Notes: a model not told the origin generated them from the letters alone. Numbered from the whole stretch's first letter, positions 1-63,657 are shown. The stretch is 63,657 nt of DNA, filler included, from 3 parts of 3 records of this genome joined end to end with filler, not necessarily neighbours in it, one strand, 5' to 3'. Numbers and translations: made by a program.

Positions 1-30
1 GAATCGAACCGCTGACCTTTTGACTGCCAG
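1..30 (-). tRNA. 3' half of tRNA-Ala(GGC), cut at the anticodon loop; att site at the left end of the integrated element (continues off-window)
   Basis: Minus strand reads CTGGCAG (anticodon loop, GGC)-TCAAA-AGGTC-AGCGG-TTCGATT-C. The matching 5' anticodon stem and D arm are absent beyond position 30, and an integrase follows directly. Confidence 0.85.
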
Positions 31-135
31 ACACGGGATTATTGGTTTTATATGGTTTGATGTGATTTTATGTGGTCTGAATATAAGGGTTTTAGAATTT
101 ATATTCGTATATTGTGTTTCATAAGGAATTATAAT

Positions 136-157
136 TTGAGTGCAAATCAAGTGCAAA
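136..157 (+). repeat. Paired AGTGCAAA repeats (11-bp period), putative integrase arm-type sites, left end
   Basis: AGTGCAAA at 139-146 and 150-157. TTGAGTGCAAA (136-146) recurs exactly at 26551-26561. Confidence 0.7.
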
Positions 158-169
158 TACCCATACGCC

Positions 170-1387
170 ATGAATACCAACATCGTTATCACTTTAGATA
201 CTCGCCGTGCAAAAAAGGATGGTACGTACCCGATTATTTTTCGTCTCAGCCATCAAAATAAAACAATTCCTATTCCAAGCGGCTACGCAATTTTAAAAAA
301 ATCATGGGATAGCAGTAACCGAAAAATCAGAAATTCATGTAAAGAACTGGATAATATCAACCGGGTGAATAATTATCTGGTAAAAACCCGTGCACGCTAT
401 ATGGACAGAATTACTGTTTTAGGCGACAAAGAAAAACTCGCCTATATGTCCATCAAAGAAATCAAGGAAGATTTACTACAATCCAAAGAAAGTGTTTCTT
501 TTTACGAATATACCCAAAAGCAGATTAAAGAACTCAACGAGCAAAACAGGCTTGGCAATGCGTTGAGTTACCGCAATACCATGCGCCTTGTTAAAAAGTT
601 CTGCAACGACAAGGATATTCGCTTTCAAGAAATTAATTATAACTTCCTGCTTAAACTAGAAGCCTCGTATTTGGGTCGTGGATTGAGTATTAATGGACTG
701 GCCGTACATATGCGCACCTTGCGCGCGATTTATAACAAAGCCATCAAGGATAAAATCATTGACCGTGAAGCCTACCCGTTTGAGCAATATGTGATAAAAA
801 GCAAGCCCACTAAAAAACGTGCAATAAGCCCCGAAGCAATTCAGCAAATCGTTGCACTATCCTATGAGAGCGAAAGCACGCTGTTTCATGCGCGTAATTA
901 CTTTCTGATTAGCTTTTACCTTATGGGGGCTGCATTTGTGGATTTAGCCTATTTAAAACGCTCAAACGTGATTGATGGCAGGGTTCAGTATAAGCGCAAG
1001 AAAACAGGCCAGTTTTACGACATTAAAATCTCGCAAAGCCTTAAACCCATATTGGACTTTTACATTGAGGGTAAAAAGCCCAATGATTTTGTATTACCCA
1101 TTATCAACCGAGAAAATGATGTTGACCAGTACAAGGATTTTTTATGGGCACGAAAGCGATACAATAAACGGTTAAAACAAATTGCCAAAGATGCAGGCAT
1201 TGAAGAAACCCTCACCTCTTATGTATCACGACACTCTTTTGCATCGATTGCCAATAACATGGCAATCCCGATTACAGCCATTAGTGAGATGCTCGGTCAT
1301 CAAAAAGTATCCACCACGCAAACCTATATTGCCAGTTTAAACAAACAGGTGATTGATGATTATAACGATAGAATAACCGCTATGTAA
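170..1387 (+). CDS. Tyrosine recombinase/integrase (Bacteroidota type: arm-binding, SAM-like and catalytic domains)
   Basis: N-terminal LDTRRAKKDGTYPI; C-terminal SYVSRHSFAS...LGHQKVSTTQTY. ATG at 170 preferred over GTG at 140. Confidence 0.95.
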   Translation: MNTNIVITLDTRRAKKDGTYPIIFRLSHQNKTIPIPSGYAILKKSWDSSNRKIRNSCKELDNINRVNNYLVKTRARYMDRITVLGDKEKLAYMSIKEIKEDLLQSKESVSFYEYTQKQIKELNEQNRLGNALSYRNTMRLVKKFCNDKDIRFQEINYNFLLKLEASYLGRGLSINGLAVHMRTLRAIYNKAIKDKIIDREAYPFEQYVIKSKPTKKRAISPEAIQQIVALSYESESTLFHARNYFLISFYLMGAAFVDLAYLKRSNVIDGRVQYKRKKTGQFYDIKISQSLKPILDFYIEGKKPNDFVLPIINRENDVDQYKDFLWARKRYNKRLKQIAKDAGIEETLTSYVSRHSFASIANNMAIPITAISEMLGHQKVSTTQTYIASLNKQVIDDYNDRITAM

Positions 1388-1542
1388 AGGTGTAGACCAA
1401 TCCCATGCCAATCCTAAGAGTTAGGCATTATTACATTCAGTTTCCTGAATGTAAGCCAAATACAAAAAAACCAGGAGTGTTTAAACAACTACGTTGCTAA
1501 AAACTATCCTATTCCGCCGCCATTTTTCATTATGTCTACCTT

Positions 1543-2625
1543 TTAGTTCAAAAAAAACTGGGTCAATAATGTCCCTTTATAATCCTTTTCATCAAGATAA
1601 TCAAGTTCAAACACAATATAGTCTTCTTCAACTTTTGGCACAATTGTGGTGTTTCTTAATTCTCTTTTCGGATGTGAAATATACTTTGCTTTTATCTTTT
1701 CAAACTCTTTTTTGTTTGGAAACATCACTGTTTCCTTAACAGTTCTAAATTTATTTCCTTCTCGATTAGCAAGAGAAATTTCAGTTACTCCTTTATCAAT
1801 TAAATTTGAGAAGTAATTTTCAGCATAAACAACAATCTTATATCTAAGAGTTTTACGAGCCTTCAATACTTCGTTTAGCAAAATATAAACCGACACAAAA
1901 GTATCACTTTTTTCAACAACGACATAATTAAGTTGTTCATTTGTATCTAAATCTATTAACTCCTTAATTTCAATATCTCCTTTTTTATCGAGTATATATC
2001 GATAAAAAATATGCGTAGTATTTGTCCTTGCTGTTATTTGCCAATTATATTCAATTAAGCAATTACCTTTCTCATCAGATTTTACAGACCCAGTAGTTGA
2101 GCGTGAAAAAATAAAATTAGAATGTGTCTTGGTAAGGAAGTTATGAAAGAGCTGCTCCAAATGTCCATTCGTTGTAATTGATGATTTAGCGTCTGCCTTT
2201 TTATTCTCTTCTCTTTTATCGTCGAGTTCAGGCTTCATTTCAGTGATAGATTTTTCAATGCTTTCTGAAAGCTGTTTTTGCCAGTCAACGCTTTTAGTAT
2301 CGTATACAATACACCTTTGATGCTTATAATCAAAAGGAACATCATCGATAGTCTGAGTAAGAATGACTGTTGGTTTTTCTAAAGTATGCGCTATTCCAAG
2401 CTCATAATTTACATTTGGATTCTTTTCAGAAACGTCAGCTATAATGTAATCAGCAGATTTAATGCTATTAAAAATATCGTTGGCAATAATTCCAGGTTTA
2501 TAAATATCATCAACCCTATATATCTTATGGCCAATTTTATTTTCTACCGTTGGCGCAATTATTTTGCGATAATAATCATTAAAATATTTCGTGAAAGGCA
2601 TTATTACAAAACAGCTTCTACTCAT
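1543..2625 (-). CDS. Nucleoside 2-deoxyribosyltransferase-like/TIR-like N-terminal domain fused to an unknown beta-rich C-terminal domain
   Basis: CFVIMPF...IIADVSEKNPNVNYELGIAH...VPFD motif set. Confidence 0.7.
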   Translation of the reverse strand: MSRSCFVIMPFTKYFNDYYRKIIAPTVENKIGHKIYRVDDIYKPGIIANDIFNSIKSADYIIADVSEKNPNVNYELGIAHTLEKPTVILTQTIDDVPFDYKHQRCIVYDTKSVDWQKQLSESIEKSITEMKPELDDKREENKKADAKSSITTNGHLEQLFHNFLTKTHSNFIFSRSTTGSVKSDEKGNCLIEYNWQITARTNTTHIFYRYILDKKGDIEIKELIDLDTNEQLNYVVVEKSDTFVSVYILLNEVLKARKTLRYKIVVYAENYFSNLIDKGVTEISLANREGNKFRTVKETVMFPNKKEFEKIKAKYISHPKRELRNTTIVPKVEEDYIVFELDYLDEKDYKGTLLTQFFLN

Positions 2626-2777
2626 AAGGCATAGATTTTTACTTTAAAGATAAAAACTTCAATTACGTATACCATGGTACTTATCCTTTCTTTTACAAAA
2701 GCTTATATTTCTTTCGTAAACATAATACTAGCACTGACTAACGTTGGAGATTTTAAAACTCAAATGAAAAAAAACGC

Positions 2778-2855
2778 ACCACACAAGCGTATCTAGCCAG
2801 TTTAAACAAACAGGTGATTGACGATTATAACGAGCAGATTATTACTGGTGGGTAA
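2778..2855 (+). pseudogene. Diverged second copy of the integrase 3' end
   Basis: Translates to TTQAYLASLNKQVIDDYNEQIITGG*, versus integrase TTQTYIASLNKQVIDDYNDRITAM*. GCCAGTTTAAACAAACAGGTGATTGA is identical in both (1331 and 2796). Confidence 0.9.
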
Positions 2856-2871
2856 TATTTGAAATAAATAC

Positions 2872-3630
2872 TCATTTCTTATCACCTACCGAGGTCGCCA
2901 TTTTTGTCGTATCCGTAGGCAAAGTTAATGATTTCTCTTTTTGGGGAAGATCAGAAGGCTTACTAGGTCGTTGTGTTTTTCCTTTTGTACTAAAAGTACT
3001 AATAAGCATAATTACAACACCAACAAAAATACCAATTGCTACATTCCAAATTCGCTCAGTTTTTTTGTTTTTAGACTGTTTTTTTTCATTGCGGTTTTCT
3101 TTAGCTTGATATGCATAAAGACCCGGGATTTGCGCTTTTACTTTTGTTATTATTTCCATTAGTTTTTGAATCTCTTGAAAATACTCTTCAAAAACGCCGT
3201 CAATTCCTTCGTAATTACTTTCTTTTTTCTTAGAGCGTAAAAGTCCTACATTTATTTTTACAGAACCCAACAAGGGCGCAATCTCCTGATAGTACTCTGG
3301 AAATACCGTAGCAATACATTCATTTGAAAATTCGTCTAAATCCTGTGTTATTTGAGTACCTAAATTGCTGGCAAGTACAGTATAAGCATCATAGCCTGCC
3401 CTTTCAATGTGCTCTTTAGCTTCTTTTAACTCATATTCATAGTCATCAGGTGAAGTTGCAGCTTTAAAAATATGATCAAGGGCACTTCGTAACTGATTCA
3501 TTGGAGCAATATAAAATTTACCTCTGGGGTCAAAATCCTCCCCAAATATAATTGTCTCCTTAACTTTTACATATATATCGTTAACTTCCTGAAGTGTCTT
3601 TACGTAGTTTTCTTCGAAATTCGCATTCAT
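2872..3630 (-). CDS. Hypothetical helical protein with an Rx4H (HEPN-like) motif and one C-terminal TM helix
   Basis: NQLRSALDH and HIERAGYDAY motifs; hydrophobic IWNVAIGIFVGVVIMLIS. Confidence 0.6.
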   Translation of the reverse strand: MNANFEENYVKTLQEVNDIYVKVKETIIFGEDFDPRGKFYIAPMNQLRSALDHIFKAATSPDDYEYELKEAKEHIERAGYDAYTVLASNLGTQITQDLDEFSNECIATVFPEYYQEIAPLLGSVKINVGLLRSKKKESNYEGIDGVFEEYFQEIQKLMEIITKVKAQIPGLYAYQAKENRNEKKQSKNKKTERIWNVAIGIFVGVVIMLISTFSTKGKTQRPSKPSDLPQKEKSLTLPTDTTKMATSVGDKK

Positions 3631-3660
3631 AAAGGTTGGGTAAATTTAAGCCACTGTTAT

Positions 3661-3891
3661 TTACAGTGGCATCTTGATAGGCATATTAAGGAATGTGTCA
3701 ATCTCAATTTCTGCTTCTGCTGGAGTTTTTATGTTTCCAGCAACAAGTGCAGTATTGCCTATTGCTCCTTCGCAAGTAAAAGCTGAAACCCCTAAGTCGT
3801 CTGAAAGCTCTTTGTACTCAATTTGAGTAACATCGCGAGTACCGTTTTTGCTCTCAATTAGCGACTGTAATTTATCTCTATAGTTTGACAT
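3661..3891 (-). CDS. Small hypothetical protein (76 aa), co-oriented 30 bp upstream of the HEPN-like gene
   Basis: Clean ATG ORF with operon spacing; upstream TACTTTTG matches TAnnTTTG. Confidence 0.65.
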   Translation of the reverse strand: MSNYRDKLQSLIESKNGTRDVTQIEYKELSDDLGVSAFTCEGAIGNTALVAGNIKTPAEAEIEIDTFLNMPIKMPL

Positions 3892-4167
3892 GATTTATTT
3901 TTAATAAACGCATAAGCAGCTGCAAAAGTATATACTATAATTCAACTTTGCAAGTGGTTTTTGCATTCAATACGTTGTAAGTTAGTTATTTGTTTCAAAT
4001 ATTAGCTACGTTGTTAATAAAATGTTGATAACATTGCATCTTACCAACTATCTGAATGTTAAGCATGTATCAATTTAAGCATGATTTAAGATAATGTCAA
4101 ATTGTTTTTAAATATTCATTTCATTGAACAATTTAGTCCAAACACAAAACGGTATCAGAAAGAAAAA

Positions 4168-5106
4168 TCAATGTACCGTTCCAACGACCTTTGGCTTTTC
4201 TGCCGGCTCTTCACAAAGGATATTAGCGAGATTACGCAATTTTTTATCACAACGTTTATTTTTATTTGTCATGGCTGCAAAGAAGTAACGTAAAGCAAGC
4301 TCAATCTGCGGATAATTCTTATCACCCCATGGTACGTCACCGACTTGCTCTTTGATTACATTGCGGATGTGGCTACCGTATTCAGGGTGAGTTAGTGGAT
4401 TGTGCATAAAGCTGTTGAGTTCCATTGAACCATATTGGTTTTCTTTTTCTGCATCAATATGCACCATATAGGAAACCATTGAACCTTCCCGAAGATTTTG
4501 TTTGGTCAGAAAATATCCGATTTCATAGCCTTCCCGATACAGTTCTGCTTTCGATTTGTTCGGATTAGTGTTAGCACGAAACTCTTTCGCCTTTACTTTC
4601 GCTTTTTTCATCAGCTTTTCATGTTCGTTCAGGTGCTCATTCTTTTTATTGAATACAATGCGGATATAGTTGTACCAGTAGAATTTATCAAAAGCGTCAC
4701 TCTCAAGCAGGCTTTTTAAAGTCACCCTTAGTGCCATTTCTTTTCGTGCAAAATCAGCCTCTTTATTAGGAAGAAAACCAATAGCCTGCTTAATATCATG
4801 AATGATACAGGCGTGATATTGAGGAAGCGTATCTTTAAAATTCATACGCAGAGCAATATCATCATTAGCATATAACGTTTTATCAATCTGCTGGCCATTG
4901 ACACCATAATGAATATGATGCGCAAGGTTGGGGTGTTCAACGCTCAAATGAACGGCCAAATTAAACAATGTGTCGCTCAGTTTTTTTGGCGAATGCTGAT
5001 TCTTAAACGTCTCAATGTCTGCCATCACCTGTCGAGCCTGGTCTTCAACTTTGGAATTAAAATCAACCTTGGAAAGTAGAAACGCAACATTCGGTTCTAA
5101 CGTCAT
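4168..5106 (-). CDS. Hypothetical protein (312 aa)
   Basis: Long ORF divergent from the HTH/T4CP operon; no motif recognised. Confidence 0.7.
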   Translation of the reverse strand: MTLEPNVAFLLSKVDFNSKVEDQARQVMADIETFKNQHSPKKLSDTLFNLAVHLSVEHPNLAHHIHYGVNGQQIDKTLYANDDIALRMNFKDTLPQYHACIIHDIKQAIGFLPNKEADFARKEMALRVTLKSLLESDAFDKFYWYNYIRIVFNKKNEHLNEHEKLMKKAKVKAKEFRANTNPNKSKAELYREGYEIGYFLTKQNLREGSMVSYMVHIDAEKENQYGSMELNSFMHNPLTHPEYGSHIRNVIKEQVGDVPWGDKNYPQIELALRYFFAAMTNKNKRCDKKLRNLANILCEEPAEKPKVVGTVH

Positions 5107-5322
5107 TTATTACACCTTTTTTTTATTTTTTGTTATTCCATATTCTACCAAAACATCGCCATTGTTTCAAGAAAACACATCGCAGAAAACAGCCCTTTTG
5201 TTTTATCCTGAATAAATGTAATCCCATCATAACAAACCGTGTTTTCATGGAATTAAAGTAACCGTCTTGAGTGTTTAAAAATTCATTTTTTACATTTAGA
5301 CGCTGTCACTTAATAACACTAT

Positions 5323-5592
5323 ATGGAAGTAATTTGCTTGGAATCCGAGGCGTTCTACACACTGGTTGAGCAGGTTGTGGATCGCATCAAAGAAAAAAAC
5401 GAGATAACGCACGATAAGTGGATTGATGCGCAAACCGCAATGACCTTAATCGGCATAAAATCAAAGACTACGTTGCAACGCCTTCGTGATATGGGAGAGA
5501 TACGCTTCACCCAGCCCAAGCGCAAGTTGATACTGTATGACCGAGATTCCATCATGGAATATCTGGATAAGAATGTACGTGAAACCTTTTAA
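5323..5592 (+). CDS. Helix-turn-helix excisionase-like DNA-binding protein
   Basis: MEVICLESEAFY...WIDAQTAMTLIGIKSKTTLQRLRDMGEIRF, typical of Bacteroidota mobile-element HTH proteins. Confidence 0.85.
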   Translation: MEVICLESEAFYTLVEQVVDRIKEKNEITHDKWIDAQTAMTLIGIKSKTTLQRLRDMGEIRFTQPKRKLILYDRDSIMEYLDKNVRETF

Positions 5593-5601
5593 TTCAATTG
5601 T

Positions 5602-6276
5602 ATGAGTAATCAGAGTCAATTTGCATCACCCATAAACTGGGGAAAAGAACCCACAATAACAAAACATCTTTTAGAGCAATCACAATCCGAAGAAGCCACA
5701 AGAGCCCTACTTCGTATTGATGCCGAATATCAACAAAAAAGACAGGAGCTGGATAATATCCAATTGGAACAAGATGGCAACTTCATGATGGGAAAACTGG
5801 ACTTCGGTTATGGTGAGAAAGAAGACAAAGCCTACTGGATGTCAAAGAAACATGCGGACACATTGCTCTACGACCATTACATGAACGAAGCAGAAAAAAC
5901 CTTTAATCACCACCATCCAGAACAGGAAAATGAGCAAGAAGAAATATTCAATGATAACGACAAAGATGTTAGCGAATATATCAAAAGCTACAATGATGGT
6001 TATACGCTGTTTCACGAAAATGCCGAGCTGTGTAAAAAGTTGAACATCGCTATTATCAAAAGAGAAGAAACGATTAAAAAGGTTGAGGAAATCATAGAAA
6101 ACAAAAGAACCATCATCACCCAAAAAGATGAAGGCATGAAAGATGGTAGCGGTAAAGCATCAACAGAAGTTTCAATCGAAGAGCATAACTCAATTGAAAC
6201 CCGAACGATTGAAAATTCACGAGATATCACACAAAGCATCGAATTAGACAACACACCAGATAAAGAAATCGATTAA
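5602..6276 (+). CDS. Hypothetical acidic protein in the mobilization operon
   Basis: 224-aa ORF between the HTH and T4CP genes with short spacers. Confidence 0.7.
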   Translation: MSNQSQFASPINWGKEPTITKHLLEQSQSEEATRALLRIDAEYQQKRQELDNIQLEQDGNFMMGKLDFGYGEKEDKAYWMSKKHADTLLYDHYMNEAEKTFNHHHPEQENEQEEIFNDNDKDVSEYIKSYNDGYTLFHENAELCKKLNIAIIKREETIKKVEEIIENKRTIITQKDEGMKDGSGKASTEVSIEEHNSIETRTIENSRDITQSIELDNTPDKEID

Positions 6277-6302
6277 CCCACCCGTTTAAATATCAATGAC
6301 AT

Positions 6303-7748
6303 ATGAGAGTTTTAGGTAATGACCTCCTTGACGAGGTAGTGTTTTCTTTGCCCCAATCCGAAGATTGGACTATTCGACATGCGGTAGAAGGTGTTCAAAT
6401 ATTCGGCGGAATTGGTTCGGGTAAATCATCTGGTTCAGGCTATAAAATTGCAAAACATTATCTGGAAAAAGGATTTGGAGGGCTAGTTCTCACCGCCAAA
6501 GTTGATGAAGCCGAAGTGTGGAAGAAATACTGTAGAGACGCAGGAAGGCTTGGTGATTTGGTTATCATTGAACCCAATGGAAAAGCATTCTTTAATTTCC
6601 TAGAATATGAAATGCACCGTGAAGATGAAGGCCGTGGATTAACAGCAAATATCGTTCAATTATTCCGAACCGTTATTAATGCCGGACGAACGATTTCACA
6701 AGGTTCAAAATCCAGTGATCCGTTTTGGGATGATGCCCTGGATATCTTTTTATACTCTGTGATTGACCTGTGCATACTGGCATACGGCAAACAGATATCC
6801 ATTGATAAAATCTATAAGGTCGCCACATCTATTCCTAAATCACTGGATGAGATGTTTGAAGAAAAAGCTTATGAAAAAAGTGAATTTACCAATGTAATGG
6901 TGTCTATTCTTCGTGGGAAAATTAACTCTGGCACAATGTCACAAGTTGATTTGAACCTTTACACAAAACTCGAAGATTATTTTCTCAACCGTCACATTCC
7001 TCTTGCAGAGAAAACCCGCTCCATTATTGAGTATTCTTTGGATAGCTTTCTGTTCCCTCTCACCCGTGAACCTGTATATTCCCTGTTCTGTGATAAAGGA
7101 TGTACCGTGGTTCCCGAGCAGTGCTTTACCAAGGGGAAAATCATCTTACTTAATCTACCCGTTAAGAAATTTGATAAGGTTGGGCGAGATATACAAATCA
7201 TGTTTAAATATATCTGGCAATGTGCCATGGAACGGCGCAATGTTACCAAAGAACCTAGCCCTGTATTTCTATGGGCAGATGAAGCTCAAAATTTTATCCA
7301 TGAACACGATATGGTGTTTCAGTCTACGGCACGCTCTGCACGTGTTGCTACAACATACATTACACAAAACCTTCCTAACTATCTGGCCAATATGGGCGGT
7401 GAACGCGCCAAAAGTCAGGTGGAAGCTTTCTTGGGAACTCTCGGTACAAAAATATTCCATGCAAACTCCGATGTGGTTACCAATAAATACGCTTCTGACC
7501 TGTTTGGTGAAGTCATGCTTGATATTGAAAGAGTATCGCAAACCATTAATTCGGATGATGTTACGATTAATACTGGTAGTGAACTTAAAGACAGGCCATT
7601 CGTGCCACCTGAAAAATTTATTCAGCTTAAAACCGGAACGCAGGACAACGATAAAATTGTTGAAGCCATCATTCATCTGCATCGTCGGAAGGTCGTTGAT
7701 ATCAACACATTCAAACCGTATTTCCGAGTAAATTTCAAACAACAATAG
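6303..7748 (+). CDS. Type IV coupling protein (TraD/VirD4-like ATPase)
   Basis: Walker A GGIGSGKS, Walker B FLWADEAQNF, plus DPFW and ITQNL motifs. Confidence 0.85.
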   Translation: MRVLGNDLLDEVVFSLPQSEDWTIRHAVEGVQIFGGIGSGKSSGSGYKIAKHYLEKGFGGLVLTAKVDEAEVWKKYCRDAGRLGDLVIIEPNGKAFFNFLEYEMHREDEGRGLTANIVQLFRTVINAGRTISQGSKSSDPFWDDALDIFLYSVIDLCILAYGKQISIDKIYKVATSIPKSLDEMFEEKAYEKSEFTNVMVSILRGKINSGTMSQVDLNLYTKLEDYFLNRHIPLAEKTRSIIEYSLDSFLFPLTREPVYSLFCDKGCTVVPEQCFTKGKIILLNLPVKKFDKVGRDIQIMFKYIWQCAMERRNVTKEPSPVFLWADEAQNFIHEHDMVFQSTARSARVATTYITQNLPNYLANMGGERAKSQVEAFLGTLGTKIFHANSDVVTNKYASDLFGEVMLDIERVSQTINSDDVTINTGSELKDRPFVPPEKFIQLKTGTQDNDKIVEAIIHLHRRKVVDINTFKPYFRVNFKQQ

Positions 7749-7779
7749 TCAACTTTTTAAAACTTTAAATTTTTTGAAT

Positions 7780-8562
7780 ATGAGCAAAGAACAAACAAGA
7801 AAAGCGGATTACTTTACTGTCTTCTCCTACACGAACTATGCACGTTTGATTTATCAAGGGCTAATGCTGGCGATAACCAAATTCCCAAGTTTAATTGTAG
7901 CGGTATTTCTCCGCAAGAACTTTGGTGAACGCTATTTTACTTTATCGGCCAGTATTACATTGTCGGTACTTTTATTACTTCCCTATTTTGCAGCCCGAGA
8001 GCTTTCGCACAGCTTTGAGGTTTTTGAGATTATGAATTTTACATGGGTAATCTTCATTCTAATTTTTTTAGGCTTCTCCATCAAAAGGCGACTGGAATTT
8101 GACCGCAAAAGCAGAACCATCAGCACTGAACGATTTAGCTATTTTGAAGGAGAAATAAACGATGACCTTTGGGAGTGGATTGAAGGCAAAACAAAAATCA
8201 TTAAAGCAGACTATTATCTTATTCAACGCTATTGGGAACCGCTACTTGTTTTTATTGTCGGTTTTGTTCTTACCCTCACCTACATTTTTTCCTTTATTGG
8301 AATGTTCTTAACAGCCTTGAGCATCCTGCAATATATACGTGTATCTATCCTTTATGCCAGAGGCCGTCATTATCTAATGGATAAAATTGATGCGCAGATA
8401 GCAAAAGAAAATCTACGTAACACTATCGTGTTTGATAAACCTGCATCACAGACGCAAGGATTTAGTATTTTTGGCCCTCGTCCAGAGTCTCAAGAAGTCC
8501 GAGAAAAAATTGTCGACCAGATTTTCGAAAAAGAAAAAGAGGAGGAAGTGGTAACAATTTAG
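7780..8562 (+). CDS. Membrane protein next to the T4CP
   Basis: Several TM segments; FLRKNFGERYF motif; 31 bp after the T4CP. Confidence 0.75.
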   Translation: MSKEQTRKADYFTVFSYTNYARLIYQGLMLAITKFPSLIVAVFLRKNFGERYFTLSASITLSVLLLLPYFAARELSHSFEVFEIMNFTWVIFILIFLGFSIKRRLEFDRKSRTISTERFSYFEGEINDDLWEWIEGKTKIIKADYYLIQRYWEPLLVFIVGFVLTLTYIFSFIGMFLTALSILQYIRVSILYARGRHYLMDKIDAQIAKENLRNTIVFDKPASQTQGFSIFGPRPESQEVREKIVDQIFEKEKEEEVVTI

Positions 8563-9073
8563 ACCTTTTTTTCTTACCCTCATAAGCGGTGCTTAGGGAA
8601 GAAGTCTGATATAAAACTGGGGGCGGTGCATAGGCTGTTTTTTGGGGCAGTGCATCGCCTTTTTCACTTCCCGTGAGCAGTGCTTTTTATACACAATTGT
8701 AAAAGAATTATATTGTCTTTTCTATTGAGCCATTTATAAGTAGAAAAGCATTAGATTTTATGAATGGGGAACGTTCAATGATACGCAATATTTATAGTAT
8801 TTTGCTCGAAGAAAAAACAGGTATTACCGATGTAATAAATGCCGACTACAAGCAAATTAATGAGAACGACAAAAAACCATCTATCGCAGAGCATCCTGAT
8901 TCCCTAGGAAAGCATGCAACTCCATATGCTCGTAGACAATTCATTACCCGTGTCAAACATATGAGATTAAAATAGTTCTGCGCTTTATATATATTGAATT
9001 TTCAAAACCTGTAGTACCCAAAACTGCATATAATTAAAGTTAAAAGCCCCCGTCTCCGAGGGCTTTATTGCTT

Positions 9074-9424
9074 TTAATACTCACACGATAACATCACAGT
9101 CATCAGTCGGTTTGTTTTGGATGGGTCGGACGGGTCTTCACTACCGTATTTCATGGACTTGTCGTAGTAATCAATCTTCCAAAAGATATCCTTTCCTCGA
9201 TGACGAATATTGCCAAAATCATGTTCGCCGTAGGGGTCATTATTTTCATTAAAGTTACTGAACTGCGAAACCTTATGCAGAATGTCCATTTGCTCGAAGC
9301 TTGACAGTGCGGCAATGCCCTGCGTGATAACAAGTTTGTTCTGCATCCATTCTTGTAGGATATCCGCACGGAACTTATCGTTTAGCTGTGCAATGATTTG
9401 AGATTTGGTAAGATGCTGTGTCAT
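9074..9424 (-). CDS. DUF3768-like protein
   Basis: IAQLNDKFR...NDPYGEHDFG...FWKIDYYD...TVMLSCEY; AAGGAG SD upstream. Confidence 0.85.
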   Translation of the reverse strand: MTQHLTKSQIIAQLNDKFRADILQEWMQNKLVITQGIAALSSFEQMDILHKVSQFSNFNENNDPYGEHDFGNIRHRGKDIFWKIDYYDKSMKYGSEDPSDPSKTNRLMTVMLSCEY

Positions 9425-9487
9425 GGAATTTCTCCTTTGAATAATGTTGGTAAATCAAAAGGCCGGGCATGAACCCGACCGTTGGTA

Positions 9488-9700
9488 TTAGCTTTGAGGC
9501 TTTTCTTTGTTTCGGCGTACGGTCAGCGTTACATCCATATCCAAAAGTGAAATAACTTGTGTCAGGCCATCACCATCAGAATGAGGCCATGCAGCACCAA
9601 CTCGGTTCCAGATTTTTTTACCGTTTACTTCTTTGACCACATAAACGCTATGCGATGGTTTATTGGATTTTTCAGTTTGATTTTGTGCGTTATTTTTCAT
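9488..9700 (-). CDS. Small hypothetical protein (VGAAWPH motif), paralog of 10041-10247
   Basis: MKNNAQ... start with AAAGGAA upstream; shares PSHSVY.VK and VGA.WPH.D with its neighbour. Confidence 0.75.
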   Translation of the reverse strand: MKNNAQNQTEKSNKPSHSVYVVKEVNGKKIWNRVGAAWPHSDGDGLTQVISLLDMDVTLTVRRNKEKPQS

Positions 9701-9916
9701 CGTCTTTTTCCTTTCGTTTAAATTAAAGACGGGAAGCGACAAAACCTGTAAGAGCAAAGGGCAAGCTCCCCGAAAGCAAAAAAATGAGAGCGAAGCCATT
9801 TTTTTGATTGAGTCGTCAGAAAACCGTTAGGTTTGGGATAAGCGCTCCGCCCTGCTCGTCAGGTTAGTCTGACCGTCCCTTTATCCAATAACGAAAGACA
9901 AAGATTGAAAACGCAC
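9685..9916. promoter_or_regulatory. Long imperfect inverted repeat with an internal hairpin; candidate single-stranded-DNA (Frpo-like) promoter
   Basis: Arm ~9685-9762 pairs imperfectly with ~9849-9916 (GTGCGTT, CTTTCGTT, AACCTG, GAGCA and GGGC blocks). Inner hairpin CAAAAAAATG...CATTTTTTTG. Confidence 0.55.
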
Positions 9917-10040
9917 TGACTTAAATGGCAAATTCAAACCGAACACATTGAGAGAATAGTTTCATGAACAACACAGGAAAAAGGTCGGATTTGGCTTGTG
10001 TGGTGAGCCATCCGACCTTTTGTGTGATGAATCAATACTG

Positions 10041-10247
10041 TTAATTATTCTGACGGATTAGAAGCGTGATATCCCAATCGTAAAACGACAAAGCCTGATT
10101 AAATCCATTGTCATCAGCATGCGGCCACATTGCCCCAACCTTTTCAAAAACAGCCTCACCATCCTTATCCTTGACCAGATACACACTGTGTGAGGGAGGC
10201 GTATTTTTCGCAAGAGGTGCGGTTCCGATTTTTACATTTACGTTCAT
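10041..10247 (-). CDS. Small hypothetical protein (VGAMWPH motif), paralog of 9488-9700
   Basis: PSHSVYLVK...VGAMWPHADDNG; AAAGGAA upstream; downstream hairpin at ~9980-10021. Confidence 0.75.
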   Translation of the reverse strand: MNVNVKIGTAPLAKNTPPSHSVYLVKDKDGEAVFEKVGAMWPHADDNGFNQALSFYDWDITLLIRQNN

Positions 10248-10310
10248 AAGAAATTCCTTTCATAGGTGGTTATTGAATCACCATCAAACACCATAAAAAG
10301 GCATAAAAAA

Positions 10311-10350
10311 ACGCACTGAACAGTAAAAATTCAGTGCGTAGTATTTTTGG
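10311..10350. other. Candidate oriT (hairpin next to a nic-like sequence)
   Basis: Perfect 10-bp inverted repeat ACGCACTGAA-9nt-TTCAGTGCGT followed by AGTATTT, about 70 bp upstream of the MOBF relaxase. Confidence 0.5.
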
Positions 10351-10408
10351 AATCCGGGAGTCATTTTCATACTTTAGAACGGTTTCAACAAATATTCGGA
10401 GGTTATCA

Positions 10409-13132
10409 ATGATACGAATGATACAAAGTGCTAATAGCGGACATGCTAAAAGTTATTTCAACGAGGCTTTGTCCAAAGGTGACTATTATTTGGATGGCCA
10501 GGAACTTGGCGGTAAGTTTCATGGAAAACTTGCGGATAGACTGAACCTATCCGGTGCCATTGAAAAAGATGATTTTTACCGCTTGTGTGAAAATATCAAT
10601 CCCAATACTGGTGAGAGCTTAACGCCACGAACAAAAGTCAACCGCACTATTGGCTATGATATTAACTTTCATTGTCCTAAGTCAGTATCCATCCTCAACG
10701 CTTTGGGTGATGACAAACGGGTACTGAATGTATTTCGGGATTCGGTTAATGAAACCATGCTAGAGATAGAAAAAGATATCAGAACCCGAGTGCGCATTGA
10801 TGGCAAAATGGATGAACGCAATACTGGCGAATTAATCTGGGGTGAGTTTGTACATCAAACGGCACGTCCGGTTGATGGTTCGCCCCCTGACCCGCATCTT
10901 CATACGCACTGCTATGTGTTAAATGCGACATGGGATGATACGGAACAAAAATACAAAGCCGGACAGTTTCGGGATATCAAACGAGATATGCCCTATTATC
11001 AGGCATGTTTTCAAAAAAGGCTCTCGGATAAACTCAATAAAATCGGTTACGAAACCCGTATGAATGAAAAGGCTTTCGAGGTCACCGTAATACCAGAGAA
11101 AGCCGTACAAATATTTTCAAAACGCACTGATGCCATTGGCCAATTTGCCAAAGAAAACGATATCACATCACGCAGACAGCTTGACCAATTGGGCGCACGC
11201 ACCCGAGCCAAAAAAGAAAAAGGTTATACAATGCAAGAACTGCGTGAGCATTGGAAAGACCAGGTAAGCCATATCGGAAAAAGTAGTGCCTCTTCAAATG
11301 GTAAAGGCGGTGCACTGGATAAAACGCTTAGTGCCCAGCAGTGCGTAAGTCATGCCGTAAAGCACTGCTTTGAGCGCAAATCGGTTGTTGAGCCACGCAC
11401 TGTTTTAAGAACAGCCATCGCCTTTGGCATGAAGAACCCAGAATTAACACAAAAAGAAATAATAAATGCATTTAATGCAGAAAACAGCATTGTAAAGGTT
11501 GAAGAACATAACCGCCAGCGGTGCACTACTTTAGAAGTATTCAAGGAAGAAAGAACCATGGTTAATCTGGCGCGTCAATCCAAAGGGCGATACGTCCCTA
11601 TTAATGCCAAAGTAAAGAACAAAGACTTTGAAAACCTAAATCCACAGCAAATCAATGCAGTGCGTCAAGTACTTGAAAGCACGGATGGTGTCACCATTAT
11701 AAGAGGCGGTGCCGGAACGGGTAAGACCACGATGATGAAACAAGCCGTTAAGGCCATTGAGGAGAAAAAACTCAAAGTCTATAGCTTTGCCCCCTCTTCC
11801 GAAAGTGCCCGTGATGTTTTGCGTGGTGAAGGCTTTGATAATGCTGATACGGTTGCCAAACTCTTACTGGATAAAAATTTACAGGAACAAACCAAAGGTC
11901 AAGTGATTTGGGTGGATGAAGCCGGATTGCTATCAACCAAAGACATGGGAAGCGTACTCAAAGTCGCCAATGAAAACAATGCACGATTGGTGCTGTCGGG
12001 CGATACAAGGCAACATGCGTCAGTGCGTAGAGGCGATGCTCTTCGAATTTTAAGAACCGTTGGCGATGTTAAAGTTGCAGGCGTTGATCATATCTATCGT
12101 CAACGCGTGGAACAGTATAAATTAGCGGTTCAGGATATCAGTGAGGGTATGATTGAAAAAGGCTTTAAAAAACTTGATGATATTAATTCTATCGTCGAAA
12201 AGCCCTCTTTAGAAATTAATACAGAGCTTGTACAAGATTTTCTGGATTGTCATGATGCTGGGAAAACATCGCTTATTATCACGCCTACCCGTGAACATAG
12301 TGAAGCGGTAAACTTAAAAATTCGCGAACAGCTTAAAGAGCGTGGCGTACTTCAAGCCAAAGAGCGTAGCTTCACACAATTTAAAAACAAGAACCTGACC
12401 GATGCGCAAAAGATGGATACCAAAAACTATAGGATAGGTGAAGTTGTTCAGTTCCATCAGCATGTCAAAGGCATAAAAAAATCTTCCAAGCTAAGCATTA
12501 AGGAAGTCACACACGATGAAGTTATTTTACAGCGCAGCAAAGATGATACGGTTACACTTCCAATATCAAAGCCTGAATTTTACGATGTGTATTCGGTACA
12601 TGAGCTGAACCTCACGCAAGGGGATAGTTTAAAAATAACACAAAACGGGTTTGACAATCACAAAAATCGTCTGGATAACGGCAAGCTTTTAACGGTAAAG
12701 GGCTTTGACCGCTATGGGAATATCAAGGCTGTATCATCAGGTAATCAAAAGGGAAAAGAACTCCTTGTTGACAAGAACTTTGGTAACCTTAGTTACGGCT
12801 ATGTGATGACCTCGCATGCCTCACAGGGAAAAACAGTGGATAAGGTATTTATTGTACAGCCCTCGGCCACCTTCCCTGCATCCAATGCCAAGCAGTTTTA
12901 TGTATCGGTTTCACGGGGACGTGAAGAAGTAAAAATCTACACAGATTCCAAAGAGGAACTGCTTGACACTATCAACGTTAATGGCGACCGGCTGTCAGCA
13001 ACGGAACTGCGCACAAAACATACGCAAGAATTTGAGCATCATATAAATGTTGAACGCACAAGAGAGCAGTTCAACGAACAAAAACAAGATTTTAAAAACA
13101 CGAATAACCATGGGTGGGAACCAGAACTTTAA
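10409..13132 (+). CDS. MOBF (TrwC/TraI-type) conjugative relaxase-helicase
   Basis: N-terminal YF...GDYY, HUH motif PDPHLHTH, helicase GGAGTGKT, VDEAG and SHASQGKTVD; GGAGG upstream of ATG 10409. Confidence 0.93.
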   Translation: MIRMIQSANSGHAKSYFNEALSKGDYYLDGQELGGKFHGKLADRLNLSGAIEKDDFYRLCENINPNTGESLTPRTKVNRTIGYDINFHCPKSVSILNALGDDKRVLNVFRDSVNETMLEIEKDIRTRVRIDGKMDERNTGELIWGEFVHQTARPVDGSPPDPHLHTHCYVLNATWDDTEQKYKAGQFRDIKRDMPYYQACFQKRLSDKLNKIGYETRMNEKAFEVTVIPEKAVQIFSKRTDAIGQFAKENDITSRRQLDQLGARTRAKKEKGYTMQELREHWKDQVSHIGKSSASSNGKGGALDKTLSAQQCVSHAVKHCFERKSVVEPRTVLRTAIAFGMKNPELTQKEIINAFNAENSIVKVEEHNRQRCTTLEVFKEERTMVNLARQSKGRYVPINAKVKNKDFENLNPQQINAVRQVLESTDGVTIIRGGAGTGKTTMMKQAVKAIEEKKLKVYSFAPSSESARDVLRGEGFDNADTVAKLLLDKNLQEQTKGQVIWVDEAGLLSTKDMGSVLKVANENNARLVLSGDTRQHASVRRGDALRILRTVGDVKVAGVDHIYRQRVEQYKLAVQDISEGMIEKGFKKLDDINSIVEKPSLEINTELVQDFLDCHDAGKTSLIITPTREHSEAVNLKIREQLKERGVLQAKERSFTQFKNKNLTDAQKMDTKNYRIGEVVQFHQHVKGIKKSSKLSIKEVTHDEVILQRSKDDTVTLPISKPEFYDVYSVHELNLTQGDSLKITQNGFDNHKNRLDNGKLLTVKGFDRYGNIKAVSSGNQKGKELLVDKNFGNLSYGYVMTSHASQGKTVDKVFIVQPSATFPASNAKQFYVSVSRGREEVKIYTDSKEELLDTINVNGDRLSATELRTKHTQEFEHHINVERTREQFNEQKQDFKNTNNHGWEPEL

Positions 13133-13493
13133 AACACAAATTCAAGAACAACTCGACAAACGTAAAAAGGAGGAAGAGATTTATTCAAGCGGAAAAATCA
13201 ATGGGAAGAAAATATACCCCTTTGTGCGATGCATCTGGTCTGATGGCCATGAGCATGCGTTTTCCTATGCGCATTTGAATACCGTAAAGTATTCGATGGA
13301 AGAAGCAAAGAATGTGATTGAGGCACAGTTCTCAAAACATGAAGTCACCATTAAAGGCTATAAACTTTATACCTTTTATCTGGGCATGCTTAATCATACC
13401 GTCAGTGAACTACGGCAAGTTGATGAACGCTATGCCTCCTTAAATGTGGCTGACGAACCCATGGTAACCGATATTGCGGTGAAAGAGTTTTAA
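13110..13493 (+). CDS. Hypothetical protein overlapping the relaxase stop
   Basis: ATG at 13110; HAFSYAHL and VTIKGYKL motifs; position typical of a relaxase accessory gene. Confidence 0.7.
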   Translation: MGGNQNFKTQIQEQLDKRKKEEEIYSSGKINGKKIYPFVRCIWSDGHEHAFSYAHLNTVKYSMEEAKNVIEAQFSKHEVTIKGYKLYTFYLGMLNHTVSELRQVDERYASLNVADEPMVTDIAVKEF

Positions 13494-13627
13494 AGTTTAG
13501 GTTGTTCATTTTGCTTCTTACTATAGTACACCCTCGCTTGAGTTGATTATTCCTACCCTTGTGGTAATTTGCTTAAATTAGTATTTAAGCTCCTATATCA
13601 CCTTGGTTTTATCTTTTATTTCATATG

Positions 13628-14731
13628 CTATTTCCACAAGTATTGCTCGTATATTATTTTAGACTTACAGAGAAACTCTAAACTAATTACAGAGCTATAG
13701 TTACTAGGCGATGGCACATAACCAGTTTCTATCGCCTTAATAAGTACTTCATTATCCTCAAGATAATTAGAAAACTTTTCTAACTCATCCTCATTCCTGA
13801 ATGTTAAAAACGGTGCCGAGCTACCACGAGAGAAAAAGTCATATCCTCTACCAAACAAAAACTTAAGGAATATTCCATTCCAACTGCTTAAGTCATAATA
13901 ATAAAACCAGTTATCTTCTCCCCCTATATTGACACATTCAATATCAGGATGAGCCAATAGAGTCCTCATTTCATCACAATAAATATAATCCAATTCAAAT
14001 AATATATTGGATAAATACTTGAAATACGCTTTCCCGTAGTACCCATTATTATTTGGATAAAACTCACAATATGGTTCTTTCATTCTTTCTGGAGATGAAA
14101 CCTCTATTCTAAATTCAGGAAAATCCTTGTGATAGGCATAATCTGAATTTCCAAAATCTTCTACCCATTGCTCTGGTTGAGACATCAATAACTTAAGTCT
14201 TTCAGAAGGAGTTAAATCTAACCCAAATCGTTGACGCCACATTTTTTCAACGTGGTATAAATCCGCAGAAGCATTAATAGCCGTATTTGTGTCTCCAATT
14301 CTTGTGTATATGTGGTTCGCTCTTATACACTTACTTTTGTCTCTATATTCAGAAGTTAGGTAATAAGGTTTAAGAGGATTATCTTTTATTATTATAACAT
14401 CGACTTCCTTAGAATTTATCTCAAGATTTACTAACTCTACTTCAGGCCTTATATCAGCAGCAAAAGCCTTACTTCTCACAAAATCAATTAAATCCGCTTG
14501 ATTTTTTCTATTATCCTGTCCGTTAGCCAATCCTACAATTTCGCAATTATTAGAGGGGTCAGAAACACCAATTATTATATACTTATCCCCCTTATACAGT
14601 GAGTTGGAGAAACATATAATATCATGCAATAGTGCAGCTTTATTACTGTGAGGTTCTTGTTTAAAATCCCAATATTCACCTTCCCTAACAGACTGGATTA
14701 GGTTGATAACTTCATCTTTTAATTGCCTCAT
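13628..14731 (-). CDS. AlbA_2 (Schlafen-like) domain protein
   Basis: EGEYWDFK...LHDIICFSNS...YIIIGVSD...IYTRIGDTN. Confidence 0.8.
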   Translation of the reverse strand: MRQLKDEVINLIQSVREGEYWDFKQEPHSNKAALLHDIICFSNSLYKGDKYIIIGVSDPSNNCEIVGLANGQDNRKNQADLIDFVRSKAFAADIRPEVELVNLEINSKEVDVIIIKDNPLKPYYLTSEYRDKSKCIRANHIYTRIGDTNTAINASADLYHVEKMWRQRFGLDLTPSERLKLLMSQPEQWVEDFGNSDYAYHKDFPEFRIEVSSPERMKEPYCEFYPNNNGYYGKAYFKYLSNILFELDYIYCDEMRTLLAHPDIECVNIGGEDNWFYYYDLSSWNGIFLKFLFGRGYDFFSRGSSAPFLTFRNEDELEKFSNYLEDNEVLIKAIETGYVPSPSNYSSVISLEFLCKSKIIYEQYLWK

Positions 14732-14803
14732 GATTTTCTCCGTTTTTGGATTATGGAGTTGTTGTTTCAGTTATCCACAAAAAAAGTACTTACTGGATAA
14801 TTA

Positions 14804-17800
14804 TTAACTGTTAATACCAAAGTCTTCATTCCAAATAAGTTTCTTAATTTTTTCTTCTTCGAGCCAAGCTATCCCTTTTTGACACAATATACTTGCATCT
14901 TTGTTGTCTCCTCCAGGCCATGCATTTCTTTCCGTTAAATACATCCAAGCACAAGTCAAATTGTTTTCTTCTAGATATTTCATGAATATTTCTTTTTCAA
15001 TATAAGCGCCTGAACTATAATCTGTAGAAGTTGCATTATAAAATACTGACTGGCCAACGCCATTTTTAAAAGTAAATAATTTTCCATTATTCCTCTTAAG
15101 TCCTAAAGCTTTTAATAACCATAAAGATGGGATGTACCCCTTTAATCCTTCGGGCATAGTTTTATCAAGGTGACTTTCCCAATGATAGTTAACTAATGGC
15201 ATAGCAACCTTTATATCAACATCTTCTTCATGAAATCTATTCGACCACATCTCTTCTTCCCAAAAACTTTTCCATTCAGTTTCTAAAATAAAACCTTCAT
15301 CTGTTAACTCTAGAGGTCTCCAATTATGAATATCCATTTTTTTAGATTGTTCCATAGCTCCTATTAGCTTTACTAAGTCCGGCTTCTTTAAAACTATACA
15401 CGAATAAAAATGGAATTGTTGTCGCCGCAAACCATGTAATTTATACTCCCCGCCTTTAGCATATCTCTCCGTATCACTTACATGCTCATATAGTGGAACA
15501 AATTCTCTTCCGTCTTCTTGCACACGAAATATTTGTTCTTCTATTTCATCTGCTGGACATTTTAGAAAAGACCACTGTTTTACTTCTTCTTCTGTACAGT
15601 TCTCAAACTCAACAGAAGGCCATATAAGTTTTTTAGTAATCGAATTTTCTGTTTCCTCATTTACTAAATCAGGGAACAGAACAGTCGGGTCAATATCTCT
15701 TTCAAAGCCAATGTCATGAACTGAATTATAAATCTTACCTTTTGAGTCAGAATAACCTTCGTGTAACCAATAGTTATCTGCCAATCTACATTGTAATTCA
15801 CTCAAAGCTAACCACTGGTATTTTTTTCCAATTCTCTCAACTTTAGCTCTCTCCCTAGAAACATAACCTGAATAATCATCATTCGAAAATAGTTGACTAC
15901 TCCAACCATACTCAATAGATCTCTTAACTATCCAGAATTCAAATTGTTCCAAATGGAATTTAGGTATATCGTCTGTTTTATGGCTTTCGAAATACGTTAT
16001 TGCAATGGCATTGTAACCATCAATGTCTTCCTTAGATAACTTCTCCTTTAGGTCACTCTCCAGTAAGCTTATTTTATTTGTGATAGTGCTTTCATCAACG
16101 TCACCTGCTTCGAACTTGTCTTTCAATTCGAATCTTCTAAGAAAAGCATTGATAGATATACTATGTTTAAGCTTTTCAACTTGAGAAATTAAGTTTGCGA
16201 TTTCGATGCCATACCTTTTTGTAATCTCCTCTAGAAAATCCTCATATAAATCTTTCTTTGTCTTAGGAATGCCATCAGACAATAGGCACATTGAGAAATT
16301 CCTTGTGTGCGGGTCAATTTCATATCGTCCAAAATCATCCCAAGTACATGATTGATAAATTCTATCTGCACCCACATTATTTACGAGCCGTTCAATGCTG
16401 TCTTTATCAAGATTTAATTTAGGTATTTCTGAATTGTACGGAGGGGTTATGTTCTTAATATCTATGTTTTCGATTGCGATATTCAAGCATGCGTATTCAA
16501 TGATAAGTTTAGCATAATCTCGTAGCTTCAGATTAAGAGGAGGCTTCTCATTTTTAAAAATATGTTCATATGTAATAAGAGCATATTTTTTCTTTAAATC
16601 AACATTATTAAAGTTGTTGATTGCACCATAGGCCGCTGCATATATGCGTTCTAATATATATAGGTCATCAATATTGCTAAATTTTTGAGCAATATAAGAA
16701 AACACTTCTGGCTCAATTAACATTAATTGTACTAAAGCCTTAGTCGCCCTATCTCTTAATTCTCTATGAGATGAGGAGAAAAACCATGCTAATAACTCAG
16801 CTGTGTAATAATTTGTCTTACAATTCTCAATTCTTTTTGCTCCATCAAAAACCCAGCTTATAATCTTATAAATTGGGAGATAGTCATAATCTTCATCACC
16901 GTTACGATTAATGTAATTTGTCCAGAGAGCATCCCTTTGCGCCATTGGCATCTCAAATAAACGAGAGGAAAGAAAATTTGTAACATTAAATGGATGCCCT
17001 TCAGAAATTCCTACTTCAATTATCAGGGCTAACACATCCAAACCATTATTCTCAAAAATATCTAATAATTCATTCGTTCTTTGAGTATAACAATCAAGCT
17101 TTCTCCACTTAATACTTTCTACAAAACCATCTCTAAGACTTGCTATAATTCTAGAAGATACGTTATCCGGCAAACAATCGTAATACTCAATACCAAACTC
17201 TTCCGGTATAATTATTGACAAAGCTGTATGTAACCCTCTCCATTTTCTAGTTTTTTCTAGATTACATAAGAAACTAGCGATACCTCCATCTTTGAATGCA
17301 TCTTGTGGATTACCTACTCCACCACAAATTTTTATTGCCAAAAGATGGTCTTTAAGACGTTCAAAAGAAAAATCAATGCTCTCTTCTGGTGGATTTAATG
17401 GGTCAATATCCTTTTCCCTAGAAGGAAAATTAAGAAGAATCCCATTTTTAATGAGGATTTCTAACCAACTATCGTTATTCGGGGCACTAATCCCCTGAAA
17501 ACATTCGCTCAATATTTGTGTGACTTTTGTTTTTGGGAGTAATGATTTTTGAGTTTTTAGTATTTCATGAGAAATTACATTAAGTACCTTAATCAAAGGA
17601 GAATATAAAGAATTGTCAGGTAAGATATTCTTTGATGTAGCTTCAAGAAAAAAACTAAAAAGTGAACTTATTCCCCTTAGGCCTTTTGGAAATTCTCTCT
17701 TTCCACTTTTATGTAATGAAGTTGTAGCACTTCTTAAAAATAATGGATTAGTAAATTCTGGTATAAGCCAAGGAACAGAAGGCCGTATAATATTACGTCT

Positions 17801-19276
17801 ATCTAAATATATCCTAGCAGCTTCTTCTTGCTCTTCTGGTGTGACAAAACCATAAATTTGATATTGTGTTAATTTATCATATAAACTTTTTTCCAATATT
17901 AAATCGTCATATTCTTTTCTAAATGATACTATGCAAGCAATATGCGGATATCGTTGTATCTGATAAAATAACTTTGGTAGTTGAGTATACCAAAAAGTTG
18001 AGCCAACTCCTTCGTTTAATGCGTCAATAATAATTAGTGAACGTGCATTTGCTGTTTCGCCTGCACAGTCATACAACGAGAAGAAATCATCCGCAGGCAT
18101 AGAAGCCCCTGATAATTGTACAATTTGCTCTAATACATCACCTGAATAGAAGTCACAGCCATTAAAGAATAGTACGGGGTTTCCTTGTACAATTGCTTGT
18201 TCTGCAAAATGAGCTAACGTATGTGATTTGCCACTTCCTGCTATTCCTGTTATACAAAGAAATCTATTACTATCAAGAGTGTTATTTCGGTTATACAGGT
18301 AACTAATTAGAGCGTCTATGTTATCTTTTAGGTCATATATTTTTTTATTAAACTCCTCAAGTTCTGAGGGAAAGTCACTGCTTTCCGCGTAGCTGTCACT
18401 TTTGTTCCATAACCACTGCCTAACTTCTCTTGATTTCTCCTGTGCTCTTTCACAACACTCTCTTAAATCGTGAATTGGTAAAAAGGAAGACAAAGGTACA
18501 TCAATGGAGATTTGAAATAGGTTTGATAGTTCATGTTCAAGACCCGTTACAAGTTTTTCCAACTGTGGATAAGTTTCTAATTTTAACCCCTCTATCTGGG
18601 GAATTTTAAATAATGTAGGTAATCTTAACTCATTAATTTTTTTAATTACCGTTTTATCCCTCAAAAGTTTAGGGAAAACTTCTTGTATGCTAACTTTAAC
18701 ATGGTCTTCTGGGTGATAACGTTCACCCAATCTTTTTATAGCAGTATCAAGTCTTTGAGCAAGTTTTGCATGAGTAAATTCCTCATTCCCAAACCAGAAT
18801 TTAGTTAATCCTAAAGATGATGGGAGGATTAATTTATTTAGAATATCCGTTTCTGTCCAAGGGATAAATTCAATATTAATACCCCTATTACTAGCATCTG
18901 AAAGCCACTTCTTTTTATGTTCTTCCCATTGTTGCCAACCTGTTTTTCCTTTAATTCCTCGTTTATCAGTTAGATTGCATGCAAATGCAATAACATACGT
19001 TGTAAGTTCAGGGTGAGTACTTAATGCTTTTTCAACAGATTTGTCAATTTGAGCCCAATCAACACTGCCTGATTTTAAAAAATATTTAGCTTGGTATCCT
19101 GTCTTTGAGCCATTTGGGTGTAACCAATACGCCTCAACTCCGCCATCACCACCCGCGCCTTCAACACGTCTATACTCTCCATCTAAGTTTTCTCGTTTTG
19201 CTAATTGGCAAATAAGTTCTTCAAATGCATCCCATTGTCCAGCACCAAATTGTCGTATATCTTTAAAATCAACCAT
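14804..19276 (-). CDS. STAND NTPase with an N-terminal PD-(D/E)XK nuclease; AVAST/Avs-like (Avs2-like) antiviral protein
   Basis: FEELICQL...DGGVEAYW...GYQAKYF; Walker A GIAGSGKS; IIIDALNE; NPLFL; LRDRATKAL; ERIGKKYQW; 1490 aa. Confidence 0.8.
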   Translation of the reverse strand: MVDFKDIRQFGAGQWDAFEELICQLAKRENLDGEYRRVEGAGGDGGVEAYWLHPNGSKTGYQAKYFLKSGSVDWAQIDKSVEKALSTHPELTTYVIAFACNLTDKRGIKGKTGWQQWEEHKKKWLSDASNRGINIEFIPWTETDILNKLILPSSLGLTKFWFGNEEFTHAKLAQRLDTAIKRLGERYHPEDHVKVSIQEVFPKLLRDKTVIKKINELRLPTLFKIPQIEGLKLETYPQLEKLVTGLEHELSNLFQISIDVPLSSFLPIHDLRECCERAQEKSREVRQWLWNKSDSYAESSDFPSELEEFNKKIYDLKDNIDALISYLYNRNNTLDSNRFLCITGIAGSGKSHTLAHFAEQAIVQGNPVLFFNGCDFYSGDVLEQIVQLSGASMPADDFFSLYDCAGETANARSLIIIDALNEGVGSTFWYTQLPKLFYQIQRYPHIACIVSFRKEYDDLILEKSLYDKLTQYQIYGFVTPEEQEEAARIYLDRRNIIRPSVPWLIPEFTNPLFLRSATTSLHKSGKREFPKGLRGISSLFSFFLEATSKNILPDNSLYSPLIKVLNVISHEILKTQKSLLPKTKVTQILSECFQGISAPNNDSWLEILIKNGILLNFPSREKDIDPLNPPEESIDFSFERLKDHLLAIKICGGVGNPQDAFKDGGIASFLCNLEKTRKWRGLHTALSIIIPEEFGIEYYDCLPDNVSSRIIASLRDGFVESIKWRKLDCYTQRTNELLDIFENNGLDVLALIIEVGISEGHPFNVTNFLSSRLFEMPMAQRDALWTNYINRNGDEDYDYLPIYKIISWVFDGAKRIENCKTNYYTAELLAWFFSSSHRELRDRATKALVQLMLIEPEVFSYIAQKFSNIDDLYILERIYAAAYGAINNFNNVDLKKKYALITYEHIFKNEKPPLNLKLRDYAKLIIEYACLNIAIENIDIKNITPPYNSEIPKLNLDKDSIERLVNNVGADRIYQSCTWDDFGRYEIDPHTRNFSMCLLSDGIPKTKKDLYEDFLEEITKRYGIEIANLISQVEKLKHSISINAFLRRFELKDKFEAGDVDESTITNKISLLESDLKEKLSKEDIDGYNAIAITYFESHKTDDIPKFHLEQFEFWIVKRSIEYGWSSQLFSNDDYSGYVSRERAKVERIGKKYQWLALSELQCRLADNYWLHEGYSDSKGKIYNSVHDIGFERDIDPTVLFPDLVNEETENSITKKLIWPSVEFENCTEEEVKQWSFLKCPADEIEEQIFRVQEDGREFVPLYEHVSDTERYAKGGEYKLHGLRRQQFHFYSCIVLKKPDLVKLIGAMEQSKKMDIHNWRPLELTDEGFILETEWKSFWEEEMWSNRFHEEDVDIKVAMPLVNYHWESHLDKTMPEGLKGYIPSLWLLKALGLKRNNGKLFTFKNGVGQSVFYNATSTDYSSGAYIEKEIFMKYLEENNLTCAWMYLTERNAWPGGDNKDASILCQKGIAWLEEEKIKKLIWNEDFGINS

Positions 19277-19553
19277 TGTAATTCCAATATAAAATCATAC
19301 TTAAAAGTACCAACTACAAGCTGTATTGTAAAAACATTATTACAAAAGATTTCAACACTGGCTGTTTATAAGTCCCGTTACAGTCCAAAGAATACCCATA
19401 CATAAGATGGCTACTGGACAATGCATCTGGAACTGTATGAAGACATGGATAATCGCTATGTAAAAACAGTTGAGTAGTCCGATGAAGAGTTATTACATGT
19501 GTTAGCAGATGATGAGACTATCAGTACTGGAATTGAGGTACAACGGTTTTAAA

Positions 19554-21005
19554 CTATTTATTCAATTCAACAAATTTATATAATTGGTTAAACTTCATAT
19601 GACCATATACTTTAAAAATATGCTCATTCCTATTTGCTTCTTTAATTAACTCATCTGGGTAGGATAGAATTTCAAGCCTTCCATCCCCAGCATCTTCATA
19701 AAAACATGTTTTATATCTTGGGTATCTGTTAGTATTTATCTCTTGAATCTCAAACAGAAATGAAAAAGTCTGTTCTGGACTAATATTTGACAAGCTCTCA
19801 ATAATATCCGCATTGAGTAATCCTTTAATATTCTCTTTTTCTTCGTTTTTCGACAAAATAAAACTTGTCATTAACACTGAAGCGCATTGTTTAATCTCTT
19901 GATTTATATCTAGTTGGTAATTAGGAGTGAGTTTTTTATACTCCTGTTCAACAAAATCGAACTTATCTGATAGTGTTGCGCCTTTATAACCTGACATATC
20001 AATGCCTAATTCATCAATAACTACATTTAGATATTTGGGACGAACTCCTTTGATATTTATGCTGGGAATTTCCTGTTTTAAAACGGTTTGATAATATACT
20101 TCGTAAACGTCCTCCCCTTTATAATCATCATTTAACATCACATAATATTGGAATGTACCAAAGAGTGAAACATAGCAATAAAGCTTCTTGGTATTATCTG
20201 AATATGGCTGTGAAAATAATACTATTTCATGCGTTGGATAATTATTTTCTATAGAGGGTCTATTTTCTTCAACAAATCTATCAAATGGACTTAACGGAAA
20301 AAATGGTATTAGCACATTGGAGTGAACGATATCAGAAGTGCTGTCATTCTTTATTTGCAAGACGTTCTTCAACTCATCACGAGAAATACCATTACTTAAG
20401 GCAAAACCTATAGCAATTTTACAAATACCTTTTCTCAATTTTCCATTGAAATCATCAACGCCCTCAGTGAAATGTAATCCTAATATACTCGTATCTTGAA
20501 TATTAGTGATGTATTCTATTGAAATATCCTGAATTACAACTCCATTGCCTTCTAATTCCTTTAAAACAACAGTTTCAAATTGCTTAATCCGCTTTGTATT
20601 TGCATACAACTTCAGCTCTTTACTTTTAGTATCATATTCGTAATAAGGCTCATCAGGAGTTACACATCTATCTTTGTAATTAATATCTATCTTTTCTTTT
20701 AGCGTATTGTCTTTATATAAATATCCTCTAAGTATCTTGGATCTACCGCTTTTACCATGGTCTTTTTTTACAAAAGCATCTGATAGCTGCACAGTAATTA
20801 AATCGAAAAGTGAGCAAAATGGAGCATCAATATCAGTCCCAAGTTGACTTCCACATTGGGCACAAAGAATATCCTCAACTTTTAGCTTTCCGTGTAAACC
20901 ATTAGGTATTATATGTTCTTTATGATTAAGGGCATAACCGCTTTCATTAATTCTAGCATGACCTTGTTCAACTAATTCATTATTGCATTTATAACATCTT
21001 GGCAT
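19554..21005 (-). CDS. HNH endonuclease domain protein with a long unknown C-terminus
   Basis: CYKC...EHIIPNGLHG...LCAQC at the N-terminus. Confidence 0.8.
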   Translation of the reverse strand: MPRCYKCNNELVEQGHARINESGYALNHKEHIIPNGLHGKLKVEDILCAQCGSQLGTDIDAPFCSLFDLITVQLSDAFVKKDHGKSGRSKILRGYLYKDNTLKEKIDINYKDRCVTPDEPYYEYDTKSKELKLYANTKRIKQFETVVLKELEGNGVVIQDISIEYITNIQDTSILGLHFTEGVDDFNGKLRKGICKIAIGFALSNGISRDELKNVLQIKNDSTSDIVHSNVLIPFFPLSPFDRFVEENRPSIENNYPTHEIVLFSQPYSDNTKKLYCYVSLFGTFQYYVMLNDDYKGEDVYEVYYQTVLKQEIPSINIKGVRPKYLNVVIDELGIDMSGYKGATLSDKFDFVEQEYKKLTPNYQLDINQEIKQCASVLMTSFILSKNEEKENIKGLLNADIIESLSNISPEQTFSFLFEIQEINTNRYPRYKTCFYEDAGDGRLEILSYPDELIKEANRNEHIFKVYGHMKFNQLYKFVELNK

Positions 21006-21149
21006 AGAAGACTTATTTTCTATTTAGTTAAAGAAGTAAATATAATAACAATCTTTACTTCTTATCCTTTATACATACAACATATTTCGATTATACTTTG
21101 GGGCTATCCTTAACAAACCTTCTGAAGCCAAACGGCATTTCATTGTTAA

Positions 21150-21300
21150 AAACATCGTTTTCTGCACCGCTTAAAACGATATGATCAAGAACTTCAATGC
21201 CTAGGATTTTACCTCCTTCTTTGAGTTTTTCTGTAAGCTGTTTGTCTGCATTAGAAAATACAGTATTGCCCGATGGGTGATTGTGCGAAAGAATAACCAT
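21150..21300 (-). pseudogene. RadC/JAB-domain C-terminal remnant
   Basis: ILSHNHPSGN..SNAD..T..L..GG.ILGIEVLDHIV; N-terminus missing. Confidence 0.8.
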
Positions 21301-21497
21301 CCACACCCATAAAACCACTCCACCTTACGCACCAACCTCACCACTTGCGGAAAAACCACCCTGCCAAGAAAAAATGGCACCAAACACAATCTTTAACCAA
21401 AATATCCCTATTCGAGAAAAACAGTAAAGAGTACGCTAGTACTTTAAATAAGTGCTATGAAGAGTTACATTACATTTAGATTATTGGGGTACTTTAA

Positions 21498-21878
21498 TTA
21501 GTTGGAATCTTTCAAAGTTAGAATTACCGGGAAGTTGCTAATTGTTAAATAACCTCTTACTTGTTTTATTTTTTTACCATTTTGAAGAACGCCATCAACT
21601 TGAAAAGAACAATCCCCTGAAATTAAAAAAGGAATATGCAGATACTCTTTGGGAGGAATATTCTTAATTACTGCATTTTTTCTAATCTTCCCTTCATCTG
21701 GACCAACCGAGATATTTAACTCCATTATTTCAAAGCCTGTGTTATTAATTATTTCAATTGTTACAATTGGTTCAAAACAACCTAATTGTTTGGCCGAGTA
21801 CATACCAAGTGCAAATGTGATTATCAGTCCTAAAAAAGCAATGGATATAAATAGTATTTTTTTTGCAAAATTTGTCAT
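21498..21878 (-). CDS. Small membrane-anchored hypothetical protein
   Basis: N-terminal TM; start overlaps the stop of the upstream lipoprotein gene. Confidence 0.65.
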   Translation of the reverse strand: MTNFAKKILFISIAFLGLIITFALGMYSAKQLGCFEPIVTIEIINNTGFEIMELNISVGPDEGKIRKNAVIKNIPPKEYLHIPFLISGDCSFQVDGVLQNGKKIKQVRGYLTISNFPVILTLKDSN

Positions 21879-22960
21879 TGTGTCAACATAACCTTTCCTC
21901 CTCTGTAACAATTTCTTGATGTCCAGCTTCCTATAAGCTGTGTTTCATCTCCACTAAGAGTCATTTTAACGCCCGAACAATAAGAAAGACCATCTGGGTT
22001 TTCGAAATTATAAGGATTAGAAACTTCTAAAATGATTTGTCCATTAATAATGCTACCAGAAAACCTTCTTTGCTGAAATGCTTCTCCTCTTTTTATTTCA
22101 TATCGTCCACGTAGAATATTATCACATTGCGATAAATAGAGAATCATTTCCCAATCACCTCCTGAATCAGGGTTACCCAAACTTCCTTTCATAATTACAT
22201 CAAACTTTCTTTTCCCCCTCCTATACACCAGTTGGTTTGCATCATCTGGAAAATCGCTTAAGTTGGACACAAAGAAATATTTCTGTTCCAGTAATAGCAT
22301 AAGCAATTCGTCTTCTGTTGCATTAGGATATTGCTTTTCAATGTTACGCCCAAAATTATTGTTATGAAGATCCATTGCTTTATCTAATTCTGGATTATTA
22401 TCTACCTCTTCATGTGCATTACCCATCTTTTCAGCAAAATCTACATTAGAACGCCTTGCCATTAAAGCACTCCAGTAGGCATGGTATAATGCGTTTGCCT
22501 TGCTTCCGTCAAAAATTGCATTGTCAATTTCACAAGGAAAACTTGCAATAGTTCTACCCCTCGAGATTTCAACACTTCTAAGACTTAACCCTGCATCTAT
22601 CGGGTTTAATAAAACAACTTTCCACTCTTCGATGGTCATCATGTTTACTAAATCCCAAACATTTGCACCTGCCTGTGCAGTGGTAGTTTTTAATTCGTTG
22701 TCACTCTGAATTTTAATATAATCGAAAATTCTTCGAGCAAGAAGCTCTTCATCATCAAATAACTCTGGGTTATTATTTGTCACATTTTCATAGGCAATTA
22801 AAAACTCATCATAAGTAGGTGGAGTAGAAGCGATAAACTCTTCAAAGGAAATTAACCCGATTGGTTCCCTAGCTACAGAGTTTTCATCGATATAGTTGTC
22901 GCCCTTGTTACAAGCTAATAGTAGCATGCTTACGATGCATGTTAGATAATGATATTTCAT
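21875..22960 (-). CDS. Lipoprotein with a DUF6973-like domain
   Basis: Lipobox LLLAC; ANALYHAYWSA...AHE...MDLHNNNFGR. Confidence 0.7.
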   Translation of the reverse strand: MKYHYLTCIVSMLLLACNKGDNYIDENSVAREPIGLISFEEFIASTPPTYDEFLIAYENVTNNNPELFDDEELLARRIFDYIKIQSDNELKTTTAQAGANVWDLVNMMTIEEWKVVLLNPIDAGLSLRSVEISRGRTIASFPCEIDNAIFDGSKANALYHAYWSALMARRSNVDFAEKMGNAHEEVDNNPELDKAMDLHNNNFGRNIEKQYPNATEDELLMLLLEQKYFFVSNLSDFPDDANQLVYRRGKRKFDVIMKGSLGNPDSGGDWEMILYLSQCDNILRGRYEIKRGEAFQQRRFSGSIINGQIILEVSNPYNFENPDGLSYCSGVKMTLSGDETQLIGSWTSRNCYRGGKVMLTQ

Positions 22961-23128
22961 AATTTAAGGTTATTAAACGTTTTATAAGCGAAAGGTAAAA
23001 AAGGAATAAATAATAATCAAGCCTTCTGTAATTCAATATATCAACAGGTTTTGTAGAATCTTGTACTGTGCGTTTTGGTAATTTGTATTAGCTGTTAAAG
23101 TGGTTCAAAATCCATTGGAGGCTTAATC

Positions 23129-23374
23129 ATGAATGTTACAATTAGGAAAAGAAGATTTGAGAATCAAGATATCACTTTAGGTGAATTAATCAAAGCACGT
23201 TGTCATTGTGCAATAATCATTAAACGTTCTGATAAGGGCGAAAAATTACTCCCATTGTTTGAGCGCCTTGATAAAGAGATTGAAAGACGAAAAAAACAAG
23301 AACTGATTCTTGCTAAGGCGTTGGAAATCGCTAATGACAATGAAAAAATTTGTAATACAAAATGCGATACATAA
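23129..23374 (+). CDS. Small hypothetical protein next to the second att site
   Basis: GGAGG SD; LLPLFERLDKEI; its 3' end overlaps the arm repeats. Confidence 0.65.
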   Translation: MNVTIRKRRFENQDITLGELIKARCHCAIIIKRSDKGEKLLPLFERLDKEIERRKKQELILAKALEIANDNEKICNTKCDT

Positions 23375-23613
23375 TGTGATACATTTTCACAGATTGAAGA
23401 ATTAAGTGTTTAAAATAACATTATAGCACAATGACTTAACTACTATTAAGTACTAATTTTCGCTCCGACAACCGGCACCATTAAAAAGCCATCCCTCGCG
23501 GATGGCTTTTTCTATTATTACAATAATAACAACACCTTACCACATAAATAACATTTTTAATTGCTTTGTAAGCATAGTATGTTACACTATTTTGTGATAC
23601 ATTTTGTAATACA
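23351..23613 (+). other. attP-like site of a second element: tRNA 3'-end core flanked by 12-bp-period arm repeats
   Basis: TGTAATACA/TGCGATACA/TGTGATACA at 23351, 23363, 23375; core TCCGACAACCGGCACCA at 23464-23480; TGTGATACA/TGTAATACA at 23593, 23605. Confidence 0.7.
23483..23511. terminator. Bidirectional intrinsic terminator after the tRNA 3' fragment
   Basis: AAAAAGCCATCC-CTCGC-GGATGGCTTTTT. Confidence 0.8.
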
Positions 23614-23628
23614 TTTTAGGAGTTGAGC

Positions 23629-24903
23629 ATGGGATTACAATTGAGAAACGGTTGGTATTATTTCTATAAGCGCGTCCCAACCCATGTTTCAGATTATGAT
23701 ACGAGAGATTTTGTACGAATATCGCTAAAGACAAGGGATAAATCGGAAGCCCAGAAGAAAGCCCTTGTTTACGAAGAGGAATATAGTCGATTTTGGCAAG
23801 AGCTTATTCAAAAAGGCGTAAAAGCTCAGGAAGCTGATTATAAAAGAGCGATTGCCATTGCCCATACTCATGGCTTTGCCTATAAGAATGCTTTAGAAAT
23901 AGCCAAAACATCTTCATTTAGAGAAATCGTCAATAGGCTAGATACTGTTGTTAAACAGAGCACTCCAAAGCATATTGAAGAAGCCGTATTGGGAATGCAG
24001 GATATTCCAAATCTTCTAATATCAGAATGCATTAGCGAATTTTGGAAACATTGCGCAGATAGGTTTACTAATAAATCTGAACACCAGATTACGAAATACA
24101 AGAACCCAAGAGAGAGGGCGCTAAAGGACTTTATTACTATTGTTGGCGATAAAGACTTAAAGGATATTAATAGACAGGATATTCTTAAATTTCACGAAAG
24201 CCTAATGAGTCAAATTACAAATGGATTAAATGCAGATACAGCCAATAAAAAAATTAGGCATATAAAAGACATTTTCCGTACGGTGGCGAATGCAAAGCAA
24301 ATTGAATTTAATGAAGATGTACTGTTTTCCCGAATAAGATTTAAAACAACTAAAAAATCACGACCTCCATTTGAAGATGCATTTGTACAAGAAAATTTAC
24401 TTCCTAACTTAAAAGGATTAAATGAAGATGCCCGAATGCTAATTTATGCTATGGCTGATACAGGTGCTAGAGAATCAGAGTTAGTTGGACTTGATAAAAA
24501 TGATATCATTCTTGATGCTCCAATTCCTTACATTTGGATTAGGCCTAAAGAAAAACGTGACTTAAAGACCACTCATTCTGAACGTAAGATACCCCTTGTT
24601 GGCACTGCACGTTATGCATTTCAACAAATGCCACACGGCTTTAACCGTTACAAAGAGGCCGATTCAATCTCTGCCTTAATCAATAAATATTTTAAAAATA
24701 ATAATCTACGGCCAACTGAAAATCATTCACTCTATTCATTACGCCACACATTCAAAGACCGTTTGCGAGATATAGGCACACCTGAAGAAGTGATTGACCA
24801 ACTTATGGGGCACCGGACAAACAAACCTAAATATGGTCGTGGACACCTACTTGAAACTACACACGAATGGCTACAAAAAATAGCTTTTACACCACCTAAA
24901 TAA
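23629..24903 (+). CDS. Tyrosine recombinase with a DUF6538-like N-terminus
   Basis: LQLRNGWYYFYKRVP; TGARESE; LYSLRHTFKDRL...LMGH...YG; AGGAG SD. Confidence 0.9.
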   Translation: MGLQLRNGWYYFYKRVPTHVSDYDTRDFVRISLKTRDKSEAQKKALVYEEEYSRFWQELIQKGVKAQEADYKRAIAIAHTHGFAYKNALEIAKTSSFREIVNRLDTVVKQSTPKHIEEAVLGMQDIPNLLISECISEFWKHCADRFTNKSEHQITKYKNPRERALKDFITIVGDKDLKDINRQDILKFHESLMSQITNGLNADTANKKIRHIKDIFRTVANAKQIEFNEDVLFSRIRFKTTKKSRPPFEDAFVQENLLPNLKGLNEDARMLIYAMADTGARESELVGLDKNDIILDAPIPYIWIRPKEKRDLKTTHSERKIPLVGTARYAFQQMPHGFNRYKEADSISALINKYFKNNNLRPTENHSLYSLRHTFKDRLRDIGTPEEVIDQLMGHRTNKPKYGRGHLLETTHEWLQKIAFTPPK

Positions 24904-25183
24904 AACACTTCAATATCAGACTAAGTTATTGTAATTGCCACATTTTCGACACAATTACAACCTCGAGTCGCAATGAGATTATTTTTTCGTCAAATCAATA
25001 TTTGGTATTCATTTGACCGCCTCACATACCACATAAAGTATGGTTTCGGATTTGCTTGACAATAAAATAGTTTACCATAACAATTATAGATATTCAGTGC
25101 GTAAACAATTTGATAAGAGAGGGATAAAATGAATCTACGCTTGAAGGAATAATAATAACCAACGACTTGAAAGGATAAGTCCG

Positions 25184-25486
25184 ATGAATACAAAAATCGT
25201 AATATCACACAAACACACACACAATGATTACCTTAAAGACATTATCGCAGATTTGGTAACTCAACGTCACAAACTAAACCTTACGCAAGAAGAGCTAAAC
25301 GCACGCATTGGCGTAGCAGACAGACTTGTAAGCAAGTGGGAGTGTGGTTTACGAACACCAAACGCATTTAATTTGTATTGTTGGGCATATGCTCTGGGAC
25401 TAAAGCTGACCACGGTAACACGGTTCGCAAATGACAATATTTATGCCCCTCCTCCGGCTAAAACGTCAAAATATGCTCACAATTGA
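25184..25486 (+). CDS. XRE-family HTH transcriptional regulator
   Basis: RHKLNLTQEELNARIGVADRLVSKWECGLRTP. Confidence 0.85.
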   Translation: MNTKIVISHKHTHNDYLKDIIADLVTQRHKLNLTQEELNARIGVADRLVSKWECGLRTPNAFNLYCWAYALGLKLTTVTRFANDNIYAPPPAKTSKYAHN

Positions 25487-25556
25487 TACCTATACTAACA
25501 TTCTTACACCCTTCAAACTGACCGCCAGTGGAATTCATTGGCGGTCTTTTTAGGTA

Positions 25557-26348
25557 TTAATTAAATTCTTGTATTAGCCTATCGTAGTTGAACACCTTAA
25601 TGCTTGTTTTTAAATCCCCAACCTGTTCAAACTTCTCTTTTAAGAATTTTTTCATCTGATTAACAGTTTCGTCGGTCACAACAACAAACTCAAACTCAAA
25701 AGTTTCTTTTTGAGAATCATTTAAGCTTCTGTGAAGTAATTTATAATCGTTTATTAAACGTTGCCATTGTGAATTATTCATAAAATTAAAGCTTCTTAAA
25801 TATTTAACCTCAAAACATTTTACCCTATTTTCCTGTCTTGAGATACCATCAAACTTCATTTTAAAAATACCAAATTGTAGTTCCATATCTAGCTCAAGAG
25901 GAGCTTTGAGTTCTTTTTCAAGCTTCAATATTGCTAGTTTTTCTGCAATCTTAGCATCCCTATGTTTTCTAATTGCTATATCTCTTGCAAGCTCTAAATC
26001 CTTTATCCTTTCTGATTTTTGACGAGGGACAATTTCATTTGTTTCAACGCTATCACCTTTTAACATCTCATCTGTATCAAGTTCTTCTGGGTCTAGTTTT
26101 CTAATTGCAATATCCATGAAGTTTGCTTCATCATTAAAATCAGAAGGTGCATATAAAACTCTATGATTAAAATTGAGGGTTAAAAAAAAGAAAATAATTA
26201 AAGCGGAAGGAAAGAAAATTAAAAACCATAAATATATATATTGATTTTCTAACTCTAGGAAAGGCAGAATTGCTGTCCCACTAGCCTCTGCGATCCCAGC
26301 AAATATGGCTATAACAGTAAGCGGATTTCTAATTGTTCTATTTTTCAT
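25557..26348 (-). CDS. Two-TM protein with a putative C-terminal PD-(D/E)XK nuclease-like domain
   Basis: NPLTVIAIFAG and LYAPSDF membrane region; AE...FDG...FEVKY. Confidence 0.6.
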   Translation of the reverse strand: MKNRTIRNPLTVIAIFAGIAEASGTAILPFLELENQYIYLWFLIFFPSALIIFFFLTLNFNHRVLYAPSDFNDEANFMDIAIRKLDPEELDTDEMLKGDSVETNEIVPRQKSERIKDLELARDIAIRKHRDAKIAEKLAILKLEKELKAPLELDMELQFGIFKMKFDGISRQENRVKCFEVKYLRSFNFMNNSQWQRLINDYKLLHRSLNDSQKETFEFEFVVVTDETVNQMKKFLKEKFEQVGDLKTSIKVFNYDRLIQEFN

Positions 26349-26542
26349 TATAACTACACATTAACATTCTAAAAGTAATATTTTGCAGTGGAATTATGCG
26401 CCTGAATAAAATTAATTGCAAGTAAGGGTAGAATTTAATTAGCCTCAAAAAAACACCGCTAAAAACAGACACGTAATATATAATAGTATTATCATGGGGT
26501 AAGAATTAGAAAATAATTCAAGCTATTTTTTGCGTCAGTTCC

Positions 26543-26561
26543 AGTGCAAATTGAGTGCAAA
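26543..26561 (+). repeat. Paired AGTGCAAA repeats (11-bp period), putative integrase arm sites, right end
   Basis: AGTGCAAA at 26543-26550 and 26554-26561, same orientation and spacing as 139-157. Confidence 0.7.
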
Positions 26562-26585
26562 CAAAAAAAAGCGCCCAGAGTGGAA

Positions 26586-26685
26586 NNNNNNNNNNNNNNN
26601 NNNNNNNNNNNNNNNNNNNNNNNNNNNNNTTAATTAATTAANNNNNNNNNNNNNNNNNNNNNNNNNNNNNNNNNNNNNNNNNNNN
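26586..26685. other. Artificial contig linker / gap
   Basis: N-run with central TTAATTAATTAA (stops in all six frames), 100 bp. Confidence 0.97.
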
Positions 26686-26776
26686 AAAAGATAAAGTGAA
26701 ATTGCAAATTGTTCCTATATTTACGCTACTTTAAAGATAATCACTAACAAGTATTGAATCTAAAATATTTACCCCA

Positions 26777-28105
26777 ATGAAAGAAAACGACAGCAAAAAT
26801 CCGTTAAAAAAGCTTTTAGACAGATTACAGGAAGACTCGTGGCAACTGGAATTATTAGTTTCAGGGTTTACCATTTTTGGATTGTTTTCTGCCCTTGGTC
26901 CGGTTGGAGATGCTATAACCAAAGCACAATATGAGGGAGATGTACTAAGGAACTTTTACTATATTGTATATGCAGCTATCTTCATCATGATTCTTAACCT
27001 GATCATACATGTAGCTTTACGCAGTTTATGGATCGGAGCTTTAGGATTACGTTATATTTCTGGTGAGGTTGAAATTGAGAAACTAAATTACAGTAAGCGT
27101 TTTGCAAAATATCTTAAAAAGAAAGTTGGTTCATTTGATCACTATATAGAAAGGCTCGAAAAACTTTGTAGCACCATCTTCGCCATCTCCTTCTTGCTAA
27201 TTTTCTATGTGGCTGCTATTTTCATCTTACAGTATTTTTTGAATTTTTTAGGATACCTCGAGTCAAACGACAATTCAATAGTGTTTAACATTCTTCTGTA
27301 TTCAATAACTTTTTTTACCCTTATAGGTGCAATTCTTACATTTTTTGACTACTTAACTCAGGGACTGCTCAAAAAAAACAAATGGATCGCAAAATTGTAT
27401 TTCCCATTCTATTGGGTATTTAGTTATCTAACCCTGTCATTTTTATACAGACCTCTGTATTATAATCTCATTGACAACAAGTTTGGCAGGAGAATAAGTT
27501 TTATGTTATTGCCTTTTTATATTTCTGTTTTATTTATAGCCACCCTTTACAAAGAACAATCCGGATTCATAAACTCAGGGTTGTATATATCAAGCTCTAT
27601 TAAGGCAATAAGCAGTAACTATGAAGATTTAGTTGAAAAAAATGATTTGCTTATTTCTACTCTGACTATACAATCAAAGGTAATTACTGAACCTTATATA
27701 AGAGTGCGAATTCCGCTTACAAGAGGAATAGAAAGCAGCCTGAAGAGATTTAATGAAAGCCTGAAAACCTGTGAAGATGAAAACCGCTATAAATCCACTA
27801 TGGATTTATTTGGATATACCATTGAATCTACATTCAAAGGAGATAAAGATAGCTTACAAATTGAGTTTCTAAAAACATATCAAAATGTGTATAACATAAA
27901 AATTGATTCCATTCCCTGCAATCCGAAATTTGTAATAGCTAATGAGCGAATTGGAAATAATCTGGAATATAGCTTTGAAACCTACATTGGGACAAGCCAT
28001 TTAGAAGAGGGAAAACATGTGTTGTATTATTACAGACCCAAACACCCAAAAACCGACTCTACAGTGACTATACGAGAAATTCCATTTTGGTATTATAAGG
28101 AGTGA
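26777..28105 (+). CDS. Multi-pass membrane hypothetical protein
   Basis: LQEDSWQLELLVSGF...LRSLWIGALGLRYISG, a pattern seen in Bacteroidota hypotheticals. Confidence 0.8.
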   Translation: MKENDSKNPLKKLLDRLQEDSWQLELLVSGFTIFGLFSALGPVGDAITKAQYEGDVLRNFYYIVYAAIFIMILNLIIHVALRSLWIGALGLRYISGEVEIEKLNYSKRFAKYLKKKVGSFDHYIERLEKLCSTIFAISFLLIFYVAAIFILQYFLNFLGYLESNDNSIVFNILLYSITFFTLIGAILTFFDYLTQGLLKKNKWIAKLYFPFYWVFSYLTLSFLYRPLYYNLIDNKFGRRISFMLLPFYISVLFIATLYKEQSGFINSGLYISSSIKAISSNYEDLVEKNDLLISTLTIQSKVITEPYIRVRIPLTRGIESSLKRFNESLKTCEDENRYKSTMDLFGYTIESTFKGDKDSLQIEFLKTYQNVYNIKIDSIPCNPKFVIANERIGNNLEYSFETYIGTSHLEEGKHVLYYYRPKHPKTDSTVTIREIPFWYYKE

Positions 28106-28295
28106 ATGTTGGATCACTTGAGAATTTTGGTGGATTTTTAATTTTTAAAAATGCTATTATAATTACGCATAAAAATCTGACCATCAAATACTTAGCATCT
28201 ACGTTGTAATTTTCTGTTTGCTAGAAATATAGATTGTTGCAAAAACTTCAGTTTATTCTTTTATTGACCACCTACTTATATACCTTGTTGAAGAC

Positions 28296-28751
28296 TTACT
28301 TATTGTGGTTAGTTATTAATTCATCAATTTTTGGAATAAGTGGTCGAAAAAAAGATTTTAAACGTTCTAAACTTTCCTCATCCTGTGCATAATCAGAAAC
28401 AACATCTATCGGTCTTTTACCAACTTCATTTTTTATTTCTAAATCAGCTCCTTTTTCTAATAATATTTTTAGCATTTCAAGAGTTTCTGGATATGGCTCA
28501 CTTCTGTTGTTTTGAATCATTCCATCGATACAATAGTCAATTACTTCACTTAATGGATATCCCCTGTCAATATTGACATCAGCACCTTGTTCAATAACAA
28601 ATTCAAGAGTTCTAGGATTATCAGAATTTATTGCTGAAATTATTGGTCTAATACCTATACTATCTTTTTCATTTATATCCATTCCATTCTGAATCAACCT
28701 TAAAGCTGTTGTCAGATCAGATTCAAATATATATGAATTCAGTTCTCTCAT
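28296..28751 (-). CDS. Ankyrin-repeat protein
   Basis: LIQNGMDINE, QGADVN, LLEKGADLE repeats. Confidence 0.85.
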   Translation of the reverse strand: MRELNSYIFESDLTTALRLIQNGMDINEKDSIGIRPIISAINSDNPRTLEFVIEQGADVNIDRGYPLSEVIDYCIDGMIQNNRSEPYPETLEMLKILLEKGADLEIKNEVGKRPIDVVSDYAQDEESLERLKSFFRPLIPKIDELITNHNK

Positions 28752-28862
28752 TATTAAAATAAATTTTTTATAGAGCTCTTGTTCGTGCCAAATTATATGT
28801 CAATCAGGTTTCAATAATTAATATTTTATTTCAAACTAAATTTTCGGCTATGTTAATTAACC

Positions 28863-29130
28863 ACAACTAGCAGCGAGGAGTTATAAACTTCTCCCTCGCC
28901 ACCCATTTCCTGCGGCGAGGCGAACTTTTAGGTTCGTTTCGCCAGTTTTGTGCTAATTTTCTGTTCATTTAGTTATTAAAGGTAATTATTCTTAGCCAAA
29001 ACAACGAATAAAAGAATCCCAAAAGTGAAAAAATAACATGAGCCGTTTGGGTGTAGAGAACTTTCATGCCAGCGCAAACGCACACTGTGCTTTATTTTAA
29101 AATTGGTATAAATTTATTTGGCACAAGCGG
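28863..29130. repeat. ~265-bp dispersed repeat, copy 1 (upstream of the ankyrin gene)
   Basis: Colinear with 30355-30613, e.g. TTTGTGCTAATTTTC, TATTAAAGGTAATTATTCT, CAACGAATAAAAG, TATTTGGCACAAGCGG. Confidence 0.85.
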
Positions 29131-29240
29131 AGGAATGTCGGTAGTACATTTTTCAAAGGAGCGCAGCACTAAGGTTTTAACAAAGCCACCTTTCGACCAC
29201 GCTCAAGGCAGGAGCGATAAAATCGCGCGGCAGCTCGTGC

Positions 29241-30287
29241 TTACTCATCTTCTGGCTCGTCAAGTTTATTCATTAATTTGTCAAAGTCAGACTGATAAAG
29301 CTGGTCTTGTATTATTCGATATTTTTCAAATTCACTTTCGGCATGTGCTTTTGCAATTTCGGCACTAATTGTCCCAGCATTTTGTAAAATTTTCCTGTCG
29401 TCAAATTTCAAAAACAAATCGAGTCTTTTGGCCCAATCTTCCATTGTCATTGGAATTTTTCGTTTTGCTCTCTCTTCTGCTAAATCCAAATAGGCATTGA
29501 CAATTCTACCTAATGATTCTAATTCTTCTTGGCTTAAGTAATTTTTAGCAATTGCTACATCACTTTTCAAAACTTTTCCATCAGGGCTGTTTTTCCATGA
29601 TGTTAATCCCATGTGCTCCTTCTTACTGTCTGCCCTTTTCGCAATCAATTCAGCTGCTGTATGGTTGTGAATAGCATAATGCAACTTGTTTTGAACTTTT
29701 GCAAAGAATTCTTTTGTTGTAGGAGAAGCAGTATTATAGTCAATACTCGTAGAATAAATATCCGTGATTTTTTGATAAAAACGACGTTCGCTAAGCCGAA
29801 TTTCTCTGATTTCTTCGAGTAAATGTTCAAAATAATCTTCGTTTAGGAATGCCCCATTTTCCATTCGCTTTTTATCCAAAACATACCCTTTAATAGCATA
29901 TTCTCTCAAAACCTGCGTTGCCCATTGCCTGAATTGTGTTGCCCTAATAGAATTAACCCGGTATCCAACTGAAATTATAGCGTCAAGATTATAAAAATCA
30001 ATGTCGCGATTAACTTGTCGTTTCCCTTCTTGTTGAACTATTCGAAATTTTCGAACAGTTCCTTCCTCTTGAACTTCTGAGCTTCTGTATATCTCTTTCA
30101 GATGGTAGTTTATTGTATTAACTTCGACATCAAACAATTCTGCCATCAATTTTTGACTTAACCAAATTGATTCATCTTCATATCGAACTTCTATTGTAGA
30201 TGTCTTGTTTTGATTGGTGAATACCAAAAATTCAGCTGTGCTATTTCTAATTTGTAATTTTTTATCTTTTGAATTCTTATTATTCAT
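29241..30287 (-). CDS. Virulence RhuM-family DNA-binding protein
   Basis: IWLSQKLMAELF, YNLDAIISVGYRVNS..ATQFRQWAT, IREIRLSERRFYQKI. Confidence 0.9.
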   Translation of the reverse strand: MNNKNSKDKKLQIRNSTAEFLVFTNQNKTSTIEVRYEDESIWLSQKLMAELFDVEVNTINYHLKEIYRSSEVQEEGTVRKFRIVQQEGKRQVNRDIDFYNLDAIISVGYRVNSIRATQFRQWATQVLREYAIKGYVLDKKRMENGAFLNEDYFEHLLEEIREIRLSERRFYQKITDIYSTSIDYNTASPTTKEFFAKVQNKLHYAIHNHTAAELIAKRADSKKEHMGLTSWKNSPDGKVLKSDVAIAKNYLSQEELESLGRIVNAYLDLAEERAKRKIPMTMEDWAKRLDLFLKFDDRKILQNAGTISAEIAKAHAESEFEKYRIIQDQLYQSDFDKLMNKLDEPEDE

Positions 30288-30354
30288 AACATTCTATTTT
30301 CAACAAATACAAAAATACAATTTTCCAGCTTACACAATCTTTATTGCATTGGAT

Positions 30355-30613
30355 ACAACCAGCAAAGAGTCGCAACAAGACTTCTCCCCCGCAACCCAAT
30401 TCCTGTGGCAAAGCGAACAGTTCGGTTTATATTGCCGGCTTTGTGCTAATTTTCAGTTCACTTAGCTATTAAAGGTAATTATTCTCAGCCAAACAACGAA
30501 TAAAAGTACTCGAAAAGTAAAAAAATAACATGAACCGTTTGGCTATAAAGAACCCTTATACCATTGGACGCTGTGCTTTATTTAAAAATAGTAAATCTAT
30601 TTGGCACAAGCGG
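30355..30613. repeat. ~260-bp dispersed repeat, copy 2 (upstream of the rhuM-like gene)
   Basis: Colinear with 28863-29130. Confidence 0.85.
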
Positions 30614-30636
30614 CCTTGCGCCATTTGGGGGGAATT

Positions 30637-30709
30637 GAGTTGGGAGTTTTGAGTATTGAGTTTTGAGTTTTGAGTTTTGAGTATTGTGTTGTGAGTTTAG
30701 AGTTATGAG
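30637..30709 (+). repeat. Heptamer tandem repeat (GAGTTTT)n, about 10 degenerate units
   Basis: gagttgg gagtttt gagtatt gagtttt gagtttt gagtttt gagtatt gtgttgt gagttta gagttat. Confidence 0.9.
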
Positions 30710-30812
30710 GGTGGTTTTGTTAGGATATTATTTCCAAGGTGCTTTTTCAAATAAAAAAGTATACCTCAAATAATATAAGTGCAAAAACTAAAACAATAAC
30801 AGTAAATAAAAT

Positions 30813-31889
30813 CTACTTGGACATATACCTTAACCCAATATACTTTAACGCTGCTCCTAACACAGGAATATTGAAAATACGAGTCTTATCTGCTTCATTT
30901 TCTAAACTAAACCATACTCCTAAAGCGTTAGGTTCTCCACCTAACATTTTACGGATTGCGTGGAAGCGTATCTTTTTATCAGAATCAATAGGAACAATGC
31001 CGGCATCTTTTTTATATGCATTTAAAAACCGCTTCATTGAAACTACAGGCCTGAAATATTGAAGTGCTTTTTTTATATTTCCTTCGTTCATTACAATATC
31101 CTTACATGTTTCGCACTCTCCTGCTTTTATTTTCCAAAATGATAATTCATTTGTTTTGATACTGTTATCACATTGAGGACAGTACAGAAACGCTTTATTA
31201 TCAGTCTGAGTGAAAATATCAGCAGCAAAGACTTTCCTAAATTTTGAAAAGCCAAGCGTCATTTTTAACATTAATAATTGAATCATAACAAGCCCTGCGA
31301 ACACAAACTTGAATAAAAAGCCTAACTCAGGGTGAAAAATAACTCCATCGTAAAACCCATGTGCCACACTTGCTAAAATCAGCGCTAGTAAAATCCCTAA
31401 ATAATTCTGATGTACTCGGACATGAATATAATAGGCTATACCCAAATAACCCGAAAATGAGATATGCCCGAGCGTTGAAAAAAACGACCTTTGAAAAAGT
31501 AATAAAAATGGTGTTTCAGATGAGAAAGCATACAGAATATTTTCAATAACAGAAAAACCTAATGCGACGGCCGTAATGTATATAATACCATCGACTATTT
31601 CATTAAAATCCTTCTTTATAAATTGTACCAAAAGCATTAGAGCCAACAATTTTGAAAGCTCTTCAATCAGGCCAATCTTAATTATTGCATCTAAGAAGTT
31701 ATACTCTACATGCACAAACCGATATAGAAATAGCGACACAAAAACCGAAACCACACCACCCAAAACGGTCACTAAAACTAACTTCCCAATGGGTTCTTTC
31801 TCATAAATATCATATGCTCTGGCTATCAGTAAGTAGATAAATCCGACAATGGTTGCCAGTAAAATAATTAAGATACTAATTGTGCTCAT
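30813..31889 (-). CDS. PrsW-family intramembrane metalloprotease
   Basis: YEKEP, IEELSK, LGFSVIENILY, AHGFYD. Confidence 0.85.
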   Translation of the reverse strand: MSTISILIILLATIVGFIYLLIARAYDIYEKEPIGKLVLVTVLGGVVSVFVSLFLYRFVHVEYNFLDAIIKIGLIEELSKLLALMLLVQFIKKDFNEIVDGIIYITAVALGFSVIENILYAFSSETPFLLLFQRSFFSTLGHISFSGYLGIAYYIHVRVHQNYLGILLALILASVAHGFYDGVIFHPELGFLFKFVFAGLVMIQLLMLKMTLGFSKFRKVFAADIFTQTDNKAFLYCPQCDNSIKTNELSFWKIKAGECETCKDIVMNEGNIKKALQYFRPVVSMKRFLNAYKKDAGIVPIDSDKKIRFHAIRKMLGGEPNALGVWFSLENEADKTRIFNIPVLGAALKYIGLRYMSK

Positions 31890-32022
31890 TAATTTTCGTT
31901 ATATAGGATTACTTATTATTGTTATAAAAATAACACAATATTTTTTCACTAACATTATGAATGATAATAGAGTTTATGAGTTCTCCCAAAACTCCATTAT
32001 CATTCAATTTCACTCAATATAA

Positions 32023-33033
32023 CTAAAGTAACACAACGCCCCTCTCCCTTTCTTCAGCTTTTATGGTTTCATCCCAAATGCCTACTTGCACTTCACCAAT
32101 GTGTTTTTTGCGCAGCATATACATACAAACGCGAGACTGACCGATTCCACCGCCTATACTTTCCGGCAATCTATCTTCCAAAAGCAACTTGTGAAACAAA
32201 AGCGATTTTCTATCTAAAGCACCTTTTTCATCCAATTGATGCAAAAGTGCCATTTTATCCACTCGTATACCCATTGATGATATTTCAAAGCTATCTTTTA
32301 AAAGTGGATGCCAAACCAAAATATCGCCGTTTAATCCGGCAAATCCCTCATCGCTTTTCGTACTCCAATCGTCGTAATCCGGAGCGCGACCATCATGGGG
32401 TTCCCCGTTGCTTAATTTTCCTCCTATGCCCATTAAAAATACAGCTCCGTATTGTTTTACAATTTCTCTCTCCCGCTCTTTAGGCTTCAATTCAGGATAC
32501 ATTTTCAATAGCTGCTCAGTATGTATAAATGTTATTTCCGATGGCAATAAAGGCTGCACATCATCATACATACCAGCCACTTGCAATTCCGTTTGTTTCA
32601 ATGCATCATATATTTTACATACCTCTTGCTTTAGGTATTTAATACTGCGCGATTTTGCCGAGATATGCTTTTCCCAGTCCCATTGATCCACATATACGGA
32701 ATGGATGGAACTGTAATCCTCATCGGGTCTGAGCGCTCTCATATCAGTAACAATTCCTTTGTCCTCCTCTACCTCAAGCTCTTGCAAACGCATTCGTTTC
32801 CATTTTGCCAAAGAATTTACAACAACAGCCTTTTTATCCTTCAATTGCTTAATGGGAAAATCAACCGTACGCTCATAGCCATTCAAGTCATCGTTTACAC
32901 CAGTTCCGCTGAGCACAGCAATAGGCGATGATACTTTAGTTAAGCTTAACTTTTGCATTAGTTCCGACTCAAACACTTGTTTGGTGAAAGCAATGGCTTT
33001 TTCGATTTTTAAAATTTCTTGTTTCATAGACAT
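32023..33033 (-). CDS. asnA: Aspartate-ammonia ligase (asparagine synthetase A)
   Basis: SLAKWKR, HSVYVDQWDWE, HDGRAPDYDDW, SIGGGIGQSR. Confidence 0.96.
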   Translation of the reverse strand: MSMKQEILKIEKAIAFTKQVFESELMQKLSLTKVSSPIAVLSGTGVNDDLNGYERTVDFPIKQLKDKKAVVVNSLAKWKRMRLQELEVEEDKGIVTDMRALRPDEDYSSIHSVYVDQWDWEKHISAKSRSIKYLKQEVCKIYDALKQTELQVAGMYDDVQPLLPSEITFIHTEQLLKMYPELKPKEREREIVKQYGAVFLMGIGGKLSNGEPHDGRAPDYDDWSTKSDEGFAGLNGDILVWHPLLKDSFEISSMGIRVDKMALLHQLDEKGALDRKSLLFHKLLLEDRLPESIGGGIGQSRVCMYMLRKKHIGEVQVGIWDETIKAEERERGVVLL

Positions 33034-33062
33034 TTATTTAATTAATTTTCAAAATTTCAGGT

Positions 33063-33091
33063 AAAAAAAAAGCCTGCACACAGGCAGGCTT
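33063..33091 (-). terminator. Attenuator terminator 2 upstream of asnA
   Basis: Minus strand AAGCCTGC-CTGTGT-GCAGGC followed by 9 U. Confidence 0.85.
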
Positions 33092-33105
33092 ATGGCAATA
33101 GTAAT

Positions 33106-33165
33106 TTAGCCTACCGGGGGCGGAGGTTTATTATTATTGTTATTATTTGTGATTTTATAATTCAT
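33106..33165 (-). CDS. Asn-rich leader peptide 2 (MNYKITNNNNNNKPPPPVG)
   Basis: 19-codon ORF with 6 consecutive Asn codons, directly before terminator 2. Confidence 0.8.
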   Translation of the reverse strand: MNYKITNNNNNNKPPPPVG

Positions 33166-33175
33166 ATTTTGGTAT

Positions 33176-33205
33176 AAAAAAAGGCCTTCCGAAAACGGAA
33201 GGCCT
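33176..33205 (-). terminator. Attenuator terminator 1 upstream of asnA
   Basis: Minus strand AGGCCTTCCG-TTTT-CGGAAGGCCT followed by a U tract. Confidence 0.85.
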
Positions 33206-33227
33206 CATTTAGTTCATATTTTTTGCG

Positions 33228-33308
33228 CTAAACTATAACCTTCCTAACTCCGAATGTATTATTATTCGAATTATTAAGATTGTTATTATTTAGAACTGCG
33301 TTTATCAT
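33228..33308 (-). CDS. Asn-rich leader peptide 1 (MINAVLNNNNLNNSNNNTFGVRKVIV)
   Basis: 26-codon ORF with 10 Asn codons, between the promoter and terminator 1. Confidence 0.8.
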   Translation of the reverse strand: MINAVLNNNNLNNSNNNTFGVRKVIV

Positions 33309-33318
33309 AATCTGAAAT

Positions 33319-33351
33319 CAAATATACGTACTAATATTTTAAAAAAGCAAA
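33319..33351 (-). promoter_or_regulatory. Bacteroidota housekeeping promoter for the asnA leader
   Basis: TTTG (33351-33348), 21 nt, TATATTTG (33326-33319); matches the TTTG/TAnnTTTG consensus. Confidence 0.7.
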
Positions 33352-33379
33352 ATTATTATGTTGGAACAATCAATTTAGC

Positions 33380-34483
33380 TTAAGAAACACATGATTTATC
33401 AGTGCCCAAAGATTTTAGCATCATTAGATGTTGACCTAAAGCCTTAAAAAATGATCCATTTACATGATATGGCAAATTATACTTTTGCGTGGTTTCCTGA
33501 ACTATTTTCGACAGTTTTTTATAGTGTACATGACTAATGCTAGGAAAAAGATGGTGTACCACCTGGTAGTTCAATCCACCTACCAACCATGAAAAAACTT
33601 TACTATTTGGTGCAAAATCAGCTGTCGTATACAACTGATGCACAGTCCAATTGCTATCCATTTCATTATTATCATCCGGTAAAGGATAATCAGACGAAGG
33701 AACTACGTGTGCTGTCTGAAAAATTGTACTTAAAATTAATCCGCTTACAAAATGCATCAATAAAAAACCCAACACGATCCAATACCATGCAATTGGGACA
33801 ATGATTATTGGTAATACAAGAAACGCAGCATAATATATAATTTTTGAGAACAACAATTTTACAAAAAGGAGGTTATAATTTCCTGTTCCATCCAATATTG
33901 CTCCATCTCTTTTATATTTAAACAAACGTTTAAAGTCTTTTAGTGTAATCCATGAAAAAGTCATTAAACCATACAATGCCCATGCATAAATATATTGATA
34001 CTTATGTACTTTTTTAAGCGGTTTATGCGGAGAAAAACGCAAAACTCCCCCATGCCCAATATCCTCATCATGACCTTCAACATTGGGATATCCATGATGC
34101 AAAGTATTATGCTGATATTTCCAATTGGCTGGCAAACCACCAAGCACATACAATGACTTTTCAAAAAGCTTGTTTACCCAGGGACGTTTTGAGAATGATC
34201 CATGATTGGCATCATGCATAGTAACCACACCAATACCTGACATCCCTATTCCCATCACAAACCAGGCAATTAATACTGGCATAAGAGTATTAATTACACC
34301 AGCCATCATTAATGCATAGGGTACAAAGTAAACCAACAACATCATTAGGGTCTTAATCAATATTTGCGTACCTCCAAACTTTGAAATTCCTTTATTTTCA
34401 AAGTATCTGTTCACTGCTGCATACAACTCTGCGGTAAATTCCACATTATTGTTTTTATACCTTATCTTATCCATATTATTCAC
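33380..34483 (-). CDS. Fatty acid (acyl-CoA) desaturase
   Basis: His boxes HDANH, HNTLHH and QVVHHLFP; TM segments. Confidence 0.9.
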   Translation of the reverse strand: MNNMDKIRYKNNNVEFTAELYAAVNRYFENKGISKFGGTQILIKTLMMLLVYFVPYALMMAGVINTLMPVLIAWFVMGIGMSGIGVVTMHDANHGSFSKRPWVNKLFEKSLYVLGGLPANWKYQHNTLHHGYPNVEGHDEDIGHGGVLRFSPHKPLKKVHKYQYIYAWALYGLMTFSWITLKDFKRLFKYKRDGAILDGTGNYNLLFVKLLFSKIIYYAAFLVLPIIIVPIAWYWIVLGFLLMHFVSGLILSTIFQTAHVVPSSDYPLPDDNNEMDSNWTVHQLYTTADFAPNSKVFSWLVGGLNYQVVHHLFPSISHVHYKKLSKIVQETTQKYNLPYHVNGSFFKALGQHLMMLKSLGTDKSCVS

Positions 34484-34816
34484 TTAACATTTCTATTCTT
34501 TACTTCTAGACCGTAAAAACTTATTTACATTAAAAATTCCCAAAATAATAGCATAACTACTACTGGGTTATTTATAGAATCATCAAAATCAATTTCACCA
34601 GATAATATTCAGGAACGGGCTAGAGAAAGTAAGCATACTGAGAGTTTGTATATTTTATTCGGCATACTATTAAATCCTTCAGAGACTTTACCTTAAGTCT
34701 CAACGTCACTCACTACAAAATGGTTAAATTGTGATCGGTTAACATACTTCAAAGGAAACAAGCAGCAAATACAAATGTTTAAATTGATTTATAAGGTGCA
34801 ATCTACTGAGTAGATG

Positions 34817-35188
34817 TCATTTCAAGAATCCTTTCCTATTACCTCTGGTAGCATTGGCTGCTTTTATGTTACCTCCACCCCAGGTAAGTCCTGATTTACG
34901 ATCTCGGAAAGGCGAATTATTCATATCCCAACCCTTTGTTTTTGGGTTGTCTTTTTTAATCTCTTCTTTATTATGTTTACCACCTTTATTTTCTTGAATA
35001 ATATTGTTGAGCTTTTTATTGTGAATATATTTCTCAATGATAGTTAAAGGTAAAAAAACTGCTAAAATTAAAATAACACCTGAATAAAGAAATAAATCAT
35101 TAAGTGGGAACTCGGCCATAATACCGATAATTCTCAAAACAATGAGTAATGTTCCTGCTATTCCTGAAATAAATATGGCAATCTTCAA
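34817..35188 (-). CDS. Small two-TM hypothetical protein
   Basis: Hydrophobic N-half, basic C-terminus; TTG start. Confidence 0.6.
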   Translation of the reverse strand: MKIAIFISGIAGTLLIVLRIIGIMAEFPLNDLFLYSGVILILAVFLPLTIIEKYIHNKKLNNIIQENKGGKHNKEEIKKDNPKTKGWDMNNSPFRDRKSGLTWGGGNIKAANATRGNRKGFLK

Positions 35189-35213
35189 AACTATTTCGGA
35201 TTAAAGTTTAAAA

Positions 35214-36053
35214 CTATAAATTTGATGGTATCTTGTCATAAACCATTTTAATGCAGCGTACTTTCAATTCTGTCGATTTTGAAACATTTTGTTGAACACC
35301 CGTTTCAAAATCCTGTGCACTTGCCTGGCCACCAACAGCGGAGACACTCCAATAAAGCTCAGGACTAAATCCGCTTAATTTTTCTTTATTTAAATAAATT
35401 CCATTTAATTGATCTTTTGTAGGTAAAAACCAATCATCATATCCATATGCAGACATATCCGAACAAGCTTCCTTTGCATTTTTATAATTCATCTTATTGT
35501 CAAAATCTTTTGGCATTACCTTATAATCCAAAAAGTCAATTTGAATAATAACCATATTATCATTTGCGGCATCTGCTATATTGGAAAAAAATGCATCCGC
35601 ATTTGAAAGCATTTTGGCAAGATTATCGATTTTCTTAAATAAATCTTTATCACCTTTCTCCGTTGTCAGGTATTCTTGAAATTCTATTGCTCCCGTTATG
35701 GAATTTATAAGTTTAGCGGTAATAAAATAGTTATCTCCCATTTTCTTAATCATAGAAACGCACATAAATTCAGCACTTAACAGCTTGCCTATTTTAGTTA
35801 TTTGATTTTCATCGCCTACATCGACTATACTGTAATTACTTTCTTTGAGCACCTTATCGACTTCTGCCTGTACTATTGGTTTATACAAATTGGATTTTGA
35901 AATGCCTGTACTTAGCATTTCACGCATCACATCCCCAAAACCAGTATCTCCTTTATCATCAGGAGGTAAAACAGCTACTTTATTTTGCGCAAATCCAATT
36001 GAACTAATAACCAGAAATAATAAAATTGCAAGGGTTGTTAATGTGTTTTTCAT
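35214..36053 (-). CDS. Exported protein with a CsgG-like N-domain and a DUF1566/Lcl C-domain
   Basis: Signal peptide; KIGKLLSAEF; YGYDDWFLPTKDQL...YWS...VRCIK. Confidence 0.7.
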   Translation of the reverse strand: MKNTLTTLAILLFLVISSIGFAQNKVAVLPPDDKGDTGFGDVMREMLSTGISKSNLYKPIVQAEVDKVLKESNYSIVDVGDENQITKIGKLLSAEFMCVSMIKKMGDNYFITAKLINSITGAIEFQEYLTTEKGDKDLFKKIDNLAKMLSNADAFFSNIADAANDNMVIIQIDFLDYKVMPKDFDNKMNYKNAKEACSDMSAYGYDDWFLPTKDQLNGIYLNKEKLSGFSPELYWSVSAVGGQASAQDFETGVQQNVSKSTELKVRCIKMVYDKIPSNL

Positions 36054-36229
36054 TTGTTTAAACTGTTTTATTTGTTACATGAATAATCAAATGTAACAAC
36101 ACTTCTGGAAAAAGCAAGATTTTTAACAATTGTATAAGAATTTTATATTATTAAAGAAATGATAATAGCACTTGTACTATAAAAAAAAGTGCGAACAAAA
36201 TGTCCACACTTGATAAATTATGTAGGATA

Positions 36230-36946
36230 CTAAAAATGTATGTTTATTGACAATTGTCCCATTGGTCCAAATTCAGTATAAATACCGTTTTCAGTTTCTT
36301 TTTCTTCTTCATTATCATTATACTTATAGGTGCCTTCTCCTGTGTAAGACTCAACTTTATATTTTATCTCTGTAGAAACTGAAAATTTTGGAGTAATGTA
36401 ATACCTTACACCAATCAAGGGGCTTATACCATATCCCGTATATGTAGTCTTTGACTCAGATTCATAATCGAAATAGAAATCAGTGTCTTCACTTTTTATA
36501 CTTGAACTATATCTATTAAAACCAAAATCAAAACCATAGAATATTTGTGCTTTTCCTAGCGTCATATTTCGCTCGTAACCAATAAAAATACGGGTCATCA
36601 GATTTTTTGATTCTACCTTAAAATCGTCTTCTTTATCATTATATGTATCATTTCCTATTCCAAAAGAAACTTTTGCTCTTAATGCATTTTCTTCAAAATG
36701 AAACTTATACCCTAATCCTATTTTTGTGCTATTTTTATCCATCATGGGATAACTAGAATAATATACCACATAAGGATCAAAATAAACAGGATACATTGGC
36801 ATCACCTCAGGAGCGAAAATATCATCTATAACAATGCTAAGTTCATGCTTAGATTCTGTTGAAACATCTTTAGTTGTTTGTCCCATCGTTAAACTTGAAA
36901 CAAAAAGAAATAATGCAATAATTAATGCTTTGTTAATTGTTTTCAT
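36230..36946 (-). CDS. Outer-membrane beta-barrel protein
   Basis: Signal peptide, alternating beta strands, terminal Phe. Confidence 0.75.
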   Translation of the reverse strand: MKTINKALIIALFLFVSSLTMGQTTKDVSTESKHELSIVIDDIFAPEVMPMYPVYFDPYVVYYSSYPMMDKNSTKIGLGYKFHFEENALRAKVSFGIGNDTYNDKEDDFKVESKNLMTRIFIGYERNMTLGKAQIFYGFDFGFNRYSSSIKSEDTDFYFDYESESKTTYTGYGISPLIGVRYYITPKFSVSTEIKYKVESYTGEGTYKYNDNEEEKETENGIYTEFGPMGQLSINIHF

Positions 36947-37312
36947 TTGAATAATTTTAAAAAGGTTATATAATATTACAATTCATAGCTAAACTAAGTA
37001 GAAAATAGCAATGCAAAAATAAAAATATCTTTTAACTGGTAAAATAATCATGAAAGAATTAATGATTTGACTCCCCTTCTTACAGCCGCCAAAGACTGAT
37101 CGAAGTTCTCAAACCAAGGTTTCAATGGCAATTGAGTAAATGAACCTATTCGACTTCCTTCGGTCTCGGAAGGCTTGCCGCAGGTGTTACGCCAAGGCTT
37201 CTATTTGACAGGTGAGAAATTGAGCCTATTCGACTACGCCAAGGCTTTGTCGAATAAAAAAAAGAGGCGCCTCAGTTAAAAACGCCTCCCTCATTGTTAA
37301 ATTAAAATCAGT

Positions 37313-39349
37313 TTACCATATATAAGCCCTCTGGTCTTCAGACAGGTACATATAGTCTCCTTGTTTTGCACCGAAAGCCTTGTGGAATTCGGGCATATTA
37401 CGAAGTGGCTCATTCACACGGTTTCTTCCCAATGAGTGAACATCAACCTTCGTTAATCTTATCTTCTCCTTATCTCTTATATTTTGTGCCCATACATGTG
37501 CATAAGCAAGGAAGTATCTTTGTAAAGGTGTAAAACCATCAATCTCTTTTCCTTCTTTATATTGCTCAGTAGTTTTGAAAGCTGTTAAAGCAATATTTAA
37601 TCCACCGAGGTCAGCAATATTTTCACCTAATGAAAGCTCACCATTGGCCATAATTGTATCAATAATAACAACATTGTTAAACTGGTCAATCAATTTTTGT
37701 GAACGTTTTCCAAATCGCTCAGCATCTTCTGCAGTCCACCAATCGGTCATATTACCATCTTTATCAAACAGTCTTCCTTTGTCATCGAATCCGTGAGTCA
37801 TTTCATGGCCTATTACCATTCCAATGGCGCCATAGTTAACCGCATCATCAGCATTCTGATAGAAGAATGGAGGTTGTAAAATTCCAGCAGGGAATACAAT
37901 CTCGTTGTAAAGTGGATTATAATATGCATTTACCATCTGTGGAGGCATAAACCATTCTGTTTTATCAACCGGTTTACCAATTTTACTCAACATGTCTTCA
38001 GTTCCCCATTTACGTGCACGCATTATATTTTCCAGGTAACTGTCATTTTTAATTTCAAGTGAAGTATAATCTTTCCATTTATCCGGATAACCCACTTTAA
38101 CATTCATGGTATTAAGTTTCTCTAGGGCTTTCTCTTTGGTGCCTTCACTCATCCATGGAAGAATTTTAATACGCTCAGCTAAAGCAACTTTAAGATTTCC
38201 CGTTAAATCTTCCATACGTTTTTTAGCTTCGGGTGGGAAATATTTATTCACATAAACTTTACCAATGGCTTCACTCAACACACCATTTGTAGCGTCCAAT
38301 ACTCGTTTCCAACGTGGTCTTATTTCTTCACTTCCGGTTAGTGTTTTGCCGAAAAAGTTAAAGTTTTGATTTACAAAATTGTCACTCAAGAAAGATGCAT
38401 TTTTATCAACCATATGCCATTTCAAGTACCATTTCCAATTTTCCATTGGCACTTCCACAAGCATGTTATCAAGCTCCGCGAAAAAGTCCGGCATACCCAC
38501 GTTAATATCACCAGGCTCAGCTAGCCCTACATTTCTGAAATAAGTAGCCCAGTCAAAATTATCCATCATGGCATCTACTTTTTCCAAATTCATCTTGTTA
38601 TATGTTTTCTGTACATCACGTAGCTCAACTCTCGTTAATGAAGCCTCTGCTAAACGCGATTCAATATCCATAACGGTTTGTGCAGCCTTTGCAGCATCTG
38701 CCTCATTTTCACCAGCAAACACCAACATTTTTTGGATATGATTGATATATTCATTTCTGATTTTCTCAGAATCTTCTCCTTTATCAAAATAGTAACTACG
38801 ATCAGGTAATCCTAGCCCACCTTGGGACAATTGAGCAATTTGAAAATCTGAATTCATACGATCTGCTGAGCCATAAAATCCGAAAATGAAACCCATTCCC
38901 ATGGTTTTATATTCGGCTAAAAGATTTTGCATATCCTCAATTGAATTTAAGCTTTCAATTTGTTTGAAATATGGCATAAGCGGCTCAGCACCTTGTTTCT
39001 CAATTTTTTCAGTATCCATACCTGTAGCGAACATATCTTTAATTTTTGCCTCCACAGAACCCGGATCAGCTTTCATTTCAGAAATTTCATCAACAATAGC
39101 TTTTAACTTTTTCTCATTTTCATCACGCAGCTCTGTAAATGAACCATGACGAGCTTTATCAGCAGGTATTGGGTGAGACTTTTGCCAACCACCGTTTGCA
39201 TACTGACTAAAATCGTCTACCGGACTTACTGTCAAGTCCATATCTACTTTATCAATTGCTTTTTTCTCCATATTTACTTTTTCCGTATTACACGACATCA
39301 TCAATACTGATAATAATGCAAGTGGGATTGCTTTCATGTATCTTTTCAT
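37313..39349 (-). CDS. M13 family metallopeptidase (PepO-like lipoprotein)
   Basis: VNAYY, GHEMTHGFDD, GENIADLGG; lipobox MMSC. Confidence 0.93.
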   Translation of the reverse strand: MKRYMKAIPLALLSVLMMSCNTEKVNMEKKAIDKVDMDLTVSPVDDFSQYANGGWQKSHPIPADKARHGSFTELRDENEKKLKAIVDEISEMKADPGSVEAKIKDMFATGMDTEKIEKQGAEPLMPYFKQIESLNSIEDMQNLLAEYKTMGMGFIFGFYGSADRMNSDFQIAQLSQGGLGLPDRSYYFDKGEDSEKIRNEYINHIQKMLVFAGENEADAAKAAQTVMDIESRLAEASLTRVELRDVQKTYNKMNLEKVDAMMDNFDWATYFRNVGLAEPGDINVGMPDFFAELDNMLVEVPMENWKWYLKWHMVDKNASFLSDNFVNQNFNFFGKTLTGSEEIRPRWKRVLDATNGVLSEAIGKVYVNKYFPPEAKKRMEDLTGNLKVALAERIKILPWMSEGTKEKALEKLNTMNVKVGYPDKWKDYTSLEIKNDSYLENIMRARKWGTEDMLSKIGKPVDKTEWFMPPQMVNAYYNPLYNEIVFPAGILQPPFFYQNADDAVNYGAIGMVIGHEMTHGFDDKGRLFDKDGNMTDWWTAEDAERFGKRSQKLIDQFNNVVIIDTIMANGELSLGENIADLGGLNIALTAFKTTEQYKEGKEIDGFTPLQRYFLAYAHVWAQNIRDKEKIRLTKVDVHSLGRNRVNEPLRNMPEFHKAFGAKQGDYMYLSEDQRAYIW

Positions 39350-39696
39350 ATTAATTAAGTTTTAAAAGAGTTTTTTGTTCATGTTATTTATAGCCCTGAA
39401 ATACAAAACAATAGCCAAACAAAACAATACTTTCAATTTCAGGCGATTACAAAAATAGCTCATAGAATAAATTATCATAAAAATGCGAAAAGATGCACGT
39501 TTACGTACAACATGAACACTAATTAGTTCCAAGTTCAAGGTTCCAAGTTAAGTTTTGATGTTTTATGACAATACGAAGAATTTGTAATCTCAAACCTAAA
39601 ACTTAAACATTTGGATTCTGGAATCTTGATGGCAAAAATTTGGTAGGCCTTTTCATTAAATCTATATTTGTTCATTCTAAAGAAAACTGAAAACGC

Positions 39697-40851
39697 ATGC
39701 CAGCAAACCTAAGAACCTGGATTGAGATTGATAAAAAAGCATATTTGCATAACATTCGATTTATGCAACAAAACTTTCGGGAACCTATAATTTCAAGTGT
39801 AATTAAAGGAAACGCCTATGGACATGGGATTGAGCAAATTGTTCCTATTGCCCAGGAAGGAGGTATCAATCATTTTTCTGTTTTTTCGTTAGATGAAGCT
39901 TGCAGAGCTAATAGTGTGATGAACGAAAACTCTACATTGATGATTATGGGCTTTATTCCAAATGATTCCTATGAATGGGTAATTGAGCATGGCATCAATT
40001 TCTTTGTATACAATGCCAGTTCTCTACAACAAGCTGTTAAAGCAGCTAAAAAAGTTAAGAAAAAAGCAATAATCCATCTAGAGCTAGAAACAGGTATGAA
40101 TCGCACCGGACTGTATGGCAACTATTTAGACAAGAGCCTCAAAATAATTGAAGATAACCGGGATCAGATTCAACTAAAAGGTATCTGTACACACTTTGCC
40201 GGAGCAGAAAGTATTGCTAATCATGTTCGCATCAAGAGGCAAATTATAAACTTCAACCGACAGCTTAATTTCATAAAAAAGAAAGGTTTTGAGCCTGAAC
40301 TCCTTCACATGGCTTCATCAGCTGCTACAATAACCTACCCCAGAACAAGAAAAGATTTGGTTAGAACAGGTATTCTTCAATACGGGTTTTGGCCTAGCTT
40401 TGAAACCAGAATAGCTTACATGCAACGATACAAGCATACCATTGACCCTTTACGCAGGGTTTTGAGCTGGAAAAGCACTGTAATGCACGTTAAAACAATT
40501 GAAGCAGGGGAATTCATTAGCTATGGTACAGCATTTTTTGCTCATGAAAACAAAAAAATCGCCATTGTTCCCGTTGGCTATTCAGATGGATTTAACAGAT
40601 CGCTGAGCAATAATGGACGCGTATTAATTCATGGTAAGGTAGCTCCCGTAATAGGACTTATTAATATGAATATGCTCATTGCTGATATCACAAGTATTAA
40701 AAATGTAAAAGCTGGTGATGAAGTAGTTCTTATTGGAAAACAAAAAAATAACACTATACAAGTAAGTTCTTTCAGTGAATTCACCCAGCAAATAAACTAC
40801 GAACTTCTGACAAGATTACCGGAAGCTACACCGAGAATAATCAAAAACTAA
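39697..40851 (+). CDS. alr: Alanine racemase
   Basis: VIKGNAYGHG, HLELETGMNRTG, VPVGYSDG, INYELLT. Confidence 0.92.
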   Translation: MPANLRTWIEIDKKAYLHNIRFMQQNFREPIISSVIKGNAYGHGIEQIVPIAQEGGINHFSVFSLDEACRANSVMNENSTLMIMGFIPNDSYEWVIEHGINFFVYNASSLQQAVKAAKKVKKKAIIHLELETGMNRTGLYGNYLDKSLKIIEDNRDQIQLKGICTHFAGAESIANHVRIKRQIINFNRQLNFIKKKGFEPELLHMASSAATITYPRTRKDLVRTGILQYGFWPSFETRIAYMQRYKHTIDPLRRVLSWKSTVMHVKTIEAGEFISYGTAFFAHENKKIAIVPVGYSDGFNRSLSNNGRVLIHGKVAPVIGLINMNMLIADITSIKNVKAGDEVVLIGKQKNNTIQVSSFSEFTQQINYELLTRLPEATPRIIKN

Positions 40852-40942
40852 CATCACAATAACATTTATTAACAGTTTTTTGGCAACAATTTTGCGCCTT
40901 TTACGTGTAATTATTATAGTATAACATCTAAATATAAACACT

Positions 40943-41137
40943 ATGAAAGATATACTCAAAGATCGCACAAATCAAGAAATTCTCGAGCTACTTGAAAAAA
41001 ATAGTGAGATGACGCTAGGTAGCATTGTTAGAAAACTTGGAATTTCTGCTGAAAGAGGACTTCAGCATATGATACGTTTACGTCAAAATGGATTGGTTAA
41101 AATAGAAAGAGAAGCTAAATACGCATTAAATATTTAA
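40943..41137 (+). CDS. Small winged-helix protein
   Basis: ILELL...MTLGSIVRKLGIS...LRQNGLVK. Confidence 0.65.
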   Translation: MKDILKDRTNQEILELLEKNSEMTLGSIVRKLGISAERGLQHMIRLRQNGLVKIEREAKYALNI

Positions 41138-41213
41138 TTAACGTGATTTCGATTTAAATTATAAAAATCAGATCATCGAACTCATGTTAATTACTACTGA
41201 GGAAAAAAATTGT

Positions 41214-41930
41214 CTAGTTTGCTCCTTTGGCTTGTTTCTCAATTAAATTTTTCACCCATTTGAAATTCGGCTCAATTGCCAAAACTTTCTGATAACACTC
41301 CATGGACTTTTGCGGTGCATTTGTCTCAAAATACCATTGTCCCAAAACAACAATCGTATTCAAATAAAGCCAGCAATTCTCTAGATTATTTTGCTGCTCA
41401 AATAGCTTAATTGCTTTGAGGTAAGCTTCTATGCCTTTTTGTTTATCACCTCCAACCATATCAGGCATATAATATAGCATATTGCCTTTTTCAACCCATG
41501 CTTGAGGATTTTTGGAATCAATATCTACCGCTGCATTTATATGTTTCATGCTTTTTGGACCAAGGTACATTGCTTTATAACCATTCATATTGATCTCAAA
41601 ACCATAAAGCGCCCCTCTCAATGCGTTGAAGCGACTACTCCCTGGATTATTGTTTAGCATTTTCTCTATTATTGGTTCAATAAAATTCAAAAGCTTTTTT
41701 GCTTCATCTTCTTTCCCAACACCAATATAGTTTCCTATCAGACCATAATAACCCAGTGAGAGTTTATAAATCTCATCTTCATTCTCAAAACTAAATGAAC
41801 CTGCCCCAAGACTTAATGTTTCCTCCCATAATTGAGTATTATCAGAAATATAGGCTTTGTATACAGTTTCATTGAATTCCTGCAGTGTGAATATGGTATA
41901 GAGTGATAAAATAAGTTTAATAATCATCAT
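41214..41930 (-). CDS. TPR-containing exported protein, last gene of the carotenoid operon
   Basis: TPR-like helices; 8 bp after the glycosyltransferase gene. Confidence 0.75.
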   Translation of the reverse strand: MMIIKLILSLYTIFTLQEFNETVYKAYISDNTQLWEETLSLGAGSFSFENEDEIYKLSLGYYGLIGNYIGVGKEDEAKKLLNFIEPIIEKMLNNNPGSSRFNALRGALYGFEINMNGYKAMYLGPKSMKHINAAVDIDSKNPQAWVEKGNMLYYMPDMVGGDKQKGIEAYLKAIKLFEQQNNLENCWLYLNTIVVLGQWYFETNAPQKSMECYQKVLAIEPNFKWVKNLIEKQAKGAN

Positions 41931-41938
41931 AATATATG

Positions 41939-43039
41939 CTATAAGTTAAGTTCCCGATTTTTCCATTGATATTTTTTTCTAAAACGCATACCAAAACCTT
42001 TCATTATTACAAATGGCAGGATAAACATTTGCAGTAAATGTAGAAGCAACATTTGTATTGTGTTTGCCTTACTTAACAAAGCTACAATAATCCGTACAAG
42101 AATAACATACAATGCATAAAAAGCTAAAAACCATATATTTACAAAACATAAGAAAATCGGAACTATTAAAACTACCACCAGATAAAAAACTGCCCATCCT
42201 AAATTATTGGAGAAAAAAGCCGGAGCACTTCTGGCAACTCCATTAAATGATTCTTCAAATGTATGGTACATACGGCAACTCACTTCCTTTTGGCCAATCA
42301 GCGTTTCTACCTTACATTTCTTCCTTTTCATAGCTTTCATGATACCAATATCTTCTACAACTTCGTTTCGAACAGCTTTATGCCATTGATTCTTTCGATA
42401 ATTATTCCCATCAAAAACCATACATTGACCATTGGCTGCAGAAAATGAACTCCAGGAAGATTTCCTTACCAGACTCAGAGGTAAAAGGGTCAATAAAATC
42501 CAGTTAAAAAGTGGCACTACGATCTTTTCGCCTAGTGTTGATGTAATTTGAACGGGAAAAATTGATAACAAGTCAAGTTCGTTTTTTTGTGAATGAGACG
42601 CAACTTTTTGCAAAAAATCTTTCTCAATACGCACATCAGCATCCAAAAAAACTAATATATCAGCATTTGTGTGTTGAGCTAATTGATAACAAGCATGAGT
42701 TTTTCCTCCCCAACCCTTAGGAAGGTCTTCACCATGAAGTAATGTAATACTGTTATTCTTTTTTTGAGCATTCTGTACAACATCGACTGTATTATCTTCT
42801 GATAAATCATTGTAAACAATTACTTCAAACTTATCTAAAGATTGTTGAGTTAAGTCATTCAGGATATGAGCTATATTTCCTTCTTCGTTACGTGCAGGAA
42901 TTAATACGGCAATACTTTTATCTGGTAAAATATCAGAAACAGCAAGCTTTCTAAAGCTAAAAACATTTGAGAGCAACACAATAAACCTTAAGGTTGCAAA
43001 TATTAATACAAGAATTAATATAATATCTAGTCCATGCAT
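41939..43039 (-). CDS. Family 2 glycosyltransferase (carotenoid glycosyltransferase, CruC/CrtQ-like)
   Basis: LIPARNEE, GWGGKTHAC, FLDADV, ANGQC, VVED. Confidence 0.85.
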   Translation of the reverse strand: MHGLDIILILVLIFATLRFIVLLSNVFSFRKLAVSDILPDKSIAVLIPARNEEGNIAHILNDLTQQSLDKFEVIVYNDLSEDNTVDVVQNAQKKNNSITLLHGEDLPKGWGGKTHACYQLAQHTNADILVFLDADVRIEKDFLQKVASHSQKNELDLLSIFPVQITSTLGEKIVVPLFNWILLTLLPLSLVRKSSWSSFSAANGQCMVFDGNNYRKNQWHKAVRNEVVEDIGIMKAMKRKKCKVETLIGQKEVSCRMYHTFEESFNGVARSAPAFFSNNLGWAVFYLVVVLIVPIFLCFVNIWFLAFYALYVILVRIIVALLSKANTIQMLLLHLLQMFILPFVIMKGFGMRFRKKYQWKNRELNL

Positions 43040-43635
43040 TTGCTATGTTTTAACTTTGATTCATGATGAAATTTAATAAACTCCCCTTTAACATTGCTTA
43101 AATCATTGAGCATTTTGCCATAAACGAACAAACTATTTTTTTTATTTGAAAAATAATCGGTAAAAGTATTTAATAAGAGCAAATCCGTATTCTCTAGTCC
43201 ATTGATTATTCTATCAACGCCTTGTTCAAAAGACAAATAATCTTTGTGCTGTGACTGAATCTCCCCTTGAGGAAAAAGCAAAACCAGATTCCTCTTTTCA
43301 GACAATAATTTTTTGGTATAATTCAATGATTCTATAATGCTTTTTGATCCTGGATCAACCGAATAAGCACCTGCTCCCACGAAGGTTTTATGCTTCAAAA
43401 GTTGCTCTTTTAGCATCATCACATGAAATTTCTTTTTCCAATAGAGCTGGTTAATTCTCATAACCCAAAATCCATCCCACCATGAGTGGTGATTAGCCAA
43501 AACTAGCAATGATTTGTCAGGTTTTATTTCCGGGAGATCTACGTTTAAGGCATGAAAATGTTTGTTTATGGCTCTTTTTGCATAAAAACCATAAAACCAT
43601 TCATAGAAAGGTCTATGGTTTGCTCTAATAATCAA
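43027..43635 (-). CDS. Lysophospholipid-type acyltransferase (CruD-like)
   Basis: ANHHSWWDG, LFPQG. Confidence 0.85.
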   Translation of the reverse strand: MIIRANHRPFYEWFYGFYAKRAINKHFHALNVDLPEIKPDKSLLVLANHHSWWDGFWVMRINQLYWKKKFHVMMLKEQLLKHKTFVGAGAYSVDPGSKSIIESLNYTKKLLSEKRNLVLLFPQGEIQSQHKDYLSFEQGVDRIINGLENTDLLLLNTFTDYFSNKKNSLFVYGKMLNDLSNVKGEFIKFHHESKLKHSKCMD

Positions 43636-44293
43636 CTAAGTAATATCTCATATTGGTAAATAAAAAGAAGGCAATTTGAGCCAAGAATACAGCGTATGCA
43701 ACTTTATGTACTTTTGGAAATTTTAGATTAACTACCAAAAGATGCATAACAAATGCAATAACCCACCATGCCACATAATTTTCAAAAGGCACAGTTGTAG
43801 CTTCCCATGTCCACATAGTAGTGGCAATGGCAAAGGGTTCTAGTGCCACATCAAAAATCACCATCATTGTTGCACCGGCTACTGCTAGCAGCAATTTATT
43901 CGTTAAAAGATGTCTTGCAATAAGTTGCGTTGCTACAATCAACAGTAGCCAATTTACTCCTATAAATAATGGTGTCTCAAACAACTTCACACCAAGCACA
44001 TCTCCGTATTCATAAACGCCAAATGGCCATCCGGTATTTACACCAACAACCTCTATTGCATATCCTAACAAATAAACAATGAGAAAAAATAATCCATGAA
44101 TTAATGTCAAATGCTTCCTAACAGCCCACAACAATACAAAAAGACTAAAAGCCAGATTTAATGGAGTCAAGGCTAAAAACAAATCATGCGTTTGTGGAAT
44201 TAAAAAACCAATGACACCAATTATATAAACCATTATGACCGCCCTTACAAGGCTCATCTCATCATTTAAATCTATGGTGAAATATTTTTTCAT
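43625..44293 (-). CDS. Carotenoid 1',2'-hydratase, CruF/DUF422 family
   Basis: EVVGVNTGWPFGVYEY, PLFIGVNW, FDVALEP, VPFENYVAW. Confidence 0.82.
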   Translation of the reverse strand: MKKYFTIDLNDEMSLVRAVIMVYIIGVIGFLIPQTHDLFLALTPLNLAFSLFVLLWAVRKHLTLIHGLFFLIVYLLGYAIEVVGVNTGWPFGVYEYGDVLGVKLFETPLFIGVNWLLLIVATQLIARHLLTNKLLLAVAGATMMVIFDVALEPFAIATTMWTWEATTVPFENYVAWWVIAFVMHLLVVNLKFPKVHKVAYAVFLAQIAFFLFTNMRYYLVDY

Positions 44294-44295
44294 AC

Positions 44296-45774
44296 TTAAT
44301 CTTTTTTCTCATTATTAATATCCTCAGCAACAATACCAGCTGAAGCAATACACAGAGGAATCCCACCACCAGGGTGCACACTACCTCCTACGAAATGTAA
44401 GTCTTTTATTCTACTATGCCTGTTTGGATGTCTTAAAAAAGCAGATAACCTACTATTTGAACTACCACCATAAATAGCACCACCGGCTGATGAAGTTTTT
44501 TCTTCAATGGTGATCGGGTTACCGGATTGCTCATAAACAATATGTGACTCGATATTTACCTTTAACATGTTGTTTATCTTATTAATCACATTGGTCCTTA
44601 CTTGTTGCAGAACATCTTCATTATACTGACCAATATTTACAGGTGCATTGATCATCACAAACCAATTTTCACTCCCAACAGGAGCATCCTGGTTTGTGGA
44701 TTTATCACTAATAAATATATATATCGTTGGATCGTGATAAGCTTTCTTCTTCTTAAATAAATAATCAAACTCTTGTTTATAATTATCAGCAAACAAAATA
44801 TTATGCACATCTAAACTGGGAAAAGTTCGGTTGATGCCCCAATAAAAAATAATTGCAGAAGATGATTTCTCCATAATTTTTAATCGAAACGGTAACCGTT
44901 TTTTAGGCATCAAATGCTTATAAAAGTTAGTAACATCCATATCGCTAACCACTTTGTCAGCTTCAATTTCAGTTCCTGAAACTACAACACCTTTTACTTT
45001 TCGACCCTCAATTAAAACCTTATCTACCTTTTGATTATAATGAAACCTCACTCCCATTGATTCAGCACGATCAACCAATGTCGTTACAATTGAATACATT
45101 CCATTAGCCGGAAAGAATGCGCCATCGTTGTGCTCCAAATGAGCTATCATATTCAATGTAGCAGGCGCTTTATATGGATTTGAACCGTTGTATGTTCCAT
45201 ACCTATTGAAAAGCTGAACCAACTTTCTATTTTTAAAACTCTTTTTATTCCTCTTGTGCATAGAAAGTAACATATCCAGTTTATGAATTTTTGTTGCTAC
45301 TTTTTTTCCTGCTTTAGAACTCAGTGTTGAAAATCGCGCAAATGGTTTAAAGATGAATAAGTCAGCAGACAAGTCATACATCTCTTTAACCCTGTTTAAG
45401 TATTTTTCAACATTCGATATGGGCTCCTTAAAAACATTGGATGCTTCCTCTGCAAATCGCTTTGTGTCAGACCATGCGTTAAAAACTGTACCATCAGAAT
45501 AATGATAACGACACACATTTTCTAATTTACGATATTCAAATACTTCAGATGATTTCTGTCCAGACAATTCTATCAAATTGTCAACAAGATTAGGTAGAGT
45601 AAATAATGATGGGCCGGTATCAAAACGAAACTCCCCTTCACGTATCTCATTGAGCTTTCCACCTGGTTTATCACTCTGTTCAAATACATCAACCTGATAA
45701 CCAAGTTTAGCCAAATGAATAGAAGCGGATATACCACCTATTCCTGAACCTATTATAATTGCTTTTTTATTCAT
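44296..45774 (-). CDS. crtD: 1-hydroxycarotenoid 3,4-desaturase
   Basis: GSGIGG FAD motif, FDTGPSLFTLP, TYNGSNPY, GGSVHPGGGIPLC; operon context. Confidence 0.82.
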   Translation of the reverse strand: MNKKAIIIGSGIGGISASIHLAKLGYQVDVFEQSDKPGGKLNEIREGEFRFDTGPSLFTLPNLVDNLIELSGQKSSEVFEYRKLENVCRYHYSDGTVFNAWSDTKRFAEEASNVFKEPISNVEKYLNRVKEMYDLSADLFIFKPFARFSTLSSKAGKKVATKIHKLDMLLSMHKRNKKSFKNRKLVQLFNRYGTYNGSNPYKAPATLNMIAHLEHNDGAFFPANGMYSIVTTLVDRAESMGVRFHYNQKVDKVLIEGRKVKGVVVSGTEIEADKVVSDMDVTNFYKHLMPKKRLPFRLKIMEKSSSAIIFYWGINRTFPSLDVHNILFADNYKQEFDYLFKKKKAYHDPTIYIFISDKSTNQDAPVGSENWFVMINAPVNIGQYNEDVLQQVRTNVINKINNMLKVNIESHIVYEQSGNPITIEEKTSSAGGAIYGGSSNSRLSAFLRHPNRHSRIKDLHFVGGSVHPGGGIPLCIASAGIVAEDINNEKKD

Positions 45775-45866
45775 ATTTTTTTGTTCAATGTTCAAACAAA
45801 AAAGTAGGAATCTTGTTGAACATTTAAACGATTTTGTTTAAATATTTACATAAAACATTATACAAA

Positions 45867-47366
45867 ATGAAAAATGCCCTTATTATTGGAACTGGATTAG
45901 GAGGACTCACTACTGCATTGAGATTAAGCAGAAGAGGGTATAAAGTACATATGGTTGAACAATACCATCAGGCAGGTGGACGTTTGAACCAACTTAAAAA
46001 AGATGGATATACATTTGACTTAGCACCATCCTTTTTCAGTATGAGTTATGAATTTACTGAATTCATTAAAGACGCCCAAATTCCAATGCCATTTGAGTTT
46101 ATTGAACTCGATCCTCTTTATTCAGTAAATTTCAGGGATACAGGGAAAACCTATAAAATCTTTAAAGATCTGGACAAACTAGCCAATGAGTTTAAAGAAG
46201 TTGAACCGAATTTTAGACCCAATATTGACAAGTATCTAGATTCAGCCGGTAAATTCTTCCATGATACAAATCAACTTGTAATAAAGCGTAATTTTTCAAG
46301 TATAGCCCAATATATTGTAACATTAGCCAGAGTTCCCTGGGGACATGCACCAAAAATGCTTCGTTCGTTTTGGTCAGAGGTAACAAAATATTTTGATTCC
46401 AGAGAGGTTAAAGAAATTCTCTCATTAGTTGCTTTCTTTTTGGGTGCTACGCCATTTGATACGCCTGCGGTTTACTCACTGCTTTCTTATACAGAGCTTG
46501 TACACGATGGATATCATAATGTTAAAGGTGGAATGTATAAAATCGTAGAAGGATTACTTAAAGAAATGGAAAAACAAGGTATTGATATCACATTCCATAC
46601 ATCAATTCGTGAATTTGAAACCAATGGTAAAAATGTAACTGCGTTCATTGACCAGAATGGGAAAAAATGGGAAGCAGATTTATTCATTGTCAATGCTGAT
46701 GCCGCTTCATTCCGCAACAAAATCATGAAGAAAAAGGCCTTCAGAACAGAAAAACTCGACAAACAAAAGTGGACATTAGCTCCATTTACGATGTATCTTG
46801 GAATTGATAAGAAATTATCGGAATTAGAACATCACAGTTATTTCTTAGGCGATAATTTTGAAGAATATGCTAATAAGATTTTCAAAAATAGCATATCGCT
46901 CAAAAAACCATATTACTATGTAACAAACACATCAAAATATAATCTGGAGTGTGCACCAGAAGGAAAAGAAGCAGTCTTTGTATTGTGCCCGGTGCCAGAC
47001 TTACGCTACAAACCTAACTGGGATGATGCTGAAGAACTAGCTAATAATATCATCGATGATTTAGGATCAAGAATTGGAGTTGACCTTGCTAATCATATAG
47101 AAAGTAAAACTATACTTCCTCCACCTTACTGGGAAGAAACATTTGGATTACACCGTGGAAGTGGTTTAGGATTGGCTCATGATCTGAACCAAATTGGAGC
47201 CTTCCGACCATCAAACCGTGATGAAGATTATAAGAATGTATTTTATGTAGGCTCATCAACTGTTCCTGGAACAGGTTTGCCTATGGCAGTAATTAGTTCT
47301 AAATTAGTTGTTGACAGAATTGAAAAAAGTTATGGATCTATACACAAAAAACGCGCTGCAGTGTAG
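45867..47366 (+). CDS. crtI: Phytoene desaturase
   Basis: GTGLGG FAD motif, FLGATPF, VGSSTVPGTGLP; upstream of phytoene synthase. Confidence 0.85.
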   Translation: MKNALIIGTGLGGLTTALRLSRRGYKVHMVEQYHQAGGRLNQLKKDGYTFDLAPSFFSMSYEFTEFIKDAQIPMPFEFIELDPLYSVNFRDTGKTYKIFKDLDKLANEFKEVEPNFRPNIDKYLDSAGKFFHDTNQLVIKRNFSSIAQYIVTLARVPWGHAPKMLRSFWSEVTKYFDSREVKEILSLVAFFLGATPFDTPAVYSLLSYTELVHDGYHNVKGGMYKIVEGLLKEMEKQGIDITFHTSIREFETNGKNVTAFIDQNGKKWEADLFIVNADAASFRNKIMKKKAFRTEKLDKQKWTLAPFTMYLGIDKKLSELEHHSYFLGDNFEEYANKIFKNSISLKKPYYYVTNTSKYNLECAPEGKEAVFVLCPVPDLRYKPNWDDAEELANNIIDDLGSRIGVDLANHIESKTILPPPYWEETFGLHRGSGLGLAHDLNQIGAFRPSNRDEDYKNVFYVGSSTVPGTGLPMAVISSKLVVDRIEKSYGSIHKKRAAV

Positions 47367-48165
47367 TAAGAAAACTACTCGCAACTACAGCACATCATTT
47401 TCCCTGGGTATTAGGCTGCTTAAAAAGCGATTCAGATACCCTGTGCATGGAATTTATGGATTTGTAAGAGTTGCTGACGAGATTGTTGATACATTTCACG
47501 ATCATGATAAGGCTTCAATGCTCAAAAACTTTCGAGAAGAAACCTACAAAGCAATAGACGAAAAAATCTCGACTAATCCAATACTCCATAGTTTCCAATA
47601 TGTTGTAAATAAATATAATATTGAAAAAGAAGTAATAGATGCTTTTTTGGATTCAATGGAAATGGACTTAAGCTTTGACACTTATAATGATGAAATGTTT
47701 CAAAAATACATATACGGTTCAGCTGAAGTAGTAGGTTTAATGTGTTTGCGCATTTTTACCGAAGGCGATAACAATACATATGAATCATTAAAAGCACCTG
47801 CCAGGAAATTAGGAGAAGCATTTCAAAAGATAAACTTCCTGCGTGATATTAAAAGTGATTTTATTGAAAGAAAAAGAAGCTATTTCCCACATATAGACCC
47901 AGAAACTTTTACTGACGAAGAAAAAGTAAAAATTGAAGAAGACATTGAAAAAGATTTTGATGAGGCTTACCTGGGAATTAAAAAGCTAAAAAAAGATAGT
48001 AGACTAGGCGTATACCTGGCCTATACATATTACCGAAAGCTTTTTAATAAAATTAAAAAAACCGGGGCAAATAATATCATGCAGCAACGCTATCGAATAT
48101 CAAACACCAGAAAACTAATACTGCTATTCAATGGATACGTAAAACACAAAGTCAATTGGATTTAG
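47332..48165 (+). CDS. crtB: Phytoene synthase
   Basis: YSTSFSLG, RVADEIVD, YIYGSAEVVGLM, INFLRDI. Confidence 0.93.
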   Translation: MDLYTKNALQCSKKTTRNYSTSFSLGIRLLKKRFRYPVHGIYGFVRVADEIVDTFHDHDKASMLKNFREETYKAIDEKISTNPILHSFQYVVNKYNIEKEVIDAFLDSMEMDLSFDTYNDEMFQKYIYGSAEVVGLMCLRIFTEGDNNTYESLKAPARKLGEAFQKINFLRDIKSDFIERKRSYFPHIDPETFTDEEKVKIEEDIEKDFDEAYLGIKKLKKDSRLGVYLAYTYYRKLFNKIKKTGANNIMQQRYRISNTRKLILLFNGYVKHKVNWI

Positions 48166-50000
48166 TTTATCAAATTATCTCTGATAGCTCTCAACCTTTT
48201 CCTAGCTTCAGGTTGAAAAATACTTAACGGATAATCCATTAAGACGCGTTTATAATAATCTAACGCTTTCTCTTTGTTATTTAATTGCTCATCGTATAGT
48301 TGTGCTGCAAAAAATGTAGCTGCTGCAGCTTTGGGTTCCCATTGATACTGAGCCATCATACTTTCAAAAACCTGGGCTGCTTTATCAAAATTACCCATTG
48401 ATTTTAATAGTTCTCCTTTAATCATTAGAGCATCATCTATAATGGGGTTAGCAGGAAATCCTTTAATTAACGAATCTAATTTATGCAATGCGCTTTTGTA
48501 TAGATGTTGGTGTATCGCCAACTTAATATCTGCAAAATCGCATAAAGCCATTTGCAAAGAATCATTTTCAATTATGTTCTCAGATATTAAGAGTGATAAT
48601 TCAACAGCGTCATTTGCAATAAGTTTTGATGTAGATGCTTTTAATACATCAACCTGGCCCTGAGCCCATTCAAAATCACATTGATAAAAAGCCATTGTAG
48701 CTTTCCGAAGCTTTGCCAAATAACCAATTGGGTTGTTCTTAAATTTACGTTCCACTGCGGCATATGTCAATGTAGCATCAAAAATATCTCCCTGTGCAAG
48801 CATTATATCAGCCTCCAATATCTCAATTTTTCCTTGCTCAATTGCAGATACCTGATTAATATTTTTAGCCTCATTTATAACCTGTAATGCAGAATCGGTA
48901 TCATGTGTATAGAAAGCGTATAGATTGGCTAAATCGACATAAAAAGGTATTGTTTCGCTCTTAATTCTCATTAAATCAATGGCAGACCTGTATGCATTTA
49001 TTAATTCTCTTAAATCTTTGGATTTATAGATCACACCTTTTTCGACCTGCATATACTTTGATTGCAAAAACAACTGCTGAGCGAGCGCATAATAAACATT
49101 TAGACGTCCTTTTTTCATTACAAATTGTGCGGCATCTGCAACCACTTCATATCTATCTTTTTGTAAAGCACGTTGGGCAATCTGAATAAGTCTGGCTCCA
49201 TCTTCCATGTTTCTTTTATCAAGGACTTGAGCCTGCACAAGGGCCAGATCAAACTCTTCATCATGCATGTAGGCCCACGTCAACAATTCATTAAAAGCAT
49301 CTTTACCAGCATGCTTCCTACTCATATTGAGTAACCTATCTTTGAGGATATCAGTCAAAGTATCATCTGTGTCAGAATAAACTGCAATATTCAATCTACT
49401 TTTCACAGTATTCAAATATCGATCATTTTGGACTAAAAGTTCCAAATACGCATCAATCATCTTTGAATAATTCCTCTGATAATAGTAGATATTAGCCAAT
49501 TCATAATTGAATAGATAATCATTATCTTTTGACTTGCCTTCCAAATAAACCAGTTCAGCCCAATCAAATTGTCTTTTCCCAATAAAAATATTAGCGAGTT
49601 GTCGCATCATATTATAATTACCACTCACTTGATCTATTAGGTCTGAATACAATTCATTAGCTTTTTTATCTTCTCCTTGCTGTGTATACACTTGCCCTAA
49701 TTCAATATATGCATTCAAGTCATTTGGATTACGACGAATGTATTTCTTTGCTATACGTTCTGCTTTAGCATATTCCTCTACTCCAAGTAAAGACTCTAAG
49801 TAATATCTAAAATATACAGATGAATTAGGCTGGTGGTTATAAAACTGCTCGTAAAGTGCTAGTGCTTTTCTATAATCATTTTGCCTGAGGTATTCTCTCG
49901 CCAATTCAATATCGGTCCTGGACTGAGCATTTAAATTCAATCCAAAAAAACCGAATATAACAAAAACTGCAATTGAATATCGCAAAAGATTAATTGGCAT
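48162..50000 (-). CDS. Tetratricopeptide-repeat protein
   Basis: Signal peptide, multiple TPR units, LKASTSKLIANDA. Confidence 0.85.
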   Translation of the reverse strand: MPINLLRYSIAVFVIFGFFGLNLNAQSRTDIELAREYLRQNDYRKALALYEQFYNHQPNSSVYFRYYLESLLGVEEYAKAERIAKKYIRRNPNDLNAYIELGQVYTQQGEDKKANELYSDLIDQVSGNYNMMRQLANIFIGKRQFDWAELVYLEGKSKDNDYLFNYELANIYYYQRNYSKMIDAYLELLVQNDRYLNTVKSRLNIAVYSDTDDTLTDILKDRLLNMSRKHAGKDAFNELLTWAYMHDEEFDLALVQAQVLDKRNMEDGARLIQIAQRALQKDRYEVVADAAQFVMKKGRLNVYYALAQQLFLQSKYMQVEKGVIYKSKDLRELINAYRSAIDLMRIKSETIPFYVDLANLYAFYTHDTDSALQVINEAKNINQVSAIEQGKIEILEADIMLAQGDIFDATLTYAAVERKFKNNPIGYLAKLRKATMAFYQCDFEWAQGQVDVLKASTSKLIANDAVELSLLISENIIENDSLQMALCDFADIKLAIHQHLYKSALHKLDSLIKGFPANPIIDDALMIKGELLKSMGNFDKAAQVFESMMAQYQWEPKAAAATFFAAQLYDEQLNNKEKALDYYKRVLMDYPLSIFQPEARKRLRAIRDNLIN

Positions 50001-50024
50001 AAAAACAATAGTATAGTAAAATAA

Positions 50025-50483
50025 TTATCTTATTCGATCAACAGACCTTACTAAATCCTCATCCTTTCTGATACGCTTATTCGCTAGATAAACGAAGAAA
50101 ATCATGAGTAAGGGAGCAAATACACTAATCAATGGACGGCCATCTGAAAATACATCAAAAGTTTTGAAATAATTAAAAACATAAATTCCACCCATAATGT
50201 ACCATAGAATACTCAAAATAATTATAACCTTTCCTGTTTGCATTTGCCTAATGCGCTTTTTAAAATTGAAAATCTGAAATAAAATCAGGAAAGTGATAAT
50301 ACCGCTTAAAATTAAATATGGATACGCACTTAAGATAGCTTCGCCTGTATTATTCTGCATTCCTTTTACATAAAGAATCACTTTAGAATCGATGGTCTGA
50401 AAAACTGCTATAGGCCATACATAAAGGGCAATTGAAACTATAAATGCAACCAGTAAATATAAAGTCTGAACTCTTTGTAACAT
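50025..50483 (-). CDS. DUF4293-like membrane protein
   Basis: MLQRVQTLYLL...IRKDEDLVRSVDRIR. Confidence 0.85.
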   Translation of the reverse strand: MLQRVQTLYLLVAFIVSIALYVWPIAVFQTIDSKVILYVKGMQNNTGEAILSAYPYLILSGIITFLILFQIFNFKKRIRQMQTGKVIIILSILWYIMGGIYVFNYFKTFDVFSDGRPLISVFAPLLMIFFVYLANKRIRKDEDLVRSVDRIR

Positions 50484-50595
50484 ATTTTCATTTTTAATTA
50501 GGTCGCAAATTAATAAAAAGCAACCTATTTTTAATTAAGTAAACAAAAAAAAGCCGTCATTATTGCAATGACGGCTTTGATTTATTCTTTAACTA

Positions 50596-51456
50596 TTAGA
50601 ACTCATCCATATCCATAATCATTGTCAAATCTAATAGACCCGATACAAAATGAAGTTTGAAATAGCTATTACATGTTGGATCTGCTAATTCGTTTCCATT
50701 TGCATCCACATGAAAAGTCATTGTTAATGAGGTCTCAGTATCTAAACCAACATTATTAAGAACTTCTTGGCTACCATGCATTACATAATCACAACCAGGT
50801 GACAAAACCAAAGGGGTTAGAATTTCTGAAGCATAATTAGTTGCCAATGAACTTACACCTGTTGCACTTCCTGAGATTTGATATACGTCATCTAACTCAT
50901 CAGTCGGTGTATTAATTCCTTCTAACCAAATCATTGATCTGGTACCACTCCAAGTTGATTGTGTTGATCCTTTATCAATTGTGACAGAAGTACCATCTAC
51001 TGTTGCAACAGTCATAGAAATATCTTGAACTGTAACTGCCATAGAAAATGTCAATGATCCATTATACGTAGCTCCATCATCAGTAAAATCATTTAACTGA
51101 GTAGTAGCACTAATACTTGTTAATGGGACTTGCAAAGGATTGCTGTCATAATCAACAACAATTGTACCTCCCATTCCATCAACACCAGTAAAATCAATAG
51201 TGAGGACATAAGTAATTGCATTATAAGTATAAGCAGGTCCATCATTCAAGAGTCCTTTTGTGGATAGCTCCTCATCTAATCCATAAGGATTCATATAACT
51301 TGTGGCAGACATCATACCTTTTTCTGCATCCATATTATCTGAAACTGGCTGCATATCCTCATCCGAAGGAGTAGAAAGTAATGACTCGTCTTCTTCACAT
51401 GCTGTGAATGAAAGAGCAAATAAAGCAATCAATAAGAGTGAAAAAATCTTTTTCAT
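50596..51456 (-). CDS. Acidic lipoprotein of unknown function
   Basis: MKKIF...FTAC lipobox. Confidence 0.75.
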   Translation of the reverse strand: MKKIFSLLLIALFALSFTACEEDESLLSTPSDEDMQPVSDNMDAEKGMMSATSYMNPYGLDEELSTKGLLNDGPAYTYNAITYVLTIDFTGVDGMGGTIVVDYDSNPLQVPLTSISATTQLNDFTDDGATYNGSLTFSMAVTVQDISMTVATVDGTSVTIDKGSTQSTWSGTRSMIWLEGINTPTDELDDVYQISGSATGVSSLATNYASEILTPLVLSPGCDYVMHGSQEVLNNVGLDTETSLTMTFHVDANGNELADPTCNSYFKLHFVSGLLDLTMIMDMDEF

Positions 51457-51547
51457 AGTAAACTGTTTTGGGGTTACACTATGCAATATACGTTTTCATA
51501 GTTAAATTGTTGTAACCATTTCTCTCATTATTATATCGTTAACATAA

Positions 51548-51871
51548 TTAGGCCTGAGCAGTTGGACCTCCAAAGCCCATTGGCATTTCACCTCTACCTC
51601 CACCTGATGTTTTAATTGGGCCATTAACTGATTCGTATTTATCAATATTATCTTTCAATGCATGCATCAATCGTTTGGCATGCTCAGGAGTTAATATAAT
51701 TCTTGATTTAACCGGAGCCTTAGGTAAACCTGGCATTACACGAACAAAATCAATCACAAATTCAGCGGGTGAATGAGTGATTACAGCCAAATTAGAATAG
51801 ATTCCTTCTGCGATATCTTCTTTTAATTCAATATTTACCTGGTTTTGCTTTTTTTCATTAGGTTGATTCAT
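51548..51871 (-). CDS. DUF3467 family protein
   Basis: GIYSNLAVITHS..EFVIDF...SRIILTPEHAKRL; usual position after rpoC. Confidence 0.9.
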   Translation of the reverse strand: MNQPNEKKQNQVNIELKEDIAEGIYSNLAVITHSPAEFVIDFVRVMPGLPKAPVKSRIILTPEHAKRLMHALKDNIDKYESVNGPIKTSGGGRGEMPMGFGGPTAQA

Positions 51872-51981
51872 ATCATTAGATTTTAAATGTTTAAACGAAA
51901 GTAACCGAAATAATATATAGTTGCAAAAAAAATGAGTGTAATCAAAAGACTACACTCATTTTTATATCTCAAGACAACATA

Positions 51982-54900
51982 TTAATTATGTTGCGACTCT
52001 TTTTTACGTTCTACAAGCTTATCAAACTCTTCTTTAGAACCTACTAAAAGATCATTATACTTGCGAGAACCTGTACCTGCTGGAATTTTGTGTCCAACAA
52101 TTACGTTTTCTTTCAATCCTTCTAAATAATCTTCTTTAGCTCTAATTGCAGCTTCATTAAGCACTTTTGTAGTTTCCTGGAATGATGCAGCACTAATGAA
52201 AGATTTAGTTTGAAGCGCTGCTTTGGTAATTCCCTGTAGCACCTGGCTAGATGTTGCAGGAACAGCATCACGAACTTCTACTAATTTCATATCACGACGT
52301 TTAAGCGCTGAGTTCTCTTCACGAAGTTGACGAAGACTTACAATTTGTCCTCCTTTTAAGTTTTCAGAATCACCTGGATCTTCTACAACCTTACGTCCGT
52401 AAATCCAGTTATTTTCTTTCATAAATTCTAACTTATCAACCTCTTGTTTTTCGAGGAACTTAGTATCACCAGGATCAACGATAACCACCTTACGCATCAT
52501 TTGTCTAACAATAACTTCAAAGTGCTTATCATTAATTTTCACACCTTGCATACGATATACTTCCTGAACCTCATTTACAATATACTCCTGTACTTTTGTT
52601 GGTCCTTGAACTGAAAGGATATCTGCTGGTGTAATTGCTCCGTCTGATAATGGTATACCGGCACGCACATAATCATTTTCTTGTACAAGAATCTGCTTAG
52701 ATAATGGCACAAGGTATTTCTTAGTTTGTCCGGCTTTCGACTTCACGATAATTTCACGGTTACCACGTTTGATTTTTCCAAAGCTAACTTCACCATCAAT
52801 CTCAGCTACAACTGAAGGATTAGATGGGTTACGTGCTTCAAATAACTCAGTTACACGTGGAAGACCTCCGGTAATATCACCAGATTTACCTGCAGAACGT
52901 GGAATTTTCACAATTACCTGACCCACTTTTACTTTATCACCTTCTTCAACGGCAATGTGTGCTCCAACAGGCAAGTTATACATCTTAGTAACTTCACCAT
53001 CTTTATTAAGAACCTTAATCATAGGGTTCTTAGTTTTATCACGAGTCTCAGTAATTACTTTCTCACGGAATCCGGTTTGCTCATCCATTTCTTCGCGATA
53101 GGTAATACCCTCAATCACGTTATTAAATGAAATGCTACCTTCAGCCTCTGAAATAATTACTGCGTTATATGGATCCCACTCACATACGATGTCACCTTTT
53201 TTCACTTTAGCACCATTCTTAATATGAATTTTAGCACCATAAGGAATTGTGTGAGTTGTAAGTGTTAGTTCCGTATTTTCATCAATAACACGCAATTCAC
53301 CTAAACGGCCTATTACGATATTACTTTTTACACCCTCAGCATCAACATATTCAACAGTTCTTAACTCATCAATCTGAGCTATACCATTATAACCAATAAT
53401 AATACTTGATTCAGCTGCAATGTTAGATGCTGTACCCCCAACGTGGAATGTACGAAGCGTAAGCTGTGTACCAGGCTCCCCAATTGACTGTGCTGCAATA
53501 ACACCAACTGCTTCACCCATTTGAACTTTCTGGCCTGTCGCAAGGTTTCGACCGTAACATTTTCCACATACCCCATGAGGAGCTTCACAAGTTAATACTG
53601 AACGTATTTCTACTTGTTCAAGTGGAGATTCCTCAATTTTTGCTGCGATATCTTCATCAATTTCTTGACCTGCAGCAACCATCAATTCACCAGTCAAAGG
53701 GTGATACGTATCATTTAATGCGGTGCGACCCAGGATGCGCTCAAATAAAGTTTCAACCACTTCCTGATTTTTCTTTATAGCTGTAGCTACAAGACCACGT
53801 AATGTACCACAATCCTCTTGTCTAATTACCACATCCTGGGCAACATCCACAAGACGACGTGTTAAGTAACCAGCATCAGCCGTTTTAAGGGCGGTATCAG
53901 CCAAACCTTTACGCGCACCGTGAGTTGAAATAAAGTACTCAAGTACTGAAAGACCTTCTTTAAAGTTTGAAAGAATCGGGTTCTCAATAATCTCAGCACC
54001 AACGGCACCTGATTTTTGTGGTTTTGCCATCAGACCCCTCATACCTGAAAGCTGACGAATCTGCTCTTTAGAACCCCTTGCACCAGAATCAAGCATCATG
54101 TATACAGAGTTGAAACCCTGATTGTCTGTGCTTAATTGTTTCATTAAAATTTGGGTTAATTTTGCATTTGTATGCGTCCAAATATCAATTACCTGGTTGT
54201 ATCTTTCATTATTAGTAATGAAACCCATATTGTAGTTATTCGCTACCTCATCAGCTTGCGCATAACCATCTTTTACTAATTCAACTTTCTCTTTAGGAAT
54301 AATCACATCATCAAGATTAAATGAAAGACCACCTTTGAAGGCCATTCTGTAACCTAGTGATTTGATATTATCAAGAAAATCGGCAGTAACTTTTGTACCG
54401 CTGGCTTTATAAATTTTACCAATAATATCACGTAGTGCTTTTTTAGTAAGCAACTCATTTATATAACCAGCTTCTCTAGGAACAACTTCATTGAATAATA
54501 CTCGACCAACTGTAGTCTCAATTAACTCAATTTTATCTGAACCATCTGGTTGATAAATTGGCATTCTAACCTTAATTTTAGCGTGAAGTGCAACTTTCTC
54601 CTCATTATAAGCAATTTTTACTTCCTCAGGAGAATAGAAATTTAAACCTTCACCCTTAACACCATCACGTTCTTTGGTAATGTAGTAAAGTCCCAATACC
54701 ATATCCTGAGAAGGAACGGTAATAGGAGCACCATTAGCAGGGTTCAAAATATTATGAGAACCAAGCATTAACATTTGAGCTTCTAATACAGCTGCATTAC
54801 CAAGAGGTAAGTGAACAGCCATCTGGTCACCGTCAAAGTCGGCGTTAAAAGCAGTACATGCTAATGGGTGTAATTGAATAGCTTTACCTTCAATTAGCTT

Positions 54901-55173
54901 AGGCTGGAAAGCCTGAATACCAAGTCTGTGAAGTGTAGGAGCACGGTTAAGTAACACAGGGTGTCCTTTTAATACATTTTCAAGGATATCCCAAACAACT
55001 GGATCTCTACGGTCAACAATTTTCTTCGCAGATTTTACAGTTTTTACAATACCACGCTCAATAAGTTTTCTAATTACAAAAGGCTTGTATAACTCAGCAG
55101 CCATATTCTTTGGAAGTCCACACTCATGCATTTTAAGCTCTGGACCTACAACAATTACAGAACGTGCTGAATA
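51982..55173 (-). CDS. rpoC: RNA polymerase beta' subunit (5'-truncated by the contig end)
   Basis: [39 protein letters not shown]; frame open to the gap. Confidence 0.98.
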
Positions 55174-55174
55174 A

Positions 55175-55274
55175 NNNNNNNNNNNNNNNNNNNNNNNNNN
55201 NNNNNNNNNNNNNNNNNNTTAATTAATTAANNNNNNNNNNNNNNNNNNNNNNNNNNNNNNNNNNNNNNNNNNNN
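55175..55274. other. Artificial contig linker / gap
   Basis: N-run with central TTAATTAATTAA. Confidence 0.97.
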
Positions 55275-55877
55275 ATTTCCCCACTGATCGGAACCACCCA
55301 TTTGCAACTTACAATTTTTAGAACGGTACAATTCCAAAAAGTCAGTTCCCTGAACCAATTGGTAAGTAAACTCTGTAAATGACATTCCTGATTTTGAATC
55401 AGCACTTAATCTTTTCTTTACAGAATCCTTACTCATCATATAATTAACGGTAATGTGCTTACCTATATCACGAATAAAATCCAGGAAGGAAAAATCTTTC
55501 ATCCAATCGTAATTGTTTACCATTTCAGCAGCGTTGTTAGCATCTGAATCAAAATCCATAAATTTTGATAGCTGAGCACGCAAACAATCTTGATTGTGAC
55601 GAAGGGTTTTTTCATCCAATAAGTTTCTCTCCTGCGACTTTCCTGATGGATCTCCAATCATACCAGTAGCACCACCCACCAATACAATTGGCTTGTGACC
55701 TGCAACCTGGAAATGTTTCAACATCATAACACCTACAAGGTGACCAATATGCAAAGAATCCGCTGTTGGATCAATTCCCACATAAGCCGATGTCAATTCT
55801 TTTGCAAGTTGTTCTTCTATTCCCGGCATCATATCGTGGATCATGCCACGCCATTGGAGTTCTTCTATAAAATTCAT
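55275..55877 (-). CDS. tyrS: Tyrosine--tRNA ligase (3'-truncated by the contig end)
   Basis: [39 protein letters not shown]. Confidence 0.96.
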
Positions 55878-55973
55878 TTGTTCTATTTTTTTCCTGATTA
55901 GGATATACTTATCTAATTTTTGACTGACAAAGATAAGAAATTTGTTCTTTCCTCAGCTCTATAAATTTGGTTC

Positions 55974-57002
55974 TTAAGCAATCATCGCAACCAAACTAAT
56001 TATCACACCTGTAAAAAGCAAAATGTTATAAATAAAGGAAACGATAATAAACTTGAAAAAAGTCTTAATCCACGACTGCTTGTAATAAAACTTCATGGTT
56101 AAAAACAATTGAATTGGTATCAAAAAATACAAGTATAAAGCAATAGAATTAAGATAGGATACATTCATCATCAATATTAGTTCGCTTACAATAACCAATA
56201 CAAAAATAAACGAATGAAAATTCAAAGAAATCAATAAATGCTCAAGCATGTAACGCCTTCTTCTTAGATACATCAGAGCTAATGACAATGCGAATAATGG
56301 TAATATTACCAATAAAGTTTGAGACAGCTTTTTGAAAGCATTATCCATCATCATAGATGGATTTAATTTCCACATTTCAATTAATTCCCGAACTTTATTA
56401 TCCTCAATCAACTCTCTCCCATTATCTTCAACTTCTCTAGATTCAATTGAATCTTGAAATAAATCAATACTTTTTTTCGAATTAAATGTAATTATTCCAT
56501 TTTTCAACTGATTCTGAACCACCGTATCAGAAACCAAACTATCTAACTCTGCTTCATCCTTACCAACCATTTCTTCAAGAAAAGAAACCATATCCAACTT
56601 ATTTCCATCTTGATTTTCAATAGACAGATTCTTTGTCATATCACTTTCCGGCTTATGATTATAGGCAAGCAATAAGAAGGCAAAAAATGTTAGAAATAAA
56701 TAAAGGCGGAATGGTGGTGTATATCTCGCTCTCCTGCCTCGCATAAACTCACGGGTAAGATATCCTGGATTAAAAAACAAAGGAACCAAAGTATGCATTA
56801 ATCTATTATCTAAAGACAATGCATCTCCTAAAGATTCGGTTACTACAGTCCAAAAGGGACGATGAAAACTTTTTGTTGATTGCCCACAATTTGAACAAAA
56901 TTGCCCATTAACCGGATATTCACAATTGGGACAAAAGCCTTCAAAGTGTCTGATTCTTCTTTTAGGTAGTTTGTTTAGGTACTTCTTTATGGTTTGCTTC
57001 AT
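55974..57002 (-). CDS. DUF3667-like membrane protein
   Basis: CPNC...FCSNCGQ, PGYLT, YTPPFRLYLF. Confidence 0.85.
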   Translation of the reverse strand: MKQTIKKYLNKLPKRRIRHFEGFCPNCEYPVNGQFCSNCGQSTKSFHRPFWTVVTESLGDALSLDNRLMHTLVPLFFNPGYLTREFMRGRRARYTPPFRLYLFLTFFAFLLLAYNHKPESDMTKNLSIENQDGNKLDMVSFLEEMVGKDEAELDSLVSDTVVQNQLKNGIITFNSKKSIDLFQDSIESREVEDNGRELIEDNKVRELIEMWKLNPSMMMDNAFKKLSQTLLVILPLFALSLALMYLRRRRYMLEHLLISLNFHSFIFVLVIVSELILMMNVSYLNSIALYLYFLIPIQLFLTMKFYYKQSWIKTFFKFIIVSFIYNILLFTGVIISLVAMIA

Positions 57003-57544
57003 TACACTTCAATAGGAACTTGCTTTTTAACTTCTTCTTTTATCTTATCCGTTGCTCCTGCAAAATCAGAACCGAAAATATCAAACAATGTTTCCGAAAT
57101 CGTCACCATAGGCTGATAAAGAATACTATTTTCCTTTTTCTCCTCCGATATGAAGTTGATCTTTTTATCCAAATAATTGACAAAATACACGACAATGCTA
57201 AGAATTATAATTCCCTTAAGAAGACCAAAAACAACACCGAGTATCCGATTAATCAAACCCAAAGCAACAGCCTCAACCAGCGTATTAAGCATTTTTCCTA
57301 ACACATTTAAAATGATAACAATCAATAAGAATGTGATTACAAATGCTATTGCACCCATGTATTGAGAATGATAATCAAATTTATTTTGTATAAAATCTGC
57401 CGTAAAATCGGAGAAATGTATTGCTCCGTAAATTCCAAGAATTAAAGCCAATAAGGTAGCTACTTCAATTATTAATCCTTTGGTAAATCCTTTATAAATT
57501 GCCCAAAGAAGTGGTAATCCTATTAAAATGTCGAGTATATTCAT
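57002..57544 (-). CDS. CvpA (colicin V production) family protein
   Basis: LDILI...KGFTKGLIIE...LGLINRILGVVFGLLKG. Confidence 0.88.
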   Translation of the reverse strand: MNILDILIGLPLLWAIYKGFTKGLIIEVATLLALILGIYGAIHFSDFTADFIQNKFDYHSQYMGAIAFVITFLLIVIILNVLGKMLNTLVEAVALGLINRILGVVFGLLKGIIILSIVVYFVNYLDKKINFISEEKKENSILYQPMVTISETLFDIFGSDFAGATDKIKEEVKKQVPIEV

Positions 57545-57675
57545 TGTGGGTTAGCTAAAATGTGTAATGATCATCAAATATAACAAAAACCAACATAATA
57601 GCAGTAATTTATACAGAATTGAAGGCATTTGCATTCTAAAATTTAATTATATTTAGAACAGTTAAAACTATAAAC

Positions 57676-59187
57676 ATGGCTTTTATTAATTCTCTTGTCG
57701 GCTGGTTTAATACCAAAAGACTATCGCAAATTGATTTCTTTAAAGATCATCCTATTGAAGTTCAGAGGGAAACTTTAACTCAATTGCTTGATCAGGCGTC
57801 TAATACGGAATGGGGAAGAAAATATGATTTTAAATCGATCCAAACTCTAAACGATTTTAAAAATCGTCTTCCCGTGCGTTCTTATGAAGACATTGAAAAC
57901 TACATTGATAGATTAAGAAAGGGAGAACAAAATATATTTTGGCCCTCAGAAATAAAATGGTTTGCAAAATCATCAGGTACAACCAATTCTAAAAGTAAAT
58001 TTATTCCTGTAAGTAAAGAGGCCTTAGAAGATTGTCATTTTAGAGGAGGAAAAGATATTCTTGCAATTTACACCTCACAATTTCCTGATACAGGTATCCT
58101 ATATGGTAAAGGTTTAACCTTAGGTGGCAGTCATCAAATCAACAACATTCAGAATGATTCCTACTACGGAGATCTTTCTGCGATCATTATTCAAAATCTA
58201 CCTTTTTGGGCAGATTTTATAAGAACTCCAGATACATCAATTGTTCTTTTGGATGAGTGGGAAGAGAAATTAAAAAAAATGACGGAAGCTACTCTCAACG
58301 AGAATGTAACCAGTCTTTCTGGTGTACCATCATGGTTTTTGGTTTTACTAAAACACATTTTAAAAGTCTCTGGTAAAAATCACATTCACGAAATTTGGCC
58401 TAATCTAGAATTATTTGTCCATGGTGGGGTTAGTTTTACGCCTTACCGAGAGCAATTTAAAGAAATTCTGCCCTCATCAAACATGAATTACCTAGAAACC
58501 TACAATGCTTCTGAAGGATTCTTTGGCATTCAGGATAACCCACTTGATGATGCTATGCTATTGATGCTCGATTATGGTATTTATTACGAATTTATTCCTT
58601 TAGATAAAATCAATGATGAACATCCTAAAGCACTAAGTCTTGAGGAAGTGGAATTACATGAAAATTACGCCATGTTGATTACAACAAATGGCGGACTTTG
58701 GAGATATCAAATTGGAGATACTATACATTTTACTTCAAAAGAGCCATTTAAATTTAAAATATCGGGACGAACAAAGCTGTACATGAATGCTTTTGGAGAA
58801 GAAATAATTATCGACAATGCAGAAAAAGCAATGAAAATTGCCTACGAAAAAACAAATTCTGTCATCAAAGAGTACACTGCTGCTCCAGTTTTTATGGATA
58901 AGGATCAAAAAGGAACTCATCAATGGCTAATTGAATTTGAAAAGGCACCCAATAGCATAGAAGAGTTCAACTTTGTTCTCGATAATGCCTTAATGAGCTT
59001 AAATTCTGATTACGAAGCCAAACGCTACAAAAGTATCACCTTAGAAAAACCAATTGTAACAGTTGCAAAACAAGGCTTATTCTACAATTGGCTTAAATCT
59101 AAAGGCAAGTTAGGCGGGCAAAATAAAGTTCCCCGATTATCGAATAATCGTGATATCTTAGAGGAACTTTTAAAGGAAAATTTCTAA
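57676..59187 (+). CDS. GH3 auxin-responsive family acyl-adenylating enzyme
   Basis: KSSGTT..SKFIP, ETYNASEGF, WRYQIGD, GGQNKVPRL. Confidence 0.9.
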   Translation: MAFINSLVGWFNTKRLSQIDFFKDHPIEVQRETLTQLLDQASNTEWGRKYDFKSIQTLNDFKNRLPVRSYEDIENYIDRLRKGEQNIFWPSEIKWFAKSSGTTNSKSKFIPVSKEALEDCHFRGGKDILAIYTSQFPDTGILYGKGLTLGGSHQINNIQNDSYYGDLSAIIIQNLPFWADFIRTPDTSIVLLDEWEEKLKKMTEATLNENVTSLSGVPSWFLVLLKHILKVSGKNHIHEIWPNLELFVHGGVSFTPYREQFKEILPSSNMNYLETYNASEGFFGIQDNPLDDAMLLMLDYGIYYEFIPLDKINDEHPKALSLEEVELHENYAMLITTNGGLWRYQIGDTIHFTSKEPFKFKISGRTKLYMNAFGEEIIIDNAEKAMKIAYEKTNSVIKEYTAAPVFMDKDQKGTHQWLIEFEKAPNSIEEFNFVLDNALMSLNSDYEAKRYKSITLEKPIVTVAKQGLFYNWLKSKGKLGGQNKVPRLSNNRDILEELLKENF

Positions 59188-59194
59188 TCAGAAT

Positions 59195-59965
59195 ATGATC
59201 GCTCTACTCATTTGGTTCAAACTATTGATTCCTAACTTGGATATCAATGAAATACATTCACAACACAGTTTTTTTGAGGTTGATCACCTGAATTATATTT
59301 ATACAGTTCAAGAGGCTGAATTGACCAAATATGATTCAAATGGGAATAAATTATACAATTATTCCAATCAATCTCTGGGAGCAATCAGTTCAATTGATGT
59401 ATCAGACCCTTTAAGAATTCTGATTTTTTACAAGGATTTCAACACCATTCTTTTTTTAGATAGAAATCTTGCCAAAATTGGCAATGAAATAGATTTGTAC
59501 GATTTCTCGGATAACGAAACAGATTTGGTTTGTTCCTCTCAAAATGGTGGATTTTGGATCTATAATGAAATCGATAATCAGTGCATTCAAATTTCGAATA
59601 CCGGTGAAATTTTGACTGAAAGTATGCTATTAAATCCATTCTTTACTAACCAAACTATCACTGATTTTGATGAATACGACAGCGAATTGTATCTTCTATT
59701 CGCAGAAAAGGGAATTTTAAAATTAGATCAGAATGGGCAATATGATCGCAAAATCCTATTGCCCAACATTACTGATTTTGAACTTATTAAAAATGAAATA
59801 TTTTATTGGAACTCAATCGGTATTTTTCGTTATGAACAATACTCACAAAAGGATACTGAAATTTATCGTTTCAATAATGTTACTCCTAAAAGTTTAAGAA
59901 TTCTTGGGGGTAAAATTTACCTCTCTAATGAAAAATCAATATCAATAAAAAAGCTAAGTTTCTGA
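59195..59965 (+). CDS. Hypothetical (beta-propeller-like) protein
   Basis: IDVSDPLRILIFYKDFN..LFLD. Confidence 0.75.
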   Translation: MIALLIWFKLLIPNLDINEIHSQHSFFEVDHLNYIYTVQEAELTKYDSNGNKLYNYSNQSLGAISSIDVSDPLRILIFYKDFNTILFLDRNLAKIGNEIDLYDFSDNETDLVCSSQNGGFWIYNEIDNQCIQISNTGEILTESMLLNPFFTNQTITDFDEYDSELYLLFAEKGILKLDQNGQYDRKILLPNITDFELIKNEIFYWNSIGIFRYEQYSQKDTEIYRFNNVTPKSLRILGGKIYLSNEKSISIKKLSF

Positions 59966-60064
59966 TTCAAAAGAAACTGTATTCAAGCATCTCTCCTAAG
60001 GGATTGATATCCCGAAAAATATTACTAATTTTAGTTGCATTTTCCAATAAAATTAAACATAAAT

Positions 60065-60682
60065 ATGCACATTGCAGTTGCAGGAAACATAGGTGCCGGA
60101 AAGACCACTCTGGCTGGATTATTGGCTAAACATTACGGCTGGGAAGCTCATTTTGAAGATGTTGATGACAATCCGTATTTGAACGATTTTTATGAAGATA
60201 TGAAGCGTTGGTCGTTTGCCCTTCAAATCCATTTCTTAAATAGTCGATTTAATCAAGTTTTAGCTTTACGTGAGTCTGGTAAAGACATTATTCAGGACAG
60301 AACAATATACGAAGACGCTTATATATTTGCTCCAAATTTGGAGTCAATGAGTCTTATGCCTAAAAGAGATTTTGATAATTATCTTTCTCTTTTCGACATC
60401 ATGAGTTCACTAATTCAACCACCAGATTTATTGATCTATTTGCGTGCTTCTATACCTACTTTAGTTGAACATATTCAGGCTCGTGGTCGCGATTATGAAG
60501 AAACCATACGTTTAGACTATTTAAAGCGCTTAAACGAGCGTTACGAAGCCTGGATTAACGGATACACAAACGGAAAACTTTTAATTATCGATGTAGATAA
60601 TATTGATTTCCTGAAGAACCCTAAAGACATGAGTGAGGTAATCACAAAAATTGATGCTCAACTTCACGGTTTATTTAAATAA
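60065..60682 (+). CDS. Deoxynucleoside kinase, copy 1
   Basis: AGNIGAGKTT, QDRTIYED, RGRDYE. Confidence 0.92.
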   Translation: MHIAVAGNIGAGKTTLAGLLAKHYGWEAHFEDVDDNPYLNDFYEDMKRWSFALQIHFLNSRFNQVLALRESGKDIIQDRTIYEDAYIFAPNLESMSLMPKRDFDNYLSLFDIMSSLIQPPDLLIYLRASIPTLVEHIQARGRDYEETIRLDYLKRLNERYEAWINGYTNGKLLIIDVDNIDFLKNPKDMSEVITKIDAQLHGLFK

Positions 60683-60726
60683 CAAATGTGTTTATCGACC
60701 TCGAGTCGCCCAAATAATATTCAATT

Positions 60727-61341
60727 ATGCATATTGCAGTAGCCGGTAATATTGGATCCGGAAAAACAACATTAACAGAACTTTTAGCCAAACAATATAA
60801 ATGGGATGCACATTATGAAGATGTGGATGAAAATCCTTATTTGAACGATTTCTATGATGACATGCAAAGATGGTCGTTCAATCTGCAAATCTATTTTTTA
60901 AAAAGTAGGTTTAATCAAATTATGGAAATCCGTAATTCGGGTAAAAATGTTGTACAAGATCGTACAATCTACGAAGATGCAATGATTTTTGCTCCCAATC
61001 TTTTCGATATGGGCTTAATGTCGGAACGTGATTTTCAAAACTATTGTAATTTATTCCAATTGATGGGCTCAATGGTTCAAGCTCCTGATTTGTTGATTTA
61101 TTTAAAATCATCTGTTCCAACATTAGTAAGTCAGATTCAGAAACGTGGTCGCGATTATGAGGAAACCATTCGTTTAGATTATCTTAAAAATCTAAATGAC
61201 CGATATGAAAAATGGATTAGTGAATACACTCAGGGAAACCTTCTGATTATTGATGCAGATAATATTGATTTTCTTGACAATCCTGCTGATTTAAACAGCA
61301 TTGTAGATAAAGTAGAAGCTAAAATTCACGGATTGTTCTAA
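60727..61341 (+). CDS. Deoxynucleoside kinase, copy 2
   Basis: AGNIGSGKTT, QDRTIYED, RGRDYE. Confidence 0.92.
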   Translation: MHIAVAGNIGSGKTTLTELLAKQYKWDAHYEDVDENPYLNDFYDDMQRWSFNLQIYFLKSRFNQIMEIRNSGKNVVQDRTIYEDAMIFAPNLFDMGLMSERDFQNYCNLFQLMGSMVQAPDLLIYLKSSVPTLVSQIQKRGRDYEETIRLDYLKNLNDRYEKWISEYTQGNLLIIDADNIDFLDNPADLNSIVDKVEAKIHGLF

Positions 61342-61991
61342 AAACGATAGAACAATCCTACTGACAATTCAGGGAGAGATATTTTATCAAAACCTAAGAA
61401 ATATTGATAGGTCTCTCCATACTCATCCTTTGCCGAAACCGAATCTGGAAAATTAGGAATGTAGGTAAATCGTAAATTCATATCAAAGCTCCAGCTATCT
61501 GATAAATGATATAAAAATCCCACGTTAGGAGCCAATCCTACCTTGTTTTCTGTTATCGTTCTATCCTGATTACTTGTTCCGCCTGAAGTAGCCGTAAAAT
61601 CAACCTTATTTCGATAATAGTAGTATCCAAAAGCCAATGATGCATAGGGTCTGAAATCTCGATCCCAACTGTCGAAATAATACGAAGCTCGTAGCAGAGC
61701 CGAACCAATATTGTAATCGACATTATATTTTCCCAAATGACTTCCATCCCAAAACTTATCCTGTCCCAATAAACTATAGGATAATTCTGCTCCAACACTT
61801 AATTTCTTGTTCAACATTTTTTGAGCAGTTAAACGAAAAGAATGACCAGCTTTCGCCTGATCACCAAAATCTCCCAATGGATATTGATAGCCTAAAGATG
61901 CTCCAATAAAATAAGTTTGATCTTTATAATATTGTGAATATCCTGATACCGAAAGAATAGTAAAACACAGAATTAGAACAAAGTTTCTCAT
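61338..61991 (-). CDS. Outer-membrane beta-barrel protein
   Basis: Signal peptide, FRPY strand, terminal YRF. Confidence 0.78.
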   Translation of the reverse strand: MRNFVLILCFTILSVSGYSQYYKDQTYFIGASLGYQYPLGDFGDQAKAGHSFRLTAQKMLNKKLSVGAELSYSLLGQDKFWDGSHLGKYNVDYNIGSALLRASYYFDSWDRDFRPYASLAFGYYYYRNKVDFTATSGGTSNQDRTITENKVGLAPNVGFLYHLSDSWSFDMNLRFTYIPNFPDSVSAKDEYGETYQYFLGFDKISLPELSVGLFYRF

Positions 61992-62070
61992 GACAATAGA
62001 ATATGATATAAAAAAATGAGGTGAAAGTTACAAAATAACTGACACCTCATTAAATCTATAGAAATATTTC

Positions 62071-63261
62071 TTACTCAATCACTTTCAATTCTTTTCCAAT
62101 CTTAATGAAAGCAGCTAAAGCCTTATCTAAATGAGCTTGTTCGTGAGCTGCAGAAAGTTGAATACGAATTCTAGCTTGTCCTTTTGGTACAACCGGATAA
62201 TAGAATCCAATTACATAAATTCCTTCATCTAATAATTTAGCAGCAAATTGCTGAGACAATACCGCATCGTAAAGCATCAAAGCATTAATAGCAGAATCAG
62301 ATGGCTTAACATCGAAACCTGCATCCAATAAGCCTTTCTTAAAATATTGTGCGTTAGAAATTACCTTATCGCGCAATTCCGTTGACTCTGTCAACATATC
62401 GAATACTGCAATAGAAGCACCTACAATTACCGGAGACAATGAATTTGAGAACAAATATGGACGAGAACGCTGACGTAACATATCAATTACTTCTGCCTTA
62501 CCAGTTGTAAATCCACCAAGTGCTCCACCCAATGCTTTTCCTAATGTTGAAGTAATGATATCAACACGATCCATACAGTTGTGATACTCGTGAGTTCCAC
62601 GACCCGTTTTTCCAATAAATCCAGAAGCGTGGCTATCGTCAACCATTACCAATGCATTGTACTTATCTGCCAAGTCACAAATCTCGTTCAAACGAGCAAT
62701 GTCACCATCCATAGAAAAAACACCATCGGTAACGATGATACGGAAACGCTGAGCTTGAGAAACTTTTAATTGTTCTTCCAAATCAGCCATATCAGCGTGC
62801 TTGTAACGGTAGCGAGCAGCTTTACACAAACGAACTCCATCAATAATAGAAGCGTGATTCAACTCATCAGAGATGATTGCGTCATCTTTTGTGAATAATG
62901 GTTCAAAAACACCACCATTTGCATCGAAAGCAGCAGCATATAGAATGGTATCTTCCATTCCGAAAAATTTTGCAATTTTCTCTTCCAGTTCTTTGTGGAT
63001 ATCAGTTGTACCACAAATAAAACGAACTGATGACATTCCATATCCGTGAGAATCCAATGCTTTTTTAGCACCTTCCATAACACGTGGATGAGACGATAAA
63101 CCTAAATAGTTATTCGCGCAAAAATTCAATACGCTTTCACCAGTATTAACTTTAATTTCCGCTCCCTGAGGAGTAGTAATTACTCTTTCGTTTTTGTACA
63201 AACCAGCATCTTTAATGCCTTGAATCTCTTCTGCAAGATAGTCTTTGAATTTTCCGTACAT
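62071..63261 (-). CDS. kbl: Glycine C-acetyltransferase (2-amino-3-ketobutyrate CoA ligase)
   Basis: [38 protein letters not shown]. Confidence 0.95.
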
Positions 63262-63565
63262 GTGTATTGTTGTTTTAGATGTTTATTTCATTTGAAATTT
63301 CCAATCCAAAATTACAATAAAATTTGTCTTGTCCTTAAGTGATAAACTGTTTTTTATATGCGTTTTTTTTATCTATCCAGTAATCCTTACTGCTAATTGC
63401 TAAAATTTCCTCTAATATTACTAATTCCTTAATGAGACATCATCGATATTGATAAACAGACACATAGATCTTATTTTTATGAATTACTCAATCTAACCGA
63501 TGAAAAAAAATGATCTTTTTTGAAAATATTTTGAAATAGCTGTTGGATTATTGAGTAAAACCTGT

Positions 63566-63573
63566 TAGTTTTG
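63566..63573 (+). promoter_or_regulatory. Bacteroidota -7 promoter element upstream of a tRNA
   Basis: TAGTTTTG matches TAnnTTTG. Confidence 0.55.
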
Positions 63574-63639
63574 CATCGCAATTTTCATCAAGAACGTAGT
63601 TCAAATGTGAGCTACAGAAGAAAATTAAGGAGTTTATAC

Positions 63640-63657
63640 TCCTCCTTAGCTCAGCTG
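63640..63657 (+). tRNA. 5' start of a tRNA (probably Asn), cut by the window end
   Basis: TCCTCCT-TAGCTCAGCTG acceptor and D-arm start. Identity is inferred from the TCCTC start only; the anticodon is not visible. Confidence 0.65.

Follow-up and report, generated by a model that had tools for sequence, protein, structure and literature searches.

Leader-peptide attenuation is known in its classical form from the trp, his, leu and ilv operons of enterobacteria, together with phe and thr, and, to our knowledge, asparagine does not figure among the amino acids that are classically listed as being sensed in this manner. The region upstream of asnA analysed here shares with these systems a short ORF holding a run of codons for the end product, followed by an antiterminator and a terminator that are mutually exclusive and whose choice would be set by the ribosome. 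It differs from them in that the codons are those of Asn, the host belongs to the Bacteroidota, no Shine-Dalgarno sequence is present and the promoter is of the TAnnTTTG type, and also in that two non-identical units stand in series. In Firmicutes, Asn-specific T-box leaders control asnA and asnS. There, as predicted here, the charging of tRNA(Asn) is sensed and asnA is controlled by termination/antitermination, but T-boxes bind the tRNA directly and do not need translation, and a search with Rfam finds no T-box match in the window, that is, in the whole stretch of DNA that was analysed (63,657 nt, made of 3 parts of 3 records joined with filler). In E. coli, asnA is controlled by AsnC, a transcription factor encoded next to it. 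The enzyme and the signal, asparagine, are the same in both cases, but control is exerted there by a protein factor, whereas no AsnC/Lrp-type gene is present here among the five genes flanking asnA, only the neighbours having been examined; this agrees with the earlier note, drawn from the sequence alone, which had set the locus apart from AsnC control. Finally, tandem riboswitches and tandem T-boxes place two termination checkpoints on one leader and thereby sharpen the response. The present locus would likewise have two such checkpoints in series on one leader, although those systems are ligand- or tRNA-binding RNAs, whereas the two units considered here are predicted to be operated by the ribosome and are of two designs.

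Two further systems are close in other respects. The Bacteroid-trp motif RF01692, which the table of PMC2864571 gives as cis-regulatory in Bacteroidetes, is likewise a leader-type motif serving an amino-acid operon of this phylum, but it concerns a different amino acid and a different gene, and the window holds no match to it at the gathering score. The recently recognised mycobacterial poly-cysteine attenuators, as presented in bioRxiv 10.1101/834739, are leaderless uORFs for an amino acid that, as here, is not one of the classical set, and their 5' UTR is likewise very short or missing altogether; unlike the leaders described here, they sense Cys. More generally, Rfam gives 0 matches at gathering score over the whole window and none in four Hymenobacter loci. 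The best matches below that score are a PyrR site (29.1 bits, gathering score 54) and Phe_leader RF01859 (27.9 bits, gathering score 55), and Thr_leader RF00506 reaches 20.3 bits (gathering score 55); these appear to be generic terminator or leader resemblances. No published description of an Asn leader was found in a literature coverage that leaves aside attenuator surveys in subscription journals, and Rfam has no such family; this is in keeping with the remark of the earlier note that it knew of no characterised double Asn attenuator. A transcriptome study of F. psychrophilum does report leader-peptide attenuation upstream of amino-acid operons, listed in its Table S7/SI (PMC9723704), and an Asn or gatC leader may be part of that list.

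The region under study occupies positions 33063..33351 of the window, and all its features lie on the minus strand. By sequence reading, a -33-like promoter element TTTG (33348..33351) is located 21 nt upstream of a -7 box, TATATTTG (33319..33326), which fits TAnnTTTG and ends 10 nt before the ATG of leader 1; the boxes are labelled after the Bacteroidetes promoter consensus, -33 TTTG / -7 TAnnTTTG. The position of the -7 box leaves a predicted 5' UTR of only ~5 nt before leader 1, which is a point against the attenuator reading. Leader 1, MINAVLNNNNLNNSNNNTFGVRKVIV (33228..33308), has 26 codons and a stop, with 10 Asn arranged as NNNN-L-NN-S-NNN. In the MFE structures, its Asn-codon stretch pairs with the 3' part of the leader (helix 1:2 of unit 1, 33225..33296), and segment 2, GGAAGGTT (33237..33244), is the 5' strand of the putative antiterminator 1. 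Terminator 1 (33176..33206) is composed of a stem of 11 pairs, 7 of them G-C (33206-33181), with a 4-nt loop and a T7 run. Leader 2, MNYKITNNNNNNKPPPPVG (33106..33165), begins 15 nt past this stem and has 19 codons and a stop; its 7 Asn include six consecutive ones, which are followed by K-PPPP-VG. Segment 2 of unit 2, GGTAGGCT (33108..33115), overlaps the stop codon and is the 5' strand of the putative antiterminator 2. Terminator 2 (33063..33091) has a stem of 8 pairs, 5 of them G-C (33091-33070), a 6-nt loop and a T9 run, and ends 29 nt before asnA. The latter (32023..33033, ATG at 33033) encodes an aspartate--ammonia ligase of 336 aa (TIGR00669, 400.9 bits for a cut-off of 292.8), and it is flanked by FA_desaturase, PrsW, RhuM, Lcl_C-like, an OMP beta-barrel protein and a gene that belongs to no family. 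The succession promoter, leader 1, terminator 1, leader 2, terminator 2 and asnA put forward in the earlier note is thus found with every part at its place. The pairing that it had proposed between the 3' end of each leader and the 5' arm of its own terminator is equally present, since GGAAGGTT and GGTAGGCT are each complementary, G-U pairs included, to that arm.

This anatomy suggests that the ~290 nt upstream of asnA form one transcribed leader with two ribosome-mediated transcription attenuators in series, both of which would respond to how much Asn-tRNA(Asn) is available. The short Asn-rich ORF of each unit would be translated while the RNA polymerase moves ahead. When Asn-tRNA is plentiful, the ribosome would reach the end of the ORF and cover segment 2, so that the 3:4 terminator forms and transcription stops. 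When it is scarce, the ribosome would stall on the Asn codons and leave segment 2 free to pair with segment 3 before the 3' arm of the terminator is made, which would allow read-through. The asnA mRNA would accordingly be made only when both checkpoints are passed. These expectations were compared with foldings in which the ribosome was represented by blocking the 5' part of the RNA as far as 12 nt downstream of the A-site codon's first base. When that codon is any of the Asn codons and the terminator 3' arm is not yet available, unit 1 forms a complete antiterminator of 8 pairs (-16.6 kcal/mol) and unit 2 one of 7 pairs (-12.5 kcal/mol). When the A site is at the stop codon instead, both units have their segment 2 masked, no antiterminator is formed and only the terminator can be. 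The trp-type logic that had been proposed for the two units, from an Asn stall to the antiterminator and from the stop codon to the terminator, is thereby reproduced by their folds. As a point against it, the terminator is invariably the more stable fold in both units as soon as its 3' arm has been made, and the switch towards read-through would therefore be kinetic, as it is in the trp operon.

The two units behave differently in the absence of a ribosome. Before the terminator 3' arm is made, unit 1 folds into the 1:2 hairpin (-21.9 kcal/mol), which sequesters segment 2, whereas the 1:2 pairing of unit 2 is weak and the antiterminator is its best fold. Unit 1 would thus act as a default-OFF switch of four segments, its Asn codons themselves pairing with segment 2, whereas the leader of unit 2 is short, with Pro codons and the stop coming after the Asn run. 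Given these different folds, the two units are not copies of one design, and unit 2, with its weak 1:2 pairing and its antiterminator favoured without a ribosome, departs from the exact four-segment model. Apart from this weak helix, all attenuator features that can be tested on a sequence are present. On the evidence given here and below, it is very probable that two Asn-tRNA-sensing leader-peptide attenuators in series control asnA. We infer that the leaders are translated, that termination takes place at both hairpins, that it responds to Asn and that there is a gain in having two units; such a gain would presumably consist in a tighter or steeper response, as the earlier note had suggested.

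Conservation was evaluated on 81 asnA loci, namely the window and the 80 best of 368 relatives, all from Bacteroidota. In the 500 nt upstream of asnA, an ATG-started Asn-rich ORF is found on the sense strand in 51 of these 81 loci (best 80 of 368 plus the window), compared to 0/81 on the antisense strand and, for the best 80 of 368 relatives, 0/80 in the 3' flank. When ten other amino acids were tested upstream of asnA in this set (best 80 of 368 relatives and the window), Ile alone scored, in 1/81. The in-frame Asn-run uORFs that had been expected upstream of asnA in related genomes are therefore conserved. Counted by locus, still with the window and the best 80 of 368, one leader is present in 37, two in 14 and none in 30, the last group including Sphingobacterium and Chitinophagales. 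A hairpin followed by a T-run comes after the leader in 65/65 cases with a relaxed scan and in 59/65 with a stricter one. The leaders fall into two types, the first reading NN-x-NNN-S-NNN before a GGAAGG-containing tail (50 loci, alignment A1), and the second having a short N-run and then Pro (15 loci, alignment A2). In one locus (L100), a 47-aa ORF with four Asn, far upstream of the gene, was judged to be due to chance.

Two-unit loci span Bacteroidales, Flavobacteriales and other lineages, and two more of them (L114 and L115), from Flavobacteriaceae, add to the 14 mentioned above; the first leader of L115 appears to start with GTG. The gene upstream of the leaders differs among the 15 loci examined, the desaturase being found only in the window and its nearest relative, and the leaders therefore belong to asnA. 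Their distribution is nevertheless restricted, which is a point against the attenuator reading: the element is missing from 30/81 of the close AsnA relatives (best 80 of 368 and the window) and from 11/13 asnA genes of an even sample of the phylum, in which an AsnA-type gene is present in only 13 of 301 genomes. The 2/13 genes of that sample that do have an Asn leader encode AsnA proteins 86% and 63% identical to that of the window, while the leader is found in 0/10 of the sample's AsnA genes with 44-57% identity to it. The element is tied to one AsnA subclade.

Within 70 nt upstream of leader 1, a strict TAnnTTTG is present in 15/50 loci against 55/5491 background windows (1.0%), and the box with one mismatch is found in 36/50 loci. 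The distance from the stem of terminator 1 to the ATG of leader 2 is 9-48 nt in 14 loci, leaving no room for a separate promoter before leader 2. The start codons of leader 2 have a purine at -3 in 15/15 loci and lie in an A-rich, G-poor context, and none of these 15 loci has a Shine-Dalgarno sequence there.

Regarding the RNA of unit 1, alignment A1 comprises 50 loci with 49 distinct sequences, mostly from Hymenobacter, and shuffle controls therefore overstate significance. On this alignment, terminator 1 shows 97.3% pairing, and 5/10 of its pairs carry compensatory changes. RNAalifold recovered the terminator only, and the alternative helices were specified by hand. Since the terminator arm is almost invariant, plain cross-pairing is uninformative for this unit, which was tested by pair counting and permutation instead. 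The 8 pairs of antiterminator 1, between segment 2 and the terminator 5' arm, are formed in 97.7% of 392 cells of A1, compared to 64.5/64.8% when the partner is slid by +/-1 column and to at most 39.3% when it is slid by +/-2 or 3. Changes on both sides are seen in 3/8 pairs, with 5 compensatory cells, and the antiterminator 1 pairing put forward beforehand is thereby both conserved and covarying; its covariation is thin because the core is almost invariant. When the duplex of each locus with its own partner is compared with permuted partners, 24/5000 permutations are as low. In the loci where the core does vary (L040, L042, L073, L078 and L114), the three strands change together, the GGAAGA-type segment 2 of L114 for instance going with a GTCTTCC/GGAAGAC terminator. 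In the plain MAFFT alignment of A1, helix 1:2 reaches pairing values of 70.7% and 75.1%, and 7 of its pairs show compensatory changes. Leader 1 has a conserved Ser codon, TCG, which is part of the 1:2 stem, and GGAAGG is translated, depending on the taxon, as R-K-V, W-K-A or G-R-L, from which it follows that the constraint is on the RNA. In the Hymenobacter leaders, the stop codon is located ~20 nt beyond segment 2, which makes masking by a terminating ribosome less obvious there.

The terminators of unit 2 differ widely between loci, and the stretch around the stop codon changes along with them: the duplex with the own terminator has a mean of -12.5 kcal/mol, compared to -9.77 +/- 0.64 with permuted partners, and 0/5000 permutations are as low. 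The antiterminator pairing that the earlier note had claimed for this unit is therefore upheld, the leader end covarying with the arm of its own terminator. Besides, the second leaders have a Pro within 1-3 codons after the Asn run in 15/15 loci, with Pro-stop in 9/15 and PP to PPPP in 6/15, and their C-rich Pro codons are complementary to the G-rich segment 2. In three loci (L001, L073 and L074), leader 2 has no stop and runs through the terminator. A parallel is offered by pheL: according to PMC3082878, a Pro-stop closes many pheL ORFs, decoding of a stop preceded in this way by Pro is especially slow, and the Pro codons contribute Cs that base-pair with Gs further downstream, in the antiterminator and pause hairpins. 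Leader 2 resembles pheL, as portrayed in that source, by its Pro codons near the stop, with the Pro-stop in the nine loci just counted, but differs from it by the 6/15 leaders with PP to PPPP in place of Pro-stop and by its regulatory codons, which are those of Asn. By analogy, slow decoding of Pro-stop and RNA pairing of the Pro codons would both fit unit 2, and a ribosome that terminates slowly, or is paused on poly-Pro, probably keeps segment 2 of unit 2 covered.

Among the other explanations, the one that survives best supposes that a single unit is a working Asn sensor and that the tandem has no regulatory meaning; the second unit would then be no more than a plain terminator, a duplicate in decay or the source of a trans-acting sRNA, as with rnTrpL of Sinorhizobium. 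Single units do exist, as the Hymenobacter loci have unit 1 alone, one locus (L028) has only a leader of the unit 2 type and the gatC loci described below have a single unit, and attenuator-derived sRNAs are documented in PMC7968998. We consider this explanation unlikely, however, as both units keep the ATG, the Asn run, the terminator and a covarying antiterminator in the 14 two-unit loci (best 80 of 368 and the window) as well as in L114 and L115, and a decaying copy would not retain all four of these features.

The reading of two serial Asn sensors is extended by a link to a second gene set. In the window, R1, a covariance model of unit 1, scores unit 1 at 90.6 bits and unit 2 at 35.8 bits; a further match at 23477-23598 proved to be a plain terminator with a similar stem and without an Asn ORF. 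In the genome of one asnA locus (L021), R1 detects an additional unit, made of MRNNNNNNNSNNPII, GGAAGG and a terminator, before a gatC-like ORF and gatA. Applied to 151 genomes of the same family, it gives matches in at least 41. In 15 of the 29 new loci, a leader M-x-N(6-11)-F-N-N-P-N-x precedes an ORF of 87-89 aa. GatC is the best or only family for 14/15 of these ORFs, always below the cut-off (19.6-26.3 bits for 47.1), and gatA follows in 15/15 loci with 312-387 bits on fragments cut by the end of the locus. With L086 included, a full single unit stands before gatC-like and gatA in 16/16 flavobacterial loci and ends ~20 nt before the gene. Since GatCAB converts Asp-tRNA(Asn) into Asn-tRNA(Asn), the same predicted sensor would guard both routes to asparagine; the unit is found associated with two Asn-forming gene sets.

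Leaders for other amino acids are also present among the R1 matches, in tallies that are lower bounds since the phylum-wide search scored 20 candidates per genome and had a low sensitivity. They comprise Ile/Val leaders before ilvD or ilvE (at least 10 loci) as well as tandem Ile/Val/Thr and tandem Met/Cys leaders; in addition, thrA is preceded by a Thr/Ser leader, an aspartokinase by a Lys leader and a cysK-like gene by a Cys run. Another match, in L129, with a histidine kinase downstream, was judged a false positive. These sister units indicate that Bacteroidota would use this attenuator mechanism with a codon matched to the pathway.

Such sharing could also be understood if the GGAAGG/CCUUCC core were the site of a protein or of a small molecule, in the manner of a riboswitch or of TRAP/PyrR, with the Asn codons being incidental: the core is nearly invariant over large distances, it is common to leaders for other amino acids, and the weak, sub-threshold Rfam resemblance extends to a PyrR site (29.1 bits, gathering score 54). 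Yet the three strands change together where the core varies, the sequences of unit 2 are quite different, and the sharing of the core among R1 matches is in part a selection by the model itself. Moreover, the enriched codon always matches the downstream pathway, which a common factor would not explain. A binding site is thus a very improbable account of the core.

If the core belongs to ribosome-operated attenuators instead, a wider picture can be drawn, which we put forward tentatively and would not yet bet on: a modular leader-peptide asparagine regulon in Bacteroidota, in which a GGAAGG / CCUUCC / GGAAGG core is re-used at asnA and at gatC-gatA, with a heterotypic unit 2 at asnA that makes the locus an AND gate. 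Were this picture true, termination in unit 2 would be enforced by a ribosome 'parked' on Pro-stop or poly-Pro rather than by a 1:2 hairpin, and the serial checkpoints would constitute an AND gate giving an ultrasensitive, low-leak response to the charging of Asn-tRNA. Unit 2 might then add a sensitivity to elongation capacity (EF-P or proline), and tandem riboswitches would have, in this locus, their first ribosome-operated counterpart.

The small ORFs could, on another explanation, encode functional peptides, either small proteins or precursors of modified peptides, and not sensors, and the well-conserved pattern NN-x-NNN-S-NNN of leader 1 would be in line with this. The C-terminal halves of the peptides differ, though, by frame changes while the RNA is kept, the stop of leader 2 is lost in the three loci named above, the conserved Ser codon lies within the 1:2 stem, and no modifying enzymes adjoin the asnA locus, so that a function of the peptides themselves is hardly credible.

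The part played by chance was evaluated with several controls. The 63.7-kb window has, counting both strands, 1062 ORFs of 6-70 aa that begin with ATG, and leaders 1 and 2 are the only ones in which a stretch of 8 residues contains 5 Asn or more. When the 346-nt intergenic region was shuffled 2000 times with its dinucleotides preserved, one such Asn-rich ORF was obtained in 2 shuffles and two in 0. For the 292-nt leader, the folding energy is -72.8 kcal/mol (z = -7.06), a value reached in 0/200 shuffles, and positions 31500-34800 contain 8 terminator-like sites compared to 1.6 +/- 1.4 in shuffles; a sigma-70 promoter scan, for its part, was uninformative, with 12 sites for 14.6 expected. The idea that an AT-rich spacer (28% G+C, with 33 AAT/AAC trinucleotides in the intergenic region) yields AAT/AAC runs by chance next to hairpins that are ordinary terminators of the upstream gene is already refuted by these controls, by the 0/81 antisense and 0/80 3'-flank counts (best 80 of 368 relatives, with the window added in the former) and by upstream genes that differ between loci, and is left with practically no likelihood. 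The two-unit arrangement upstream of asnA is confirmed as real and far beyond chance.

The conserved and almost certainly functional pair of Asn leaders would thus extend a textbook mechanism to a new amino acid, in a heterotypic tandem form that is unusual, and the element would add asparagine to the amino acids sensed by leader-peptide attenuation. As far as we know, transcription-translation coupling and Shine-Dalgarno-independent initiation have been little studied in Bacteroidota, for which the element provides a sequence-defined test system. The two alternative routes to asparagine, AsnA and the tRNA-acting GatCAB, would be linked to one signal, and the gatC-type unit helps to annotate the flavobacterial GatCAB as an Asn-forming enzyme. 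In addition, the covariance model and the leader patterns can serve to annotate these regions, so far without annotation, in many genomes of Bacteroidota. Finally, the heterotypic tandem offers a natural case in which to ask whether serial checkpoints operated by ribosomes sharpen the response, like those of tandem riboswitches.

At three of the asnA loci that carry two of the predicted Asn attenuator units, L001 (1365-1490), L073 and L074, leader 2, the one nearer asnA, has no stop codon ahead of its terminator, so that its open reading frame continues through the terminator hairpin, and all three stop-less leaders keep a PP to PPPP stretch after the Asn run. Judging from its sequence, leader 1 of the flavobacterial asnA locus L115 (about -270 to -190 from asnA, reverse-complemented) seems to start with GTG rather than ATG; leaders are therefore missed by ATG-only scans, and the counts obtained from such scans are undercounts.

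In the Hymenobacter loci lacking leader 2, the spacer of roughly 180 nt between terminator 1 and asnA contains a conserved composite hairpin (for instance L009:1375-1450 and L002:1378-1452), with a CUCCC-N4-GGGAG apex and GUGUGCCUUUUU as its 3' end. Its folding energies range from -20 to -23 kcal/mol, and the corresponding z-scores, between -1 and -2, are weak; no leader ORF is present in the hairpin, and no match to it was found in Rfam. This hairpin may represent a different second checkpoint.

Elsewhere in the window, the best off-target match of R1, the covariance model made from unit 1, lies at 23477-23598 (minus strand; 28.1 bits). Its stem resembles that of terminator 1, but it was rejected as an Asn unit, being a plain intrinsic terminator devoid of an Asn ORF. 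Two genes downstream of asnA, a 348-aa RhuM-family protein (29241-30287, minus strand; PF13310, 384.6 bits) is encoded, unrelated to the Asn attenuators.

Predicted sister leader-peptide attenuators for other amino acids were found at L088, L090-L095 and L125-L137, including Ile/Val-rich leaders ahead of ilvD/ilvE, a Thr/Ser-rich leader ahead of thrA, a Lys-rich leader ahead of an aspartokinase gene and a Cys run ahead of a cysK-like gene. The leaders are in tandem at L091 (Ile/Val/Thr) and L095 (Met/Cys), indicating that serial attenuators also occur outside asnA.

A search with the window's AsnA as query detected an AsnA-type asparagine synthetase in only 13 of the 301 Bacteroidota genomes sampled, which makes it a minority route to asparagine in this sample. 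In 16 flavobacterial genomes, the same predicted Asn attenuator unit as at asnA precedes gatC-like and gatA genes. These loci are L086 (minus strand; about 1501-1630 in the reverse complement), L109-L113, L116-L124 and L127. There, the leader, of pattern M-x-N(6-11)-F/S-N-N-P-x-x, is followed by GGAAGG and then by a CCTTCC/GGAAGG terminator. This arrangement would place tRNA-dependent Asn formation under the signal that is predicted to control asnA.
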